Shown piece after piece: positions 1 through 44,783 of a stretch of 44,783 bases of DNA. The notes below the pieces were generated by a model that ran no database searches, was not told where the DNA came from, and was given only the letters and a program-made list of their open reading frames with translations. The stretch covers positions 1-44,783 of the IMG/VR virus record IMGVR_UViG_3300024051_000088; one strand, 5' to 3'. The position numbers were made by a program, and so were the translations under genes. Within the stretch, counting starts at the first letter, position 1, and each line of letters begins with the position of its first letter. This DNA comes from a virus (Duplodnaviria; Caudoviricetes).

Positions 1-270
1 GCCGATCAGCGCCGGCATGATGACGAAGAAGATCATCACAAGCCCGTGCGCGCTGACGACGACGTTGAAGACGCCCGGATCGGAGAATATCTGCATGCCC
101 GGCTCCTGCAATTCCATACGCAACGCGACGGAAAGGCCGGTGCCGAGAACGCCGGACAGCATGGAGAGCAGCAGATAGAGCGTGCCGATGTCCTTGTGGT
201 TGGTGGAAAACAGCCAGCGGCCGGCAAACCCCGGCCGCGGATGCGTTGTGGCTTCGCTTGCATGTAACAT
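1..270 (-). CDS. ctaD: Cytochrome c oxidase subunit I, N-terminal part (runs off window)
   Basis: Manual translation from ATG at 270: [40 protein letters not shown]...[23 protein letters not shown], the classic COX1 N-terminus; GGGGAG SD upstream. Not in the ORF track because it is truncated. Confidence 0.95.
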
Positions 271-490
271 CACGTTTCTCCCCGCCGCCGCCGCCCGGAC
301 CGGCAAACCGAAAGAAGTGTGTGCACCCCATGAATGGAACGCAAACGGAATTAAATGCGCCGACAGCGCAAAATAATTGCAGTCAATGGTTGCACGAACG
401 TGACGCCAGCATCGAACCATCGGGCACGTTTTCGCTATGAAATTGGGAAAAGAATAAGCGCGTTCTATGGCTGTTGTCTGTCACCGATAT

Positions 491-530
491 CCGGATTTAC
501 CGGGATTAACTGGGATTAAGCGGGAACTGA
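491..530 (+). repeat. 10-bp-period tandem repeat at the left end (CCGGATTTAC/CGGGATTAAC/TGGGATTAAG/CGGGAACTGA)
   Basis: Seen directly, about 20 bp inside the left terminus. Confidence 0.75.
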
Positions 531-789
531 CGAGAAAGTCCCGGAGATCAGGCGGTTGAGCGAGACGGGACGATTTTGCCGGCCGGGCCGTTCTGACAGC
601 CGCGCGGCGCGAAATCGGCACCGGCAAGCCCTTATGCCGGGAAACGCGGACCGGCTTCAAGACGGTCGTTAAAAATCCTAGAAATGCCTTTGAGGCGTCT
701 TCAAACCTTGAAATATCAGGCTTCGCCCTCGGCGAGCGCTTCGGTCTGGCCGGCGCATTTGAGCAGCGGCAGAGGCCTGGACGCTAATT

Positions 790-900
790 CTAGGTTTGAC
801 ATTTTGCCAATCGCCGACGCGAAAAACCTTCAAGTCATTGAAATAACGTGTCAAACCTAGGAAATTCGTACGTTTTTCGCTGCGGACAGGTTTGCAAACC
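790..900. repeat. Perfect 12-bp inverted repeat CTAGGTTTGACA/TGTCAAACCTAG plus palindrome GGTTTGCAAACC; putative transposase-binding sites
   Basis: Arms at 790-801 and 849-860, palindrome at 889-900; the TGTCAAA core recurs at the right end. Confidence 0.65.
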
Positions 901-1465
901 CGATGCTACGGGCTTCACCTTCCCGAGGCGGATAAAGTTGCCTTCCTTATTCCCGCAAATAATCCATTTGCGTGCACCGGGCTCACCTTTATAACCGTGG
1001 CGGGCTTGAACACCCTGACTTCACATAGGCGCGCCGCCATAGCGGTGGCCGAACACATGCGCAGCTTGGCGGCTGGCGCATTCGCCGTGGCCTTTCGGCC
1101 GGGGGCGATGTGCCATGTCCAAGCTCCGGCTAAAAGCGCATCGGCGTGTCTGTGAAGCGCGTGTTCAACCCCCGGCTCGGCGCCGATCGCCGGTATCGCG
1201 GCGACCGGCATTTACCATCAATGCACTTACAGCAGGGATTGTTTGAACGGACGCTGCTCAACCAGTAGCTTTGCGGCTGTATTGGTTTGGGAATTTCGGG
1301 GTTGTACTTTGATGTAATGCGTAAGGGGCGGCTATCCCGGGGCTGAGGAATTCGGAAATTCCCTACCGGGCTCAAACAACATCTTCGACAGCAGCACCTG
1401 GTACGCATTTCCGGGCGCCTTCGAATCTGCACCGTTTTTTTGCTGTTCGTCGTTTATCTCGACGA

Positions 1466-1993
1466 TCATGAGCCCGCGACTTTGCTCGACCCCGGCTCGG
1501 CTTTCGAGATCCGCTCCTTGAAACGATCACGCAGGACAGGCAACAGCGCCGCGACAACCGCCTTGTCCCGGATATCCGCCACCATCGCCAGCAGCTCGTT
1601 GTAGAGTTCGCCCGCATCAGCCGTCACCGCTCGCGGCGGCGGCGTCCGTTTGCACTCGATGTAAACGGCCTGAACCGTGTCGTGCAGTTGCTGCAGCAGG
1701 GCGATATCGACGTTCGCTCTTGATGCCGGCACCTTCGACGGATCGTCGAACATGTCGCCGAGCCCTGTGACCAGCCAACTGACATTTACACCGAGAACCT
1801 CCCGGTAAGCGGCAAGCACTGATGCGTCGGGCGTGCGCTCCCCTCTTTCATAGTAGGCCAGTGCGCTTTTGCTAATCCCAAGGCGGGCAGCAAACTCGTC
1901 CCGATCCTCAACATTAAAGTGCGCCCGCACATCGCGAATGCGCCGGCCAAGCGGCGTTTTTGGTTCAATCTCTGGTCTCGCCAAGATCACCAT
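1466..1993 (-). CDS. Prophage repressor, XRE/Cro-C1 HTH
   Basis: DEFAARLGISKSALAYYERGERTPDA HTH; divergent from ner at the left end. Confidence 0.85.
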   Translation of the reverse strand: MVILARPEIEPKTPLGRRIRDVRAHFNVEDRDEFAARLGISKSALAYYERGERTPDASVLAAYREVLGVNVSWLVTGLGDMFDDPSKVPASRANVDIALLQQLHDTVQAVYIECKRTPPPRAVTADAGELYNELLAMVADIRDKAVVAALLPVLRDRFKERISKAEPGSSKVAGS

Positions 1994-2035
1994 TAAACTA
2001 CGATTGCTATTTACAAAGCACCAAACGTAGCTTAA
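1993..2035. promoter_or_regulatory. Divergent immunity switch region with imperfect inverted-repeat operator
   Basis: TTAAACTACGATTG (1993-2006) / CAAACGTAGCTTAA (2022-2035), AT-rich, between repressor and ner. Confidence 0.55.
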
Positions 2036-2066
2036 TCCTTTCTGTGTTCGCAGATTTCAACACCCC

Positions 2067-2095
2067 AAAAAAGGAGGCCTGCCAGGGCCTCCCTT
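2067..2095 (-). terminator. Hairpin with A-run; intrinsic terminator on the minus strand
   Basis: AAAAAAGGAGGCC-TGCCAG-GGCCTCCCTT; the minus strand reads stem followed by U6. Confidence 0.5.
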
Positions 2096-2111
2096 CCGGA
2101 AGGATCATTTT

Positions 2112-2432
2112 ATGCACCGTGCCGCAAAGACCGGCAAGCGCGACCGCGCGGAGGAACGCAGACTGAAGGAAGTGGGTCGCATCCGTGACCTGCTTACCCG
2201 CGCGAAGCTGACGCTTGCTCAGATCGACGAGGACTACAAACTACCGCGGGGAACCGCAGGCAATGCGGTCCACGAACCTCACGTCGCAGGCGAGCGCGCC
2301 ATCGCTGCGGCCCTGCTCACACGCCCTCACCTTCTCTGGTTTTCCCGCTATCACGCTGATGGTCAGCGCAAGAGCCCGCAGCCCGCCGAGAACTATCGCT
2401 ACGCACGCCGCTCGACGACAGAGGCCGCGTGA
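2112..2432 (+). CDS. ner: Ner/Nlp-like DNA-binding protein
   Basis: TLAQIDEDYKLPRGTAGNAVHEPHVAGERAIAAALLTRPHLLWFSRY matches the Ner pattern; first early gene. Confidence 0.8.
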   Translation: MHRAAKTGKRDRAEERRLKEVGRIRDLLTRAKLTLAQIDEDYKLPRGTAGNAVHEPHVAGERAIAAALLTRPHLLWFSRYHADGQRKSPQPAENYRYARRSTTEAA

Positions 2433-2716
2433 TGCGTGGCGCCGACAAGAACGCTGCTCTAGCCTATCGCGGTTTTAGCCGCGGAACCTTTGAAGGTCCC
2501 GGCCGTCAGACCCGCTCTGCCGACGCCACACCCGAACAATTGCGGATGATCGCCCTCCCCGATAGGGCGAAAGTTACAGCCAAAATCGACGTCGTTCCCT
2601 TTCTACCTTCGCACTCGGCTTTCTGCCGAAAGGCGGAGTTGATCCTGCTTTGCGGTGTCCCGTTCGCCGCCCTTTCAGCTGTCCTTGTCCTAGCCGCCCA
2701 GGTGGCTTTGCGATGA
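2429..2716 (+). CDS. Hypothetical protein with C-terminal hydrophobic segment
   Basis: Start and stop overlap both neighbours; atypical composition. Confidence 0.5.
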   Translation: MMRGADKNAALAYRGFSRGTFEGPGRQTRSADATPEQLRMIALPDRAKVTAKIDVVPFLPSHSAFCRKAELILLCGVPFAALSAVLVLAAQVALR

Positions 2717-3111
2717 ACCGTTTCCACGCGCAACCAAAGGGAGTTTCTGTAGTGCGTAATCCCTATTCGCAGGACGAGCGGCTGACCGCCATGGTCAGTG
2801 CGGCCTTTCGCGCCAGCCGCTCGCACTTCAACCATCTGCCGATCCGCTACCTCATCGACCCTCCGCGCGAGCTGTTCGATGCCAAGCTCGCCCGGCAGAT
2901 CACCATCCACATTTTGAATGTCGAGTTCGACATTCCACGCCGCCGGCTGACGAAGCTGCTCGGCGTCGGCCGCGCCATGGTCTTGCAGTCCATCCGCACG
3001 GTGGACCAGCGGCGCTTCGAGCCGGTTTTCGAGCGGGCCTACGAGCGCATCGCAGCGCGGGCCAAGGACAATTTTATGACGGCCCTGGCCGAAGACGCGG
3101 AGGCGGCATAA
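2713..3111 (+). CDS. DnaA C-terminal-like HTH protein
   Basis: ATGA overlap at 2713; LARQITIHILNVEFDIPRRRLTKLLGVGRAMVLQSIRTVDQRR resembles DnaA domain IV. Confidence 0.6.
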   Translation: MNRFHAQPKGVSVVRNPYSQDERLTAMVSAAFRASRSHFNHLPIRYLIDPPRELFDAKLARQITIHILNVEFDIPRRRLTKLLGVGRAMVLQSIRTVDQRRFEPVFERAYERIAARAKDNFMTALAEDAEAA

Positions 3112-3113
3112 GC

Positions 3114-3938
3114 ATGGCCGAATACATTCACGCCCGCCTTTCCGACATCTTCGTGGGCGACCGGCTCCGCACGATCAATCCTTTGAAAGTCGAAGCGCGC
3201 GCCGCGTCGATGGCCGAGCACGGCCAAATTACACCGATCTCGATCAGGCGAACCCCAGCGAAAAACAAGGGGGCGACGCCCTTCTCGCTTATCGCCGGGG
3301 AATACCGCCTAGCAGCGGCGACGTTGCTGGGTTGGACCGAAATCGACGCCGTCATCGTCAAGGCAGACAGCACCGATGCCCAGATGATCGAGATCGCAGA
3401 AAACCTTCATCGTGATGAACTGACCGCGCTCGAAAACGCGGTCTTCGTCATGAAGTATCGTGAGCTTTGGGAAGCCAAGCACGGCAAGATCGAACGCGGC
3501 GGCGACCGCCGATCAAAGGGGCAAGATGCCCCTTTGAAACTCGCAAACGGGCGCGAACTGTCCGTAGTGGTTCAGGAGCGTCTAGGCCTCGGCGCAGACA
3601 CATACAAACGCGCCGTCCGTATCGGCAAAAACCTACACCCCACACTCCGCGCCGCCGTCCTTGGTACAGAAGCCGAGACCGACCAGTCGAAGCTCCTGAA
3701 GCTGGCGAAACTGTCCGCCGACGACCAGTTGCGCATTGCTGCCTCGCTGAAGGAAAAGCCAGACCTGAAGCTGGCGCTCTCCTGGTTGAAGCCTGAGAAG
3801 GCACCCGTCGATCCGCAGGCCGCGATCTTCCAGAAAGTCGCGGCGCTGCTGGAAAAGGCCGACGACGCCACGCTGGTGCGGGTGCTCCAGCATATCGGCG
3901 ACAAGCGCGACCACGCCTTCCTGGAGGCGGCGGAATGA
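3114..3938 (+). CDS. ParB N-terminal domain protein
   Basis: GQITPISIR...LIAGEYRLAAATLLGW...IEIAENLHRDELT ParB/Srx motif followed by HTH. Confidence 0.85.
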   Translation: MAEYIHARLSDIFVGDRLRTINPLKVEARAASMAEHGQITPISIRRTPAKNKGATPFSLIAGEYRLAAATLLGWTEIDAVIVKADSTDAQMIEIAENLHRDELTALENAVFVMKYRELWEAKHGKIERGGDRRSKGQDAPLKLANGRELSVVVQERLGLGADTYKRAVRIGKNLHPTLRAAVLGTEAETDQSKLLKLAKLSADDQLRIAASLKEKPDLKLALSWLKPEKAPVDPQAAIFQKVAALLEKADDATLVRVLQHIGDKRDHAFLEAAE

Positions 3939-4393
3939 AGCCCGATCCGGCACAGCCCGATTTCTTCGCCGAGCCGGTCTATCCGACACGCTCGCCCGTC
4001 GAGCGCATCGACCTTGACCGCTTTCGCCGCCTGCTGAAGCGCGAGATGGCCCGCGCCATCCGCGAATGCCCCTACGACCGGCAGACGGTCGCCGCTCGAA
4101 TGGCGACCTATCTCGGCCTCGCCTCGATCTCCAAGGCCTCGCTCGACGCCTACACGGCGGAAAGCAAGGAAGGCCACGATGTCAGCCTCGTTCGTTTCAA
4201 GGCCTTCGTCCGGGCGACCGGCGCGATCTGGCTTTGGGACGTGATCGTCTCCGAAGACGGCCTCCTGCTCCTCCAGGGCGACGAAGCCCGGCTCGCCGAG
4301 ATCGAGCGGCTTCGCCAGGAGCAGCGGGCCGTTGCCCAGCAAATCCGCAAACTGACGGCAACGCCCGTCCGCATCCGCAGAGGGGAACGTTGA
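3935..4393 (+). CDS. Hypothetical phage regulatory (HTH-like) protein
   Basis: Coupled ORF in the usual pre-transposase position. Confidence 0.7.
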   Translation: MKPDPAQPDFFAEPVYPTRSPVERIDLDRFRRLLKREMARAIRECPYDRQTVAARMATYLGLASISKASLDAYTAESKEGHDVSLVRFKAFVRATGAIWLWDVIVSEDGLLLLQGDEARLAEIERLRQEQRAVAQQIRKLTATPVRIRRGER

Positions 4394-4620
4394 TGCCTCA
4401 GAAACCCAGCATCGTCGACAAGATCGTGGCGAAATACGGCATTCCAGAACGCATCTACGTCGACAACGGCAGCGCCTTCACCTCAAAGGCCTTCCTCTCC
4501 GGGTGCGCCGATCTCGGCATACAGGTGCACTTCAGCACTCCCTATTCCCCCAGCGCAAAACCGTTGGAGCGCCATTTCGTCGATCTGACCGAGGTCAATG
4601 TTGACGAGCTTGGCGCATGA
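4393..4620 (+). CDS. 75-aa protein comprising the C-terminal half of a DDE transposase/integrase core
   Basis: YGIPERIYVDNGSAFTS...LGIQVHFSTPYSPSAKPLERHF; TGATG and ATGA overlaps with neighbours; AGGGG SD. Confidence 0.75.
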   Translation: MPQKPSIVDKIVAKYGIPERIYVDNGSAFTSKAFLSGCADLGIQVHFSTPYSPSAKPLERHFVDLTEVNVDELGA

Positions 4621-6587
4621 AACAGTGGTTCACTCTCGCCGAGATCGTCGCCCTCAAGCTGCCGGGCCTGCCGGTCGAGCTACGCGAACTTTATCGCCAT
4701 GCGGAGCGTCACGGCTGGCGGCTGGATGTGCGCAAGGTCCAGAAGCGCGCGGCTTCCGGGGGCGGGCTTGAGTTCCACTATAGCCTCTTCCCCGGCGAAG
4801 CCCGCGCGAAGATTTCCTTCATGGAAACGGCGCCGACGATTGCGCCGACGTCGGTTTCAAAGCTCCTTTGGACCCGCTTTGAAGCCTTGACCGATGCGCA
4901 GCGCGCAGTTGCCCGCAAGCGTCTCGATGCCATCCTGGAATTGGAGAGCCTCCGTGCTGCCGGGATCAGCGCCCGCGAGGCGACGGCCTTCTGCGAAGCG
5001 AAATTCGAGATCGCCCGATCCTCGCTGTACGAGTGGCGGCAGATGGTCGAGGGCAAAGCCCGGCAGGACTGGCTTGCCGCCCTCGCCCCGGACAGCACTG
5101 CCGCCAACGGGGAAGACGCGCAGCTCGTCGAATGCCATCCGGAGGCTTGGGACGTCCTCGCCGCCGACTACCTCCGGCCCGAGGGTACGGGGTTCGCCTC
5201 CTGCTATCGCCGGATGGAAAAAATCGCGAAGCGCAAGGGCTGGACACCGATCCCCTCCGAACGGACCCTCCGTCGTCATATGGACGCCAAGGTGCCACGC
5301 GCCGTCCAAATTCTCGCCCGCAAGGGCAAAGACGAGGCGATGAGGCTCATGCCGGCCCAGGAGCGATCGGTCGCCCACCTCATGGCGATGCAGTATGCGA
5401 ACACCGATGGCCACAAGCTCGACCTGCATGTGCAGCTTCCCGGCCGCGACAAGCCCACCCGCGTGTACCTTATGGGTACGCAGGACATCTACAGCCGCAA
5501 AATCCTGTCATGGGTGCTGACCGAGGCCGAGACATGGGAGGCCGTGCGCACCATCGTCGGCCGCATGGTGGAGGAGCACGGTATTCCCGAGCGCCTTTAC
5601 ATGGACAACGGCCGGGCCTTCGCCTCGAAGAAAATTTCAGGGGGCGCGAAACGGCGCAATCGCTTCAAGATCACGGAAGACGAGGTTGCCGGCCTCCTGA
5701 AGACACTCGGCATCGATGGCCGTTTCGTAAAACCATATTCTGGTCAGTCGAAGCCTATCGAACGCGGCTGGCGCGATCTTGCCGAGGAAATCTCCAAGCA
5801 TCCCGACATGGCCGGCGCGTATACCGGTCGCAGCACTGCGCACAAGCCGGAGAATTACGGTAAGTGGGCCGTGCCGCTCGATCAGCTCGAAAAGCACGTT
5901 GCGGACCGGATTGCCGAGCACAATGCCCGTGTAGGTCGCAAGACCGAGACCGCCAAGGGTCGCAGCTTCGACGACGTCTTCGCGGAGAGCATGGCCGATC
6001 CGGCGAACCTCGTGCGGTTCGCCAGCCCCTTGCAGCGCTCCCTCTGGATGCTCACGGCCGAGACCGTCACCGCCCGCAAGCCTTCCGGTGCCATCCATCT
6101 GTTCGATAACCGCTACTGGTCGCGCGAGCTGAACCAGTGGATCGGGAAGAAGCTGACCGTTCGCTTCGACCCCTCCGACCTGCACGCCGCCGTCAAGGTC
6201 TACGATCCAGCCGGCCGGCTCATCTGCGAGGCCGAGTGCATCGAGAAGAGCGGCTTCGATTGCCAAGCTGCCGCCCGCGAGACCGCACGCGCGAAGAGCG
6301 AATTCGGCAAGACCTTGCGCGCGCAGAAGGACGCCGCCCGTCGCCTCAACGATGTGCAGCTTCAGGAGGTCATGGGACGCGGCGAGCGTGCTGGCGCCAA
6401 GGCTGCGAAGACCCCCCGTCCGAAGGTGACGCGCCTCATCACCCGCCAACAGGCGGTGCCAGCGGCTCCGGCCGACGAGATCGATCAGGATCAATACGCG
6501 GACAATTTCAGCCGGGGCCTTGCGCGCCTGGCGGGCGGCGATGCCGCCATCCTCCCATTCCCGAAAGGGGATCGACCGGCAAGGTAA
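4617..6587 (+). CDS. Mu-like DDE transposase A
   Basis: N-terminal Mu DNA-binding domain; catalytic TDGH...MDNGRAF...KPIER; Mu C-terminal domain VRFDPSDL. Confidence 0.95.
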   Translation: MKQWFTLAEIVALKLPGLPVELRELYRHAERHGWRLDVRKVQKRAASGGGLEFHYSLFPGEARAKISFMETAPTIAPTSVSKLLWTRFEALTDAQRAVARKRLDAILELESLRAAGISAREATAFCEAKFEIARSSLYEWRQMVEGKARQDWLAALAPDSTAANGEDAQLVECHPEAWDVLAADYLRPEGTGFASCYRRMEKIAKRKGWTPIPSERTLRRHMDAKVPRAVQILARKGKDEAMRLMPAQERSVAHLMAMQYANTDGHKLDLHVQLPGRDKPTRVYLMGTQDIYSRKILSWVLTEAETWEAVRTIVGRMVEEHGIPERLYMDNGRAFASKKISGGAKRRNRFKITEDEVAGLLKTLGIDGRFVKPYSGQSKPIERGWRDLAEEISKHPDMAGAYTGRSTAHKPENYGKWAVPLDQLEKHVADRIAEHNARVGRKTETAKGRSFDDVFAESMADPANLVRFASPLQRSLWMLTAETVTARKPSGAIHLFDNRYWSRELNQWIGKKLTVRFDPSDLHAAVKVYDPAGRLICEAECIEKSGFDCQAAARETARAKSEFGKTLRAQKDAARRLNDVQLQEVMGRGERAGAKAAKTPRPKVTRLITRQQAVPAAPADEIDQDQYADNFSRGLARLAGGDAAILPFPKGDRPAR

Positions 6588-6634
6588 TGCGTCCGGTCGC
6601 AGCATAGAGCCGAGAAGTACTGAGTTCGGTTCCC

Positions 6635-6662
6635 AAAAAAAATGCGGGCCAGAAGACCCGCA
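6635..6662 (-). terminator. Antisense-oriented intrinsic terminator between A and B
   Basis: A8 followed by TGCGGGCC-AGAA-GACCCGCA; the minus strand gives stem followed by U8. Confidence 0.6.
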
Positions 6663-6685
6663 CCAATGAACCAAAGGAACCCTAG

Positions 6686-7708
6686 ATGAAAAAGCCCATC
6701 AACACAATTCCAGAGTGGAATTTCCCGACGCCGCTTCAGCCGTTCGTCGATAAGCACGGCGCCGCGGAAGTCGAACGGTGGCGCAAGCTGCTCGCCCGCG
6801 CCATCGACATCGCCCGCGAACACGGCTGGACGAAGGCCGAGGTTGCCCGCCGTACCGGCGTGCCGGAAGGCACCTTCAGCCAGTGGTCGAACGGGAATTA
6901 TCCGGGCGTCCTCGCCAACGTCAACGACAGCGTGAACAACTGGCTTGACGCCCTGGAAGAAAGCGTCGGCATCGCCACCCGGTTGCCGGTATCGCCGAAG
7001 TTCATCCGCACCGCGACGGGGTCGGAGATCTTCAACGTCCTTCTCTACTCGCAGATTTCGGCCGGCTTCACGATGGTCGTGCTGCCCTCCGGCTCGGGCA
7101 AAACAACCGCCTCCCGGCACTTCGTCTCCACCCGGCCGCATTGCTGGATGTGCACGGTCAGCCCGCACACGAAGACCGTCCACGGCGTCCTCGTCGAGCT
7201 TGCCACCGAACTGGACGTGCATGAGCACAATCCCGCCAAGCTGGTCCGGGCGATCGGCAAGAAGCTGCAGCGCATCGGCGAAGGCACGCTGCTCATCATC
7301 GACGAGGCGCAGAACCTTATTCCCGAGGCAATCAACCAGCTCCGGCATTTCGTCGATAACTATCATTGCGGCGTGGCGCTGATCGGCAACGAGGACACGG
7401 GTACGGCCTTCCTGAAGGATCGCGGTTCGATCGCCAGCCGCGCCCAGGTGCTGACCCGCTTCGACCGGCGTCTTAGCACCGAGCGCGATCCAGCAAATGA
7501 TGCGCTCATGCTGATCAACGCCTGGGGAATCGAGCAGGCCGACTGCATCAAGTTCCTCGCCGCGATCGCCACGAAGCCAGGAGCCTTGCGCAATATCGAC
7601 CGAACCGTCCGCGCAGCCGCGATGCAGGCCCTCGGTGCGGGCGAAGAAATTTGCCTGAAGTACCTCGTTGCGGCTTGGCGCGAGCGTGACATGGGGGAAC
7701 TGGCATGA
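6686..7708 (+). CDS. MuB-like AAA ATPase (transposition/target capture)
   Basis: N-terminal HTH; Walker A PSGSGKT; Walker B LLIIDEAQ. Confidence 0.93.
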   Translation: MKKPINTIPEWNFPTPLQPFVDKHGAAEVERWRKLLARAIDIAREHGWTKAEVARRTGVPEGTFSQWSNGNYPGVLANVNDSVNNWLDALEESVGIATRLPVSPKFIRTATGSEIFNVLLYSQISAGFTMVVLPSGSGKTTASRHFVSTRPHCWMCTVSPHTKTVHGVLVELATELDVHEHNPAKLVRAIGKKLQRIGEGTLLIIDEAQNLIPEAINQLRHFVDNYHCGVALIGNEDTGTAFLKDRGSIASRAQVLTRFDRRLSTERDPANDALMLINAWGIEQADCIKFLAAIATKPGALRNIDRTVRAAAMQALGAGEEICLKYLVAAWRERDMGELA

Positions 7709-8007
7709 TCGCCGCCCTTCGCGACACCACGCTGAGCAACTCCATCCTGGACGTTGTCCAGGCGGTCTTGCCTTACACCGCGTCCGGCAAGGCCATGCCA
7801 TCTGAACTGGCCCATGACGTTGTCATCAAGCTTTCCGCATCGCTGAAGCTCGCCTCGCTGATGGAGCAGGAGCTATCCATCCATCGCTTCGACGAGGCCG
7901 GTCTATCGCCCGGCGCTGTGCGCTCGCGCGAGATCGCCATAGCCGTTGAGCAGGCTGTGACCGGCACTGTCGTCAAGGTCGATTTCGAAAAGGGGAAGAA
8001 GCCATGA
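7705..8007 (+). CDS. Hypothetical protein (paralog of next gene)
   Basis: ATGA coupling, SD. Confidence 0.7.
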   Translation: MIAALRDTTLSNSILDVVQAVLPYTASGKAMPSELAHDVVIKLSASLKLASLMEQELSIHRFDEAGLSPGAVRSREIAIAVEQAVTGTVVKVDFEKGKKP

Positions 8008-8297
8008 ACGGCGACTTCGCCCTGACGGATCACATGGCTGATCTCAAGAGGACCGTCTCGGCGGTCCTCAACCGCAGCTCCGTATCCGGCCGCGCCGTGG
8101 CGTTTTCCGAGACTGAGATCATCACCGGCAAGATCAATACCGCCGTCGCCCTGGCGCGCGAGCTGGAGGAGGAAAACCGCATCCTCGAGCACCGTGTTCG
8201 TGCACTGCGCGACGACAACCAGAACCGGAAGGCGGACCCGCGTGGCAACGTGACCTCGCTCCCGCGCCCTACCCCCAGCCAGAAAAAAGGACAGTGA
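8004..8297 (+). CDS. Hypothetical protein (paralog of previous gene)
   Basis: ATGA coupling, SD. Confidence 0.7.
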   Translation: MNGDFALTDHMADLKRTVSAVLNRSSVSGRAVAFSETEIITGKINTAVALARELEEENRILEHRVRALRDDNQNRKADPRGNVTSLPRPTPSQKKGQ

Positions 8298-8953
8298 ACA
8301 TGGACGCCGTAATCCTCGAAGAGAAGCCGGACACCGGCATCACGATCGTCAAGGGGCGCGAGTGCATGATCGACGCGAAAGGACATGCGATGCCGCTGGC
8401 GAACATTGCGCCAGCCGACAAGCTGCAGGACGAGCTGGTGCGCAAGATCATGGGTTTCGCCATCGACCTCAGTGCGCAGATTTCGCGTTTTCGCGATCAT
8501 ACTATGGGCGACCTTTGCAGCTTCGATGATCTGCTTGCCCAGGAGTTCGGCGCGAAGATCGGCGGGAAGAAGGGCAACCGGACCTACCAGAGCTATGACG
8601 GCCTGCTTCAGGTGCGCGTGCAGATCGCCGATCGTATCGAGTTCGGTCCGGAGCTGCGGATCGCCAAGAGCCTCCTCGACGAGTGCCTCACCGAATGGTC
8701 GGCCGAGAGCCATCCGAAAATCCAGGCGATCGTGACGCGGGCCTTCAACACCGACAAGGAAGGCCAAATCAACAAGTCCGAGCTGTTCATGCTCTTGCGC
8801 CTTGAGATGGAGGATGCGCGCTGGAAGCGGGCCATGGAGGCTATCCGCGCATCGATCCGCGTCACGGGTTCGAAGGAGTATGTCCGCTTCTACCGCCGCC
8901 GCAATCTCGAAGCGGGCTGGGAAGCTGTCACCATCGATCTGGCCAAGGCGTGA
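8294..8953 (+). CDS. DUF3164 family protein
   Basis: GGKKGNRTYQSYDG...FGPELRIAKSLLDECL...GSKEYVRFYRR; typical of Mu-like early regions. Confidence 0.85.
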   Translation: MNMDAVILEEKPDTGITIVKGRECMIDAKGHAMPLANIAPADKLQDELVRKIMGFAIDLSAQISRFRDHTMGDLCSFDDLLAQEFGAKIGGKKGNRTYQSYDGLLQVRVQIADRIEFGPELRIAKSLLDECLTEWSAESHPKIQAIVTRAFNTDKEGQINKSELFMLLRLEMEDARWKRAMEAIRASIRVTGSKEYVRFYRRRNLEAGWEAVTIDLAKA

Positions 8954-8963
8954 GGGCGGAGCG

Positions 8964-9386
8964 ATGACCCACGCAAGCTACAACGATGCCCTCTTCCAGG
9001 AGGAAGCTCGCGTTGCCGCGATTTATCCGTTGGGGATGATCGGCGACCCCGAGAGCCCACCGGCATGGCTGGAGGAACTGCATGAGGCCGTGACGTCTCG
9101 CGGTCACTCGCTTTTCAAAGCCCTGCCTGAACTGAAGCATGATGCCAACGATGCGGCCGGTTGGGCTGACAGCTTGTTCATGAGTGGTCGCGCAGGTTTT
9201 ATCGTCTCGTATGAGGTTTGCGTGCGCCAGTACGTGAAGCCGCCATCGACGGCGTTTTACAGCGGCTGGGGCTATTACAGCACGGGCTATCTCTACGTCG
9301 AGACCGTTGACGAGATCGGGCCGGCCGTCCTCGTTGCGGCCAGAAAGCTTCACGAGATTAGTCGCGAGAAGGCGGGTGCGGAATGA
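8964..9386 (+). CDS. Hypothetical protein
   Basis: ATG at 8964 with GGAG SD; coupled to next gene. Confidence 0.7.
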   Translation: MTHASYNDALFQEEARVAAIYPLGMIGDPESPPAWLEELHEAVTSRGHSLFKALPELKHDANDAAGWADSLFMSGRAGFIVSYEVCVRQYVKPPSTAFYSGWGYYSTGYLYVETVDEIGPAVLVAARKLHEISREKAGAE

Positions 9387-9649
9387 CGCGCGGCCTCGCT
9401 CTCCTCCGTGCTGCCAAGCTGGCAGCACAAACCCGCTGCCCGGCCTGCGGTGCCAAGCGGGCGGAAACGATCGGCGCGAAACAGTCGCCGATCGCCATCT
9501 GCATCTACACCTGCTCGGCAGAGTTTCAGGTCGACGGGAACGGCGAAATCATTCCCTCGGTCGTTTGCCCGGCGCCGTCCTACGTCGCCGCCAGCGCCTT
9601 GAACGCTGAATCGCGCGCCGAGCTGCAGAACGTGGCAGGTGCAGCATGA
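9383..9649 (+). CDS. Hypothetical Cys-rich (Zn-ribbon-like) protein
   Basis: CPACG...C...C; coupled. Confidence 0.65.
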   Translation: MTRGLALLRAAKLAAQTRCPACGAKRAETIGAKQSPIAICIYTCSAEFQVDGNGEIIPSVVCPAPSYVAASALNAESRAELQNVAGAA

Positions 9650-9840
9650 GGCACTTCCACTCCATCAACCACATGGTCGAAGCCATGGCCGAGGAAGCCC
9701 GCCAGCGGGGCTGCGAGATCGAGCAGCGCGACGACCGGACGATCGCCGTCGTCACGATCGACTGCGAGTGCGGCTCTCACTCCGTTTCCGAGATCGACCT
9801 GACGGCAACCGCAACAGAAATTTGGGAGGCATTGTCGTGA
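9646..9840 (+). CDS. Hypothetical protein
   Basis: Coupled ORF. Confidence 0.65.
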   Translation: MRHFHSINHMVEAMAEEARQRGCEIEQRDDRTIAVVTIDCECGSHSVSEIDLTATATEIWEALS

Positions 9841-9956
9841 CCGAGCCATCCACTTGGGCTGATGCTGCCCAGACGTTTGCATTCTTCCTTGGCGTAGCCG
9901 TGTGCATCGTGGCCCACGGTTATTTCCGGGGACGGAACGGCCGAGGTGAGAAATGA
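9837..9956 (+). CDS. Small (39 aa) single-TM protein
   Basis: GTGA overlap, GGAGG SD; AQTFAFFLGVAVCIVAHGYF hydrophobic stretch followed by basic tail. Confidence 0.55.
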   Translation: MTEPSTWADAAQTFAFFLGVAVCIVAHGYFRGRNGRGEK

Positions 9957-10459
9957 CCGGCAAGCGCATCACGAAGACCGTCAATCTCAGTGCAGAGGAA
10001 ATAGCCGAACTGGAGCGTATAACCTTCGAGGCGCTGCCTGCAGGGGTACGCACCGAGCTGGCCTTCCTGCGTGGCGAGGTTGCCCGGTTCCGTTCGGACC
10101 GAGCCTACATCATCGGCCACAATGACGGCTGGCGGGACGCTCTCCGACAGGAAGTCTTCGCCGGGACCGTCGATGCGGACAATCCGCTTGAAGCCGCCGC
10201 TCGCGAAGCTGGCTGGGCGCTGATGGAGGTGGTTGACGAGATCGATTTCCGCAAGCGCGAAGAGGTCTCCGACATCGCCAGCCGGCTGGCCAAGGCACTT
10301 CTAGCCCATAGCGACGAGCAGGATGAATTGGCCAAGGCGCGTGTGGCGCTCGCCGAGGCCGCCAACTGGATCAATAGGCTTCCGATCCCGACGACGGGAG
10401 CAACGCGCATGCTCGGCATCGTCCGTGACGCCCTCTCAGCGAAGGGAGTTTCCAAATGA
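9953..10459 (+). CDS. Hypothetical protein
   Basis: Coupled ORF, GAGG SD. Confidence 0.7.
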   Translation: MTGKRITKTVNLSAEEIAELERITFEALPAGVRTELAFLRGEVARFRSDRAYIIGHNDGWRDALRQEVFAGTVDADNPLEAAAREAGWALMEVVDEIDFRKREEVSDIASRLAKALLAHSDEQDELAKARVALAEAANWINRLPIPTTGATRMLGIVRDALSAKGVSK

Positions 10460-10782
10460 GCTACTACGCCCTGACGGATAGCGATTGGCCTTGGGATGAC
10501 GAACATGAGGGTCGCGCCCTCGTGGTTCGCGCTGATACGCCCCAAGAGGCCGTAAAGGTGGCCACCGAAAAGCACCTCAAGGAATTCCCCGGTGCTGGCG
10601 GCATCTGCTGGAAGGTCGCCCGCCTATGGAATGTCGGCCTCGAAATGGTCGATTGGGAAGACGACAACAAGCCGAATTATGACGGCTTCACCTATTATCC
10701 GCCCGGCTCGAACGGCCCGCTTGATCTGCCGCCCGAGGACCTGGTCGCCGAGGTGCTTTCCGGAACCGGAGGCGAAACATGA
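10456..10782 (+). CDS. Hypothetical acidic protein
   Basis: Coupled ORF, GGGAG SD. Confidence 0.7.
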   Translation: MSYYALTDSDWPWDDEHEGRALVVRADTPQEAVKVATEKHLKEFPGAGGICWKVARLWNVGLEMVDWEDDNKPNYDGFTYYPPGSNGPLDLPPEDLVAEVLSGTGGET

Positions 10783-11276
10783 GCTGCGGCCAGTATATCC
10801 CCGAGGTGACGGCCCTTCTCGACCAAATCCGTCCGATCATCGGCAAAATGCCGATCCGATATCCGCGCTGGATTAGCACGCCGGATGGCGACCTCGGCAG
10901 CGAGTGGTGTAGCGATTGCGGTTACTTCAAAGTGCGCAACCTTCGCCACAGTGACCGCAAGCGCCAGCGCGACTACTTTCTCGACGGCGGGTGGCGCACG
11001 GAGGAGGATCACTTCTGCTTCTGCGAAGGCTGCGGCGTTCGTTTGAACGTCTGCCTCACCGACTATGGCGCCGAGGAGGCAATCCGCACCTTTGAGGAAT
11101 GCGGTCTCTCAACGGCCCAGGACCAAGATGCCTATGAACTTGTCGAGCTGCTGGAGCGGGTCGAATATGCGTCGAACTCCGGCGACAACCCGGAGCAAAG
11201 AGCCGCCGTCGTCGCCATCGCGCAAACCTTCCTTGCGCAGGCATCCCCCATCATCTCATCCGGGGGCGAACAGTGA
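10779..11276 (+). CDS. Hypothetical Zn-binding protein
   Basis: CSDC...CFCEGC; coupled. Confidence 0.7.
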   Translation: MSCGQYIPEVTALLDQIRPIIGKMPIRYPRWISTPDGDLGSEWCSDCGYFKVRNLRHSDRKRQRDYFLDGGWRTEEDHFCFCEGCGVRLNVCLTDYGAEEAIRTFEECGLSTAQDQDAYELVELLERVEYASNSGDNPEQRAAVVAIAQTFLAQASPIISSGGEQ

Positions 11277-11494
11277 CCCAGCGGATCGACCTCGAATACC
11301 AAGTCGCCGAGCTTTTCCGTCTGAAGTTGGAAGAGTTCGCCGACTGGTGCGCCGAGAACTGGACCGTCACCGAACTCCAAGCCAAAGCCGACAACGTTTT
11401 TGACGCGAAGCCCGCCGGCTATCGCGAGGGTTACAACGCAGCGGTCGAAGGCCTGCGAGGCGCGGTTGACTGCTTTCTAGAGGAAAAGCCATGA
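11273..11494 (+). CDS. Hypothetical protein
   Basis: GTGA coupling. Confidence 0.65.
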   Translation: MTQRIDLEYQVAELFRLKLEEFADWCAENWTVTELQAKADNVFDAKPAGYREGYNAAVEGLRGAVDCFLEEKP

Positions 11495-11946
11495 GCCGCA
11501 TCTATCTCGCATCCAGCTGGCGCAACCCCTACCAGCCCGACGCCGTCGCCATGCTGCGCGCAGCCGGGCACGAGGTCTACGATTTCCGCAACCCGCCGAA
11601 TGGCGTGAAGGGTTTCGCCTGGTCGGAAATCGATCCGGACTGGCTTGGCTGGAAAGCTGAGACCTACCGCGATCTTCTCACCACGCACCCGATCGCATCG
11701 CGCGGCTACCTCAATGACTTCCGGGGTATGGAATGGGCTGATACCTGCGTCCTGCTCTTGCCGTGCGGCCGGTCGGCACACCTTGAGGCGGGATGGTTTG
11801 CCGGACGTGGCAAGCGCCTGATCATCTGGACCCGCGACGACGAAGAGCCCGAGCTGATGGCGCTTATGGCAAACGCGATCTGCGTCAACGGTGAAGAAGT
11901 TCTCCGCGCGCTCGACGGTCAGCCCATCGTCGGAGCCGCAGCATGA
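11491..11946 (+). CDS. Nucleoside 2-deoxyribosyltransferase/nucleotide N-glycosidase-like protein
   Basis: IYLASSW...D...ADTCVLLLPCGRSAHLEAGWFAGRGKRLII matches the NDT fold pattern. Confidence 0.7.
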   Translation: MSRIYLASSWRNPYQPDAVAMLRAAGHEVYDFRNPPNGVKGFAWSEIDPDWLGWKAETYRDLLTTHPIASRGYLNDFRGMEWADTCVLLLPCGRSAHLEAGWFAGRGKRLIIWTRDDEEPELMALMANAICVNGEEVLRALDGQPIVGAAA

Positions 11947-12338
11947 CACGCGAAACAATCTCGCTCGACGAATTCCGCGCGCGCCTCAAGGCGCAGGCCG
12001 TCAGTTCGCGCGTCCATTTTGCCCTGAAGTGCCCGATGTGCGCCACGGTGCAATCTATCCAGAGCTTCCTTTGCGCCGGCACAGACCAGGAGCAGGCAGA
12101 GACGTTCATTGGCTTCTCTTGCGTCGGTCGTGTCACCGGCGCGCCTAGCCCCCGCAAGGAGCCCGATGGCGAGCCCTGCAACTGGACGCTCGGCGGCCTC
12201 CTCCGGATGCACGATCTTGAAGTCGTGGACGAGGGAGGGACCAAACATCCGCATTTTGTCATCGCCTCCCCGGAAGAGGCTCAGGCACTTGAGGCGGAAC
12301 ATGCCGCCAGAACTGCTTCCGGAGGCGACCATGGCTGA
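11943..12338 (+). CDS. VVA0879-like Cys-rich phage protein
   Basis: FALKCPMCATVQS...GFSCVGR...CNWTLGGL. Confidence 0.65.
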   Translation: MTRETISLDEFRARLKAQAVSSRVHFALKCPMCATVQSIQSFLCAGTDQEQAETFIGFSCVGRVTGAPSPRKEPDGEPCNWTLGGLLRMHDLEVVDEGGTKHPHFVIASPEEAQALEAEHAARTASGGDHG

Positions 12339-12564
12339 AGCCGAAGAAGAATTCGTCTGCTCGTACCGCCATGCCGGCCACACCTACGGCATCAACATCC
12401 ACGCACGCGATTTCAAGGACGCCTCCGCCCGCCTTCGCGCGATCGGCACGACCGGTTCCGTCGATGGCACGCTCGTCGCCAAAATCTACCTGACGCCCAG
12501 CGCCGGCTTTCGCCGTCGTTTCAAGACGGCGATCGCGATACTTTTCGGGAGGAACACGCCATGA
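12331..12564 (+). CDS. Hypothetical protein
   Basis: ATG at 12331 with GGAGG SD. Confidence 0.65.
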   Translation: MAEAEEEFVCSYRHAGHTYGINIHARDFKDASARLRAIGTTGSVDGTLVAKIYLTPSAGFRRRFKTAIAILFGRNTP

Positions 12565-13208
12565 CCTCGACGATCGCCGCCATCCACGTCGGCTGCAAAC
12601 AGCTCGGCATCGACGATGATGCGAAGCGGGCCATCTACGCCCGCATTACCGGCAAGGCCAGCCTGACCCTCATGAAGCCTGCGGAGAAAGACGCCGTGCT
12701 TCAGGAGCTGCGCCGGCTCGGTTTTTCCACCATCGCGCGCCGGCCGAACGGCAAGCAGCAGCTCACCGGCAAGTTTGCGAAAAAGCTCCAGGCGCTCTGG
12801 ATCGGCGCGTGGAACCTCGGCCTGGTCAAGGAACGCGACGATGCCGCCCTGGTCGCGTTCGTGAAACGTCAGACCGGTCTCGACCAGGTGCGTTTCCTGC
12901 ACCATGCCGACGATGCCCGTGCCGTTGTCGAGGCGCTGAAGAGCTGGATGCAGCGCGAGGCACGCGTGATGTTCGGAAACCTGAACGGCCAGGACTGGCT
13001 TGTCGCTGATGGCGCGAAGATTGCTTGGGCGCAGTGGCGCATCCTCAACCCCGGCGCGGACCTGATCGTGCGCAAGGGATTCGACGCCGAGGTCTACACG
13101 ATTATCGGCAGCACGCGCGCATACCTGGGCGATGTTAAAGGCAAGGAATGGCAGGCCGTCATGAATGAACTCGGCCGGCGCATCCGCGCCCGGAAGGCGG
13201 GTGCATGA
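12561..13208 (+). CDS. gemA: GemA (Mu gp16/DUF1018) family regulatory protein
   Basis: IHVGCKQLGIDDDAKRAIYARITGKASL...KLQALW...ALVAFVKRQTG...VVEALKSW. Confidence 0.9.
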   Translation: MTSTIAAIHVGCKQLGIDDDAKRAIYARITGKASLTLMKPAEKDAVLQELRRLGFSTIARRPNGKQQLTGKFAKKLQALWIGAWNLGLVKERDDAALVAFVKRQTGLDQVRFLHHADDARAVVEALKSWMQREARVMFGNLNGQDWLVADGAKIAWAQWRILNPGADLIVRKGFDAEVYTIIGSTRAYLGDVKGKEWQAVMNELGRRIRARKAGA

Positions 13209-13948
13209 TGCGCTCCAGCAACGTGATGAACTCCCGCCACCATCCGAGCGATTCCCTGGACTATTTCCCGACCCCGCCCTGGGCGACCCGCGCCGTTCTG
13301 CATGAGGTGCTGATCCCGCGCCAGAACTTCTGGTACCAGCTCCGCGACCTGATCGCACTCGACCCCTGCTACGGCGGTGGCCATATGGTCGCGCCGCTTC
13401 AGGAGGTCTTTGACCTCGTCGAGTTTTCCGACGTGCATGATTGGGGCTTTTCCCCGCCGATCCGCGACTTCACGTTCGAAACCGTCGCGACACTCGAAGC
13501 GGACGGGCGCAACCGGCCGGACTGGATCTTCTGCAATCCGCCCTTCAAGATCGCCCAGGTCTTCCTCGAGCGTGCCTTGTCGATCGCCCGCATGGGCTGC
13601 GCGTTCTTCGTCCGTGTCGGCTGGCTTTCCGGGCAGGAGCGCTACGACCTCATCTATCGCGACAATCCGCCGACCTTCGTCGTGCACTTCGCCGAGCGGG
13701 TATCGCTGATCGAAAAGGCTTGGGATCCGGAGGTCAAAGGCGCGACCGACTATGTGTGGCTCATCTGGATCGACGGCATGCGCCCGCAGCCGCCGATCTG
13801 GCTCCGGCCGGACATGGAAGAAAAGTACACCCGCGCCTCGGACATGGTGCTGGCCACGCCCGGCGAGGCCAAGCGCCGCCTGGATGCGAAGAAGAAGCGG
13901 GAGAAGGAAGAGGCCGAACGCCGCGCGGCAGAACAGGCGGGCGTGTGA
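13205..13948 (+). CDS. SAM-dependent DNA amino-methyltransferase
   Basis: DYFPTPPWAT, motif I LDPCYGGGHM, catalytic motif IV NPPF. Confidence 0.85.
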   Translation: MMRSSNVMNSRHHPSDSLDYFPTPPWATRAVLHEVLIPRQNFWYQLRDLIALDPCYGGGHMVAPLQEVFDLVEFSDVHDWGFSPPIRDFTFETVATLEADGRNRPDWIFCNPPFKIAQVFLERALSIARMGCAFFVRVGWLSGQERYDLIYRDNPPTFVVHFAERVSLIEKAWDPEVKGATDYVWLIWIDGMRPQPPIWLRPDMEEKYTRASDMVLATPGEAKRRLDAKKKREKEEAERRAAEQAGV

Positions 13949-14379
13949 TGGTCGCCTATAATTTCAAGAAATACTTCGCCCCGCAGATCGCCGACCACAC
14001 GAAGACCCACACCATCAGGGGCAATCGCCGTCGTCATGCACATGTCGGCGAGCCGGTGCAGCTCTATACCGGCCTGCGCACCAAGCACGTCGGGAAGATC
14101 ATCGCCGACCCGACCTGCATCGCCGTTTTGCCGATCGTCATCGTCTCGACGGACCTGATCGACGCCGGCATCGCCTACATCGAGGTCGATGGCATTCCAC
14201 TCCGACGCGATGAGATCGAAGGCTTCGCTGCCCGCGACGGCTTCGATCCGGTGCGCCTGGCTGGACTTGCCCCGCGCGCCCTGATCGGTGCCACGGCCCG
14301 CGAGACCATGGGCCGCTTCTGGCGCGCCCAAAACGCCGGCTCTCGATTCGAGGGCGTCATCATCCGGTGGGAGCCCTGA
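13948..14379 (+). CDS. ASCH/PUA-like domain protein
   Basis: NFKKYFAPQIADHTKTHTIR...VGEPVQLYTGLR...FAARDGF. Confidence 0.7.
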   Translation: MVAYNFKKYFAPQIADHTKTHTIRGNRRRHAHVGEPVQLYTGLRTKHVGKIIADPTCIAVLPIVIVSTDLIDAGIAYIEVDGIPLRRDEIEGFAARDGFDPVRLAGLAPRALIGATARETMGRFWRAQNAGSRFEGVIIRWEP

Positions 14380-14381
14380 CC

Positions 14382-14579
14382 ATGGCCTCGACGCTGCCCT
14401 TGTTCGAAGACCAGACTTTGAAGTGCATTCGAGAGGAGCGTGAACAGCTCTTGAAGAAGCTTCAACGCGGTGGCGTCGATGCCCACACCCGCATCAAGCG
14501 GGAAGAGAAGCTCAAGCTCCTTACGGCCCAGCAGATCGAGATCGAGATGGTCTGCGGGCTTGGAGGTCGCCGTGGCTGA
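14382..14579 (+). CDS. Hypothetical protein
   Basis: ATG at 14382 with GGGAG SD. Confidence 0.6.
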   Translation: MASTLPLFEDQTLKCIREEREQLLKKLQRGGVDAHTRIKREEKLKLLTAQQIEIEMVCGLGGRRG

Positions 14580-14952
14580 TCTCACCAACGAGCTGTTGAC
14601 CGCCCTCGGCGAAGACGATTTCATCGTGCTGACCGAAAAGTTCGGCGGATTGCGATTGTTCGTGCCGGGCGATATCGGCCGTTCCGAGCTTCCGAACACC
14701 CTTGGCGCCACCGCCGCATTGCGTCTTTCCAAGCTTTATCCAGGCGGCTATATACGAGTGCCGCTCGCCCGCGAGATCCGCGCAGCTCGTTACCGCCAGT
14801 CCGGCATGAGCAACCGCGATATCGCCCGATCGCTGGGCATCGCCGAAACGTCGGTGGACAAGCTCATCAAGCGGGTTCGGCGCGAAAAGCCCGAGGCCGT
14901 TGCCCGGCCCAAAGACACCCGCCAGCTCGACATTCTCGACCTCCTGAAGTGA
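14572..14952 (+). CDS. Mor/C-family late transcription activator
   Basis: GTG start with GGAGG SD; LTEKFGGLRLFVP...YIRVPL...SNRDIARSLGIAETSV; immediately before the late genes. Confidence 0.85.
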   Translation: MADLTNELLTALGEDDFIVLTEKFGGLRLFVPGDIGRSELPNTLGATAALRLSKLYPGGYIRVPLAREIRAARYRQSGMSNRDIARSLGIAETSVDKLIKRVRREKPEAVARPKDTRQLDILDLLK

Positions 14953-14953
14953 C

Positions 14954-15001
14954 CCGCCCGCCACGGCGGGCATGAACCACTCTCCCCCCTCTCGGTAGTT
15001 T
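14954..15001 (+). promoter_or_regulatory. Late promoter 1 (lysis/packaging operon)
   Basis: CCGCCCGCCACGGCGGGCATGAAC-N18-TAGTTT. Confidence 0.75.
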
Positions 15002-15054
15002 CGTCCTCAGATCGCCGGCCGCTTTGGCCGGTTTGTTTTCATCTGGGGGCATCC

Positions 15055-16026
15055 ATGGACATGCGCGTCAGCCCGAAGGGGCGAAGCTTTCTCATCGGTC
15101 ACGAAGGCGTGGTCCTGAAGGCCTACCGCTGCCCGGCAAACATCATCACCATCGGCTCGGGCCTGACCGCCGCATCCGGCGTCATCGTGCCGAAGCTGGG
15201 CATGACCATCACACCCGAAGAAAACGAACGCCTCGTCGATCTCGCCCTGACCCGCAACTACCTCCCGCGTGTCACCAAGGCCCTTCAGGGAACCACCGCC
15301 CAGCATGTCATCGATGGCGCCACCTCGTTCGATTTCAATACGGGCGCGATTCTCAAAGCGTCTTGGGTCAAGGCGCTCTTGAAAGGCGCTCGTGACGCGG
15401 CTCGAAAAGGCATCGCCGCCTGGAACAAGGGTGGCGGCAAGGTGCTGAAAGGTCTTGTCCGCCGTCGCGCCGAAGAGGCCGACATGATCCTGCTCGGCAA
15501 GTATCCGGCATGGGTTCACGTTCCGGCTCTCGCAGCGCCGACCGTCGAAAGCCCCGACTTCGCCGCCTACGTCGTATCCGTGACCGAAGAGGAGCGCGAG
15601 GAAATCCGCTCTGCCTTCGCACGGCTGGGCTTCGACGTCGGAACGGTGAAGGGCCTCGTCGCCCGCAAGGCCGTTGAAGACTTCCAGCGCGCCCGCGATC
15701 TCACGGTTGACGGCAAGATCGGCCGCGCGACGCTCGCCACCCTTCAGCGCGAAATCGACGCAAAGGCGAAGTCCACGAATGCCGCCGCCACCTCGGCAGG
15801 CGGCGCTGGCGTTGCCGGTGGCGCTGAGGCGGTCAATGTCGGCGTCGATCCCGCCACGATCGACGTGTCGGGGATTTCTCCGGACGCGGTTTTCTGGGTC
15901 GGCGGCGGCGTGGCGGCGCTCGGCCTGATCTATGCCGGCTACCTCGCCTGGACGTATCGCGATCTCATCGCCGCCCGCCTCAACGAAAAGCTGCCGCGTG
16001 TCGCGGCCTCACTCCGGAGCTTCTGA
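15055..16026 (+). CDS. Endolysin: GH24 lysozyme, peptidoglycan-binding domain and C-terminal TM
   Basis: HEGVVLKAYRCPANIITIG; GLVRRRAEEA; AVEDFQRARDLTVDGKIGRAT; hydrophobic C-terminus. Confidence 0.9.
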   Translation: MDMRVSPKGRSFLIGHEGVVLKAYRCPANIITIGSGLTAASGVIVPKLGMTITPEENERLVDLALTRNYLPRVTKALQGTTAQHVIDGATSFDFNTGAILKASWVKALLKGARDAARKGIAAWNKGGGKVLKGLVRRRAEEADMILLGKYPAWVHVPALAAPTVESPDFAAYVVSVTEEEREEIRSAFARLGFDVGTVKGLVARKAVEDFQRARDLTVDGKIGRATLATLQREIDAKAKSTNAAATSAGGAGVAGGAEAVNVGVDPATIDVSGISPDAVFWVGGGVAALGLIYAGYLAWTYRDLIAARLNEKLPRVAASLRSF

Positions 16027-16027
16027 C

Positions 16028-16552
16028 ATGTCCGCTGTTGCCGTCATCCTGGGCATGGCCGCGAAGATCGGTGCGCCGATCGTGAAGTCCATCATCGAAA
16101 AGAAGATCGGCGGCACGGCCGGCGATCTGGCAGGCGCCGTCGTCGATGCCGTCGCGGAGAAGGTCGGCGTGCCGCCCGGAGATCTGGCGACCGCCGAGGT
16201 CAGCAAGGTCGAAGCGGCCGTTCGCGAGGTCGAGGCCGAGGCCCCGGAAATGATCGCGGTATGGGAACAGGGCCTCGCCGGTCAGTTCGCCCTTCTCCAG
16301 GCGGAGACCGCCGAGGGCTTCTGGCAGAGCGCCTGGCGCTGGGGCTGGATGTACCTGCTGGCGTTCTTCTGGTTCAACGCCATCCTCTTGTTCCCGATCA
16401 TGCGGGCAACCGGCATCGCGATCGAGCCGATCGAGCTGCCCGTTCTGGTCACGCTCACCGGCTGGTTCATCACCTTGTACATGGGCGGTCATACGGCCAA
16501 GGAGATCGGCAGGCAGGCCGTCGAGGCCGTGAAGACCTGGCGGGCGAAATGA
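16028..16552 (+). CDS. Holin-like membrane protein
   Basis: Hydrophobic segments after WQSAWRWGW; follows the endolysin. Confidence 0.65.
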   Translation: MSAVAVILGMAAKIGAPIVKSIIEKKIGGTAGDLAGAVVDAVAEKVGVPPGDLATAEVSKVEAAVREVEAEAPEMIAVWEQGLAGQFALLQAETAEGFWQSAWRWGWMYLLAFFWFNAILLFPIMRATGIAIEPIELPVLVTLTGWFITLYMGGHTAKEIGRQAVEAVKTWRAK

Positions 16553-16773
16553 ACTTCGGCGGAGATGCAGCCCTAGATCTTGCCGCCGAGCTGGCGACCC
16601 AGGAGCGGGACGCCGGTATCGCCAGCGCCCGCGCCGAACTGACGAAAACCGGCCGGGAGGAATGCGTTGACTGCGGTTGCAGCATCTCTATCGCCCGCCG
16701 CCGCGTTTACCCCTCCGCCACCCGATGCCTGGAATGCCAGCAGATCGCCGAGAAGGAAGCGAACATACGATGA
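16549..16773 (+). CDS. TraR/DksA C4 zinc-finger protein
   Basis: CVDCGCSISIARRRVYPSATRCLECQ. Confidence 0.85.
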   Translation: MNFGGDAALDLAAELATQERDAGIASARAELTKTGREECVDCGCSISIARRRVYPSATRCLECQQIAEKEANIR

Positions 16774-17165
16774 CCCCAGCGGAATACCTGCTTTATGCCA
16801 ACACCGCGCTGGCATCGCTTGCGATCCTCGGCCATCTGAAGAGCTACTTTTCCTCCGGTGAAAAGACCCTCGGGGAAAAACTTGCCACGGCCGAGAAGAC
16901 GCTTTCGGAGAAGCTCGCCTCGATCGACAAGAAACTCGACGAGCGTCTGACCAAGGTCGAAAGCAAACTCGTCGAGTACGACCGGCGCATCCAGTCGCTC
17001 GAAGGCGAGATGAAGCATCTGCCGACGCGCGAAGCCCAGCACAAGCTCGAAGTCAGCATGGAGAAGATGAGCGGCCGGATGGACACGCTCGTCGAGAGCT
17101 TGAAGCCGATAGCGGCCACCAGCGGCCGCTTGCAGGAATTCCTCCTCGAACAGGTACAGAAGTGA
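16770..17165 (+). CDS. DUF2730-like (Mu gp25-like) protein
   Basis: N-terminal TM, coiled coil, MKHLPT motif. Confidence 0.7.
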   Translation: MTPAEYLLYANTALASLAILGHLKSYFSSGEKTLGEKLATAEKTLSEKLASIDKKLDERLTKVESKLVEYDRRIQSLEGEMKHLPTREAQHKLEVSMEKMSGRMDTLVESLKPIAATSGRLQEFLLEQVQK

Positions 17166-17467
17166 GCTTTGAAAGTATCATGGAAGAAGAAGCACGCCTC
17201 GCCATTTTGAAAGAACTCGCCAAAGAGGACAACAAGGCGATGTCCTCGGCGCGCATGCAGAAGTTTCTCCTGAAGAGCCTCTGGATCGACAAGCCGCGCG
17301 AGTGGGTCGAAAAGCAGTACCTCTACCTGCGCGACATGGGCGCTGTGACGATCGTCCAGGCCGATACGGTCAAGATCGCCCGGCTCACCGATCGCGGCGA
17401 ATTCCACCTTCAGTGCGTCATCACGATCCCCGGCGTCGATTCCCCGACCGCACGCGGCGGTGCATGA
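17162..17467 (+). CDS. Mu gp26-like winged-helix protein
   Basis: EEARLAILKEL...ARLTDRG...IPGV; position before terminase. Confidence 0.7.
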   Translation: MSFESIMEEEARLAILKELAKEDNKAMSSARMQKFLLKSLWIDKPREWVEKQYLYLRDMGAVTIVQADTVKIARLTDRGEFHLQCVITIPGVDSPTARGGA

Positions 17468-17468
17468 T

Positions 17469-18107
17469 ATGGCGAAGGGACGTGGCCGCCTCACCGGGAT
17501 CGATCTCCTGCCGGAGGAGTGCGATGATATCGTTGCATGGGCGCAGCAAGAGCTTGCTAAGCGCGATCGCTCAGAGACCGATATCTACGCCGAGTTCAAG
17601 CAGAAGCTCATCGCCCTCCAGGGCGAGCTAGGCCTTGGTTTCGATATTCCGTCCCATTCGGCCTTCAATCGCTATTCGACCAACCTCGCGGTCGTTTCGC
17701 GCCGGCTTGAGAAGACCCGCGAGATTGCAGCCGTGCTCTCGGAGCGCATGAACGCCGCGGGCTCGGACGATCTCACGCTGATCGCGGCAGAGGCAATCAA
17801 AACCCTCATCTTCGAGGTGCTCCAAGAGAGCGGCGAGGCCGGCATCAGCCCGAAGGGTGCGATGGAGTTGGCGAACGCGCTGCGCGCTGCAGCGGCCGCC
17901 CAGGCAAGCAGCTCGAACCGTCGCCTGAAATTGGAAGCCGAAGCGAAGCTGCGCAAGGTCGAGGAAGACATGAAGGCGAAGGCCGAAAGCGCGTTGGATA
18001 TGCTGGAGAACGAACCCGGCGTGTCGAAGGCAGCCATCAAGCGCGCCCGCGAGAAGTTCCTGGGCGTGCGCCCCAAGAAGAAGAAAGCGGTGGAACCCGA
18101 TGGCTGA
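17469..18107 (+). CDS. Terminase small subunit (DUF3486/Mu gp27)
   Basis: GRGRLTGIDLLPEE...IPSHSAFNRY. Confidence 0.85.
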   Translation: MAKGRGRLTGIDLLPEECDDIVAWAQQELAKRDRSETDIYAEFKQKLIALQGELGLGFDIPSHSAFNRYSTNLAVVSRRLEKTREIAAVLSERMNAAGSDDLTLIAAEAIKTLIFEVLQESGEAGISPKGAMELANALRAAAAAQASSSNRRLKLEAEAKLRKVEEDMKAKAESALDMLENEPGVSKAAIKRAREKFLGVRPKKKKAVEPDG

Positions 18108-19755
18108 CCTGCCCCGTTTTGAATGGCGCGACCCGCCCGTCATGACACACGACCCTGATGATCTGCCCGAAGAGCTGCCTCGCGGCGCTGATATCCGTGC
18201 CGATCTCGACCCGCTCGAAGAGGGTGTGCTGATGGCGCACCAGGCCGAATGGATCGGCGACGACAGCACGCTCAAGATCTGCGCCAAGGGTCGACGCACG
18301 GGCATCACGTTTGCCGAGGCGCTGGACTGCACCTTGATCGCAGCCGCGCAGCGCTCGGGCGGAGGCCAGAACGTCTTCTATATCCCGGACACCAAGCCGA
18401 AGGGGCGCGAGTTCATCGGTTATGCTGCGCACTTCGCCAAAACCGTGGCCGGCGAGTTGCTCACGATCGAGGACGGCATCTTCTTCGACCAGAAACCGGA
18501 CGGGTCCACCAAGGCCATCTCCAGCTACATCATCCGCTTTGCTTCGGGGTTCCGCATTGAGGCGCTCTCGTCCAGGCCGGAGAACATCCGTGGTCTCCAG
18601 GGTACCGTCGTGATCGACGAAGCGGCATTCCACCGTGATGTGCGCGAGGTCATCGATGCCGTTGGCGCGCTTCTCATTTGGGGCGGCAAGATCCGCATCA
18701 TCTCCTCGCATAACGGGGTCTCCAATCCGTTCAACGAGTTGATCAAGGAGGCAGAGGCCGGCAAAAACGGCTTCAAGGTCCACACCTACAGCTTCGGCGA
18801 TGCCGTGAAGAACGGGCTCTATCAGCGCGTCTGCTACATGAAGGGTGATGATTGGAGCCAGGAGAAGGAGAACGCCTGGGAAGCGGAGATCCGTAGCGCC
18901 TATGGCAACCGCACCGCCAAGATGCGCCAGGAGCTGGATGCCATTCCGGCCGAGGCCGAGGGAGCCGCGCTCACCCGCGTCCTGATCGAGAGCTGCATGT
19001 CGAAGGACATCCCCGTCATCCGCTGGGATCGGCCGGACGAGTTCAAGGAACTGGACGATTTCGAGCGCGAAGAGCAGGCGCTGGAGTTTTGTGAAACGGT
19101 TTTGAAGCCCCTTCTAGACCGCCTCAACACGGAGCGGGAGCACTGCCTGGGAGGTGACTTTGCGCGCAAGGGCGACAAGACGGCCTTCATGCCCGCCGAG
19201 ATCGGCACGGACCTCGTCCGTCGCGCATGCTTCATCCTGGAGCTGAAGAACATCCCGTTCGACCAGCAGCGGGACATCCTGTTTTACATCATGGATCGTC
19301 TGCCCCGCCTCATGGGCGGCGCGCTTGACGCAACCGGTAACGGTGCCTTCCTCGCCGAAAAAGCCCGCCAGCGCTATGGCGAGTGCGTCGTCGAAGTCTG
19401 GTTGAGCCAGAAGTGGTACTCGGCAAACATGCCAGCCTACATCGAAGCTTTCAGCGACAAGACCGTGCTGATCGCGAAAGATGCCGACGTGCTGGCCGAC
19501 CATCAGGGGCTCGCCTATGTCAACGGCATCATCCGCATCCCGGACGATCACCGGACGGTCGGCGCTGACGGCTATGAGCGCCATGGAGATACGGCCCCGG
19601 CCGGCGCCCTGATGTATTTCGCCAGCAACCAGGACTACATCGCCTACGAATACGAGACCCATCGGCCCGAAGCCGCCAAGGCCGAGGAAGCCCGTCGCCG
19701 CCACGACGATGAACCCGGCCGATCGGTCAACATCTCTCTGAGGGGAGCGCTCTGA
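18100..19755 (+). CDS. Terminase large subunit (Mu gp28)
   Basis: KGRRTGIT Walker A; VVIDEAAFH Walker B; GGDFAR and HGD nuclease motifs. Confidence 0.93.
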   Translation: MADLPRFEWRDPPVMTHDPDDLPEELPRGADIRADLDPLEEGVLMAHQAEWIGDDSTLKICAKGRRTGITFAEALDCTLIAAAQRSGGGQNVFYIPDTKPKGREFIGYAAHFAKTVAGELLTIEDGIFFDQKPDGSTKAISSYIIRFASGFRIEALSSRPENIRGLQGTVVIDEAAFHRDVREVIDAVGALLIWGGKIRIISSHNGVSNPFNELIKEAEAGKNGFKVHTYSFGDAVKNGLYQRVCYMKGDDWSQEKENAWEAEIRSAYGNRTAKMRQELDAIPAEAEGAALTRVLIESCMSKDIPVIRWDRPDEFKELDDFEREEQALEFCETVLKPLLDRLNTEREHCLGGDFARKGDKTAFMPAEIGTDLVRRACFILELKNIPFDQQRDILFYIMDRLPRLMGGALDATGNGAFLAEKARQRYGECVVEVWLSQKWYSANMPAYIEAFSDKTVLIAKDADVLADHQGLAYVNGIIRIPDDHRTVGADGYERHGDTAPAGALMYFASNQDYIAYEYETHRPEAAKAEEARRRHDDEPGRSVNISLRGAL

Positions 19756-21359
19756 TGGCCTCGCTGCGCGACTGGATGAATCACCTCGTAAACTCGACCA
19801 GCCTGAAGGAGATCATTTCCGGGCCGAAGGTCGGCGGCGTTCGTCAGGTCATTTCGGCGCATCCCGCCGATGGCCTGACGCCGCAGCGCCTTGCGTCCAT
19901 CTTGCGCTCGGCCGCCCAGGGCGAACCGGAGGCCTACTTCGAGCTGGCCGAAGATATCGAAGAGCGGGATCTCCACTACGCGGCTGTCATGGCCACCCGC
20001 AAGCGGTCGGTGGCGCAGCTCCCCATCACCGTGAAGGCGGCGTCGGACAGTCCCGAGCATCAGAAACACGCAGCGTTCATCCAGGCATGGCTCGACACGG
20101 GCGTCCTGCGGTCGGCGCTCTTCGACATGCTGGACGCGATCGGCAAAGGTATTTCCGTCCTGGAAGTCGATTGGCATGTGCATGGTGGCCACCTCTGCCC
20201 CCGCGAGCTGATCTGGCGCCCGGCCCGCTGGTTCACCTTCGACCAGGAGGATGGCGAGACCGTGCTTCTGCGAGAGGGGGTTTCCGGCGTCCCTTTGCTG
20301 CCGCACAAGTTCGTCATCCATCGGCACAAGACGAAGTCGGGCCTGACCATCCGCAGCGGCGTTGCCCGCGTTGCGCTATGGGCGTGGATGTTCAAGTCCT
20401 TCACGGTGAAGGACTGGGCGATCTTCTGCCAGAATTATGGCCAGCCGATCCGCATCGGCAAATACGGCCGAGGGGCAAGCGAGGCGGAAAAGGATGTTCT
20501 CTGGCGGGCCGTCAGCGGCATAGCCGGCGACTGCGCGGCGATCGTGCCGCGCGACATGATCATGGAGTTTCATGAGGTCGGCTCGAAGAGCAGCTCGACG
20601 GACATGTTCGAACGGCGCGTGGACTGGCTCGATCGGCAGACGTCGAAGCTCGTGCTCGGCCAGACGACGACGACAGACGCCGTCTCCGGCGGTCATGCCG
20701 TCAGCCAGGAGCATCGTCTCGTCCAGGAGGACATCGAGCGGTCCGATGCCGGCGACGTGTCCGGCACCTTCAACAAGCAACTCATCCCGAACATGATCGC
20801 CTTCAATTTCGGGCCGCAGGACGCCTATCCGACCATTCACATCGGTCGTCCGGACGAGGTGCCGCTCGACAAGTTCGCCGATGCGTTCGCAAAGCTCGCT
20901 CCCCAGGGCCTGACCGCCAGCGCCAGCTTCATGCGCGAGCGCATGGGCATTCCGGCACCAAAGGACGATGACGAGCTGGTCGGCGGCAGGGCCGCAACTG
21001 CTGGCTCGCTCGGAGCAGAAGCGGACAGACCTCCGGTGGTTCCAGGCAAAGGCAAGGCGGATCGGGTCCGTCACATTTCCCAGCTCGTCGGCGCAGCTCA
21101 TGTCCGCAATCAGGGTGACGAGGTCATCGATCGGCTGGTCGATCGCCTGGGAGAAGAGACGGCCGGTGCGATGGCTGGCCTGATGGACAGCGTACGCAGG
21201 GAGCTGATGGCAGCGTCTGATCTGCGCGATGCCGGCGAACGGCTTGCCCGGTTGAAGCTCCCGCCCGACGAACTGGCCGAGGCCATGGCTCGGGGGATGG
21301 CGCTCGCGCATCTGGCCGGGCAAGCCGCGCTCATCGACGACATGGCCGGACGATCATGA
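19755..21359 (+). CDS. Portal protein (DUF935/Mu gp29)
   Basis: EERDLHY...YGQPIRIGKY...SKLVLGQTTTT. Confidence 0.93.
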   Translation: MASLRDWMNHLVNSTSLKEIISGPKVGGVRQVISAHPADGLTPQRLASILRSAAQGEPEAYFELAEDIEERDLHYAAVMATRKRSVAQLPITVKAASDSPEHQKHAAFIQAWLDTGVLRSALFDMLDAIGKGISVLEVDWHVHGGHLCPRELIWRPARWFTFDQEDGETVLLREGVSGVPLLPHKFVIHRHKTKSGLTIRSGVARVALWAWMFKSFTVKDWAIFCQNYGQPIRIGKYGRGASEAEKDVLWRAVSGIAGDCAAIVPRDMIMEFHEVGSKSSSTDMFERRVDWLDRQTSKLVLGQTTTTDAVSGGHAVSQEHRLVQEDIERSDAGDVSGTFNKQLIPNMIAFNFGPQDAYPTIHIGRPDEVPLDKFADAFAKLAPQGLTASASFMRERMGIPAPKDDDELVGGRAATAGSLGAEADRPPVVPGKGKADRVRHISQLVGAAHVRNQGDEVIDRLVDRLGEETAGAMAGLMDSVRRELMAASDLRDAGERLARLKLPPDELAEAMARGMALAHLAGQAALIDDMAGRS

Positions 21360-21477
21360 CAGGGCCTCACAGGGCGCTTGCGGCAGTGCCGAGCGGGCGG
21401 ATACGCCTTCCCGACCCCGAACGCGCGCCCAGGGCCTTCAAATCGGCTTCAATTTTGAAGGTGAAAGGCGGTCGAGC

Positions 21478-22563
21478 ATGACAACGACGGTCGGCGCCAT
21501 CGATCTGCCCTTTGACGAGGCGATCACCTTCCTTCGCCAGAAGACGGCGATGCCCACGAAAAGCTGGCGCGAGGTTTGGGACGCGGCCCATTCGAAGTAT
21601 TTCATGGTGGCCGGCGCCAACACCAGGGCCATCGTTGATGACTTCCAGGGAGCAATCGGCAAGGCGCTTGAGCAGGGAACCACGCTCGAAACCTTCCGTG
21701 AGGATTTCGACGCGATCGTGAAGCGCCATGGCTGGGCGTATCGGGGCGAGCGCGGCTGGCGGACCCGGACCATTTTCGAGACGAACCTGCGCACGGCCTA
21801 TGCGGCCGGCCGCTATGCGAAGCTGACCGAACCGGACACGCTCGCGACCTTTCCCTACTGGCAGTACAATCATTCGGGCGCGATCCATCCCCGGCAACAG
21901 CACAAGGACTGGAACGGCACCTGCCTTGCGGCCGATGACCCGGCATGGAAGGTCATGTTTCCGCCGAACGGTTTTGGTTGCGGGTGCTTTGTCACGCCGG
22001 TTTCGCGCCCTGGTCTTCGCCGACGCGGCAAATCCGGCCCCGACCGCGCGCCGGATCTCGACCAGCTCGGCACGGACCAGCCGCTCGGTATCGATCCGTC
22101 ATTCGCTTACAATCCGGGAATGGCGTGGCTCCAGCAGACCGCGCCGGGACCGACGCCGGTCAGCGCTGACGAAGCCAACGTCGCCGCCTTTGTCGTCTCG
22201 GCTTTACGCGGGAAATGGCCGGACGGGAGTTGGACGCCGGTGGCCGTCGCCTCGAAGGCGCAAGCCGCCACGCTCGACGTTGCTGCCGGCACGGAAGTTC
22301 GCTTGTCAGCCGAGACCATCCGCAGCCAGGCGAAGGAGGCGATGCCGACGCCGGCCGACTATGGCGTCATCCCGAAATGGATCGTCAAGAACGGCGAGCT
22401 GGTGAAGGGCGAGGACGGGCGCTGGGCTTTCGTCGGCGAATACCAGGGCGCGCACTATCGCGCCGACGTCGATATCGTCCGCAAGGATCGTGGCCCTGCC
22501 GGCGTCCATCAGCAGCTCTGGCTTTCGTCTCTCCGCCGGATCGAGCGCGAGGCCGGGCGATGA
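21478..22563 (+). CDS. MuF (gp30) head morphogenesis protein with C-terminal extension
   Basis: IFETNLRTAYAAGRY, PPNGFGCGC, DPSFAYNPG. Confidence 0.9.
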   Translation: MTTTVGAIDLPFDEAITFLRQKTAMPTKSWREVWDAAHSKYFMVAGANTRAIVDDFQGAIGKALEQGTTLETFREDFDAIVKRHGWAYRGERGWRTRTIFETNLRTAYAAGRYAKLTEPDTLATFPYWQYNHSGAIHPRQQHKDWNGTCLAADDPAWKVMFPPNGFGCGCFVTPVSRPGLRRRGKSGPDRAPDLDQLGTDQPLGIDPSFAYNPGMAWLQQTAPGPTPVSADEANVAAFVVSALRGKWPDGSWTPVAVASKAQAATLDVAAGTEVRLSAETIRSQAKEAMPTPADYGVIPKWIVKNGELVKGEDGRWAFVGEYQGAHYRADVDIVRKDRGPAGVHQQLWLSSLRRIEREAGR

Positions 22564-23066
22564 GTGGCGCGGCGATCTCGGTCACGCTGTCCGGCTCGGC
22601 GCTTCGCGGCTTCCAGCAGCTCGAAGGCGTGATGGCGAACACGACGCCGGTCATGGCGGCGATCGGCGCCGGCCTTGTCGCCTCGACGCACATGCGCTTC
22701 GTCACGCAGACGGATCCCGATGGCGCCGCCTGGAGAGCGCTCAACACGCAATATGCCGAGACGAAGCGCAATTCGCGGATCCTGACCGAAAGCGGGCGGC
22801 TTCGGGACAGCATCAATTCGCAGGCCGGTGCCAAAGAAGTCCGTGTCGGCACGAACGTCATCTATGCGGCCATCCATCAATTCGGCGGAACGATCAGGCC
22901 GAAGAGCGCCTCGCACCTTCGGTTTCGCATTGGCGACGCGCTCGTCACGGTCGCAAGCGTCACCTTGCCCGACCGTCCGTTCCTTGGTATCTCGGGTGAC
23001 GACGAGACGATGATCGCAGAGACGATCTTCGATTTCCTCGATCGCTACCTTCCTTCCTCTCCATAA
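22560..23066 (+). CDS. Virion morphogenesis protein (Mu gpG)
   Basis: GTNVIYAAIHQFGG...PDRPFLGIS. Confidence 0.9.
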   Translation: MSGAAISVTLSGSALRGFQQLEGVMANTTPVMAAIGAGLVASTHMRFVTQTDPDGAAWRALNTQYAETKRNSRILTESGRLRDSINSQAGAKEVRVGTNVIYAAIHQFGGTIRPKSASHLRFRIGDALVTVASVTLPDRPFLGISGDDETMIAETIFDFLDRYLPSSP

Positions 23067-23075
23067 TGGCTGTTG

Positions 23076-23123
23076 CCGCCCGCCATCGCGGGCATGAACG
23101 CGCCCGTCGCGACATGGCACTTT
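23076..23123 (+). promoter_or_regulatory. Late promoter 2 (head operon)
   Basis: CCGCCCGCCATCGCGGGCATGAAC-N18-CACTTT, 6 nt before ATG 23130. Confidence 0.75.
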
Positions 23124-23129
23124 CCGGCC

Positions 23130-24170
23130 ATGCAGACAGCACTCAATTCCATCATCCAGCCGATCGGGCTCGACGACCAGGCGGCAATCCCGGAGTGGAT
23201 ACACCTGATCCCGGCCGGCACCTTTACCGGCATCGACGGTCGCGGTCCCTATGACCTGACCTCTCCGGAGGGCGTCATTGCGGCTTCGGCCGTCTCGACC
23301 AAGAAGCTGCCGATCGACGTCAACCATGCGATCGACCTTCAGGGCAAAAGCGGCGGCAGCTCGCCGGCTATGGCTTGGGTCGTTGCGCTTGAAAGCCGCG
23401 CCGATGGGATTTGGGGCCGCGTCGAATGGACGCCGGAAGGCCGCTGGGCGATGGCCTCGAAAAGCTACGGCTTCATTTCTCCCGTCTTCACCCACACCAA
23501 GGACGCGCCCCATCAGGTCATTCGCCTGTTGCGCGCGGCGCTCACCAACGATCCGAACCTCACCCTAACCGCCCTTCATCAACGCGAGGAAAGCACAATG
23601 TTGGAACAGCTACGGAAGGCTCTCGGCCTTCCGGAAACCGCTGACGAGGCTGCCGTTCTGGCGGCCGTCAGCGTGGCGCATGCCGCACAGGTCGCCCAGG
23701 AGGCGTCCACCGCTCTCATGGGGCGGATCGCCGAAGCCGCTGGCGTTGCTGCCGGCACTGCGGGCGATGCGCTCGTCACCGCCATCCAGTCCGTCCGCAC
23801 CGGCTCGGCCGGCACGGACGTCGAAGCCCTGCGCAACCAGGTGGTCGCGTTGCAGAACCAGCTTTCAAGCTACGTCACCATGACGGCCAAGGACAAGGCG
23901 ACCGAAGTCGTCGATGCCGCGATCAAGGCCGGCAAGCTCGTCCCGGTCCTGCGCGACCACTACATCGCGCGCCACCAGAAGGAGCCGCAGGTCGTCGAAA
24001 AGGAGATCGAGGTTCTGCCGTCGATCAATGCTGGTGGTCTCGGCGGTCACAAGCCGCCTCACACGGCCGGCACGCCCTCTGCCGAAGAGCAGCAGGCGAT
24101 GGCGCAGATGGGCATCGACCCCACGGCCTATGCCGAAACCAGGAAGACCATCTACGGGGCGGAGGTGTAA
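23130..24170 (+). CDS. Prohead protease/scaffold (Mu gpI)
   Basis: WIHLIPAG...DGRGP...PIDVNH...YGFISPVF...ALTNDPNL; start placed at 23130 because the upstream ATGs fall within the promoter motif. Confidence 0.9.
   Translation: MQTALNSIIQPIGLDDQAAIPEWIHLIPAGTFTGIDGRGPYDLTSPEGVIAASAVSTKKLPIDVNHAIDLQGKSGGSSPAMAWVVALESRADGIWGRVEWTPEGRWAMASKSYGFISPVFTHTKDAPHQVIRLLRAALTNDPNLTLTALHQREESTMLEQLRKALGLPETADEAAVLAAVSVAHAAQVAQEASTALMGRIAEAAGVAAGTAGDALVTAIQSVRTGSAGTDVEALRNQVVALQNQLSSYVTMTAKDKATEVVDAAIKAGKLVPVLRDHYIARHQKEPQVVEKEIEVLPSINAGGLGGHKPPHTAGTPSAEEQQAMAQMGIDPTAYAETRKTIYGAEV
23598..24170 (+). CDS. Probable nested in-frame scaffold protein (Mu gpZ-like)
   Basis: GAGGA SD before internal ATG, MLEQLRKALGLPETADEAAV. 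Confidence 0.6.
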   Translation: MLEQLRKALGLPETADEAAVLAAVSVAHAAQVAQEASTALMGRIAEAAGVAAGTAGDALVTAIQSVRTGSAGTDVEALRNQVVALQNQLSSYVTMTAKDKATEVVDAAIKAGKLVPVLRDHYIARHQKEPQVVEKEIEVLPSINAGGLGGHKPPHTAGTPSAEEQQAMAQMGIDPTAYAETRKTIYGAEV

Positions 24171-24171
24171 C

Positions 24172-24561
24172 ATGGCCGCGAGCAACGATCTCGACTACAC
24201 CGAGCGCCAGGGCGATACCTACGAGTTCCCCGCGCTCGCCGACACACTCTATTATGGCCGCGCCGGCATCGGCGTCACCGCCGCCGGCGTCGCGGTTCCC
24301 GCTGGTCACGTCAACGCCGTCAAGCTTGTCGGCTTCAATGTCGAACGCGTTGACAACCGGGGCGGTGCCACTGGCGCCCAGCGCGTCCGCGTCAAGAAGG
24401 GCCGCTTCCGCATCCCGCTTGCCGGCGCCACCGCCGCCAACACCCAGGCGCCCGTCTATATGACGGCCGACGACACCTTCACCCTCACGGCTTCGACGAA
24501 CCTGCAAATCGGCACGATCGACGCCGTGGATGCGGACGGCGTCTGGCTGAAGACGCTTTAA
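24172..24561 (+). CDS. Head decoration/capsid cement-like protein
   Basis: GGAGG SD; small beta-rich protein between gpI and gpT. Confidence 0.7.
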   Translation: MAASNDLDYTERQGDTYEFPALADTLYYGRAGIGVTAAGVAVPAGHVNAVKLVGFNVERVDNRGGATGAQRVRVKKGRFRIPLAGATAANTQAPVYMTADDTFTLTASTNLQIGTIDAVDADGVWLKTL

Positions 24562-24574
24562 GGAGCCTTCGAAC

Positions 24575-25468
24575 ATGGACATTAATGCAGCCACCCTGCG
24601 CGGGATCTACACGTCGCTTTCGACGCTGTTCAATACCCGCTTCAAGTCCGCGCAGACCTATTACGACACGGTCGCCATGACCGTGCCGTCCACGACGGCG
24701 CAGAACGAGTATCCGCGCCTCGACGACATGCCGGGCATCCGCGAATGGGTCGGCGAGCGCCTCGTGAACCGGCTCGGCGCTCAGACCTATGTCATCAAGA
24801 ACCGCGAGTTCGAGAAGACGATCGCGATCCCGCGCAAGAACATCGAGGACGATAACCTCGGCATTTACAGCCCCGTCGCCGGCCAGATCGGCCAGGATGC
24901 AGCGCAGTTCCCGGATCTCCTCGTCTTCCCGCTCCTGAAAAACGGCGACACCGCCGTCTGCTATGACGGCCAGTACTTCTTCGATACGGACCATCCCGGC
25001 TTCAACGAACAGGGCGGCATCATCTCGGTTTCGAACTTCCAGTCCGGCGCCGGCCCAGCCTGGTACCTGATCGATGACAGCCAGGTGGTGAAGCCGTTCG
25101 TCTACCAGAAGCGCAAGGAGTTCAAGCTCGTCTCGTTCCAGGACGAGAAGGACGCGAACGTGTTCTGGAAAGGCGAGTTTGTCTGGGGCGTCGATGGTCG
25201 CTGCAACGCCGGCTACGGCCTCTGGCAGCTTGCCTTCAAGTCGAAGGCCACCCTCAACGAGGCGAACTTCGCGGCTGCCCGCGAGGCGATGCAGTCGCTG
25301 CGCAAGCGCTCCGGCGAAATCATCAACATCCGCCCGACAAAGCTGCTCGTTCCTCCGGCGCTCGCTCCGACCGCCCGCAAGCTGCTCAACGCCGAACTGG
25401 TGAACGGCGGTGACAGCAACATCTGGAAAGGCACCTGCGAGGTCGTGGAAATCCCGTACCTCACCTGA
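24575..25468 (+). CDS. Major head subunit (Mu gpT)
   Basis: PGIREWVGER...CYDGQYFFDTDHP...GYGLWQLA. Confidence 0.95.
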   Translation: MDINAATLRGIYTSLSTLFNTRFKSAQTYYDTVAMTVPSTTAQNEYPRLDDMPGIREWVGERLVNRLGAQTYVIKNREFEKTIAIPRKNIEDDNLGIYSPVAGQIGQDAAQFPDLLVFPLLKNGDTAVCYDGQYFFDTDHPGFNEQGGIISVSNFQSGAGPAWYLIDDSQVVKPFVYQKRKEFKLVSFQDEKDANVFWKGEFVWGVDGRCNAGYGLWQLAFKSKATLNEANFAAAREAMQSLRKRSGEIINIRPTKLLVPPALAPTARKLLNAELVNGGDSNIWKGTCEVVEIPYLT

Positions 25469-25470
25469 TC

Positions 25471-25561
25471 GGGCGGCCTGCTCAGGCCGTTCCCCGCCCG
25501 GTGTCTCCCAAGCCCGGGCGGGATTTTCCCGAGCCGCATGCGTGCGGTTCCGGCAAGTCCC
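25471..25561 (+). ncRNA. Structured element downstream of gpT (three hairpins)
   Basis: Stems at 25471-25492, 25493-25522 and 25520-25561 visible by eye. Confidence 0.45.
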
Positions 25562-25574
25562 GAAGGAGAAAAGC

Positions 25575-26033
25575 ATGTCTTCGAAAATCCAGATCATCTG
25601 CACCAAGCCCGGCATGCGCCGGAACGGCATCGAGCATCCAGCGTCCGCCATCTACGCCGCGAACCACTGGTCGGAAGACGAGCTGAAGGCGTTCGTGGCC
25701 GACCCGTCCTTCATGGTCCAGCCGGTCGCCTCTGACGGTGTCCAGGTCGAGAGCGAGGATATCGAAGCTGCCGTCGTCGCCCGTGTCGAGGTCGCGAAAG
25801 CGGCCCTGCAGGCGGACTTCGATGCGGCCAAGGAAAAGCTCCAGGCCGACTTCGCCCGCACCGTGAAGGAGGCCGTTGACGAAAAGCTCGACGCCGCCAA
25901 GGCCGAGGCGGTCAAGGAACACCAGGGCAAGATCCTCGACCTTCAGCAGCAGCTCGGCGCGGCCAACCTGAAGATCACGGAACAGGTCGCCGCCCTGGAA
26001 GAGGCGAAGAGCAAAACCGCTCCGAAGAAATAA
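25575..26033 (+). CDS. HI1506-related (Mu gp35-like) protein with coiled-coil tail
   Basis: PGMRRNGIEHP...ELKAFVADP; AAGGAG SD. Confidence 0.75.
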   Translation: MSSKIQIICTKPGMRRNGIEHPASAIYAANHWSEDELKAFVADPSFMVQPVASDGVQVESEDIEAAVVARVEVAKAALQADFDAAKEKLQADFARTVKEAVDEKLDAAKAEAVKEHQGKILDLQQQLGAANLKITEQVAALEEAKSKTAPKK

Positions 26034-26044
26034 CCCCCGAGAGA

Positions 26045-26146
26045 GGGAGGTCTGGTCCGGCTCGCGAGGCCGTCAGCACCCATCGATCCGGAGGCCAGAG
26101 ATCCGGCTAGGGGACGTTTCGAACGTAGGGGTTCAGCCCGCCTCCC
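26045..26146 (+). ncRNA. Cloverleaf-like structured non-coding element
   Basis: Closing GGGAGG/CCTCCC with internal hairpins CGGC-TCGCGAG-GCCG, CCC..GATC..GATC..GGG and ACGT-TTCGA-ACGT. Confidence 0.45.
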
Positions 26147-26190
26147 GCACACTGCCTGCACTGAAGCCAGCAACGCACGAAAGGAAAGAC

Positions 26191-26508
26191 ATGCGTTCTT
26201 ACTACGGCCTCCGAAGTACCCTCATCGGCACGCTCGCGGCACTCGCCAGCCTGCTGATCATTGCAGCGCCGGCCGCTGCGGAAATCGTTCCGCTCGATTC
26301 CGGCATCTATGCGGCTCCGTCGCTCGACTTCGATTTCGAAAAGATGCACCTCGGCGCCGTCCAGGCGGACCACCTCGCCATCGTGCCGCAGCGCCTGGAA
26401 CCGGCACCCGTCATTGCCGTCGCCGGCTTCGAACCGCTGAAGCCGGAATATGCCGAGAGCTACGCGACCCACGGTCTCGTCTTCATCGATCTGCACCGGC
26501 GTTGTTAA
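26191..26508 (+). CDS. Secreted hypothetical protein (moron)
   Basis: AAGGA SD; signal peptide ending APAAA|E. Confidence 0.7.
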   Translation: MRSYYGLRSTLIGTLAALASLLIIAAPAAAEIVPLDSGIYAAPSLDFDFEKMHLGAVQADHLAIVPQRLEPAPVIAVAGFEPLKPEYAESYATHGLVFIDLHRRC

Positions 26509-26538
26509 CGCTCGCGCTCTCCCACCTGCCTGAACTTA

Positions 26539-26563
26539 GAGGCTGGCCCACCCGGCCAGCCTC
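26539..26563 (+). other. GC-rich hairpin after the moron (no U-tract)
   Basis: GAGGCTGGCC-CACCC-GGCCAGCCTC. Confidence 0.55.
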
Positions 26564-26588
26564 GCTCCCGAACCGAGAGACATTATAT

Positions 26589-27023
26589 ATGTACGCCACC
26601 GTCGCCGACATGATTGCCCGCTTTGGCGAGACGCAGATCATCCGCCTGTCCCGGCCCGAGGACCGGACGGCGGAAACGGTCGACGTCGACAAGGTCAATG
26701 TCGCGCTCCTCGATGCCACCGGCGTCATCAATGGTTACGTGCGCGGCCGCTATCTCGTGCCGATCGCCGCGCCCCCGGAAGAAATCATCCGCGCCACCTG
26801 CATTCTGGCCCGGTACGATCTCGCCCAGGGCGAGCATACCGACCCGTCCGAAGAGATGGGCAAGGGCCGCAAGGACATTGTCACGTGGCTGGAGAACATC
26901 GCCAAGGAACTGGTGCACCTCGATCTGCCCGCCGCCGCGCCCGCTGGTCCCGCCGTAGGCTCCGGCCCGCGCATGTCGGATCGCCCGCGCATCTTCACCG
27001 ATGAATCGCTGCGGGGCATGTGA
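26589..27023 (+). CDS. Mu gp36/DUF1320 head-tail connector
   Basis: MYATVADMIARFGE...INGYVRGRY...LARYDL. Confidence 0.9.
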   Translation: MYATVADMIARFGETQIIRLSRPEDRTAETVDVDKVNVALLDATGVINGYVRGRYLVPIAAPPEEIIRATCILARYDLAQGEHTDPSEEMGKGRKDIVTWLENIAKELVHLDLPAAAPAGPAVGSGPRMSDRPRIFTDESLRGM

Positions 27024-27613
27024 TGGCTCTCGATCTCGCCCATCAGCCGATCCGCGCCATGGAGCCGTTGATCACGGAACGCCTCCGGCTTGCCTTCCCG
27101 GAGAAGGTCTTCGCGATCGAGCGCATTCCGCAGGTTCTGACCATCAAGGAATTCGAGCGCCTGTCGCGCCTCTCGCCCTTCATCGGTCTTGCCTGGACGG
27201 GCTTCAAGCCGGATGGCGCAAACAACCGCATCACGAAGGGCGTCATGCTCTGGCGCCTGGTTCTCGTTTTTAAAGCTTCGAGCGGTCTTGAAACACGCTT
27301 CAAAGGGGATCAGCGCGGCCTCGGCCTGGACGCGATGATCGACGTCGCCATCGTGCTCATGAACGGCTGGACCCTGCCGGGCATCGGGACCTCGCACGTC
27401 ACCCTTGCCAATTCCGTCATCGCCGATGGCCATTCGGACGACGCCATGGTGATCGCCCAGGTGGATTTCGAGATCCGCTTCGCCTCGACGATCGCGATCT
27501 ACAAGATTTTCACGCCGGAGGACTTCGTGTCGATCGGCGCCACCTGGGCCGTTCAGCCCGCCGTCGATGGCGCACCGGAGGTCTCCGATGAAATCCAGCT
27601 CCCGCAACCATAA
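27023..27613 (+). CDS. Mu gp37-like tail completion protein
   Basis: Position and size; TGATG coupling. Confidence 0.7.
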   Translation: MALDLAHQPIRAMEPLITERLRLAFPEKVFAIERIPQVLTIKEFERLSRLSPFIGLAWTGFKPDGANNRITKGVMLWRLVLVFKASSGLETRFKGDQRGLGLDAMIDVAIVLMNGWTLPGIGTSHVTLANSVIADGHSDDAMVIAQVDFEIRFASTIAIYKIFTPEDFVSIGATWAVQPAVDGAPEVSDEIQLPQP

Positions 27614-27623
27614 GAGGCCCGAA

Positions 27624-27815
27624 TTGGCGAAGGAACCGAAACCGCTTTTCCTCAAACCCGGCATCGGGTGCTTCGTTCTCCAGGAGGACGGCACGCCCTG
27701 GCCGGAAGACGGCATGGAGGCTCCGGACACGACGTTCGTGCGCCGCCGCATCGCGGACAAGGATCTTGTCCCGGCAACCCCCAAGACTGAGCCGAAGGAG
27801 GCCGACCAGAAATGA
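27624..27815 (+). CDS. DUF2635 (Mu gp38-like) protein
   Basis: TTG start with GAGG SD; FLKPG...FVRRRIADKDLV. Confidence 0.75.
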   Translation: MAKEPKPLFLKPGIGCFVLQEDGTPWPEDGMEAPDTTFVRRRIADKDLVPATPKTEPKEADQK

Positions 27816-29305
27816 CCATCACGTTTGACGAGATCGCCGGAGACTGGCTTGCCCCCGGCACCTTCCTTGAGGTCAAGGCGAACTATCGCAAGGTCGGCGT
27901 CCTGCCCTGGCCGGTGAAGAACCTCATCATTTCGCAGAAGCTTGGCACCGGCACACTCGCCGCTGGCCAGATCGCGGAAATCACCCGCCCGGAAGAGGCG
28001 ATTGCGCTCTTCGGCCTGGGCTCGATCGGCGCCGACATGGTCGCGGCCTTCCGCAAGGCCAACAAGACACAGCCGCTCTTCGTCATGGCGCTGGCCGATG
28101 CCGGCGGCGCGGTGAAGGCGACCGGCACCTTCACCTTCGCCGGCAACGTGCCGCAGCCCGTCGTGCTGCGCTTCCGTGTCGGTAGCCGTCAGGTCCGCAT
28201 CACGGCGCTGCCCGCCGACACGCCGACCCAGCTCGCGACCAAGCTTGTCGCTGCCATCACGGCCGACACGGCGAATGTCGTCACGGCCACCTCGGCCGCC
28301 GAAGTCGTCACCTGCACCGCGCGCAATGGCGGCGAGGTCGGCAACGATATCGACATTCGCGTTGACGTCGCCGCCCAGGTCATCCCGGCCGGTCTGACCA
28401 TCGCCGTCGTTGCCATGGCCAACGGCGCGGGCAACCCGCTCATCCAGGGCGCGCTCGATCTTCTGCCGGGCGCATGGTTCACCGACGTCTCCTTCCCCTG
28501 GAACGACGTCACGAACATGCAGGCCTTCGCAGCCTGGGCGATCGTGCGCTATCAGGCGATGACCCGCCTCGATGTCCACGGCTATGTTGCCAAGCGCGCC
28601 ACCTATGGACAGGCCGGCACGTTCGGCCAGCTCACAAACTGCCCGTTCCTGTCGCCCATGGCGTTGAAGGCCGTGCCGACGTCGGCCTGGAACATTGCGG
28701 CGACCGCCCACGGCATTGCCGCGTTCCATCTGACGAACGACCCGGCTCGCCAGCTCCGGTCGTTGGTCCTGCCCGGCGTTATGGCGCCGGATCCGGCGGA
28801 CCAGTATTCGCAGACCGAAGGCGAGCTGTTGCTTCGCTCCGGCGTCAGCCTGCTCGAATGCCTGCCGGACGGTACCGTCACGATCGGCCGCATGATCACC
28901 TCCTATCGCACCTCCGCCCTCGGCATCGCCGATCGCGCCTGGCTGGACATCATGGTTCCGAAGACCATGAGCCGCATCCGCTACGACTGGCGCAGCTACA
29001 TGTCGCTGCTCTATCCGCGCGCCAAGCTCGTCGAGGACGATAGCGATGCATCCTTCGCCTCGCGTCCGGAAGATGACGAGGATCTCGGCAGCGCCGTTGC
29101 CTCGCCGCGCCGCGTGCATGGCTCCTGGGCGGCACGCTGCCGCCTCTACAGCGAACGCGCCTGGCTGACCGACGTCGATCGCACGATCAAGGAAAGCGTC
29201 TTCGAGATCGACGCCGACGATCGCAACCGCCTCAACTCGCGCCAGCAGGTCATGATTGTGGGCAACCTCATGGTCTCGGCCGGCTCGCTCGAATTCCAGG
29301 TCTGA
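27812..29305 (+). CDS. Tail sheath protein (Mu gpL)
   Basis: DPARQLRSLVLPG; TIGRMITSY; 497 aa. Confidence 0.93.
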   Translation: MTITFDEIAGDWLAPGTFLEVKANYRKVGVLPWPVKNLIISQKLGTGTLAAGQIAEITRPEEAIALFGLGSIGADMVAAFRKANKTQPLFVMALADAGGAVKATGTFTFAGNVPQPVVLRFRVGSRQVRITALPADTPTQLATKLVAAITADTANVVTATSAAEVVTCTARNGGEVGNDIDIRVDVAAQVIPAGLTIAVVAMANGAGNPLIQGALDLLPGAWFTDVSFPWNDVTNMQAFAAWAIVRYQAMTRLDVHGYVAKRATYGQAGTFGQLTNCPFLSPMALKAVPTSAWNIAATAHGIAAFHLTNDPARQLRSLVLPGVMAPDPADQYSQTEGELLLRSGVSLLECLPDGTVTIGRMITSYRTSALGIADRAWLDIMVPKTMSRIRYDWRSYMSLLYPRAKLVEDDSDASFASRPEDDEDLGSAVASPRRVHGSWAARCRLYSERAWLTDVDRTIKESVFEIDADDRNRLNSRQQVMIVGNLMVSAGSLEFQV

Positions 29306-29340
29306 CCGGCGCGGCCGGCTAAACACGAGAGGAACTTCAC

Positions 29341-29703
29341 ATGGTCCAGGTGCTGGGCATCGTCGATATCATCTGGCGGGGGCGTAACCTCCCCGTCGAA
29401 AAGGGCGCCAAGTTTCGCAAGGGCGGCATGAAGAACAATCCTGTCACCTACGGCCGCAAGACCGGGCGGGCGCAGGAATTCCAGGGCTCGGAGGTGACGG
29501 CCACCACGAACCTCGAACGCGGCCAGCGCCTCGGCAATCTGCTCGATCCGGGCGAAGCCGAACTGCAGGTGGTCTGCGATACCGGACAGACCTTCGTCAT
29601 CGCCGATGCCTTCCTCGCCGACGATATTCCGGACATGACCGGTGGCGAGGGCGGCAAGATCGAACTGAAATGGGCCGGCTCGGCCGCTGAAGAGGTGCTT
29701 TGA
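29341..29703 (+). CDS. Tail tube protein (Mu gpM)
   Basis: Follows sheath; CDTGQTFVI...GGKIELKW. Confidence 0.85.
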   Translation: MVQVLGIVDIIWRGRNLPVEKGAKFRKGGMKNNPVTYGRKTGRAQEFQGSEVTATTNLERGQRLGNLLDPGEAELQVVCDTGQTFVIADAFLADDIPDMTGGEGGKIELKWAGSAAEEVL

Positions 29704-30179
29704 TGGGAACGGCTATCACCAACGTCAACATCGACCTCGACGAAGACAAGCCGGACGTCGTGGAAGAAGGCGTCGTCATCGATGAGACCTCGGCCGTCGC
29801 ACTCGGCCAGGGCGACGTCATCGACGAGGACGCCGATGGTTCTGATCGCCTGCCGGATCAGGCCACCCCAAATGCCGATGGCACCGTGACGCTGAAGTTG
29901 CTCTATCCGCGCACGCTGATCACGAAGAAGGACGGCAAGACGCGCGAGCGTCAGTTCGATTCGCTTCACTTCCACCGCCTCAATGGTGCTGACCAGCGCG
30001 CAATCGCGGCGGCACGCGAGGACATGATGAGTGTCGTCGCCATCGCCCAGTCCACCAAGCTTAGCCTCGCCGTCATGAACGTGCTTTTCGACAAGATGGA
30101 CGCCGCCGACATTCAGAACGCCGGCCAGGTGCTCAACCATTTTTTGTCGAGTGGCCGGAAGGCTGGCAAGCGAAGCTAG
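29703..30179 (+). CDS. Tail assembly chaperone
   Basis: RLNGADQRAI...KMDAADI; between tube and tape measure. Confidence 0.8.
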   Translation: MGTAITNVNIDLDEDKPDVVEEGVVIDETSAVALGQGDVIDEDADGSDRLPDQATPNADGTVTLKLLYPRTLITKKDGKTRERQFDSLHFHRLNGADQRAIAAAREDMMSVVAIAQSTKLSLAVMNVLFDKMDAADIQNAGQVLNHFLSSGRKAGKRS

Positions 30180-30310
30180 GCGCTCTTGCTGACGGAACAG
30201 GTTTCAGCGCGGCCGAACTCGAAAGTTTCGATCTCGGCCGCCTGACGTTCTGGTGGAACTGCCTGATGGCGTGGCGCGAAGAAGAAAAGTCCCTGACACA
30301 AGGATCCTGA
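30140..30310 (+). CDS. -1 frameshift extension of the tail chaperone (gpE'/GT-like)
   Basis: Slippery TTTTTTG at 30140-30146; the -1 frame is open (FVEWPEGWQAKLGALADGTGFSAAELESFDLGRLTFWWNCL...) to TGA at 30310. Confidence 0.75.
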   Translation, partial: FFVEWPEGWQAKLGALADGTGFSAAELESFDLGRLTFWWNCLMAWREEEKSLTQGS

Positions 30311-30311
30311 C

Positions 30312-32759
30312 ATGGCCCGCTCGATGAACCTCGACGTTCTCGTCCGCCTCAAAGACCTCCTGTCGGGACCGCTGCGCAAGCTGACCGGTGGCCTGAAAAA
30401 CCTCACCTCCTTTGCGACGAAGATCGGCGTGCTCGGCACTGCCATCGCCGCCATCTCCTTCATGGGACCGATCCGCGAGGCTGCGGCCTTCGAGCAGAAG
30501 CTGATCGACGTGGCCGCGACGGCGAACCTGTCGGGCAAAGCCGCCTTCAGTTTCGTGGCCGAGGCACGCGCCGAGTACGAGCAGCTCGGCCTTATCGTCG
30601 GCCAGTACTCCGACACGATCGCGGCCGGCGCTGGCGAGATGATCGCCGCCGGCCTCGGCCGTGACCTCATCGACCAGTCCATTGACGATATCGGCCGCGC
30701 CGCGACGGCAGCGAATGCCGAGTTCTCCGACATGTCGAAGGTCGCGACCTCCATGCTTCAGACATTGAAGCTGCCGGCCGACCAGCTCAACGATGCACTC
30801 GGCGCTCTCGTCGTCTCCGGCAAGGAAGGTGCCTTCGAACTGAAGGACATGGCGCGCTACTTCCCGACGCTGACCAGTCAGATGGCGAAGTACGGCGTGA
30901 CCGGCCGCGAGGCGGTCAATTTCCTCGGCGCCGCGCTTCAGATCGCGCGCAAAGGCACCGCTGATCCGGCCGAGGCCGCAAACAATTTGAAGAACTTCCT
31001 GTCGAAGATCGCCGCACCCGCCACCATCAAGAACTTCAAGGATGCAGGCGTCGATATCCAGGCGGTCATGCAGGACGCCGCCACGAAGGGCATCAACCCG
31101 ATCGAAGCCGTCATGCAGAAGATCGTCAAGCTGACCGGCGTATCCGGCGGCGAGATCGACAAGCTGATGAAGAAGGCCACGAAGAACGGCCTGGAAGGGG
31201 CCGAGGCGCTCTCCTTTGTGCGTGAGCAGCTCGAAGCCATCCATGGTGCCGGCGCCCTCGGCGAGATCTTCGCCGATCAGCAGGTCATGGACTTCCTCAT
31301 TCCCTTCCTCACGAACGTCGATGAGTTCAAGCGCATCAAGGACGAGGTGGCCAAGGCCTCCGGCGCCGTCATCGACGAGGACTTCGAAACGCAGATGGCC
31401 GGCCTCAATCGCCAGCTCATCACCTTCCAGGAGATCGGCACTCAGGCTGCGCGCGAAGTCGGTTTCGGCTTCGGCACCTGGTTGCCGGTCATCAACGGCT
31501 ATCTGATGGATGGCCTGCGCTGGTATCGGGAATGGAACAAGGAAAGCGGTGGCCTCGGCACGAAGATCATCGGCATGGCAGGCGGCGGGATCATGCTCGC
31601 TGCCGCGTTTGGTGCGCTCGGCATTGTTCTTCCGATCATTGCGGCCGGCTTCGCCGCCATCGGCGCGCTGATCTCCCCAGTGGGGCTGGCGATCGCCGCG
31701 ATCGCCGCTGCCGGCATGCACGTCTACAAGAACTGGAACACCTACGGCCCGCGTGTCATGCGCATATGGGATCGGGCAAAGCGAGGCTTCCGGGATCTCG
31801 CCGACGATGTGCGCGATCGCGGCCGGCGCATCGTCCAGGCCGGCCGGGAGACATGGGACCGCTACGGCCCGATGGTCCGGCGTGGTCTCGCCAGCGCCTG
31901 GGCGGACGCGAAGGTGGGCTGGGGCAAGTTCAAGACGCTGTTCGACGGGATCCGAGAGGGCCTTGGCAGCTCGGCCGACTTCTCCTGGCTGACGATCGAC
32001 AGTGCGAAGCTCGCCGGATGGGAGATGCTAGACAGCGCAATCACCAAGGTCAAAACCGCTTGGGAGGCGTTGAAGGCCTTTGGAACTGGCTTCGCACCGC
32101 ATTTGAAGGAGATCGGCAGCGGCCTTGGTAAGACGATCGGTGCCATCATGCGGATCGGAAGTGCCTTCGCTCGCCTCGGGCGCGCCCTTGCTGGAATGGT
32201 CGGGTTCGATTCGGAAAAGTTCTTCGGCTTCTTCACAACGCTCGGCGATATCGCGGGCAAGGGCATCTCAGATGTTGTGGAGAGGATCGGCAAGCTGGCG
32301 GGCTTCCTCGCAGACGTTGCAGAAAGCATCGCGGACATAGCCGAAGGTAAGATTGATTGGTCGGCGCTTCTCCCTGACAGCGTGGTTGAGGCCTGGAACG
32401 CCGTGGCCGGTGCGATCAACGCGGTGGCCACCGCCATGGACAAGCTGAAATTCTCGGCACAGCCCGGCGACATGTTGCCTAATGGTGGCACGGCAGGTTC
32501 CAGCGAAGATGGCAGCGACCGCGAAAAGGCGCTGGACGACTACTTGAACGGCATGCCGAAACTGCCGTTCAAGAAGGCCGCGAACATGAACGACCCGACG
32601 TCGCGGTTCGCGCAGGCGGTTCCGCGCCAGACTGTCGAGGTCGGCGGGTCGATTCGGATAGCCGTCGAAGGACCGGGCAAGGTGGCGGGCGTGCAGTCGG
32701 ACAACAAGGACGTGAAGATGACCACGTCCAACACCGGCCGCGCAGTCGGGAGGGTCTAA
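30312..32759 (+). CDS. Tail tape measure protein
   Basis: 815 aa, Ala/Gly-rich helical protein; GAFELKDMARYFP; periodic Trp. Confidence 0.92.
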   Translation: MARSMNLDVLVRLKDLLSGPLRKLTGGLKNLTSFATKIGVLGTAIAAISFMGPIREAAAFEQKLIDVAATANLSGKAAFSFVAEARAEYEQLGLIVGQYSDTIAAGAGEMIAAGLGRDLIDQSIDDIGRAATAANAEFSDMSKVATSMLQTLKLPADQLNDALGALVVSGKEGAFELKDMARYFPTLTSQMAKYGVTGREAVNFLGAALQIARKGTADPAEAANNLKNFLSKIAAPATIKNFKDAGVDIQAVMQDAATKGINPIEAVMQKIVKLTGVSGGEIDKLMKKATKNGLEGAEALSFVREQLEAIHGAGALGEIFADQQVMDFLIPFLTNVDEFKRIKDEVAKASGAVIDEDFETQMAGLNRQLITFQEIGTQAAREVGFGFGTWLPVINGYLMDGLRWYREWNKESGGLGTKIIGMAGGGIMLAAAFGALGIVLPIIAAGFAAIGALISPVGLAIAAIAAAGMHVYKNWNTYGPRVMRIWDRAKRGFRDLADDVRDRGRRIVQAGRETWDRYGPMVRRGLASAWADAKVGWGKFKTLFDGIREGLGSSADFSWLTIDSAKLAGWEMLDSAITKVKTAWEALKAFGTGFAPHLKEIGSGLGKTIGAIMRIGSAFARLGRALAGMVGFDSEKFFGFFTTLGDIAGKGISDVVERIGKLAGFLADVAESIADIAEGKIDWSALLPDSVVEAWNAVAGAINAVATAMDKLKFSAQPGDMLPNGGTAGSSEDGSDREKALDDYLNGMPKLPFKKAANMNDPTSRFAQAVPRQTVEVGGSIRIAVEGPGKVAGVQSDNKDVKMTTSNTGRAVGRV

Positions 32760-32762
32760 GAG

Positions 32763-34016
32763 ATGTTCGGCGGCGACGGCGGTCTTCTTCCTGGTCTTCT
32801 TCCCGGCTTCTGGCGCGGCATCCGGTTTCACGTTCCGGATGCTTCGACCGCAGCCGGCCGGCGCATCACAGAGCAGCTCTTCCCCGGCGTAGATCTGCCC
32901 GCTTATGACGACTTCGGCGTGGCGCCGGCCGTCATCTCGATCGACGGCCTGATTGTCGGCGACGACTATATCGCCCAGGCGGTCGCACTCCAGGCAGCAA
33001 TGGAAGCGCCGGGGCTTTCGACCCTGGTGCATCCGTGGCTCGGACCCATGACGGTCATGCTGGAAGAGCCGGGGCAGATCTACTTCTCCGATCGCGAGCT
33101 GCGCGTCACGCGGTTTTCCCTCCAGTTCAAGCGCATGCCGATCGGCGGGCTCTCCCGGCTCGGCAGCATCGGAAGCAGCCTGTCTGCCCTCACGGCGGCG
33201 CTCACTGTTGCGTCGCTCGCAATCGGCGCCATGACGGCAGGACATGAGAAGAGGGCGATATCGGCGGCCCGCCAGCTTTCCGTCACCCGTTCCCATCGTG
33301 TGTTCCGCACGGCTATCTCCGCCCTGGCGGCTCCATGGGAGGCCCGCCGCACGTTGCCCCGGCTGAAGGCGTCCGTCCCCGATGATGCACCGACCGGAGC
33401 GACCGCCTTTGACGGCATGGTGTCCTCGACCGTGGCCATCCTTTCCGCTGCCGATCTCACCCCAGCAGTCTCGCCCGCTGCGGGCGCCACTACCGAGATC
33501 GCGCCATCGCCGCTTGCCCTCATGACCATGGCGTTCGATCTTGGGGCCGCCCTGGCGGCGGCGATGAAGACCGCGCCGTCGTCTCTCGACGGTCTGCTCC
33601 TTGCCATCGCTGCCGGCCGTGCGCTGGTGGCCGGATCGTCACAGTCGCTCTACGCATTCTATGAGAGCCGGCGTGAGGCGCTGGCCTATCGGCTTCGCGC
33701 CAACGCCGCGATCGACGCGGCCATGATCGCGCTTGAAGGCTTCACCAGCTCCATCTATGCCGGCGAGGCCAGCGACACGCGCCGGGCGCTCGGCGACGTC
33801 CAGAACGCCATAGCCGTGGATATCAATGAGCGCATCGGCCGGCTTCCGGACGTGATGATCCTTCAGCCGGACACGCCGGTCGAGGCGTGGCAGCTCGCCC
33901 ATCATTTGTTCGGGGACCAGCCTGACCGGGTCGAGGCGGCGTATCGGGACATCGTGCGGCGCAACAGACCACGCCACCCGGCCTACATGGAAGGCGCAAT
34001 CGAGGTTCTGAAGTGA
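32763..34016 (+). CDS. DNA circularization protein (Mu gpN)
   Basis: WRGIRF...GRRITEQLFPG...LVHPWLG...IVRRNRPRHP. Confidence 0.88.
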   Translation: MFGGDGGLLPGLLPGFWRGIRFHVPDASTAAGRRITEQLFPGVDLPAYDDFGVAPAVISIDGLIVGDDYIAQAVALQAAMEAPGLSTLVHPWLGPMTVMLEEPGQIYFSDRELRVTRFSLQFKRMPIGGLSRLGSIGSSLSALTAALTVASLAIGAMTAGHEKRAISAARQLSVTRSHRVFRTAISALAAPWEARRTLPRLKASVPDDAPTGATAFDGMVSSTVAILSAADLTPAVSPAAGATTEIAPSPLALMTMAFDLGAALAAAMKTAPSSLDGLLLAIAAGRALVAGSSQSLYAFYESRREALAYRLRANAAIDAAMIALEGFTSSIYAGEASDTRRALGDVQNAIAVDINERIGRLPDVMILQPDTPVEAWQLAHHLFGDQPDRVEAAYRDIVRRNRPRHPAYMEGAIEVLK

Positions 34017-35212
34017 CCCGATTCAAGATCATGATCGATGGTCAGGCGTTTACCGCCTGGACGTCTGCCGAAGTGAGCCGCGACATGGAAGACCTGTCGG
34101 GCTCATTCTCGATCGAGCTGCGCGAGGCGCGCACGCCGCGAGCGCTTCCCAGTTCGACCTTCGCCACCGCCAGAGCCGTAAAGCCGGGCATGCCGGTGAC
34201 GATCGCGGTCGGTAACGAGCCTGTCCTGATCGGCTACATCGACAATGTCAGCCTGTCGATCGCCGAACGACAGGCCAGCGTGCGCATCACCGGCCGCGAC
34301 AAGACCGGCGACCTCGTCGATAGCGATGCAATCGGCGATTCGAAGATCGCCGAGTTCAAGAACGTGAAGCTTGAAGAGGCTGTGAAACGCATTTCAAAGC
34401 CGTTCGGCCTTTCCGTCCGCAGCGAGATCGACACCGGCGAGCCGTTCCAGCGCTACTCGATCGACCTTGCCGAGACGGCGCATTCCGCGATCGAGAAAGG
34501 CGCCCGCTCCCGCCATGCCCTGATCCTGTCGGACGGAGTCGGCGGCATCATCCTCACCCGCACTGGCGCGAAACGCGCACCGGCCGGCATTACGTTGCCC
34601 GGCAATGCCCTTTCGGCTGAAGGTTCCTTCGATCATTCCGGCCGGCACTCGAAAACGATCGTGCGCGGCCAGTCCGAGCGCGCCTCGAAGGAACGCAGCC
34701 CCGCCGCCCTGGACGTCTCGGCCGAGCCGATCGCCGTCGAGGATCGCACTGCATCGGATGGCTCGGCGACCGATCGGGAGCGGAAGGGAACCGTCGCAAC
34801 CGGCATTGCCGAAGACGGTGAGATCAAGCGCTACCGGCCGATTGCGTACCTCACCCGCTCGAAGGCCGATCAGATGAGCGCCCAGGACGAAGCAGACTGG
34901 CGGATGCGCACGGCGCGAGCCAAGGGCGAACAGCTCACCTATACCGTCCACGGCTTCGACGTCGGCGGCAAGCTCTGGCGCGTCAACGAGCTGACGTTGG
35001 TCGATGATGCCTTCATGGACATCAATCGCGACATGCTCATTTCCAAGGCCACGATGCGCGAGGACGATGGAGGTGAGATCACGACACTGACCGTGACGTC
35101 GCCGGAAGCCTTCGACAAGGGCGCGACCGGATCGCGCCGCAAGAACGCGCCGTCTCGATCGGCATCGAGCAGCTCGGGCAAGACCCTCGACACAACAGCG
35201 GAGACCCTTTGA
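34013..35212 (+). CDS. Baseplate hub (Mu gpP)
   Basis: GYID...ITGRDKTGDLVD. Confidence 0.88.
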   Translation: MTRFKIMIDGQAFTAWTSAEVSRDMEDLSGSFSIELREARTPRALPSSTFATARAVKPGMPVTIAVGNEPVLIGYIDNVSLSIAERQASVRITGRDKTGDLVDSDAIGDSKIAEFKNVKLEEAVKRISKPFGLSVRSEIDTGEPFQRYSIDLAETAHSAIEKGARSRHALILSDGVGGIILTRTGAKRAPAGITLPGNALSAEGSFDHSGRHSKTIVRGQSERASKERSPAALDVSAEPIAVEDRTASDGSATDRERKGTVATGIAEDGEIKRYRPIAYLTRSKADQMSAQDEADWRMRTARAKGEQLTYTVHGFDVGGKLWRVNELTLVDDAFMDINRDMLISKATMREDDGGEITTLTVTSPEAFDKGATGSRRKNAPSRSASSSSGKTLDTTAETL

Positions 35213-35722
35213 ATGGACAAAGAAACCGCCGATATCATGCGCGGCATTGCACGGCGTGTCACATTGAAGAACATCAACGACGACGGCGAGATGCAGACAG
35301 CCTCCGTCGAAGTCGGCGACGGGATCTTCCGCGACAATGTCGAAGTCCTTCAGCCGTTCGGGTCCATCACCCACTCCGACGACGATGGTGCGCTCGGTAT
35401 CGTGCTCGCCCTCGGTGGCGACCAGGGCGACCTCGTCATCCTACCGATCGGCAATCCGTCGAAGCGGACGGGCAAGACGCCGAAAGGGACGGTCGGGAAT
35501 GCGAACGCGAACGGCGACCAGGTTGTCATCTACCCCGACGGCCGCGTGGTAATCAAAGGTGCGACGTCTATCACAGCAGGCGTTGGCGCCTGCACGCTAA
35601 CCATTACGGACGGGGAATTCGCATTCGTCGGCGGCGTCATCACTCACGACGGTGTTGTCATCGACAAGACCCATGGCCATGTGTCGGCACCGGACGGCCC
35701 ACCCGGTCCACCAGTGTCATAA
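35213..35722 (+). CDS. Baseplate spike (Mu gp45)
   Basis: VEVLQPFG; C-terminal HxH (THGH). Confidence 0.85.
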   Translation: MDKETADIMRGIARRVTLKNINDDGEMQTASVEVGDGIFRDNVEVLQPFGSITHSDDDGALGIVLALGGDQGDLVILPIGNPSKRTGKTPKGTVGNANANGDQVVIYPDGRVVIKGATSITAGVGACTLTITDGEFAFVGGVITHDGVVIDKTHGHVSAPDGPPGPPVS

Positions 35723-35730
35723 AACGACTG

Positions 35731-35778
35731 CCGCCCGCCAAGGCGGGCATGAACTGACCTTCGCGCGCGCGATAGCTT
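35731..35778 (+). promoter_or_regulatory. Late promoter 3 (baseplate/fibre operon)
   Basis: CCGCCCGCCAAGGCGGGCATGAAC-N18-TAGCTT, 7 nt before ATG 35786. Confidence 0.75.
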
Positions 35779-35785
35779 CGCGCCC

Positions 35786-36247
35786 ATGTTTTTCGATCTT
35801 GCCCTCGTCTTCGACCCCGAGACGCGCCTTTGCGATCTGGCGCTCGATGACGACTGCGATCTTCTCATCGACGAAACATCCATCACGCCGATGCTCATGA
35901 CGGTCGGCCTCGACCGCCGCGCTGCACCTGACGATGAACTTCCCGAAGGGCGTTCCCGCTTCCTCGCCCCTGTCAGCTATTCCGAGCGTCGAGGATGCCC
36001 CGGCGATGCGCTCGATCCTCTCGGTGATTTGACCGGTGTGCGTACCTGGCTGCTTGACCGCGCCAAGGAAACCGAAACGACGCGGCAGCTTTACCAGTTC
36101 TGGCTTGAAGAAGGTTTTGCCTGGACGCAGCGCGAACTTGCCTCCGCCGCCTTCATCGAAACCGAATGGCAGGAGGGCGCGCGGCTCGCCTACCGATGCC
36201 AGATCGATGACGCGAGCCTGACGCTCTCTCGTAGACTGGATCTCTGA
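35786..36247 (+). CDS. Mu gp46 baseplate protein
   Basis: DRRAAPDDELP...RRG..GD...G.RTWLLDRAK. Confidence 0.88.
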   Translation: MFFDLALVFDPETRLCDLALDDDCDLLIDETSITPMLMTVGLDRRAAPDDELPEGRSRFLAPVSYSERRGCPGDALDPLGDLTGVRTWLLDRAKETETTRQLYQFWLEEGFAWTQRELASAAFIETEWQEGARLAYRCQIDDASLTLSRRLDL

Positions 36248-37383
36248 TGCCGTGGATCGTGCCTCGCGCCAAGCAGCTTGCCGAGCGGTTCGCCTCCGCC
36301 GTGGAGACCGGCATTCTCACCATTCGTCCGTCGCTGGATCCGGTGAAGCTTTCGCGGGCAGTGCGTTCGACGGGTGGCGTGTTCGCCCAGCTCGGCCGCG
36401 CCGTCGTTCTGGTCGTTTCCGACGTTCACGAGCATGTCGCCTATTGGGCGCGCCAGTACTTCCCCGATACGGCCGAAGAGGAAATGGTGCTGCGGCATGC
36501 CGGCATATGGGGCGTTGCACAGCGTGATCCGGTCGCAGCAGTCGGAACCATCCTGATTGAAGGCAATCCCGGTTTTACCGTTCCGATGCTCACCGAGTTT
36601 TCGTCCTCGGCCGCGATCATCTATGAGACGCGCGAGGCCGCTGTTATCGGCCCTGGCGGCAGCATAACGGTTCCGGCTGTCGCGGCGGACACAGGCACAG
36701 CCGGCAATCTTGAAGCCGGCATCCGCCTCTCCACAGTTCTCGCAGTTCCAGAAATTGCCCGCGCAACCGTCGCCAGCGCCTTCGTCGGCGGTGTAGGTGA
36801 GTGGACGATGGAGGAGCTGGCGGCGGCGGTCCTGGCGCATATCCGCCAGCGCCCACACGGCGGCGCCGCCTTCGACTATCCGACCTGGTTGCGCGAGGAA
36901 TTCGCCGTCGCGGCCGTCAATGTCGTCGAGGACTGGATAGGGCGCGGATCGGTCGGCCTTGTCGTCATCATGCGCAATGACGACGGAACCCCTCGCGTAC
37001 CGTCTGCCGGCGAACTTGAAGACATGCTTGACCTACTCGGTGCGCCGGGAAGCCAGATAGGCGTTCGCCCTGTCACGGCCCGCACCATCGTCGTGGCCGG
37101 TGCATTGGAGACCCTTCCCTTGACGGTGCGCCTTCGTCCAGACACGCCGCGCACGCGCGCTGCCGTCAAGGAGGCATGGACACGTTTCGTCGCCACCCTT
37201 GGCGATGAAGACGATACACAGAACGCGGGGCCGATCGGCGCACGTATCGAGCCATCCCGCATCAGTGAAGCCATCTCCTCCGCCTCCGGCGAGTATGCCC
37301 ATGATCTGATCGTTCCCGCCGCACCTTACACGCTTGACCGGACCGAGTTTCCGGTCGCAGGCGACCCGACCTGGGCGGCGTGA
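36247..37383 (+). CDS. Baseplate J/gp47 protein
   Basis: YFPDTAE...GTAGNL...PHGGAAFDY. Confidence 0.9.
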   Translation: MPWIVPRAKQLAERFASAVETGILTIRPSLDPVKLSRAVRSTGGVFAQLGRAVVLVVSDVHEHVAYWARQYFPDTAEEEMVLRHAGIWGVAQRDPVAAVGTILIEGNPGFTVPMLTEFSSSAAIIYETREAAVIGPGGSITVPAVAADTGTAGNLEAGIRLSTVLAVPEIARATVASAFVGGVGEWTMEELAAAVLAHIRQRPHGGAAFDYPTWLREEFAVAAVNVVEDWIGRGSVGLVVIMRNDDGTPRVPSAGELEDMLDLLGAPGSQIGVRPVTARTIVVAGALETLPLTVRLRPDTPRTRAAVKEAWTRFVATLGDEDDTQNAGPIGARIEPSRISEAISSASGEYAHDLIVPAAPYTLDRTEFPVAGDPTWAA

Positions 37384-37385
37384 CG

Positions 37386-37982
37386 ATGGCCCGTTCCCTT
37401 CAAACCGTGCTTCAGAGCCTGATTAAAAAGCTTCCGACAGGTTTCGCTCTCGGACAGCGTGGACAGGTGCTCGATGCCGTCCTGATGGCGGTCGCCACGG
37501 TGCTTCACGACGCCGAGGCGTCGGCCGAGCGTATGATGGAGGAGATCGATCCGCGAACCGCCAACGTCCTGCTGCCGGACTTTGAGCGCGTGCTCGGTCC
37601 GGATCCGTGCGGACGTGACCAGGGCAACCTGACGATCGACCAACGCCAGAGGCTTGCCCATCAGCGTTGGACGGCGCGTGGCGGTCAATCGATCCCGTAC
37701 ATGGTCTCGACCGCACGCAAGCTGGGCGTCGAGATCACGATTGACGAGTTCTGGCCAAGCCGAGCCGGCGGCCTGCGCGCTGGGCAACGCCTTCGACCTG
37801 AAGGTTGCCAGTTCGTCTGGCGCGTCAACATTCCCGGTCTTCTGACCGTCATCAATTTCCGGGCCGGCGCGAGCCGTGCCGGTCAGAGCCTCGGTTACTT
37901 CAAGATCAGTTCGATCGAGTGCGAATTGCGCCGCATCAAGCCGGCGCACACCCATGTTGTTTTCAGCTACGGAGAAGCCTGA
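37386..37982 (+). CDS. Mu gp48/YmfQ (DUF2313) baseplate protein
   Basis: LPTGFA...EIDPRTA...IECELRRIKPAHT. Confidence 0.88.
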   Translation: MARSLQTVLQSLIKKLPTGFALGQRGQVLDAVLMAVATVLHDAEASAERMMEEIDPRTANVLLPDFERVLGPDPCGRDQGNLTIDQRQRLAHQRWTARGGQSIPYMVSTARKLGVEITIDEFWPSRAGGLRAGQRLRPEGCQFVWRVNIPGLLTVINFRAGASRAGQSLGYFKISSIECELRRIKPAHTHVVFSYGEA

Positions 37983-39166
37983 TGGATCGCGTCAATGGCG
38001 CAGACTGGGTCGATATCGGCGGCGGCCGACGCGGCTACCTCGACGAGGATCTTCCGAATGGCGTCGTCGGAACCGAGGTCACCGCGCTTTGGTTGAACAT
38101 GGTCCAGGAGGAAATCCTCAAGGTCATCGAGCAGGCGGGTCTTGTCGCAAACCCTGCGGACTGGACCCAACTCTGGCAGGCCTTGAAGATCCTCGGGCTC
38201 TCGGGCGGTTCGCGCGCCCGGCGCTGGATGGCCGTCATTTCTGTGACCCTCTCGTCAGCGCCCGGAGCACCGACTGAAGGCGATGCCTATCTGGTCCCGG
38301 CGGGAGCGACTGGCATATGGGCCGCTAACGTCGGCAAGATCGCGGAATGGACTGGCTCGTCCTGGTCGTACATGACGCCGCCTGACGGCCACGTCGTCGG
38401 TCTCCCGGATGGCCGCGTCTATCAAAGGCGCGCAGGAACCTATGTGGAGATGCTGGCAAGCGTTACGACGGCCGGTCTGGTGAAGCTCGCATCCCTTGCC
38501 GATGCGCTCGCCGGTCTTAGTGACCAGATTGCCGTCACGCCGAAGTCTCTCAAGGCATACGTTGCGAGCCGACAGGCGCAGGTGTTCACAGCCAGCGGGA
38601 CGTTCGTTGTGCCTGCCGATGTCTATTGGCTGCGCGTGCGGCTATGGGGCGGCGGCGGCGGCGGGGCCGGGTCGTTCCGAGGCGGGGGTGCCAACGGCCC
38701 CGGTGGTGGTGGTGGCTCGGGTGGATACTCCGAAGGCTGGGTAGCCGTCACACCTGGCCAAAGCATCCCGGTCACCATAGGCGCTGCCGGCAGCGCCGGT
38801 GGTGTCGCTTCGAACGGCGGTGCGGGCGGCACCACCTCATTTGGCGCATTCATCAGTGCCACAGGGGGCTTGGGCGGCAAACATGCAGGAGACGCGAACG
38901 CGGGCTTCGGTGGCGCCGGTGGCACTGCAACCGGTGGCGAACTCAACATTTCAGGCGGTATCGGCGGTGGATGGTCGCCATGGACCCTTCCGGCCGGCGA
39001 GGGTGGAACTGGCGCAGCGGCCCCTATGGGAGGGCCGGGAGGTCTCGGCAACTACGCCTCTGGCGGCGCGGGTATTCTCCCCGGAGGCGGCGGCGCGGGC
39101 GCAGGCGGAAACACGCAGATTTCCGGCCAGGCAGGCGCGCTCGGTCTGTGCACAGTGTCTTGGTAA
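37982..39166 (+). CDS. Tail fibre protein (Mu-type N-terminus, DUF2793-like domain, glycine-rich C-terminus)
   Basis: WLNMVQEEI; APTEGDAYLVPAGATGIWA; VRLWGGGGGG. Confidence 0.8.
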   Translation: MDRVNGADWVDIGGGRRGYLDEDLPNGVVGTEVTALWLNMVQEEILKVIEQAGLVANPADWTQLWQALKILGLSGGSRARRWMAVISVTLSSAPGAPTEGDAYLVPAGATGIWAANVGKIAEWTGSSWSYMTPPDGHVVGLPDGRVYQRRAGTYVEMLASVTTAGLVKLASLADALAGLSDQIAVTPKSLKAYVASRQAQVFTASGTFVVPADVYWLRVRLWGGGGGGAGSFRGGGANGPGGGGGSGGYSEGWVAVTPGQSIPVTIGAAGSAGGVASNGGAGGTTSFGAFISATGGLGGKHAGDANAGFGGAGGTATGGELNISGGIGGGWSPWTLPAGEGGTGAAAPMGGPGGLGNYASGGAGILPGGGGAGAGGNTQISGQAGALGLCTVSW

Positions 39167-39705
39167 TGGAGAGCATCATGAAGTTCGCACGTATCGAAGA
39201 TGACCGCGTTGTCGAGATCCTCGACTTGCCGGAAGGGACCGATCTGGAAACGGCGTTTCACCCGGACATAGCGGCCTCGCTTAGGCCGTGCGGCGACGAT
39301 GTTGGTGAAGAATGGCTGTTCGACGGAGATGATTTCATCGCTCCAGCTATACCCTCGCCGGACGAAGCACAGCTCATCGACTATGCAGCGTGGAAGCGCT
39401 GGCAGGTAGAGACGGGCGGCGTCCTGGTCAGCGGCGCACAGGTCGATACCAGCCGCGAAAGTCAGGCGATGGTCAGTGGCGCATTCACCTATTCTCAAGT
39501 CAACCCGTCGAAGCCCATCAAGTTCAAGGCGGCGTCCGGCTGGATCACACTCGACGCCGCAACGGTCGCCTTGATCGCCGGGGCCGTTGGCGATCATGTG
39601 CAGGCATGCTTCGCCATCGAGGAGGAGGTTTCGACGGCCATCCTGGACGGCACGATAACAACGACGGCAGAAATCGACGCGGCCGACTGGCCTTCTTCTG
39701 AATAG
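39166..39705 (+). CDS. Tail fibre assembly-like protein (DUF4376-like)
   Basis: KRWQVETGG...DTSRESQ...HVQACF; start at 39166 or 39178. Confidence 0.75.
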   Translation: MESIMKFARIEDDRVVEILDLPEGTDLETAFHPDIAASLRPCGDDVGEEWLFDGDDFIAPAIPSPDEAQLIDYAAWKRWQVETGGVLVSGAQVDTSRESQAMVSGAFTYSQVNPSKPIKFKAASGWITLDAATVALIAGAVGDHVQACFAIEEEVSTAILDGTITTTAEIDAADWPSSE

Positions 39706-39828
39706 TCACCGGATGCCGGGGACAAGTCCCCGAAGGCGGGCCTAAGATTGCCGTCCAAACCCGCCTGACAGCGCAAAAACACAACCGTCGCATCCGACCT
39801 CGGCAGTGCCGAGGCGGCCTCTGTGACT
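39704..39828 (+). ncRNA. Multi-stem structured leader upstream of the D12-class methyltransferase
   Basis: Pairings AGTCAC/GTGACT, CGGATGC/GCATCCG, CGGGGA/TCCCCG, AGGCGGG/CCCGCCT, CCTCGGC/GCCGAGG. Confidence 0.6.
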
Positions 39829-39847
39829 GAGTCGTGAGCTATTTGAA

Positions 39848-40657
39848 ATGGTAAATCTGAAACCGGTTTCCCCGGTCTCGCCTGCCGCTCCCTATATCGG
39901 CGGCAAGAGGGTGCTCTCCAAGACCATCATCCAGAGAATTAATGCCATACCGCATGACGGTTACGCTGAGCCATTCGTCGGGATGGGCGGCATTTTTCTA
40001 CGCCGAACGATGCAGCCGCGCATGGAGGCCATCAACGATATCAGCGGTGATGTTGCGAACCTCTTCCGCATTCTCCAGCGCCACTATCCGCAGTTCATGG
40101 AGACGCTTCGATTCCAGATCACCAGCCGGCGCGAATACGAGCGTCTGGTCAGGGTCGATCCCACGACGCTGACGGACTTGGAACGCGCGGCGCGCTTTCT
40201 TTATCTCCAGCGCCTCGCGTTCGGTGGCAAGGTCTCCGGCCGCAACTTCGGCGTAGACAAGACGAGCGGCGCCCGGTTCAACCTCCTGAAGCTCGCCCCG
40301 CTCCTGGAAGACATTCACGAGCGCCTTTCCGGCGTCATCATTGAATGCCTTCCATGGCGAAGCTTTATCGAGCGCTACGACCGGCCGGGCATGCTGTTCT
40401 ATCTGGACCCGCCATATTGGGGAAACGAGACCGACTATGGAGCCGGCGCCTTCAGCCGCGACCAGTTCGCGGAAATGGCGGACGTTTTGAAGACCCTTCG
40501 AGGGACCTTCATCGTGTCCTTGAACTCGGTTCCAGGCGTCTTCGAAACGTTCCGGGATTTCTCGGTAGAGGAGGTGGATTGTGTCTATTCCATCGGAGGG
40601 AATGGACATAGCAAGAAGGTCCGCGAGGTGCTTATATCTGGTCACGGCTTAGATTGA
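39848..40657 (+). CDS. DNA adenine methyltransferase, D12/Dam class
   Basis: PYIGGK, YAEPFVGMGG, INDI, FYLDPPY; occupies the Mu mom position. Confidence 0.93.
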   Translation: MVNLKPVSPVSPAAPYIGGKRVLSKTIIQRINAIPHDGYAEPFVGMGGIFLRRTMQPRMEAINDISGDVANLFRILQRHYPQFMETLRFQITSRREYERLVRVDPTTLTDLERAARFLYLQRLAFGGKVSGRNFGVDKTSGARFNLLKLAPLLEDIHERLSGVIIECLPWRSFIERYDRPGMLFYLDPPYWGNETDYGAGAFSRDQFAEMADVLKTLRGTFIVSLNSVPGVFETFRDFSVEEVDCVYSIGGNGHSKKVREVLISGHGLD

Positions 40658-40668
40658 GGGACATAGGA

Positions 40669-41103
40669 ATGAAAACAGGTGTACTGGCAGTGGCGGCGTG
40701 GTTGCTCATCCCTTGTTCGTCAGTGGCCGAGCAGCTCGGAAATTTTGACTGTGTCGCCTTTTCTGATTTCGAGCAGGCTTCGGTGAAGACCGATGTGATG
40801 AAGGTTGGTAGCTTCAACGTCTATGAGAAGCTCTCAGGCACCGACAAGCAGTCGGCAGGGCTGCTGCTGTCATACACGGCCGTCAACGAGACGCGTGGCC
40901 TAGTCTACCTCGCAGGCGATTTTCTCCTAGTCGATGGTGCCGGCGCTCCGCTCGCAGCGATCAATGCGACGCCGGTAAAGCTGTTCGTTGAGGCGGGGAA
41001 ATCGATGGTGGTAAACGGTCACACAATAGTGTCGGCCGGAACACTCGCGGCAGCTCGGAAGGTGTGCATTCGCATCCACCTCAGCCTCCCACCCCGCGAC
41101 TAG
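40669..41103 (+). CDS. Secreted hypothetical protein (terminal moron)
   Basis: Signal-peptide-like MKTGVLAVAAWLLIPCSSVA; two Cys in the mature part. Confidence 0.65.
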   Translation: MKTGVLAVAAWLLIPCSSVAEQLGNFDCVAFSDFEQASVKTDVMKVGSFNVYEKLSGTDKQSAGLLLSYTAVNETRGLVYLAGDFLLVDGAGAPLAAINATPVKLFVEAGKSMVVNGHTIVSAGTLAAARKVCIRIHLSLPPRD

Positions 41104-41115
41104 AGGGAAACTTGT

Positions 41116-41190
41116 TTTTGACACTTCAATCGGAAAATCAAAAATTCCGGATCTTGCTGTCAAAATTCCGAAAAATCGCGGCGAGCTACA
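41116..41190. repeat. Right-end repeats (putative transposase-binding sites) and ACA terminus
   Basis: TTTTGACA (41116-23) / TGTCAAAA (41158-65); direct repeats TCAAAA(A)TTCCG. Confidence 0.65.
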
Positions 41191-41272
41191 GGCGAAATCG
41201 TCATTCAAGTCATTGGGAAGCTGCGGGCTTTATTGTCCGGCACCACCCCAAGAATACGAATGGGGGGACCGA

Positions 41273-41349
41273 TGGTAGCGGAGGAGGGATTCGAACCCCC
41301 GACACAAGGATTATGATTCCTCTGCTCTAACCTACTGAGCTACTCCGCC
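41273..41349 (-). tRNA. tRNA-Met (CAT), probably elongator
   Basis: GGCGGAGTAGCTCAG...GAGGAATCATAATCCTT...GGTTCGAATCC...CCA, 77 nt. Confidence 0.95.
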
Positions 41350-41484
41350 GCCCGAAGGGACGATCGAGAACGATCACCCGTTTCCGTCCGGTGCGCGGCT
41401 TATAAGGTGCTGTTCCCGCGGGTGTCAAGCGACGTTCGCAGGAAAAATCGCCTTGTCCGCAAAGGCCTTGCCGGGCGGGGCGCC

Positions 41485-42681
41485 TCAGGCCGCCGCGGGG
41501 GTGGAAAGGATGCGCTTCAGCGCGTCCTCGGCCGCCGCCTCGCGCTCGGAGCGCAGGATGAAGCCGCCGCCGTAGATGCGCGCGTCCTCGCCTTCTCCGG
41601 AATAGAGGGCGCAGGCCTGGCCGGGGGCGACGCCGGGCTCGCCCTCGGCAAGCTCCACGTAGATGCCGCCCTCGCTGGCAGCAAGGCGCGCCGGGCGCGG
41701 CGGGCGGGTGGAGCGGACCTTCGCGAAGCAATCGAAGCCGCCGGCGGCGACCGCCGCAAGCTCGCCGTCGCCGAGCCAGTTGATGTCGCGCAGGTAGAGC
41801 CGGCGCGTTTCCAGCGCTTGCCTGGGGCCGACGATGACGCGGCGCGAGCGGGCATCGAGATAGACGACATAGAGCGGCTCGCCCGTCGCGATGCCGATGC
41901 CGCGGCGCTGGCCGATCGTATAGTGCAGGATGCCCTCGTGGCGGCCGAGTACGCGCCCGTCGATATGGACGATCTCGCCCGCCAGCGCCGCATTCGGCTT
42001 CAGCTTGTTGACGATGTCGGAATACTTGCCCTGCGGCACGAAGCAGATGTCCTGGCTGTCCGCCTTCCTGGCGACGACGAGGCCCATCTCCTCGGCAAGC
42101 GCCCGGGTCTCGGCCTTGGAGAGATGGCCGAGCGGAAAGCGCAGGTAATCGATCTGCTCCTGCGTGGTGGCGAAGAGGAAATAGCTCTGGTCGCGCTCGG
42201 CATCGACCGGCCGGTAGAGCGCGCGGCGATGCGGCGCGCCCGGCACCGGGTTCGGGCGCGAGCGGATGTAATGGCCCGTCGCCAGCGCATCGGCGCCGAG
42301 ATCCTTGGCGGTCGCGAGGAGATCGGCGAACTTGACGGTCTGGTTGCAGGCAACGCAGGGGATCGGCGTCTCGCCCGCGACATAGCTCTCGGCGAAGGGA
42401 TTGATCACCGTCTCGCGGAAGCGCTTCTCGTAGTCGAGCACGTAGTGCGGGATGCCGAGCGTCTCGCAGACGCGGCGCGCATCGTCGATGTCCTGGCCCG
42501 CGCAGCACGAGCCGGCGCGGTGCACGGCCGCGCCGTGGTCGTAGAGCTGCAGGGTGATGCCGAGAACGTCGTAGCCTTCGCGTTTGAGAATGCCGGCCAC
42601 GACGGAGCTGTCGACGCCGCCCGACATGGCGACGACGACGCGCGTATCTTCCGGCTTGCGATCGAAATCGAGACTGTTCAC
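41485..42681 (-). CDS. mnmA: tRNA 2-thiouridine(34) synthase
   Basis: [34 protein letters not shown] motifs; GTG start at 42681. Confidence 0.97.
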
Positions 42682-42862
42682 GCGAGGTCCGTTCCGGTGC
42701 CGCCTCGCCGCAGGGCTGGAGTGCAGGCACCTGTCAATTGGGGCCGAAACCGGCCGTTGCGGCGCCCCGTTGCCTGTGGAGCGCCTTCGGGGCGACATAT
42801 AGAAACTTGCCGCCCCGAGAGCAAGAGAAGCCGGGCGCCCGCAGGCGCGGCGCTCCGGACCC

Positions 42863-43612
42863 TCAGATGAGCCGGAGGCGCAGCGCGACGGCGATCGCCT
42901 GCATGCGGTTGACGGCCTGCAGCTTGCGCGTGGCGCTCTTGAAGTAGCTGCTCACCGTATAGACCGAGATGCCGAGGATGATTGCGATCTCGTCGCTGCT
43001 CTTGCCGGCCGCCGCCCAGCGCAGGCATTCGACCTCGCGGGTGGAGAGCTTTTCCCGGCTCGCCGTCGCCGCGGCGAAGGTCTTTTCGAGACATTCGAAA
43101 AGCTGGAGCGCGGAGAAATGGAGCTCCGTCAGCTCCGGGCGGGCGAGCGGCAGGCGCTTGCCGGAAAACACCATGAGATAGGGATCGGAGGTGGTGGAGT
43201 GCAGGAGGAAGGCCGTGGAGGCGGCAAGCCCGTGCATCTCGGCAAGCGCGATCGCCTCGCCCGACTGGCCGCTTTCCCAGTCGGCGGGCGAAAAGAGCGC
43301 GCTGTCGCCCTGCACCGGCAGCTTGGTCATGCCGGTCTCCACCGCCAGCCGGCTGATGTGGAAGAGGTTCATCGCGTCATACTTGCGCACCAGCTCGGCC
43401 GGCCAGTTGCTGACCATCAGGCGCTCGGCGAACCGCTGCTGCTCGTTCGCCGGATAGCGCGCCACCAGGAAATGGCTGAAGCGGAAATGGTTGGCGCACT
43501 GGCGCATGAGGTGCAGCACCTCGTATTCGGTCTGCACGGTTTCGAGATTGGCCGAGGACAGGATTTCCGGCGACCAACCCTGCTGCAGGAGCATGTTGTC
43601 TGGATCTCTCAT
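42863..43612 (-). CDS. LuxR-family regulator with autoinducer-binding-like domain (solo)
   Basis: SNWPAEL...Y; [28 protein letters not shown]. Confidence 0.9.
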
Positions 43613-44046
43613 TTTCCGTTTTCCAGCAGCCGGCGCGAACGCCGGGCTCGTGTGCATTCTCGGTCCGGAAAGTTCTTGGGAGCACCCGTCCCACGGGTGA
43701 TGTCGGAAACGCCGCGAGAGCCGTATCCCGAAGGCAAACGGCTTGCGGCGCTCCGCCGGCCTCGATCGCGTGGATTGCGGCCCGGCAAATTCCCAATGCT
43801 ACGGCGCTCCTCGCACGTCTTCGCGCGCGGCGCCCTAGTCTTCATGTGGATGCTTCCTGGAGGTTTCCGGTAGCATCGACCCGATGCCGCCTCCAAATTT
43901 TGGCGCGTATTAGCAGTATTTGAATAAAATGGAAATGAAATATTTGCAGGCCTGTCCTGCGTTCGGGCGGTAGCCGCAAACAGCCCTACGTAACGGAAAG
44001 CAGGGGCTTGCGCCCTGCGACAGTACAGGCGAAGCCGCTCAAAAGA

Positions 44047-44083
44047 TTAGAAAATTGTTAGCGTGCGCTTAGGCAAATCTTAA
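44047..44083 (+). promoter_or_regulatory. Two tandem CtrA-box-like sites upstream of sciP
   Basis: TTAG-N7-TTAG (44047-61) and TTAG-N7-TTAA (44069-83) versus consensus TTAA-N7-TTAA. Confidence 0.65.
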
Positions 44084-44136
44084 ATGTGGCGGGCTACAGT
44101 CCGCTCATATGGTCTTGAGTTTATGTAGAGAGTCCA

Positions 44137-44412
44137 ATGACCGATCTGATACGACCCCGCGTTAAATACGTCATCGGCCCCGATGGCAGCCCCCTGACGA
44201 TCGCCGATCTGCCGCCGGCCAACACGCGGCGCTGGGTGATTCGCCGGAAGGCCGAAGTCGTCGCTGCCGTGCGTGGCGGGCTTCTCAGCCTCGAGGAAGC
44301 CTGCGAGCGTTATACGCTGACGGTCGAAGAATTCCTGTCCTGGCAGTCCTCCATCAACGACCACGGCCTTGCCGGCCTGCGCACCACGCGCATCCAGCAG
44401 TACCGCCACTAG
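44137..44412 (+). CDS. sciP: CtrA inhibitor SciP (DUF1153)
   Basis: YVIGPDGSPLTIADLPPANTRRWVIRRKAEVVAAVRGGLLS. Confidence 0.95.
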   Translation: MTDLIRPRVKYVIGPDGSPLTIADLPPANTRRWVIRRKAEVVAAVRGGLLSLEEACERYTLTVEEFLSWQSSINDHGLAGLRTTRIQQYRH

Positions 44413-44435
44413 GCTTTTCCCTTTCGTTCAAGACC

Positions 44436-44470
44436 CTGCGGCCGCGCCTTGCGCGGCCGCAGTTGTATTT
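44436..44470 (+). terminator. Intrinsic terminator after sciP
   Basis: CTGCGGCCGCGC-CTT-GCGCGGCCGCAG followed by TTGTATTT. Confidence 0.65.
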
Positions 44471-44573
44471 GGGACAGTGCCCGGCGGGAACACAGCGTTC
44501 ACCGCCCTGCGGCTTGCGGGATCGGCTGCGAGGGGAAAGGATGGCTCCGACGCAACGAAGCGAGGAGCATCGC

Positions 44574-44783
44574 ATGGACATCCGGCATGAGGAAAACGGC
44601 GCCAAGGGGCGCTACTTCACCGTCATCGAGGGGCACGAGGCGGAAGTGACCTATTCCCGCTCCTCCCCTCACCTCATCATCGTCGACCATACCGGCGTGC
44701 CGGATGCGCTGCGCGGCAAGGGCGTCGGCCAGGCGCTCGCCGCCCATGCGGTGGACGAGGCGCGCAAGGGCGGCTGGAAGATC
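44574..44783 (+). CDS. GNAT acetyltransferase (YjdJ-like), partial
   Basis: MDIRHEENGAKGRY...IIVDHTGVPDALRGKGVG; GAGGAG SD. Confidence 0.85.
   Translation, partial: MDIRHEENGAKGRYFTVIEGHEAEVTYSRSSPHLIIVDHTGVPDALRGKGVGQALAAHAVDEARKGGWKI

Follow-up and report, generated by a model that had tools for sequence, protein, structure and literature searches.

A probably transposase-derived mini gene coupled to transposase A in a Mu-like prophage: an apparently undescribed small gene family that may regulate transposition

The stretch of DNA analysed here (44,783 nucleotides; the window) contains a Mu-like (transposable) prophage with repressor, ner, A and B genes. Terminase, portal, head, sheath, tape measure and baseplate genes are also present, and 17 of the 20 proteins scanned matched a PHROG. 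A repressor (c)-like HTH gene (1466..1993, minus strand; Pfam HTH_3 and Phage_CI_repr) is divergent from the early operon, whose genes all lie on the plus strand. The operon opens with a Ner-like gene (2112..2432; Pfam HTH_35, phrog_769) and continues with two small genes, a ParB-like gene, a phrog_2345 gene (3935..4393; E = 2e-44) and the 75-codon gene under study (4393..4620; hereafter mini), followed by a MuA-like transposase A of 656 residues with the acidic triad D264/D330/E382 (4617..6587; Pfam DDE_2 and Mu domains; E = 2.5e-83 against the MuA structure 4fcy) and by B, a MuB-like AAA+ ATPase (6686..7708; Pfam Phage-MuB_C and AAA_22). No promoter-like site was found in 1900-6800. The matches of the A type in Sinorhizobium and Ochrobactrum phages suggest that the host is an alphaproteobacterium. 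A host-type tRNA-Met gene (41273-41349) lies just past the last phage-like genes, and beyond it a LuxR-type regulator with an autoinducer-binding domain (42863-43657), a stretch that is probably host flank. The prophage also carries a nucleoside deoxyribosyltransferase-like gene and two DNA methyltransferase genes (11491-11946, 13205-13948 and 39848-40657), one of the latter near its right end, where Mu has mom.

The mini gene (P0001), annotated from its sequence, BLASTP against A, Pfam, homologues and dN/dS, was brought forward by an earlier note on this DNA, and the open reading frame at 4393..4620 and the protein quoted there were confirmed from the sequence. A Shine-Dalgarno motif, GAGGGG (4380..4385, plus strand; anti-SD pairing -6.3 kcal/mol), lies 7 nt upstream of the mini ATG, and the gene overlaps both of its neighbours as had been described, phrog_2345 through TGATG (4391-4395) and A through ATGA (4617-4620). 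The mini frame is open upstream to an ATG at 4066, which would give 184 residues; this extension was rejected, since it contains two to three stops in all three relatives checked and the homologues all start at the Met equivalent to 4393.

BLASTP aligned mini residues 6-67 with A residues 312-390 (31/79 identities, 39%; E = 1e-15) across a 17-residue gap, in agreement with the claim that mini is homologous to a segment of the resident transposase and lacks a loop found there. The A-like body comprises codons 6-67 (4408..4593) and its counterpart in A, loop included, 5550..5786 (both plus strand); at the DNA level the body is 74% identical to resident A over 82 nt. Since A aligns with MuA (4fcy), its D264, D330 and E382 can be equated with D269, D336 and E392, the residue numbers reported for the MuA catalytic site (PMC3362531). 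As the earlier note had observed, mini retains the second Asp (D24, 4462..4464, equivalent to A D330; in 16/16 aligned members) and the Glu (E59, 4567..4569, equivalent to A E382; in 15/16, P0015 losing it at an insertion) and is devoid of the first Asp, the alignment beginning at A 312, past D264. It is likewise devoid of all other transposase domains, the 75 residues giving Pfam matches to rve and, weakly, DDE_3 only. The rve match (39.6 bits versus a cut-off of 32.6) spans positions 54-102 of the 102 in the profile, and the NCBIfam scores for IS481 (40.7 versus 224) and IS3 (20.4 versus 160) are far below the cut-offs. The protein ends in an acidic tail, DLTEVNVDEL (4582..4617, plus strand), whose part past DLTE is without counterpart in A and is found in 15/16 members. 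A likeness of this tail to the C-terminal E-I-D-x-D motif of A was considered and dropped, as it looks like a generic helix cap.

The position that mini occupies is a swappable slot. A scan with phrog_2345 yielded 32 loci, from which we counted the 25 at ≥55% identity, several of them near-copies, and set aside seven distant ones, where mini is absent too. The phrog_2345 gene sets a fixed limit to the slot on its upstream side, being present there in 25/25 close loci (which were found with this gene). The slot is empty in 17 of them, phrog_2345 overlapping A directly, while six hold an unrelated helical gene of 73-81 residues with coupled overlaps, two hold other small ORFs, and none holds mini. 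In the closest relative, whose A is 88% identical, the helical gene occupies the slot with 75 codons and the same TGATG and ATGA overlaps. The earlier note had taken the tight coupling of mini as an argument against debris; this argument falls, because an unrelated occupant is coupled alike and 17/25 loci have phrog_2345 overlapping A with no occupant, so that coupling is a property of the slot and says nothing about function. Nor does the phage machinery have need of mini, given that the closest relative carries an unrelated gene and 17/25 slots are empty.

The helical slot gene (L151:2989-3216, L152:4453-4680, L155:4459-4704, L159:2195-2422, L171:4037-4258 and L174:2985-3206) is conserved and helical by sequence pattern, has no Pfam match and gave a weak match to phrog_19667 in two of three examples examined. 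It resembles unnamed, largely viral Atlas clusters and may be an A-coupled accessory. The other two occupants, a 53-residue hydrophobic ORF (L160:4450-4611) and a 59-residue basic ORF (L169:3452-3631), are unrelated and without PHROG match. In another relative (L175:2818-3225) a frame change interrupts A near residue 134.

Homologues of mini form a family. A single-sequence search returned eight clusters (P0001 included) among nine candidates, a profile search 15 clusters of 72-82 residues among 55 candidates, and cluster look-ups three further members; 16 of the 18 members were aligned, P0017 and P0018 being left out. The aligned proteins are 63-80% identical to P0001, share 18 invariant columns and have both ends in common (16/16), with no frameshift or stop. 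Three members (P0005, P0011 and P0015) come from contigs of 37-41 kb, as would be expected for phages of this kind. D24, N25, G26, P50 and K56 are kept in 15/15 rows and Y51 and E59 in 14/15, so that the best-kept positions are the active-site and target-facing residues of A, although over all columns conservation in mini did not significantly track that in A (Spearman 0.22, p 0.10). G-Q-S-x-P, nearly fixed in A, is eroded in the minis to a more basic loop, and the least conserved part is the edge-helix region (47-87% at positions 36-40). In P0015 and P0018 a six-residue arginine-rich insertion removes the Glu position and the remainder of the protein is kept, while P0016 is without the acidic tail and ends in EKAAKA.

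The distribution of the family is narrow. When 1.84 billion representatives were searched exhaustively with the profile, a single strong match emerged (P0014, 148 bits; the next scored 78 bits), so the family corresponds to a single cluster at 50% identity; it is small and probably of one origin. No mini locus was found in IMG/VR. GTDB genome contigs gave 47 loci, all full-length transposase-type matches (best segments 57%), and none of the at least 80 metagenome loci listed, from 13 of 64 parts, carried mini. The 23 phage and 332 plasmid records recovered were all under 60%, and the family profile found nothing above 55 bits among the ORFs of 192 fetched loci. Whole-genome searches detected phrog_2345 in 9/201 genomes and the LuxR gene of the flank in 1/201; five further genome searches (1, 1, 130, 3 and 3 genomes) added nothing new. 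We found no description of such a gene in a literature search covering mostly open-access papers, and mini thus apparently represents an undescribed small gene family.

Outside the window, one homologue is seen in full context. A 2,892-nt contig of run X6, whose length and changes agree with P0009, covers phrog_2345, mini and the start of A in the same arrangement, ATGA overlap included, and a 206-nt contig of run X4 bridges the mini/A junction with three differences. Mini therefore sits just before A in both full contexts seen (the window and this homologue), and the expectation of homologues at the same position was borne out by one independent full contig and not by the close loci counted above (0/25). 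A second X6 contig joins window position 4395 to 4615 (depth 4.3, short side 34 nt); a relative with other or no slot content may thus share the X6 sample with the mini-bearing phage.

Comparison of the window and X6 minis (34 of 36 changes placed by hand, the change at codon 74 being taken from the P0009 protein) gave 16 nonsynonymous and 18 synonymous changes on 169 and 53 sites, that is, a dN/dS of ~0.22 for this one syntenic pair (0.19-0.26 depending on the two unplaced changes; Fisher p ~1e-4). Mini is under purifying selection in the pair compared. For scale, dN/dS between the window and L145 is 0.14 for phrog_2345 and 0.10 for A, and that of the helical slot gene (L145 versus L148) is 0.31. 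Together with the fixed ends of 15 clusters, this value upholds the view that mini is a conserved, selected small gene. It is very improbable that mini is neutral debris, a transposase fragment in decay, and this reading is largely refuted. In its favour are the small size of the family, confined to one cluster at 50% identity and absent from the 192 fetched loci, and a dN/dS based on one pair; against it, 16/16 members diverged to 63-80% identity keep fixed ends and an intact frame, and no close full-length form turned up among 8,000 scored longer candidates (best 35-54%; weak evidence in itself). The marks of a pseudogene, a unique sequence or ragged ends and a dN/dS near 1, are thus not what we observed.

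The ribosome site of A suggests another possible role for mini. It pairs at -2.2 kcal/mol, compared to -4.9 to -7.9 in 5/5 relatives, and is the weakest of the six compared; it also falls within a predicted stem. Mini might then act mainly through translational coupling, as a spacer whose open frame brings ribosomes to the weak and structured start of A and which has little function as a protein. Coupling to A persists whether the slot is filled or empty, and in IS91 a TGATG coupling is reported to raise tnpA expression (PMC13181058). However, a spacer requires an open frame only, and neither the excess of synonymous change (dN/dS ~0.22, p ~1e-4) nor 18 invariant columns in 16 sequences is expected from it, which makes the spacer an improbable full account of the gene. 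Since the A site is the weakest of six, translation of mini nevertheless likely also feeds A.

Where mini came from can be read in part from its spacing and sequence. The distance from Asp to Glu is 52 residues in looped phage A proteins, 36 in IS-type enzymes and 35 in the minis, and the number of residues between P-Y and E-R is seven in phage A, eight in the IS type and seven in the minis. Over 57 columns, mean identity of the minis was highest to looped A proteins (0.50; resident A, L146 and P0038), compared to 0.36-0.43 for loopless phage enzymes and at most 0.43 for the IS-type rows shown. In two FastTree runs on the 57 columns (P0015 left out, 30 of 106 IS rows sampled) the minis joined the alphaproteobacterial A clade with support of 93 and 83, apart from the IS enzymes and not adjoining resident A. 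A recent duplication is therefore unlikely, as the earlier note had maintained, the mini family being nested beside resident A in neither tree. The missing loop, by contrast, does not serve as a pointer to a foreign donor, because, among full-length proteins, the minis are most closely related to looped A proteins of the Mu type, the resident clade included.

The start of the protein has a different likeness. Over residues 2-11, the family agrees in register with the start of the helical slot gene (in the window, the first 11 codons, MAGKISIIGQI, 4393..4425, plus strand), with a score above that of 3,041/3,041 background N-termini, in a comparison that was made post hoc, for a start shared by three slot genes, two others with shifted starts scoring at background. 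The C-terminal EKAAKA of P0016, the member placed nearest to A in the second tree, resembles the EKKAGAA of the helical gene. Homology of mini and the helical gene over their whole length was rejected (hhalign probability 5.8%, only residues 1-22 aligned). In-frame DNA matches of 11 of 12 nt between the helical gene and A flank the A-like segment, pairing slot nt 17 with A codon 312 at one edge and slot nt 200 with A codon 390 of L153 at the other; on their own they were discarded as evidence, being common by chance (1-9 such matches in each of 12 gene pairs). From these comparisons it is likely that the helical gene had its body exchanged for a piece of a Mu-type A core (~312-390) and kept its start; in the mini ancestor the loop would have been lost, and the acidic tail gained, at a later stage.

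The AlphaFold model of mini, of modest confidence (mean pLDDT 67), renders residues 62-64, in the Glu helix region, as a strand; such a third strand would permit an independent fold and hints at a re-folded protein. Fold searches returned integrase-core or weak generic matches only (Foldseek against the PDB, best E = 3e-3; BFVD, best E = 9e-4; VIA-align, best Z 4.9), and an Atlas look-up gave an rve-type cluster at 0.93 plus unnamed clusters. Co-folding of mini with A residues 80-560 scored 0.00, which speaks neither for nor against pairing. These models bear on the idea that mini is a repurposed transposase fragment, a small independent alpha/beta fold with a new acidic tail, whose partner would be a host protein and whose role, like that of other early accessory genes, would lie outside transposition. 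Such a role would suit the modelled strand, the tail that is absent from A and kept in 15/16 members, the loss of Glu with retention of the remainder in P0015 and P0018, and the unrelated small genes that fill the same slot in relatives. Yet the face corresponding to the transposase active site is still the best-kept part, P0016 does without the tail and the model is of modest confidence, and we regard this explanation as unlikely, though not remote.

Our tentative proposal, possible rather than probable, is that mini is a dead mimic of A that tunes A/B transposition early in lytic growth. A DDE site requires three acids on one fold, and the mini product is therefore predicted to be catalytically dead. 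Through its overlaps mini would be synthesised immediately ahead of A from the early lytic operon. It would then take the place of the second half-core of A by docking on the enzyme or, alternatively, occupy the site on B or target DNA that this half-core contacts, and so lower or pace transposition; its translation likely also helps to start A. I7, I11, L58, F62 and L65, presumably the hydrophobics that pack against strands of the DDE fold missing from mini, are kept in the minis, which makes pairing with the first half-core of A possible. From the position in the early operon, and from the biology of Mu, mini is expected to act with A and B in infection and induction, the lysogen being excluded. 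The poisoning of competing elements envisaged in the earlier note is, on the same grounds, unlikely to take place in a lysogen, since the early operon would be silenced by the repressor.

The IS21 transposase IstA (D124, D187, E233) provides a structural guide: its N188 and Y224 are reported to contact target DNA, and its edge helix (205-214) the ATPase IstB (PMC11208146). Judged by spacing from the catalytic Asp and Glu and not by alignment, mini N25 and Y51 may correspond to N188 and Y224, and mini 32-41 to helix 205-214. As the edge helix is the most variable part of the mini family, mimicry of the ATPase site is disfavoured. Mini also has no counterpart of MuA domain III-alpha, reported to drive assembly (PMC5357137), or of the IstA beta-barrel, reported in the ATPase contact (PMC11208146), which counts against a mimic of A. 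The eroded G-Q-S-x-P residues, the column conservation that does not track A significantly, the unrelated gene in the slot of the closest relative and the modelled strand count against it as well; in its favour are the selected family, the independent syntenic contig, the well-kept active-site and target-facing residues, the weak ribosome site of A and the OrfB and Orf121 precedents described below.

A related and somewhat more doubtful idea is that mini is a new regulatory microprotein, created when half of the phage's own transposase catalytic domain was pasted into a neighbour gene, and acting as a separately encoded split-domain regulator or decoy of a DDE recombinase. Mini, made just ahead from the same message, would pair with the first half-core of nascent A or, alternatively, replace A in contacts with B or with a host sensor. 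Taken by itself, a decoy role towards a host factor, either a defence sensor or a protease adaptor, that would recognise the catalytic core of A in early infection appears improbable. Surface motifs of A are kept in mini, and its patchy presence in a swappable early slot (0/25 close loci) would be typical of conflict genes. On the other hand, the minis are only ~50% identical to any A over 57 columns and have no A loop, and we found no transposase-sensing system among the papers that a literature search listed or in the part consulted of a survey of Avs sensors (10.64898/2026.01.04.697583). No PADLOC model matched any of the 16 mini members, in a library of defence proteins that is without anti-defence proteins.

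Several known products resemble mini in part. Tn5 Inh is a shortened transposase that inhibits by binding the full enzyme; it arises from a start codon inside the transposase gene and retains the catalytic and dimer domains in full. Against the MuA-type core (PF02914 DDE_2, PF00665 rve; 4fcy, 1bcm), mini 6-67 is homologous to the second half, helix-strand-helix-strand-loop-helix, which carries D336 and E392, and its P-Y-7-E-R spacing is of the phage A type, unlike the 8-residue IS type. In contrast to MuA, mini lacks the first Asp, the first three strands, the DNA-binding regions, beta-barrel, domain III and 17-residue loop, and is a separate gene with a new start and an acidic tail. OrfB of the IS3 family, a DDE domain without DNA-binding domain, is reported to lower transposition, with a modest effect in the assay (PMC5771124). 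Like mini it is a DDE-type product encoded beside the transposase, but OrfB comprises the entire DDE domain, has the same sequence as part of the transposase and comes from the same reading frames, whereas mini is a half domain from a separate gene, 39% identical to A. Orf121 of IS91 is, like mini, encoded directly upstream of a transposase with a stop/start overlap, being TGATG-coupled to tnpA, and is reported to inhibit transposition (PMC13181058). It serves an HUH transposase, however, is a conserved feature of IS91 and is not described as transposase-derived in the portion of that source consulted (PMC13181058), whereas mini is transposase-derived and optional (0/25 close loci). Our best guess is that mini would work like IS3 OrfB, IS91 Orf121 or Tn5 Inh. 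It is a member of none of these groups, being half a domain, a separate gene and optional.

If mini regulates A, it would be a compact modulator, encoded by a gene of its own, of a transpososome of the MuA type, the class to which Tn7/CAST TnsB belongs and to which retroviral integrases are related, and would provide a direct test of half a DDE domain acting in trans. Annotation pipelines would label such a gene a transposase fragment and drop it. In either case, the locus would make gene birth readable in a phage, with one gene's start joined to half of the next gene's core and a new tail.
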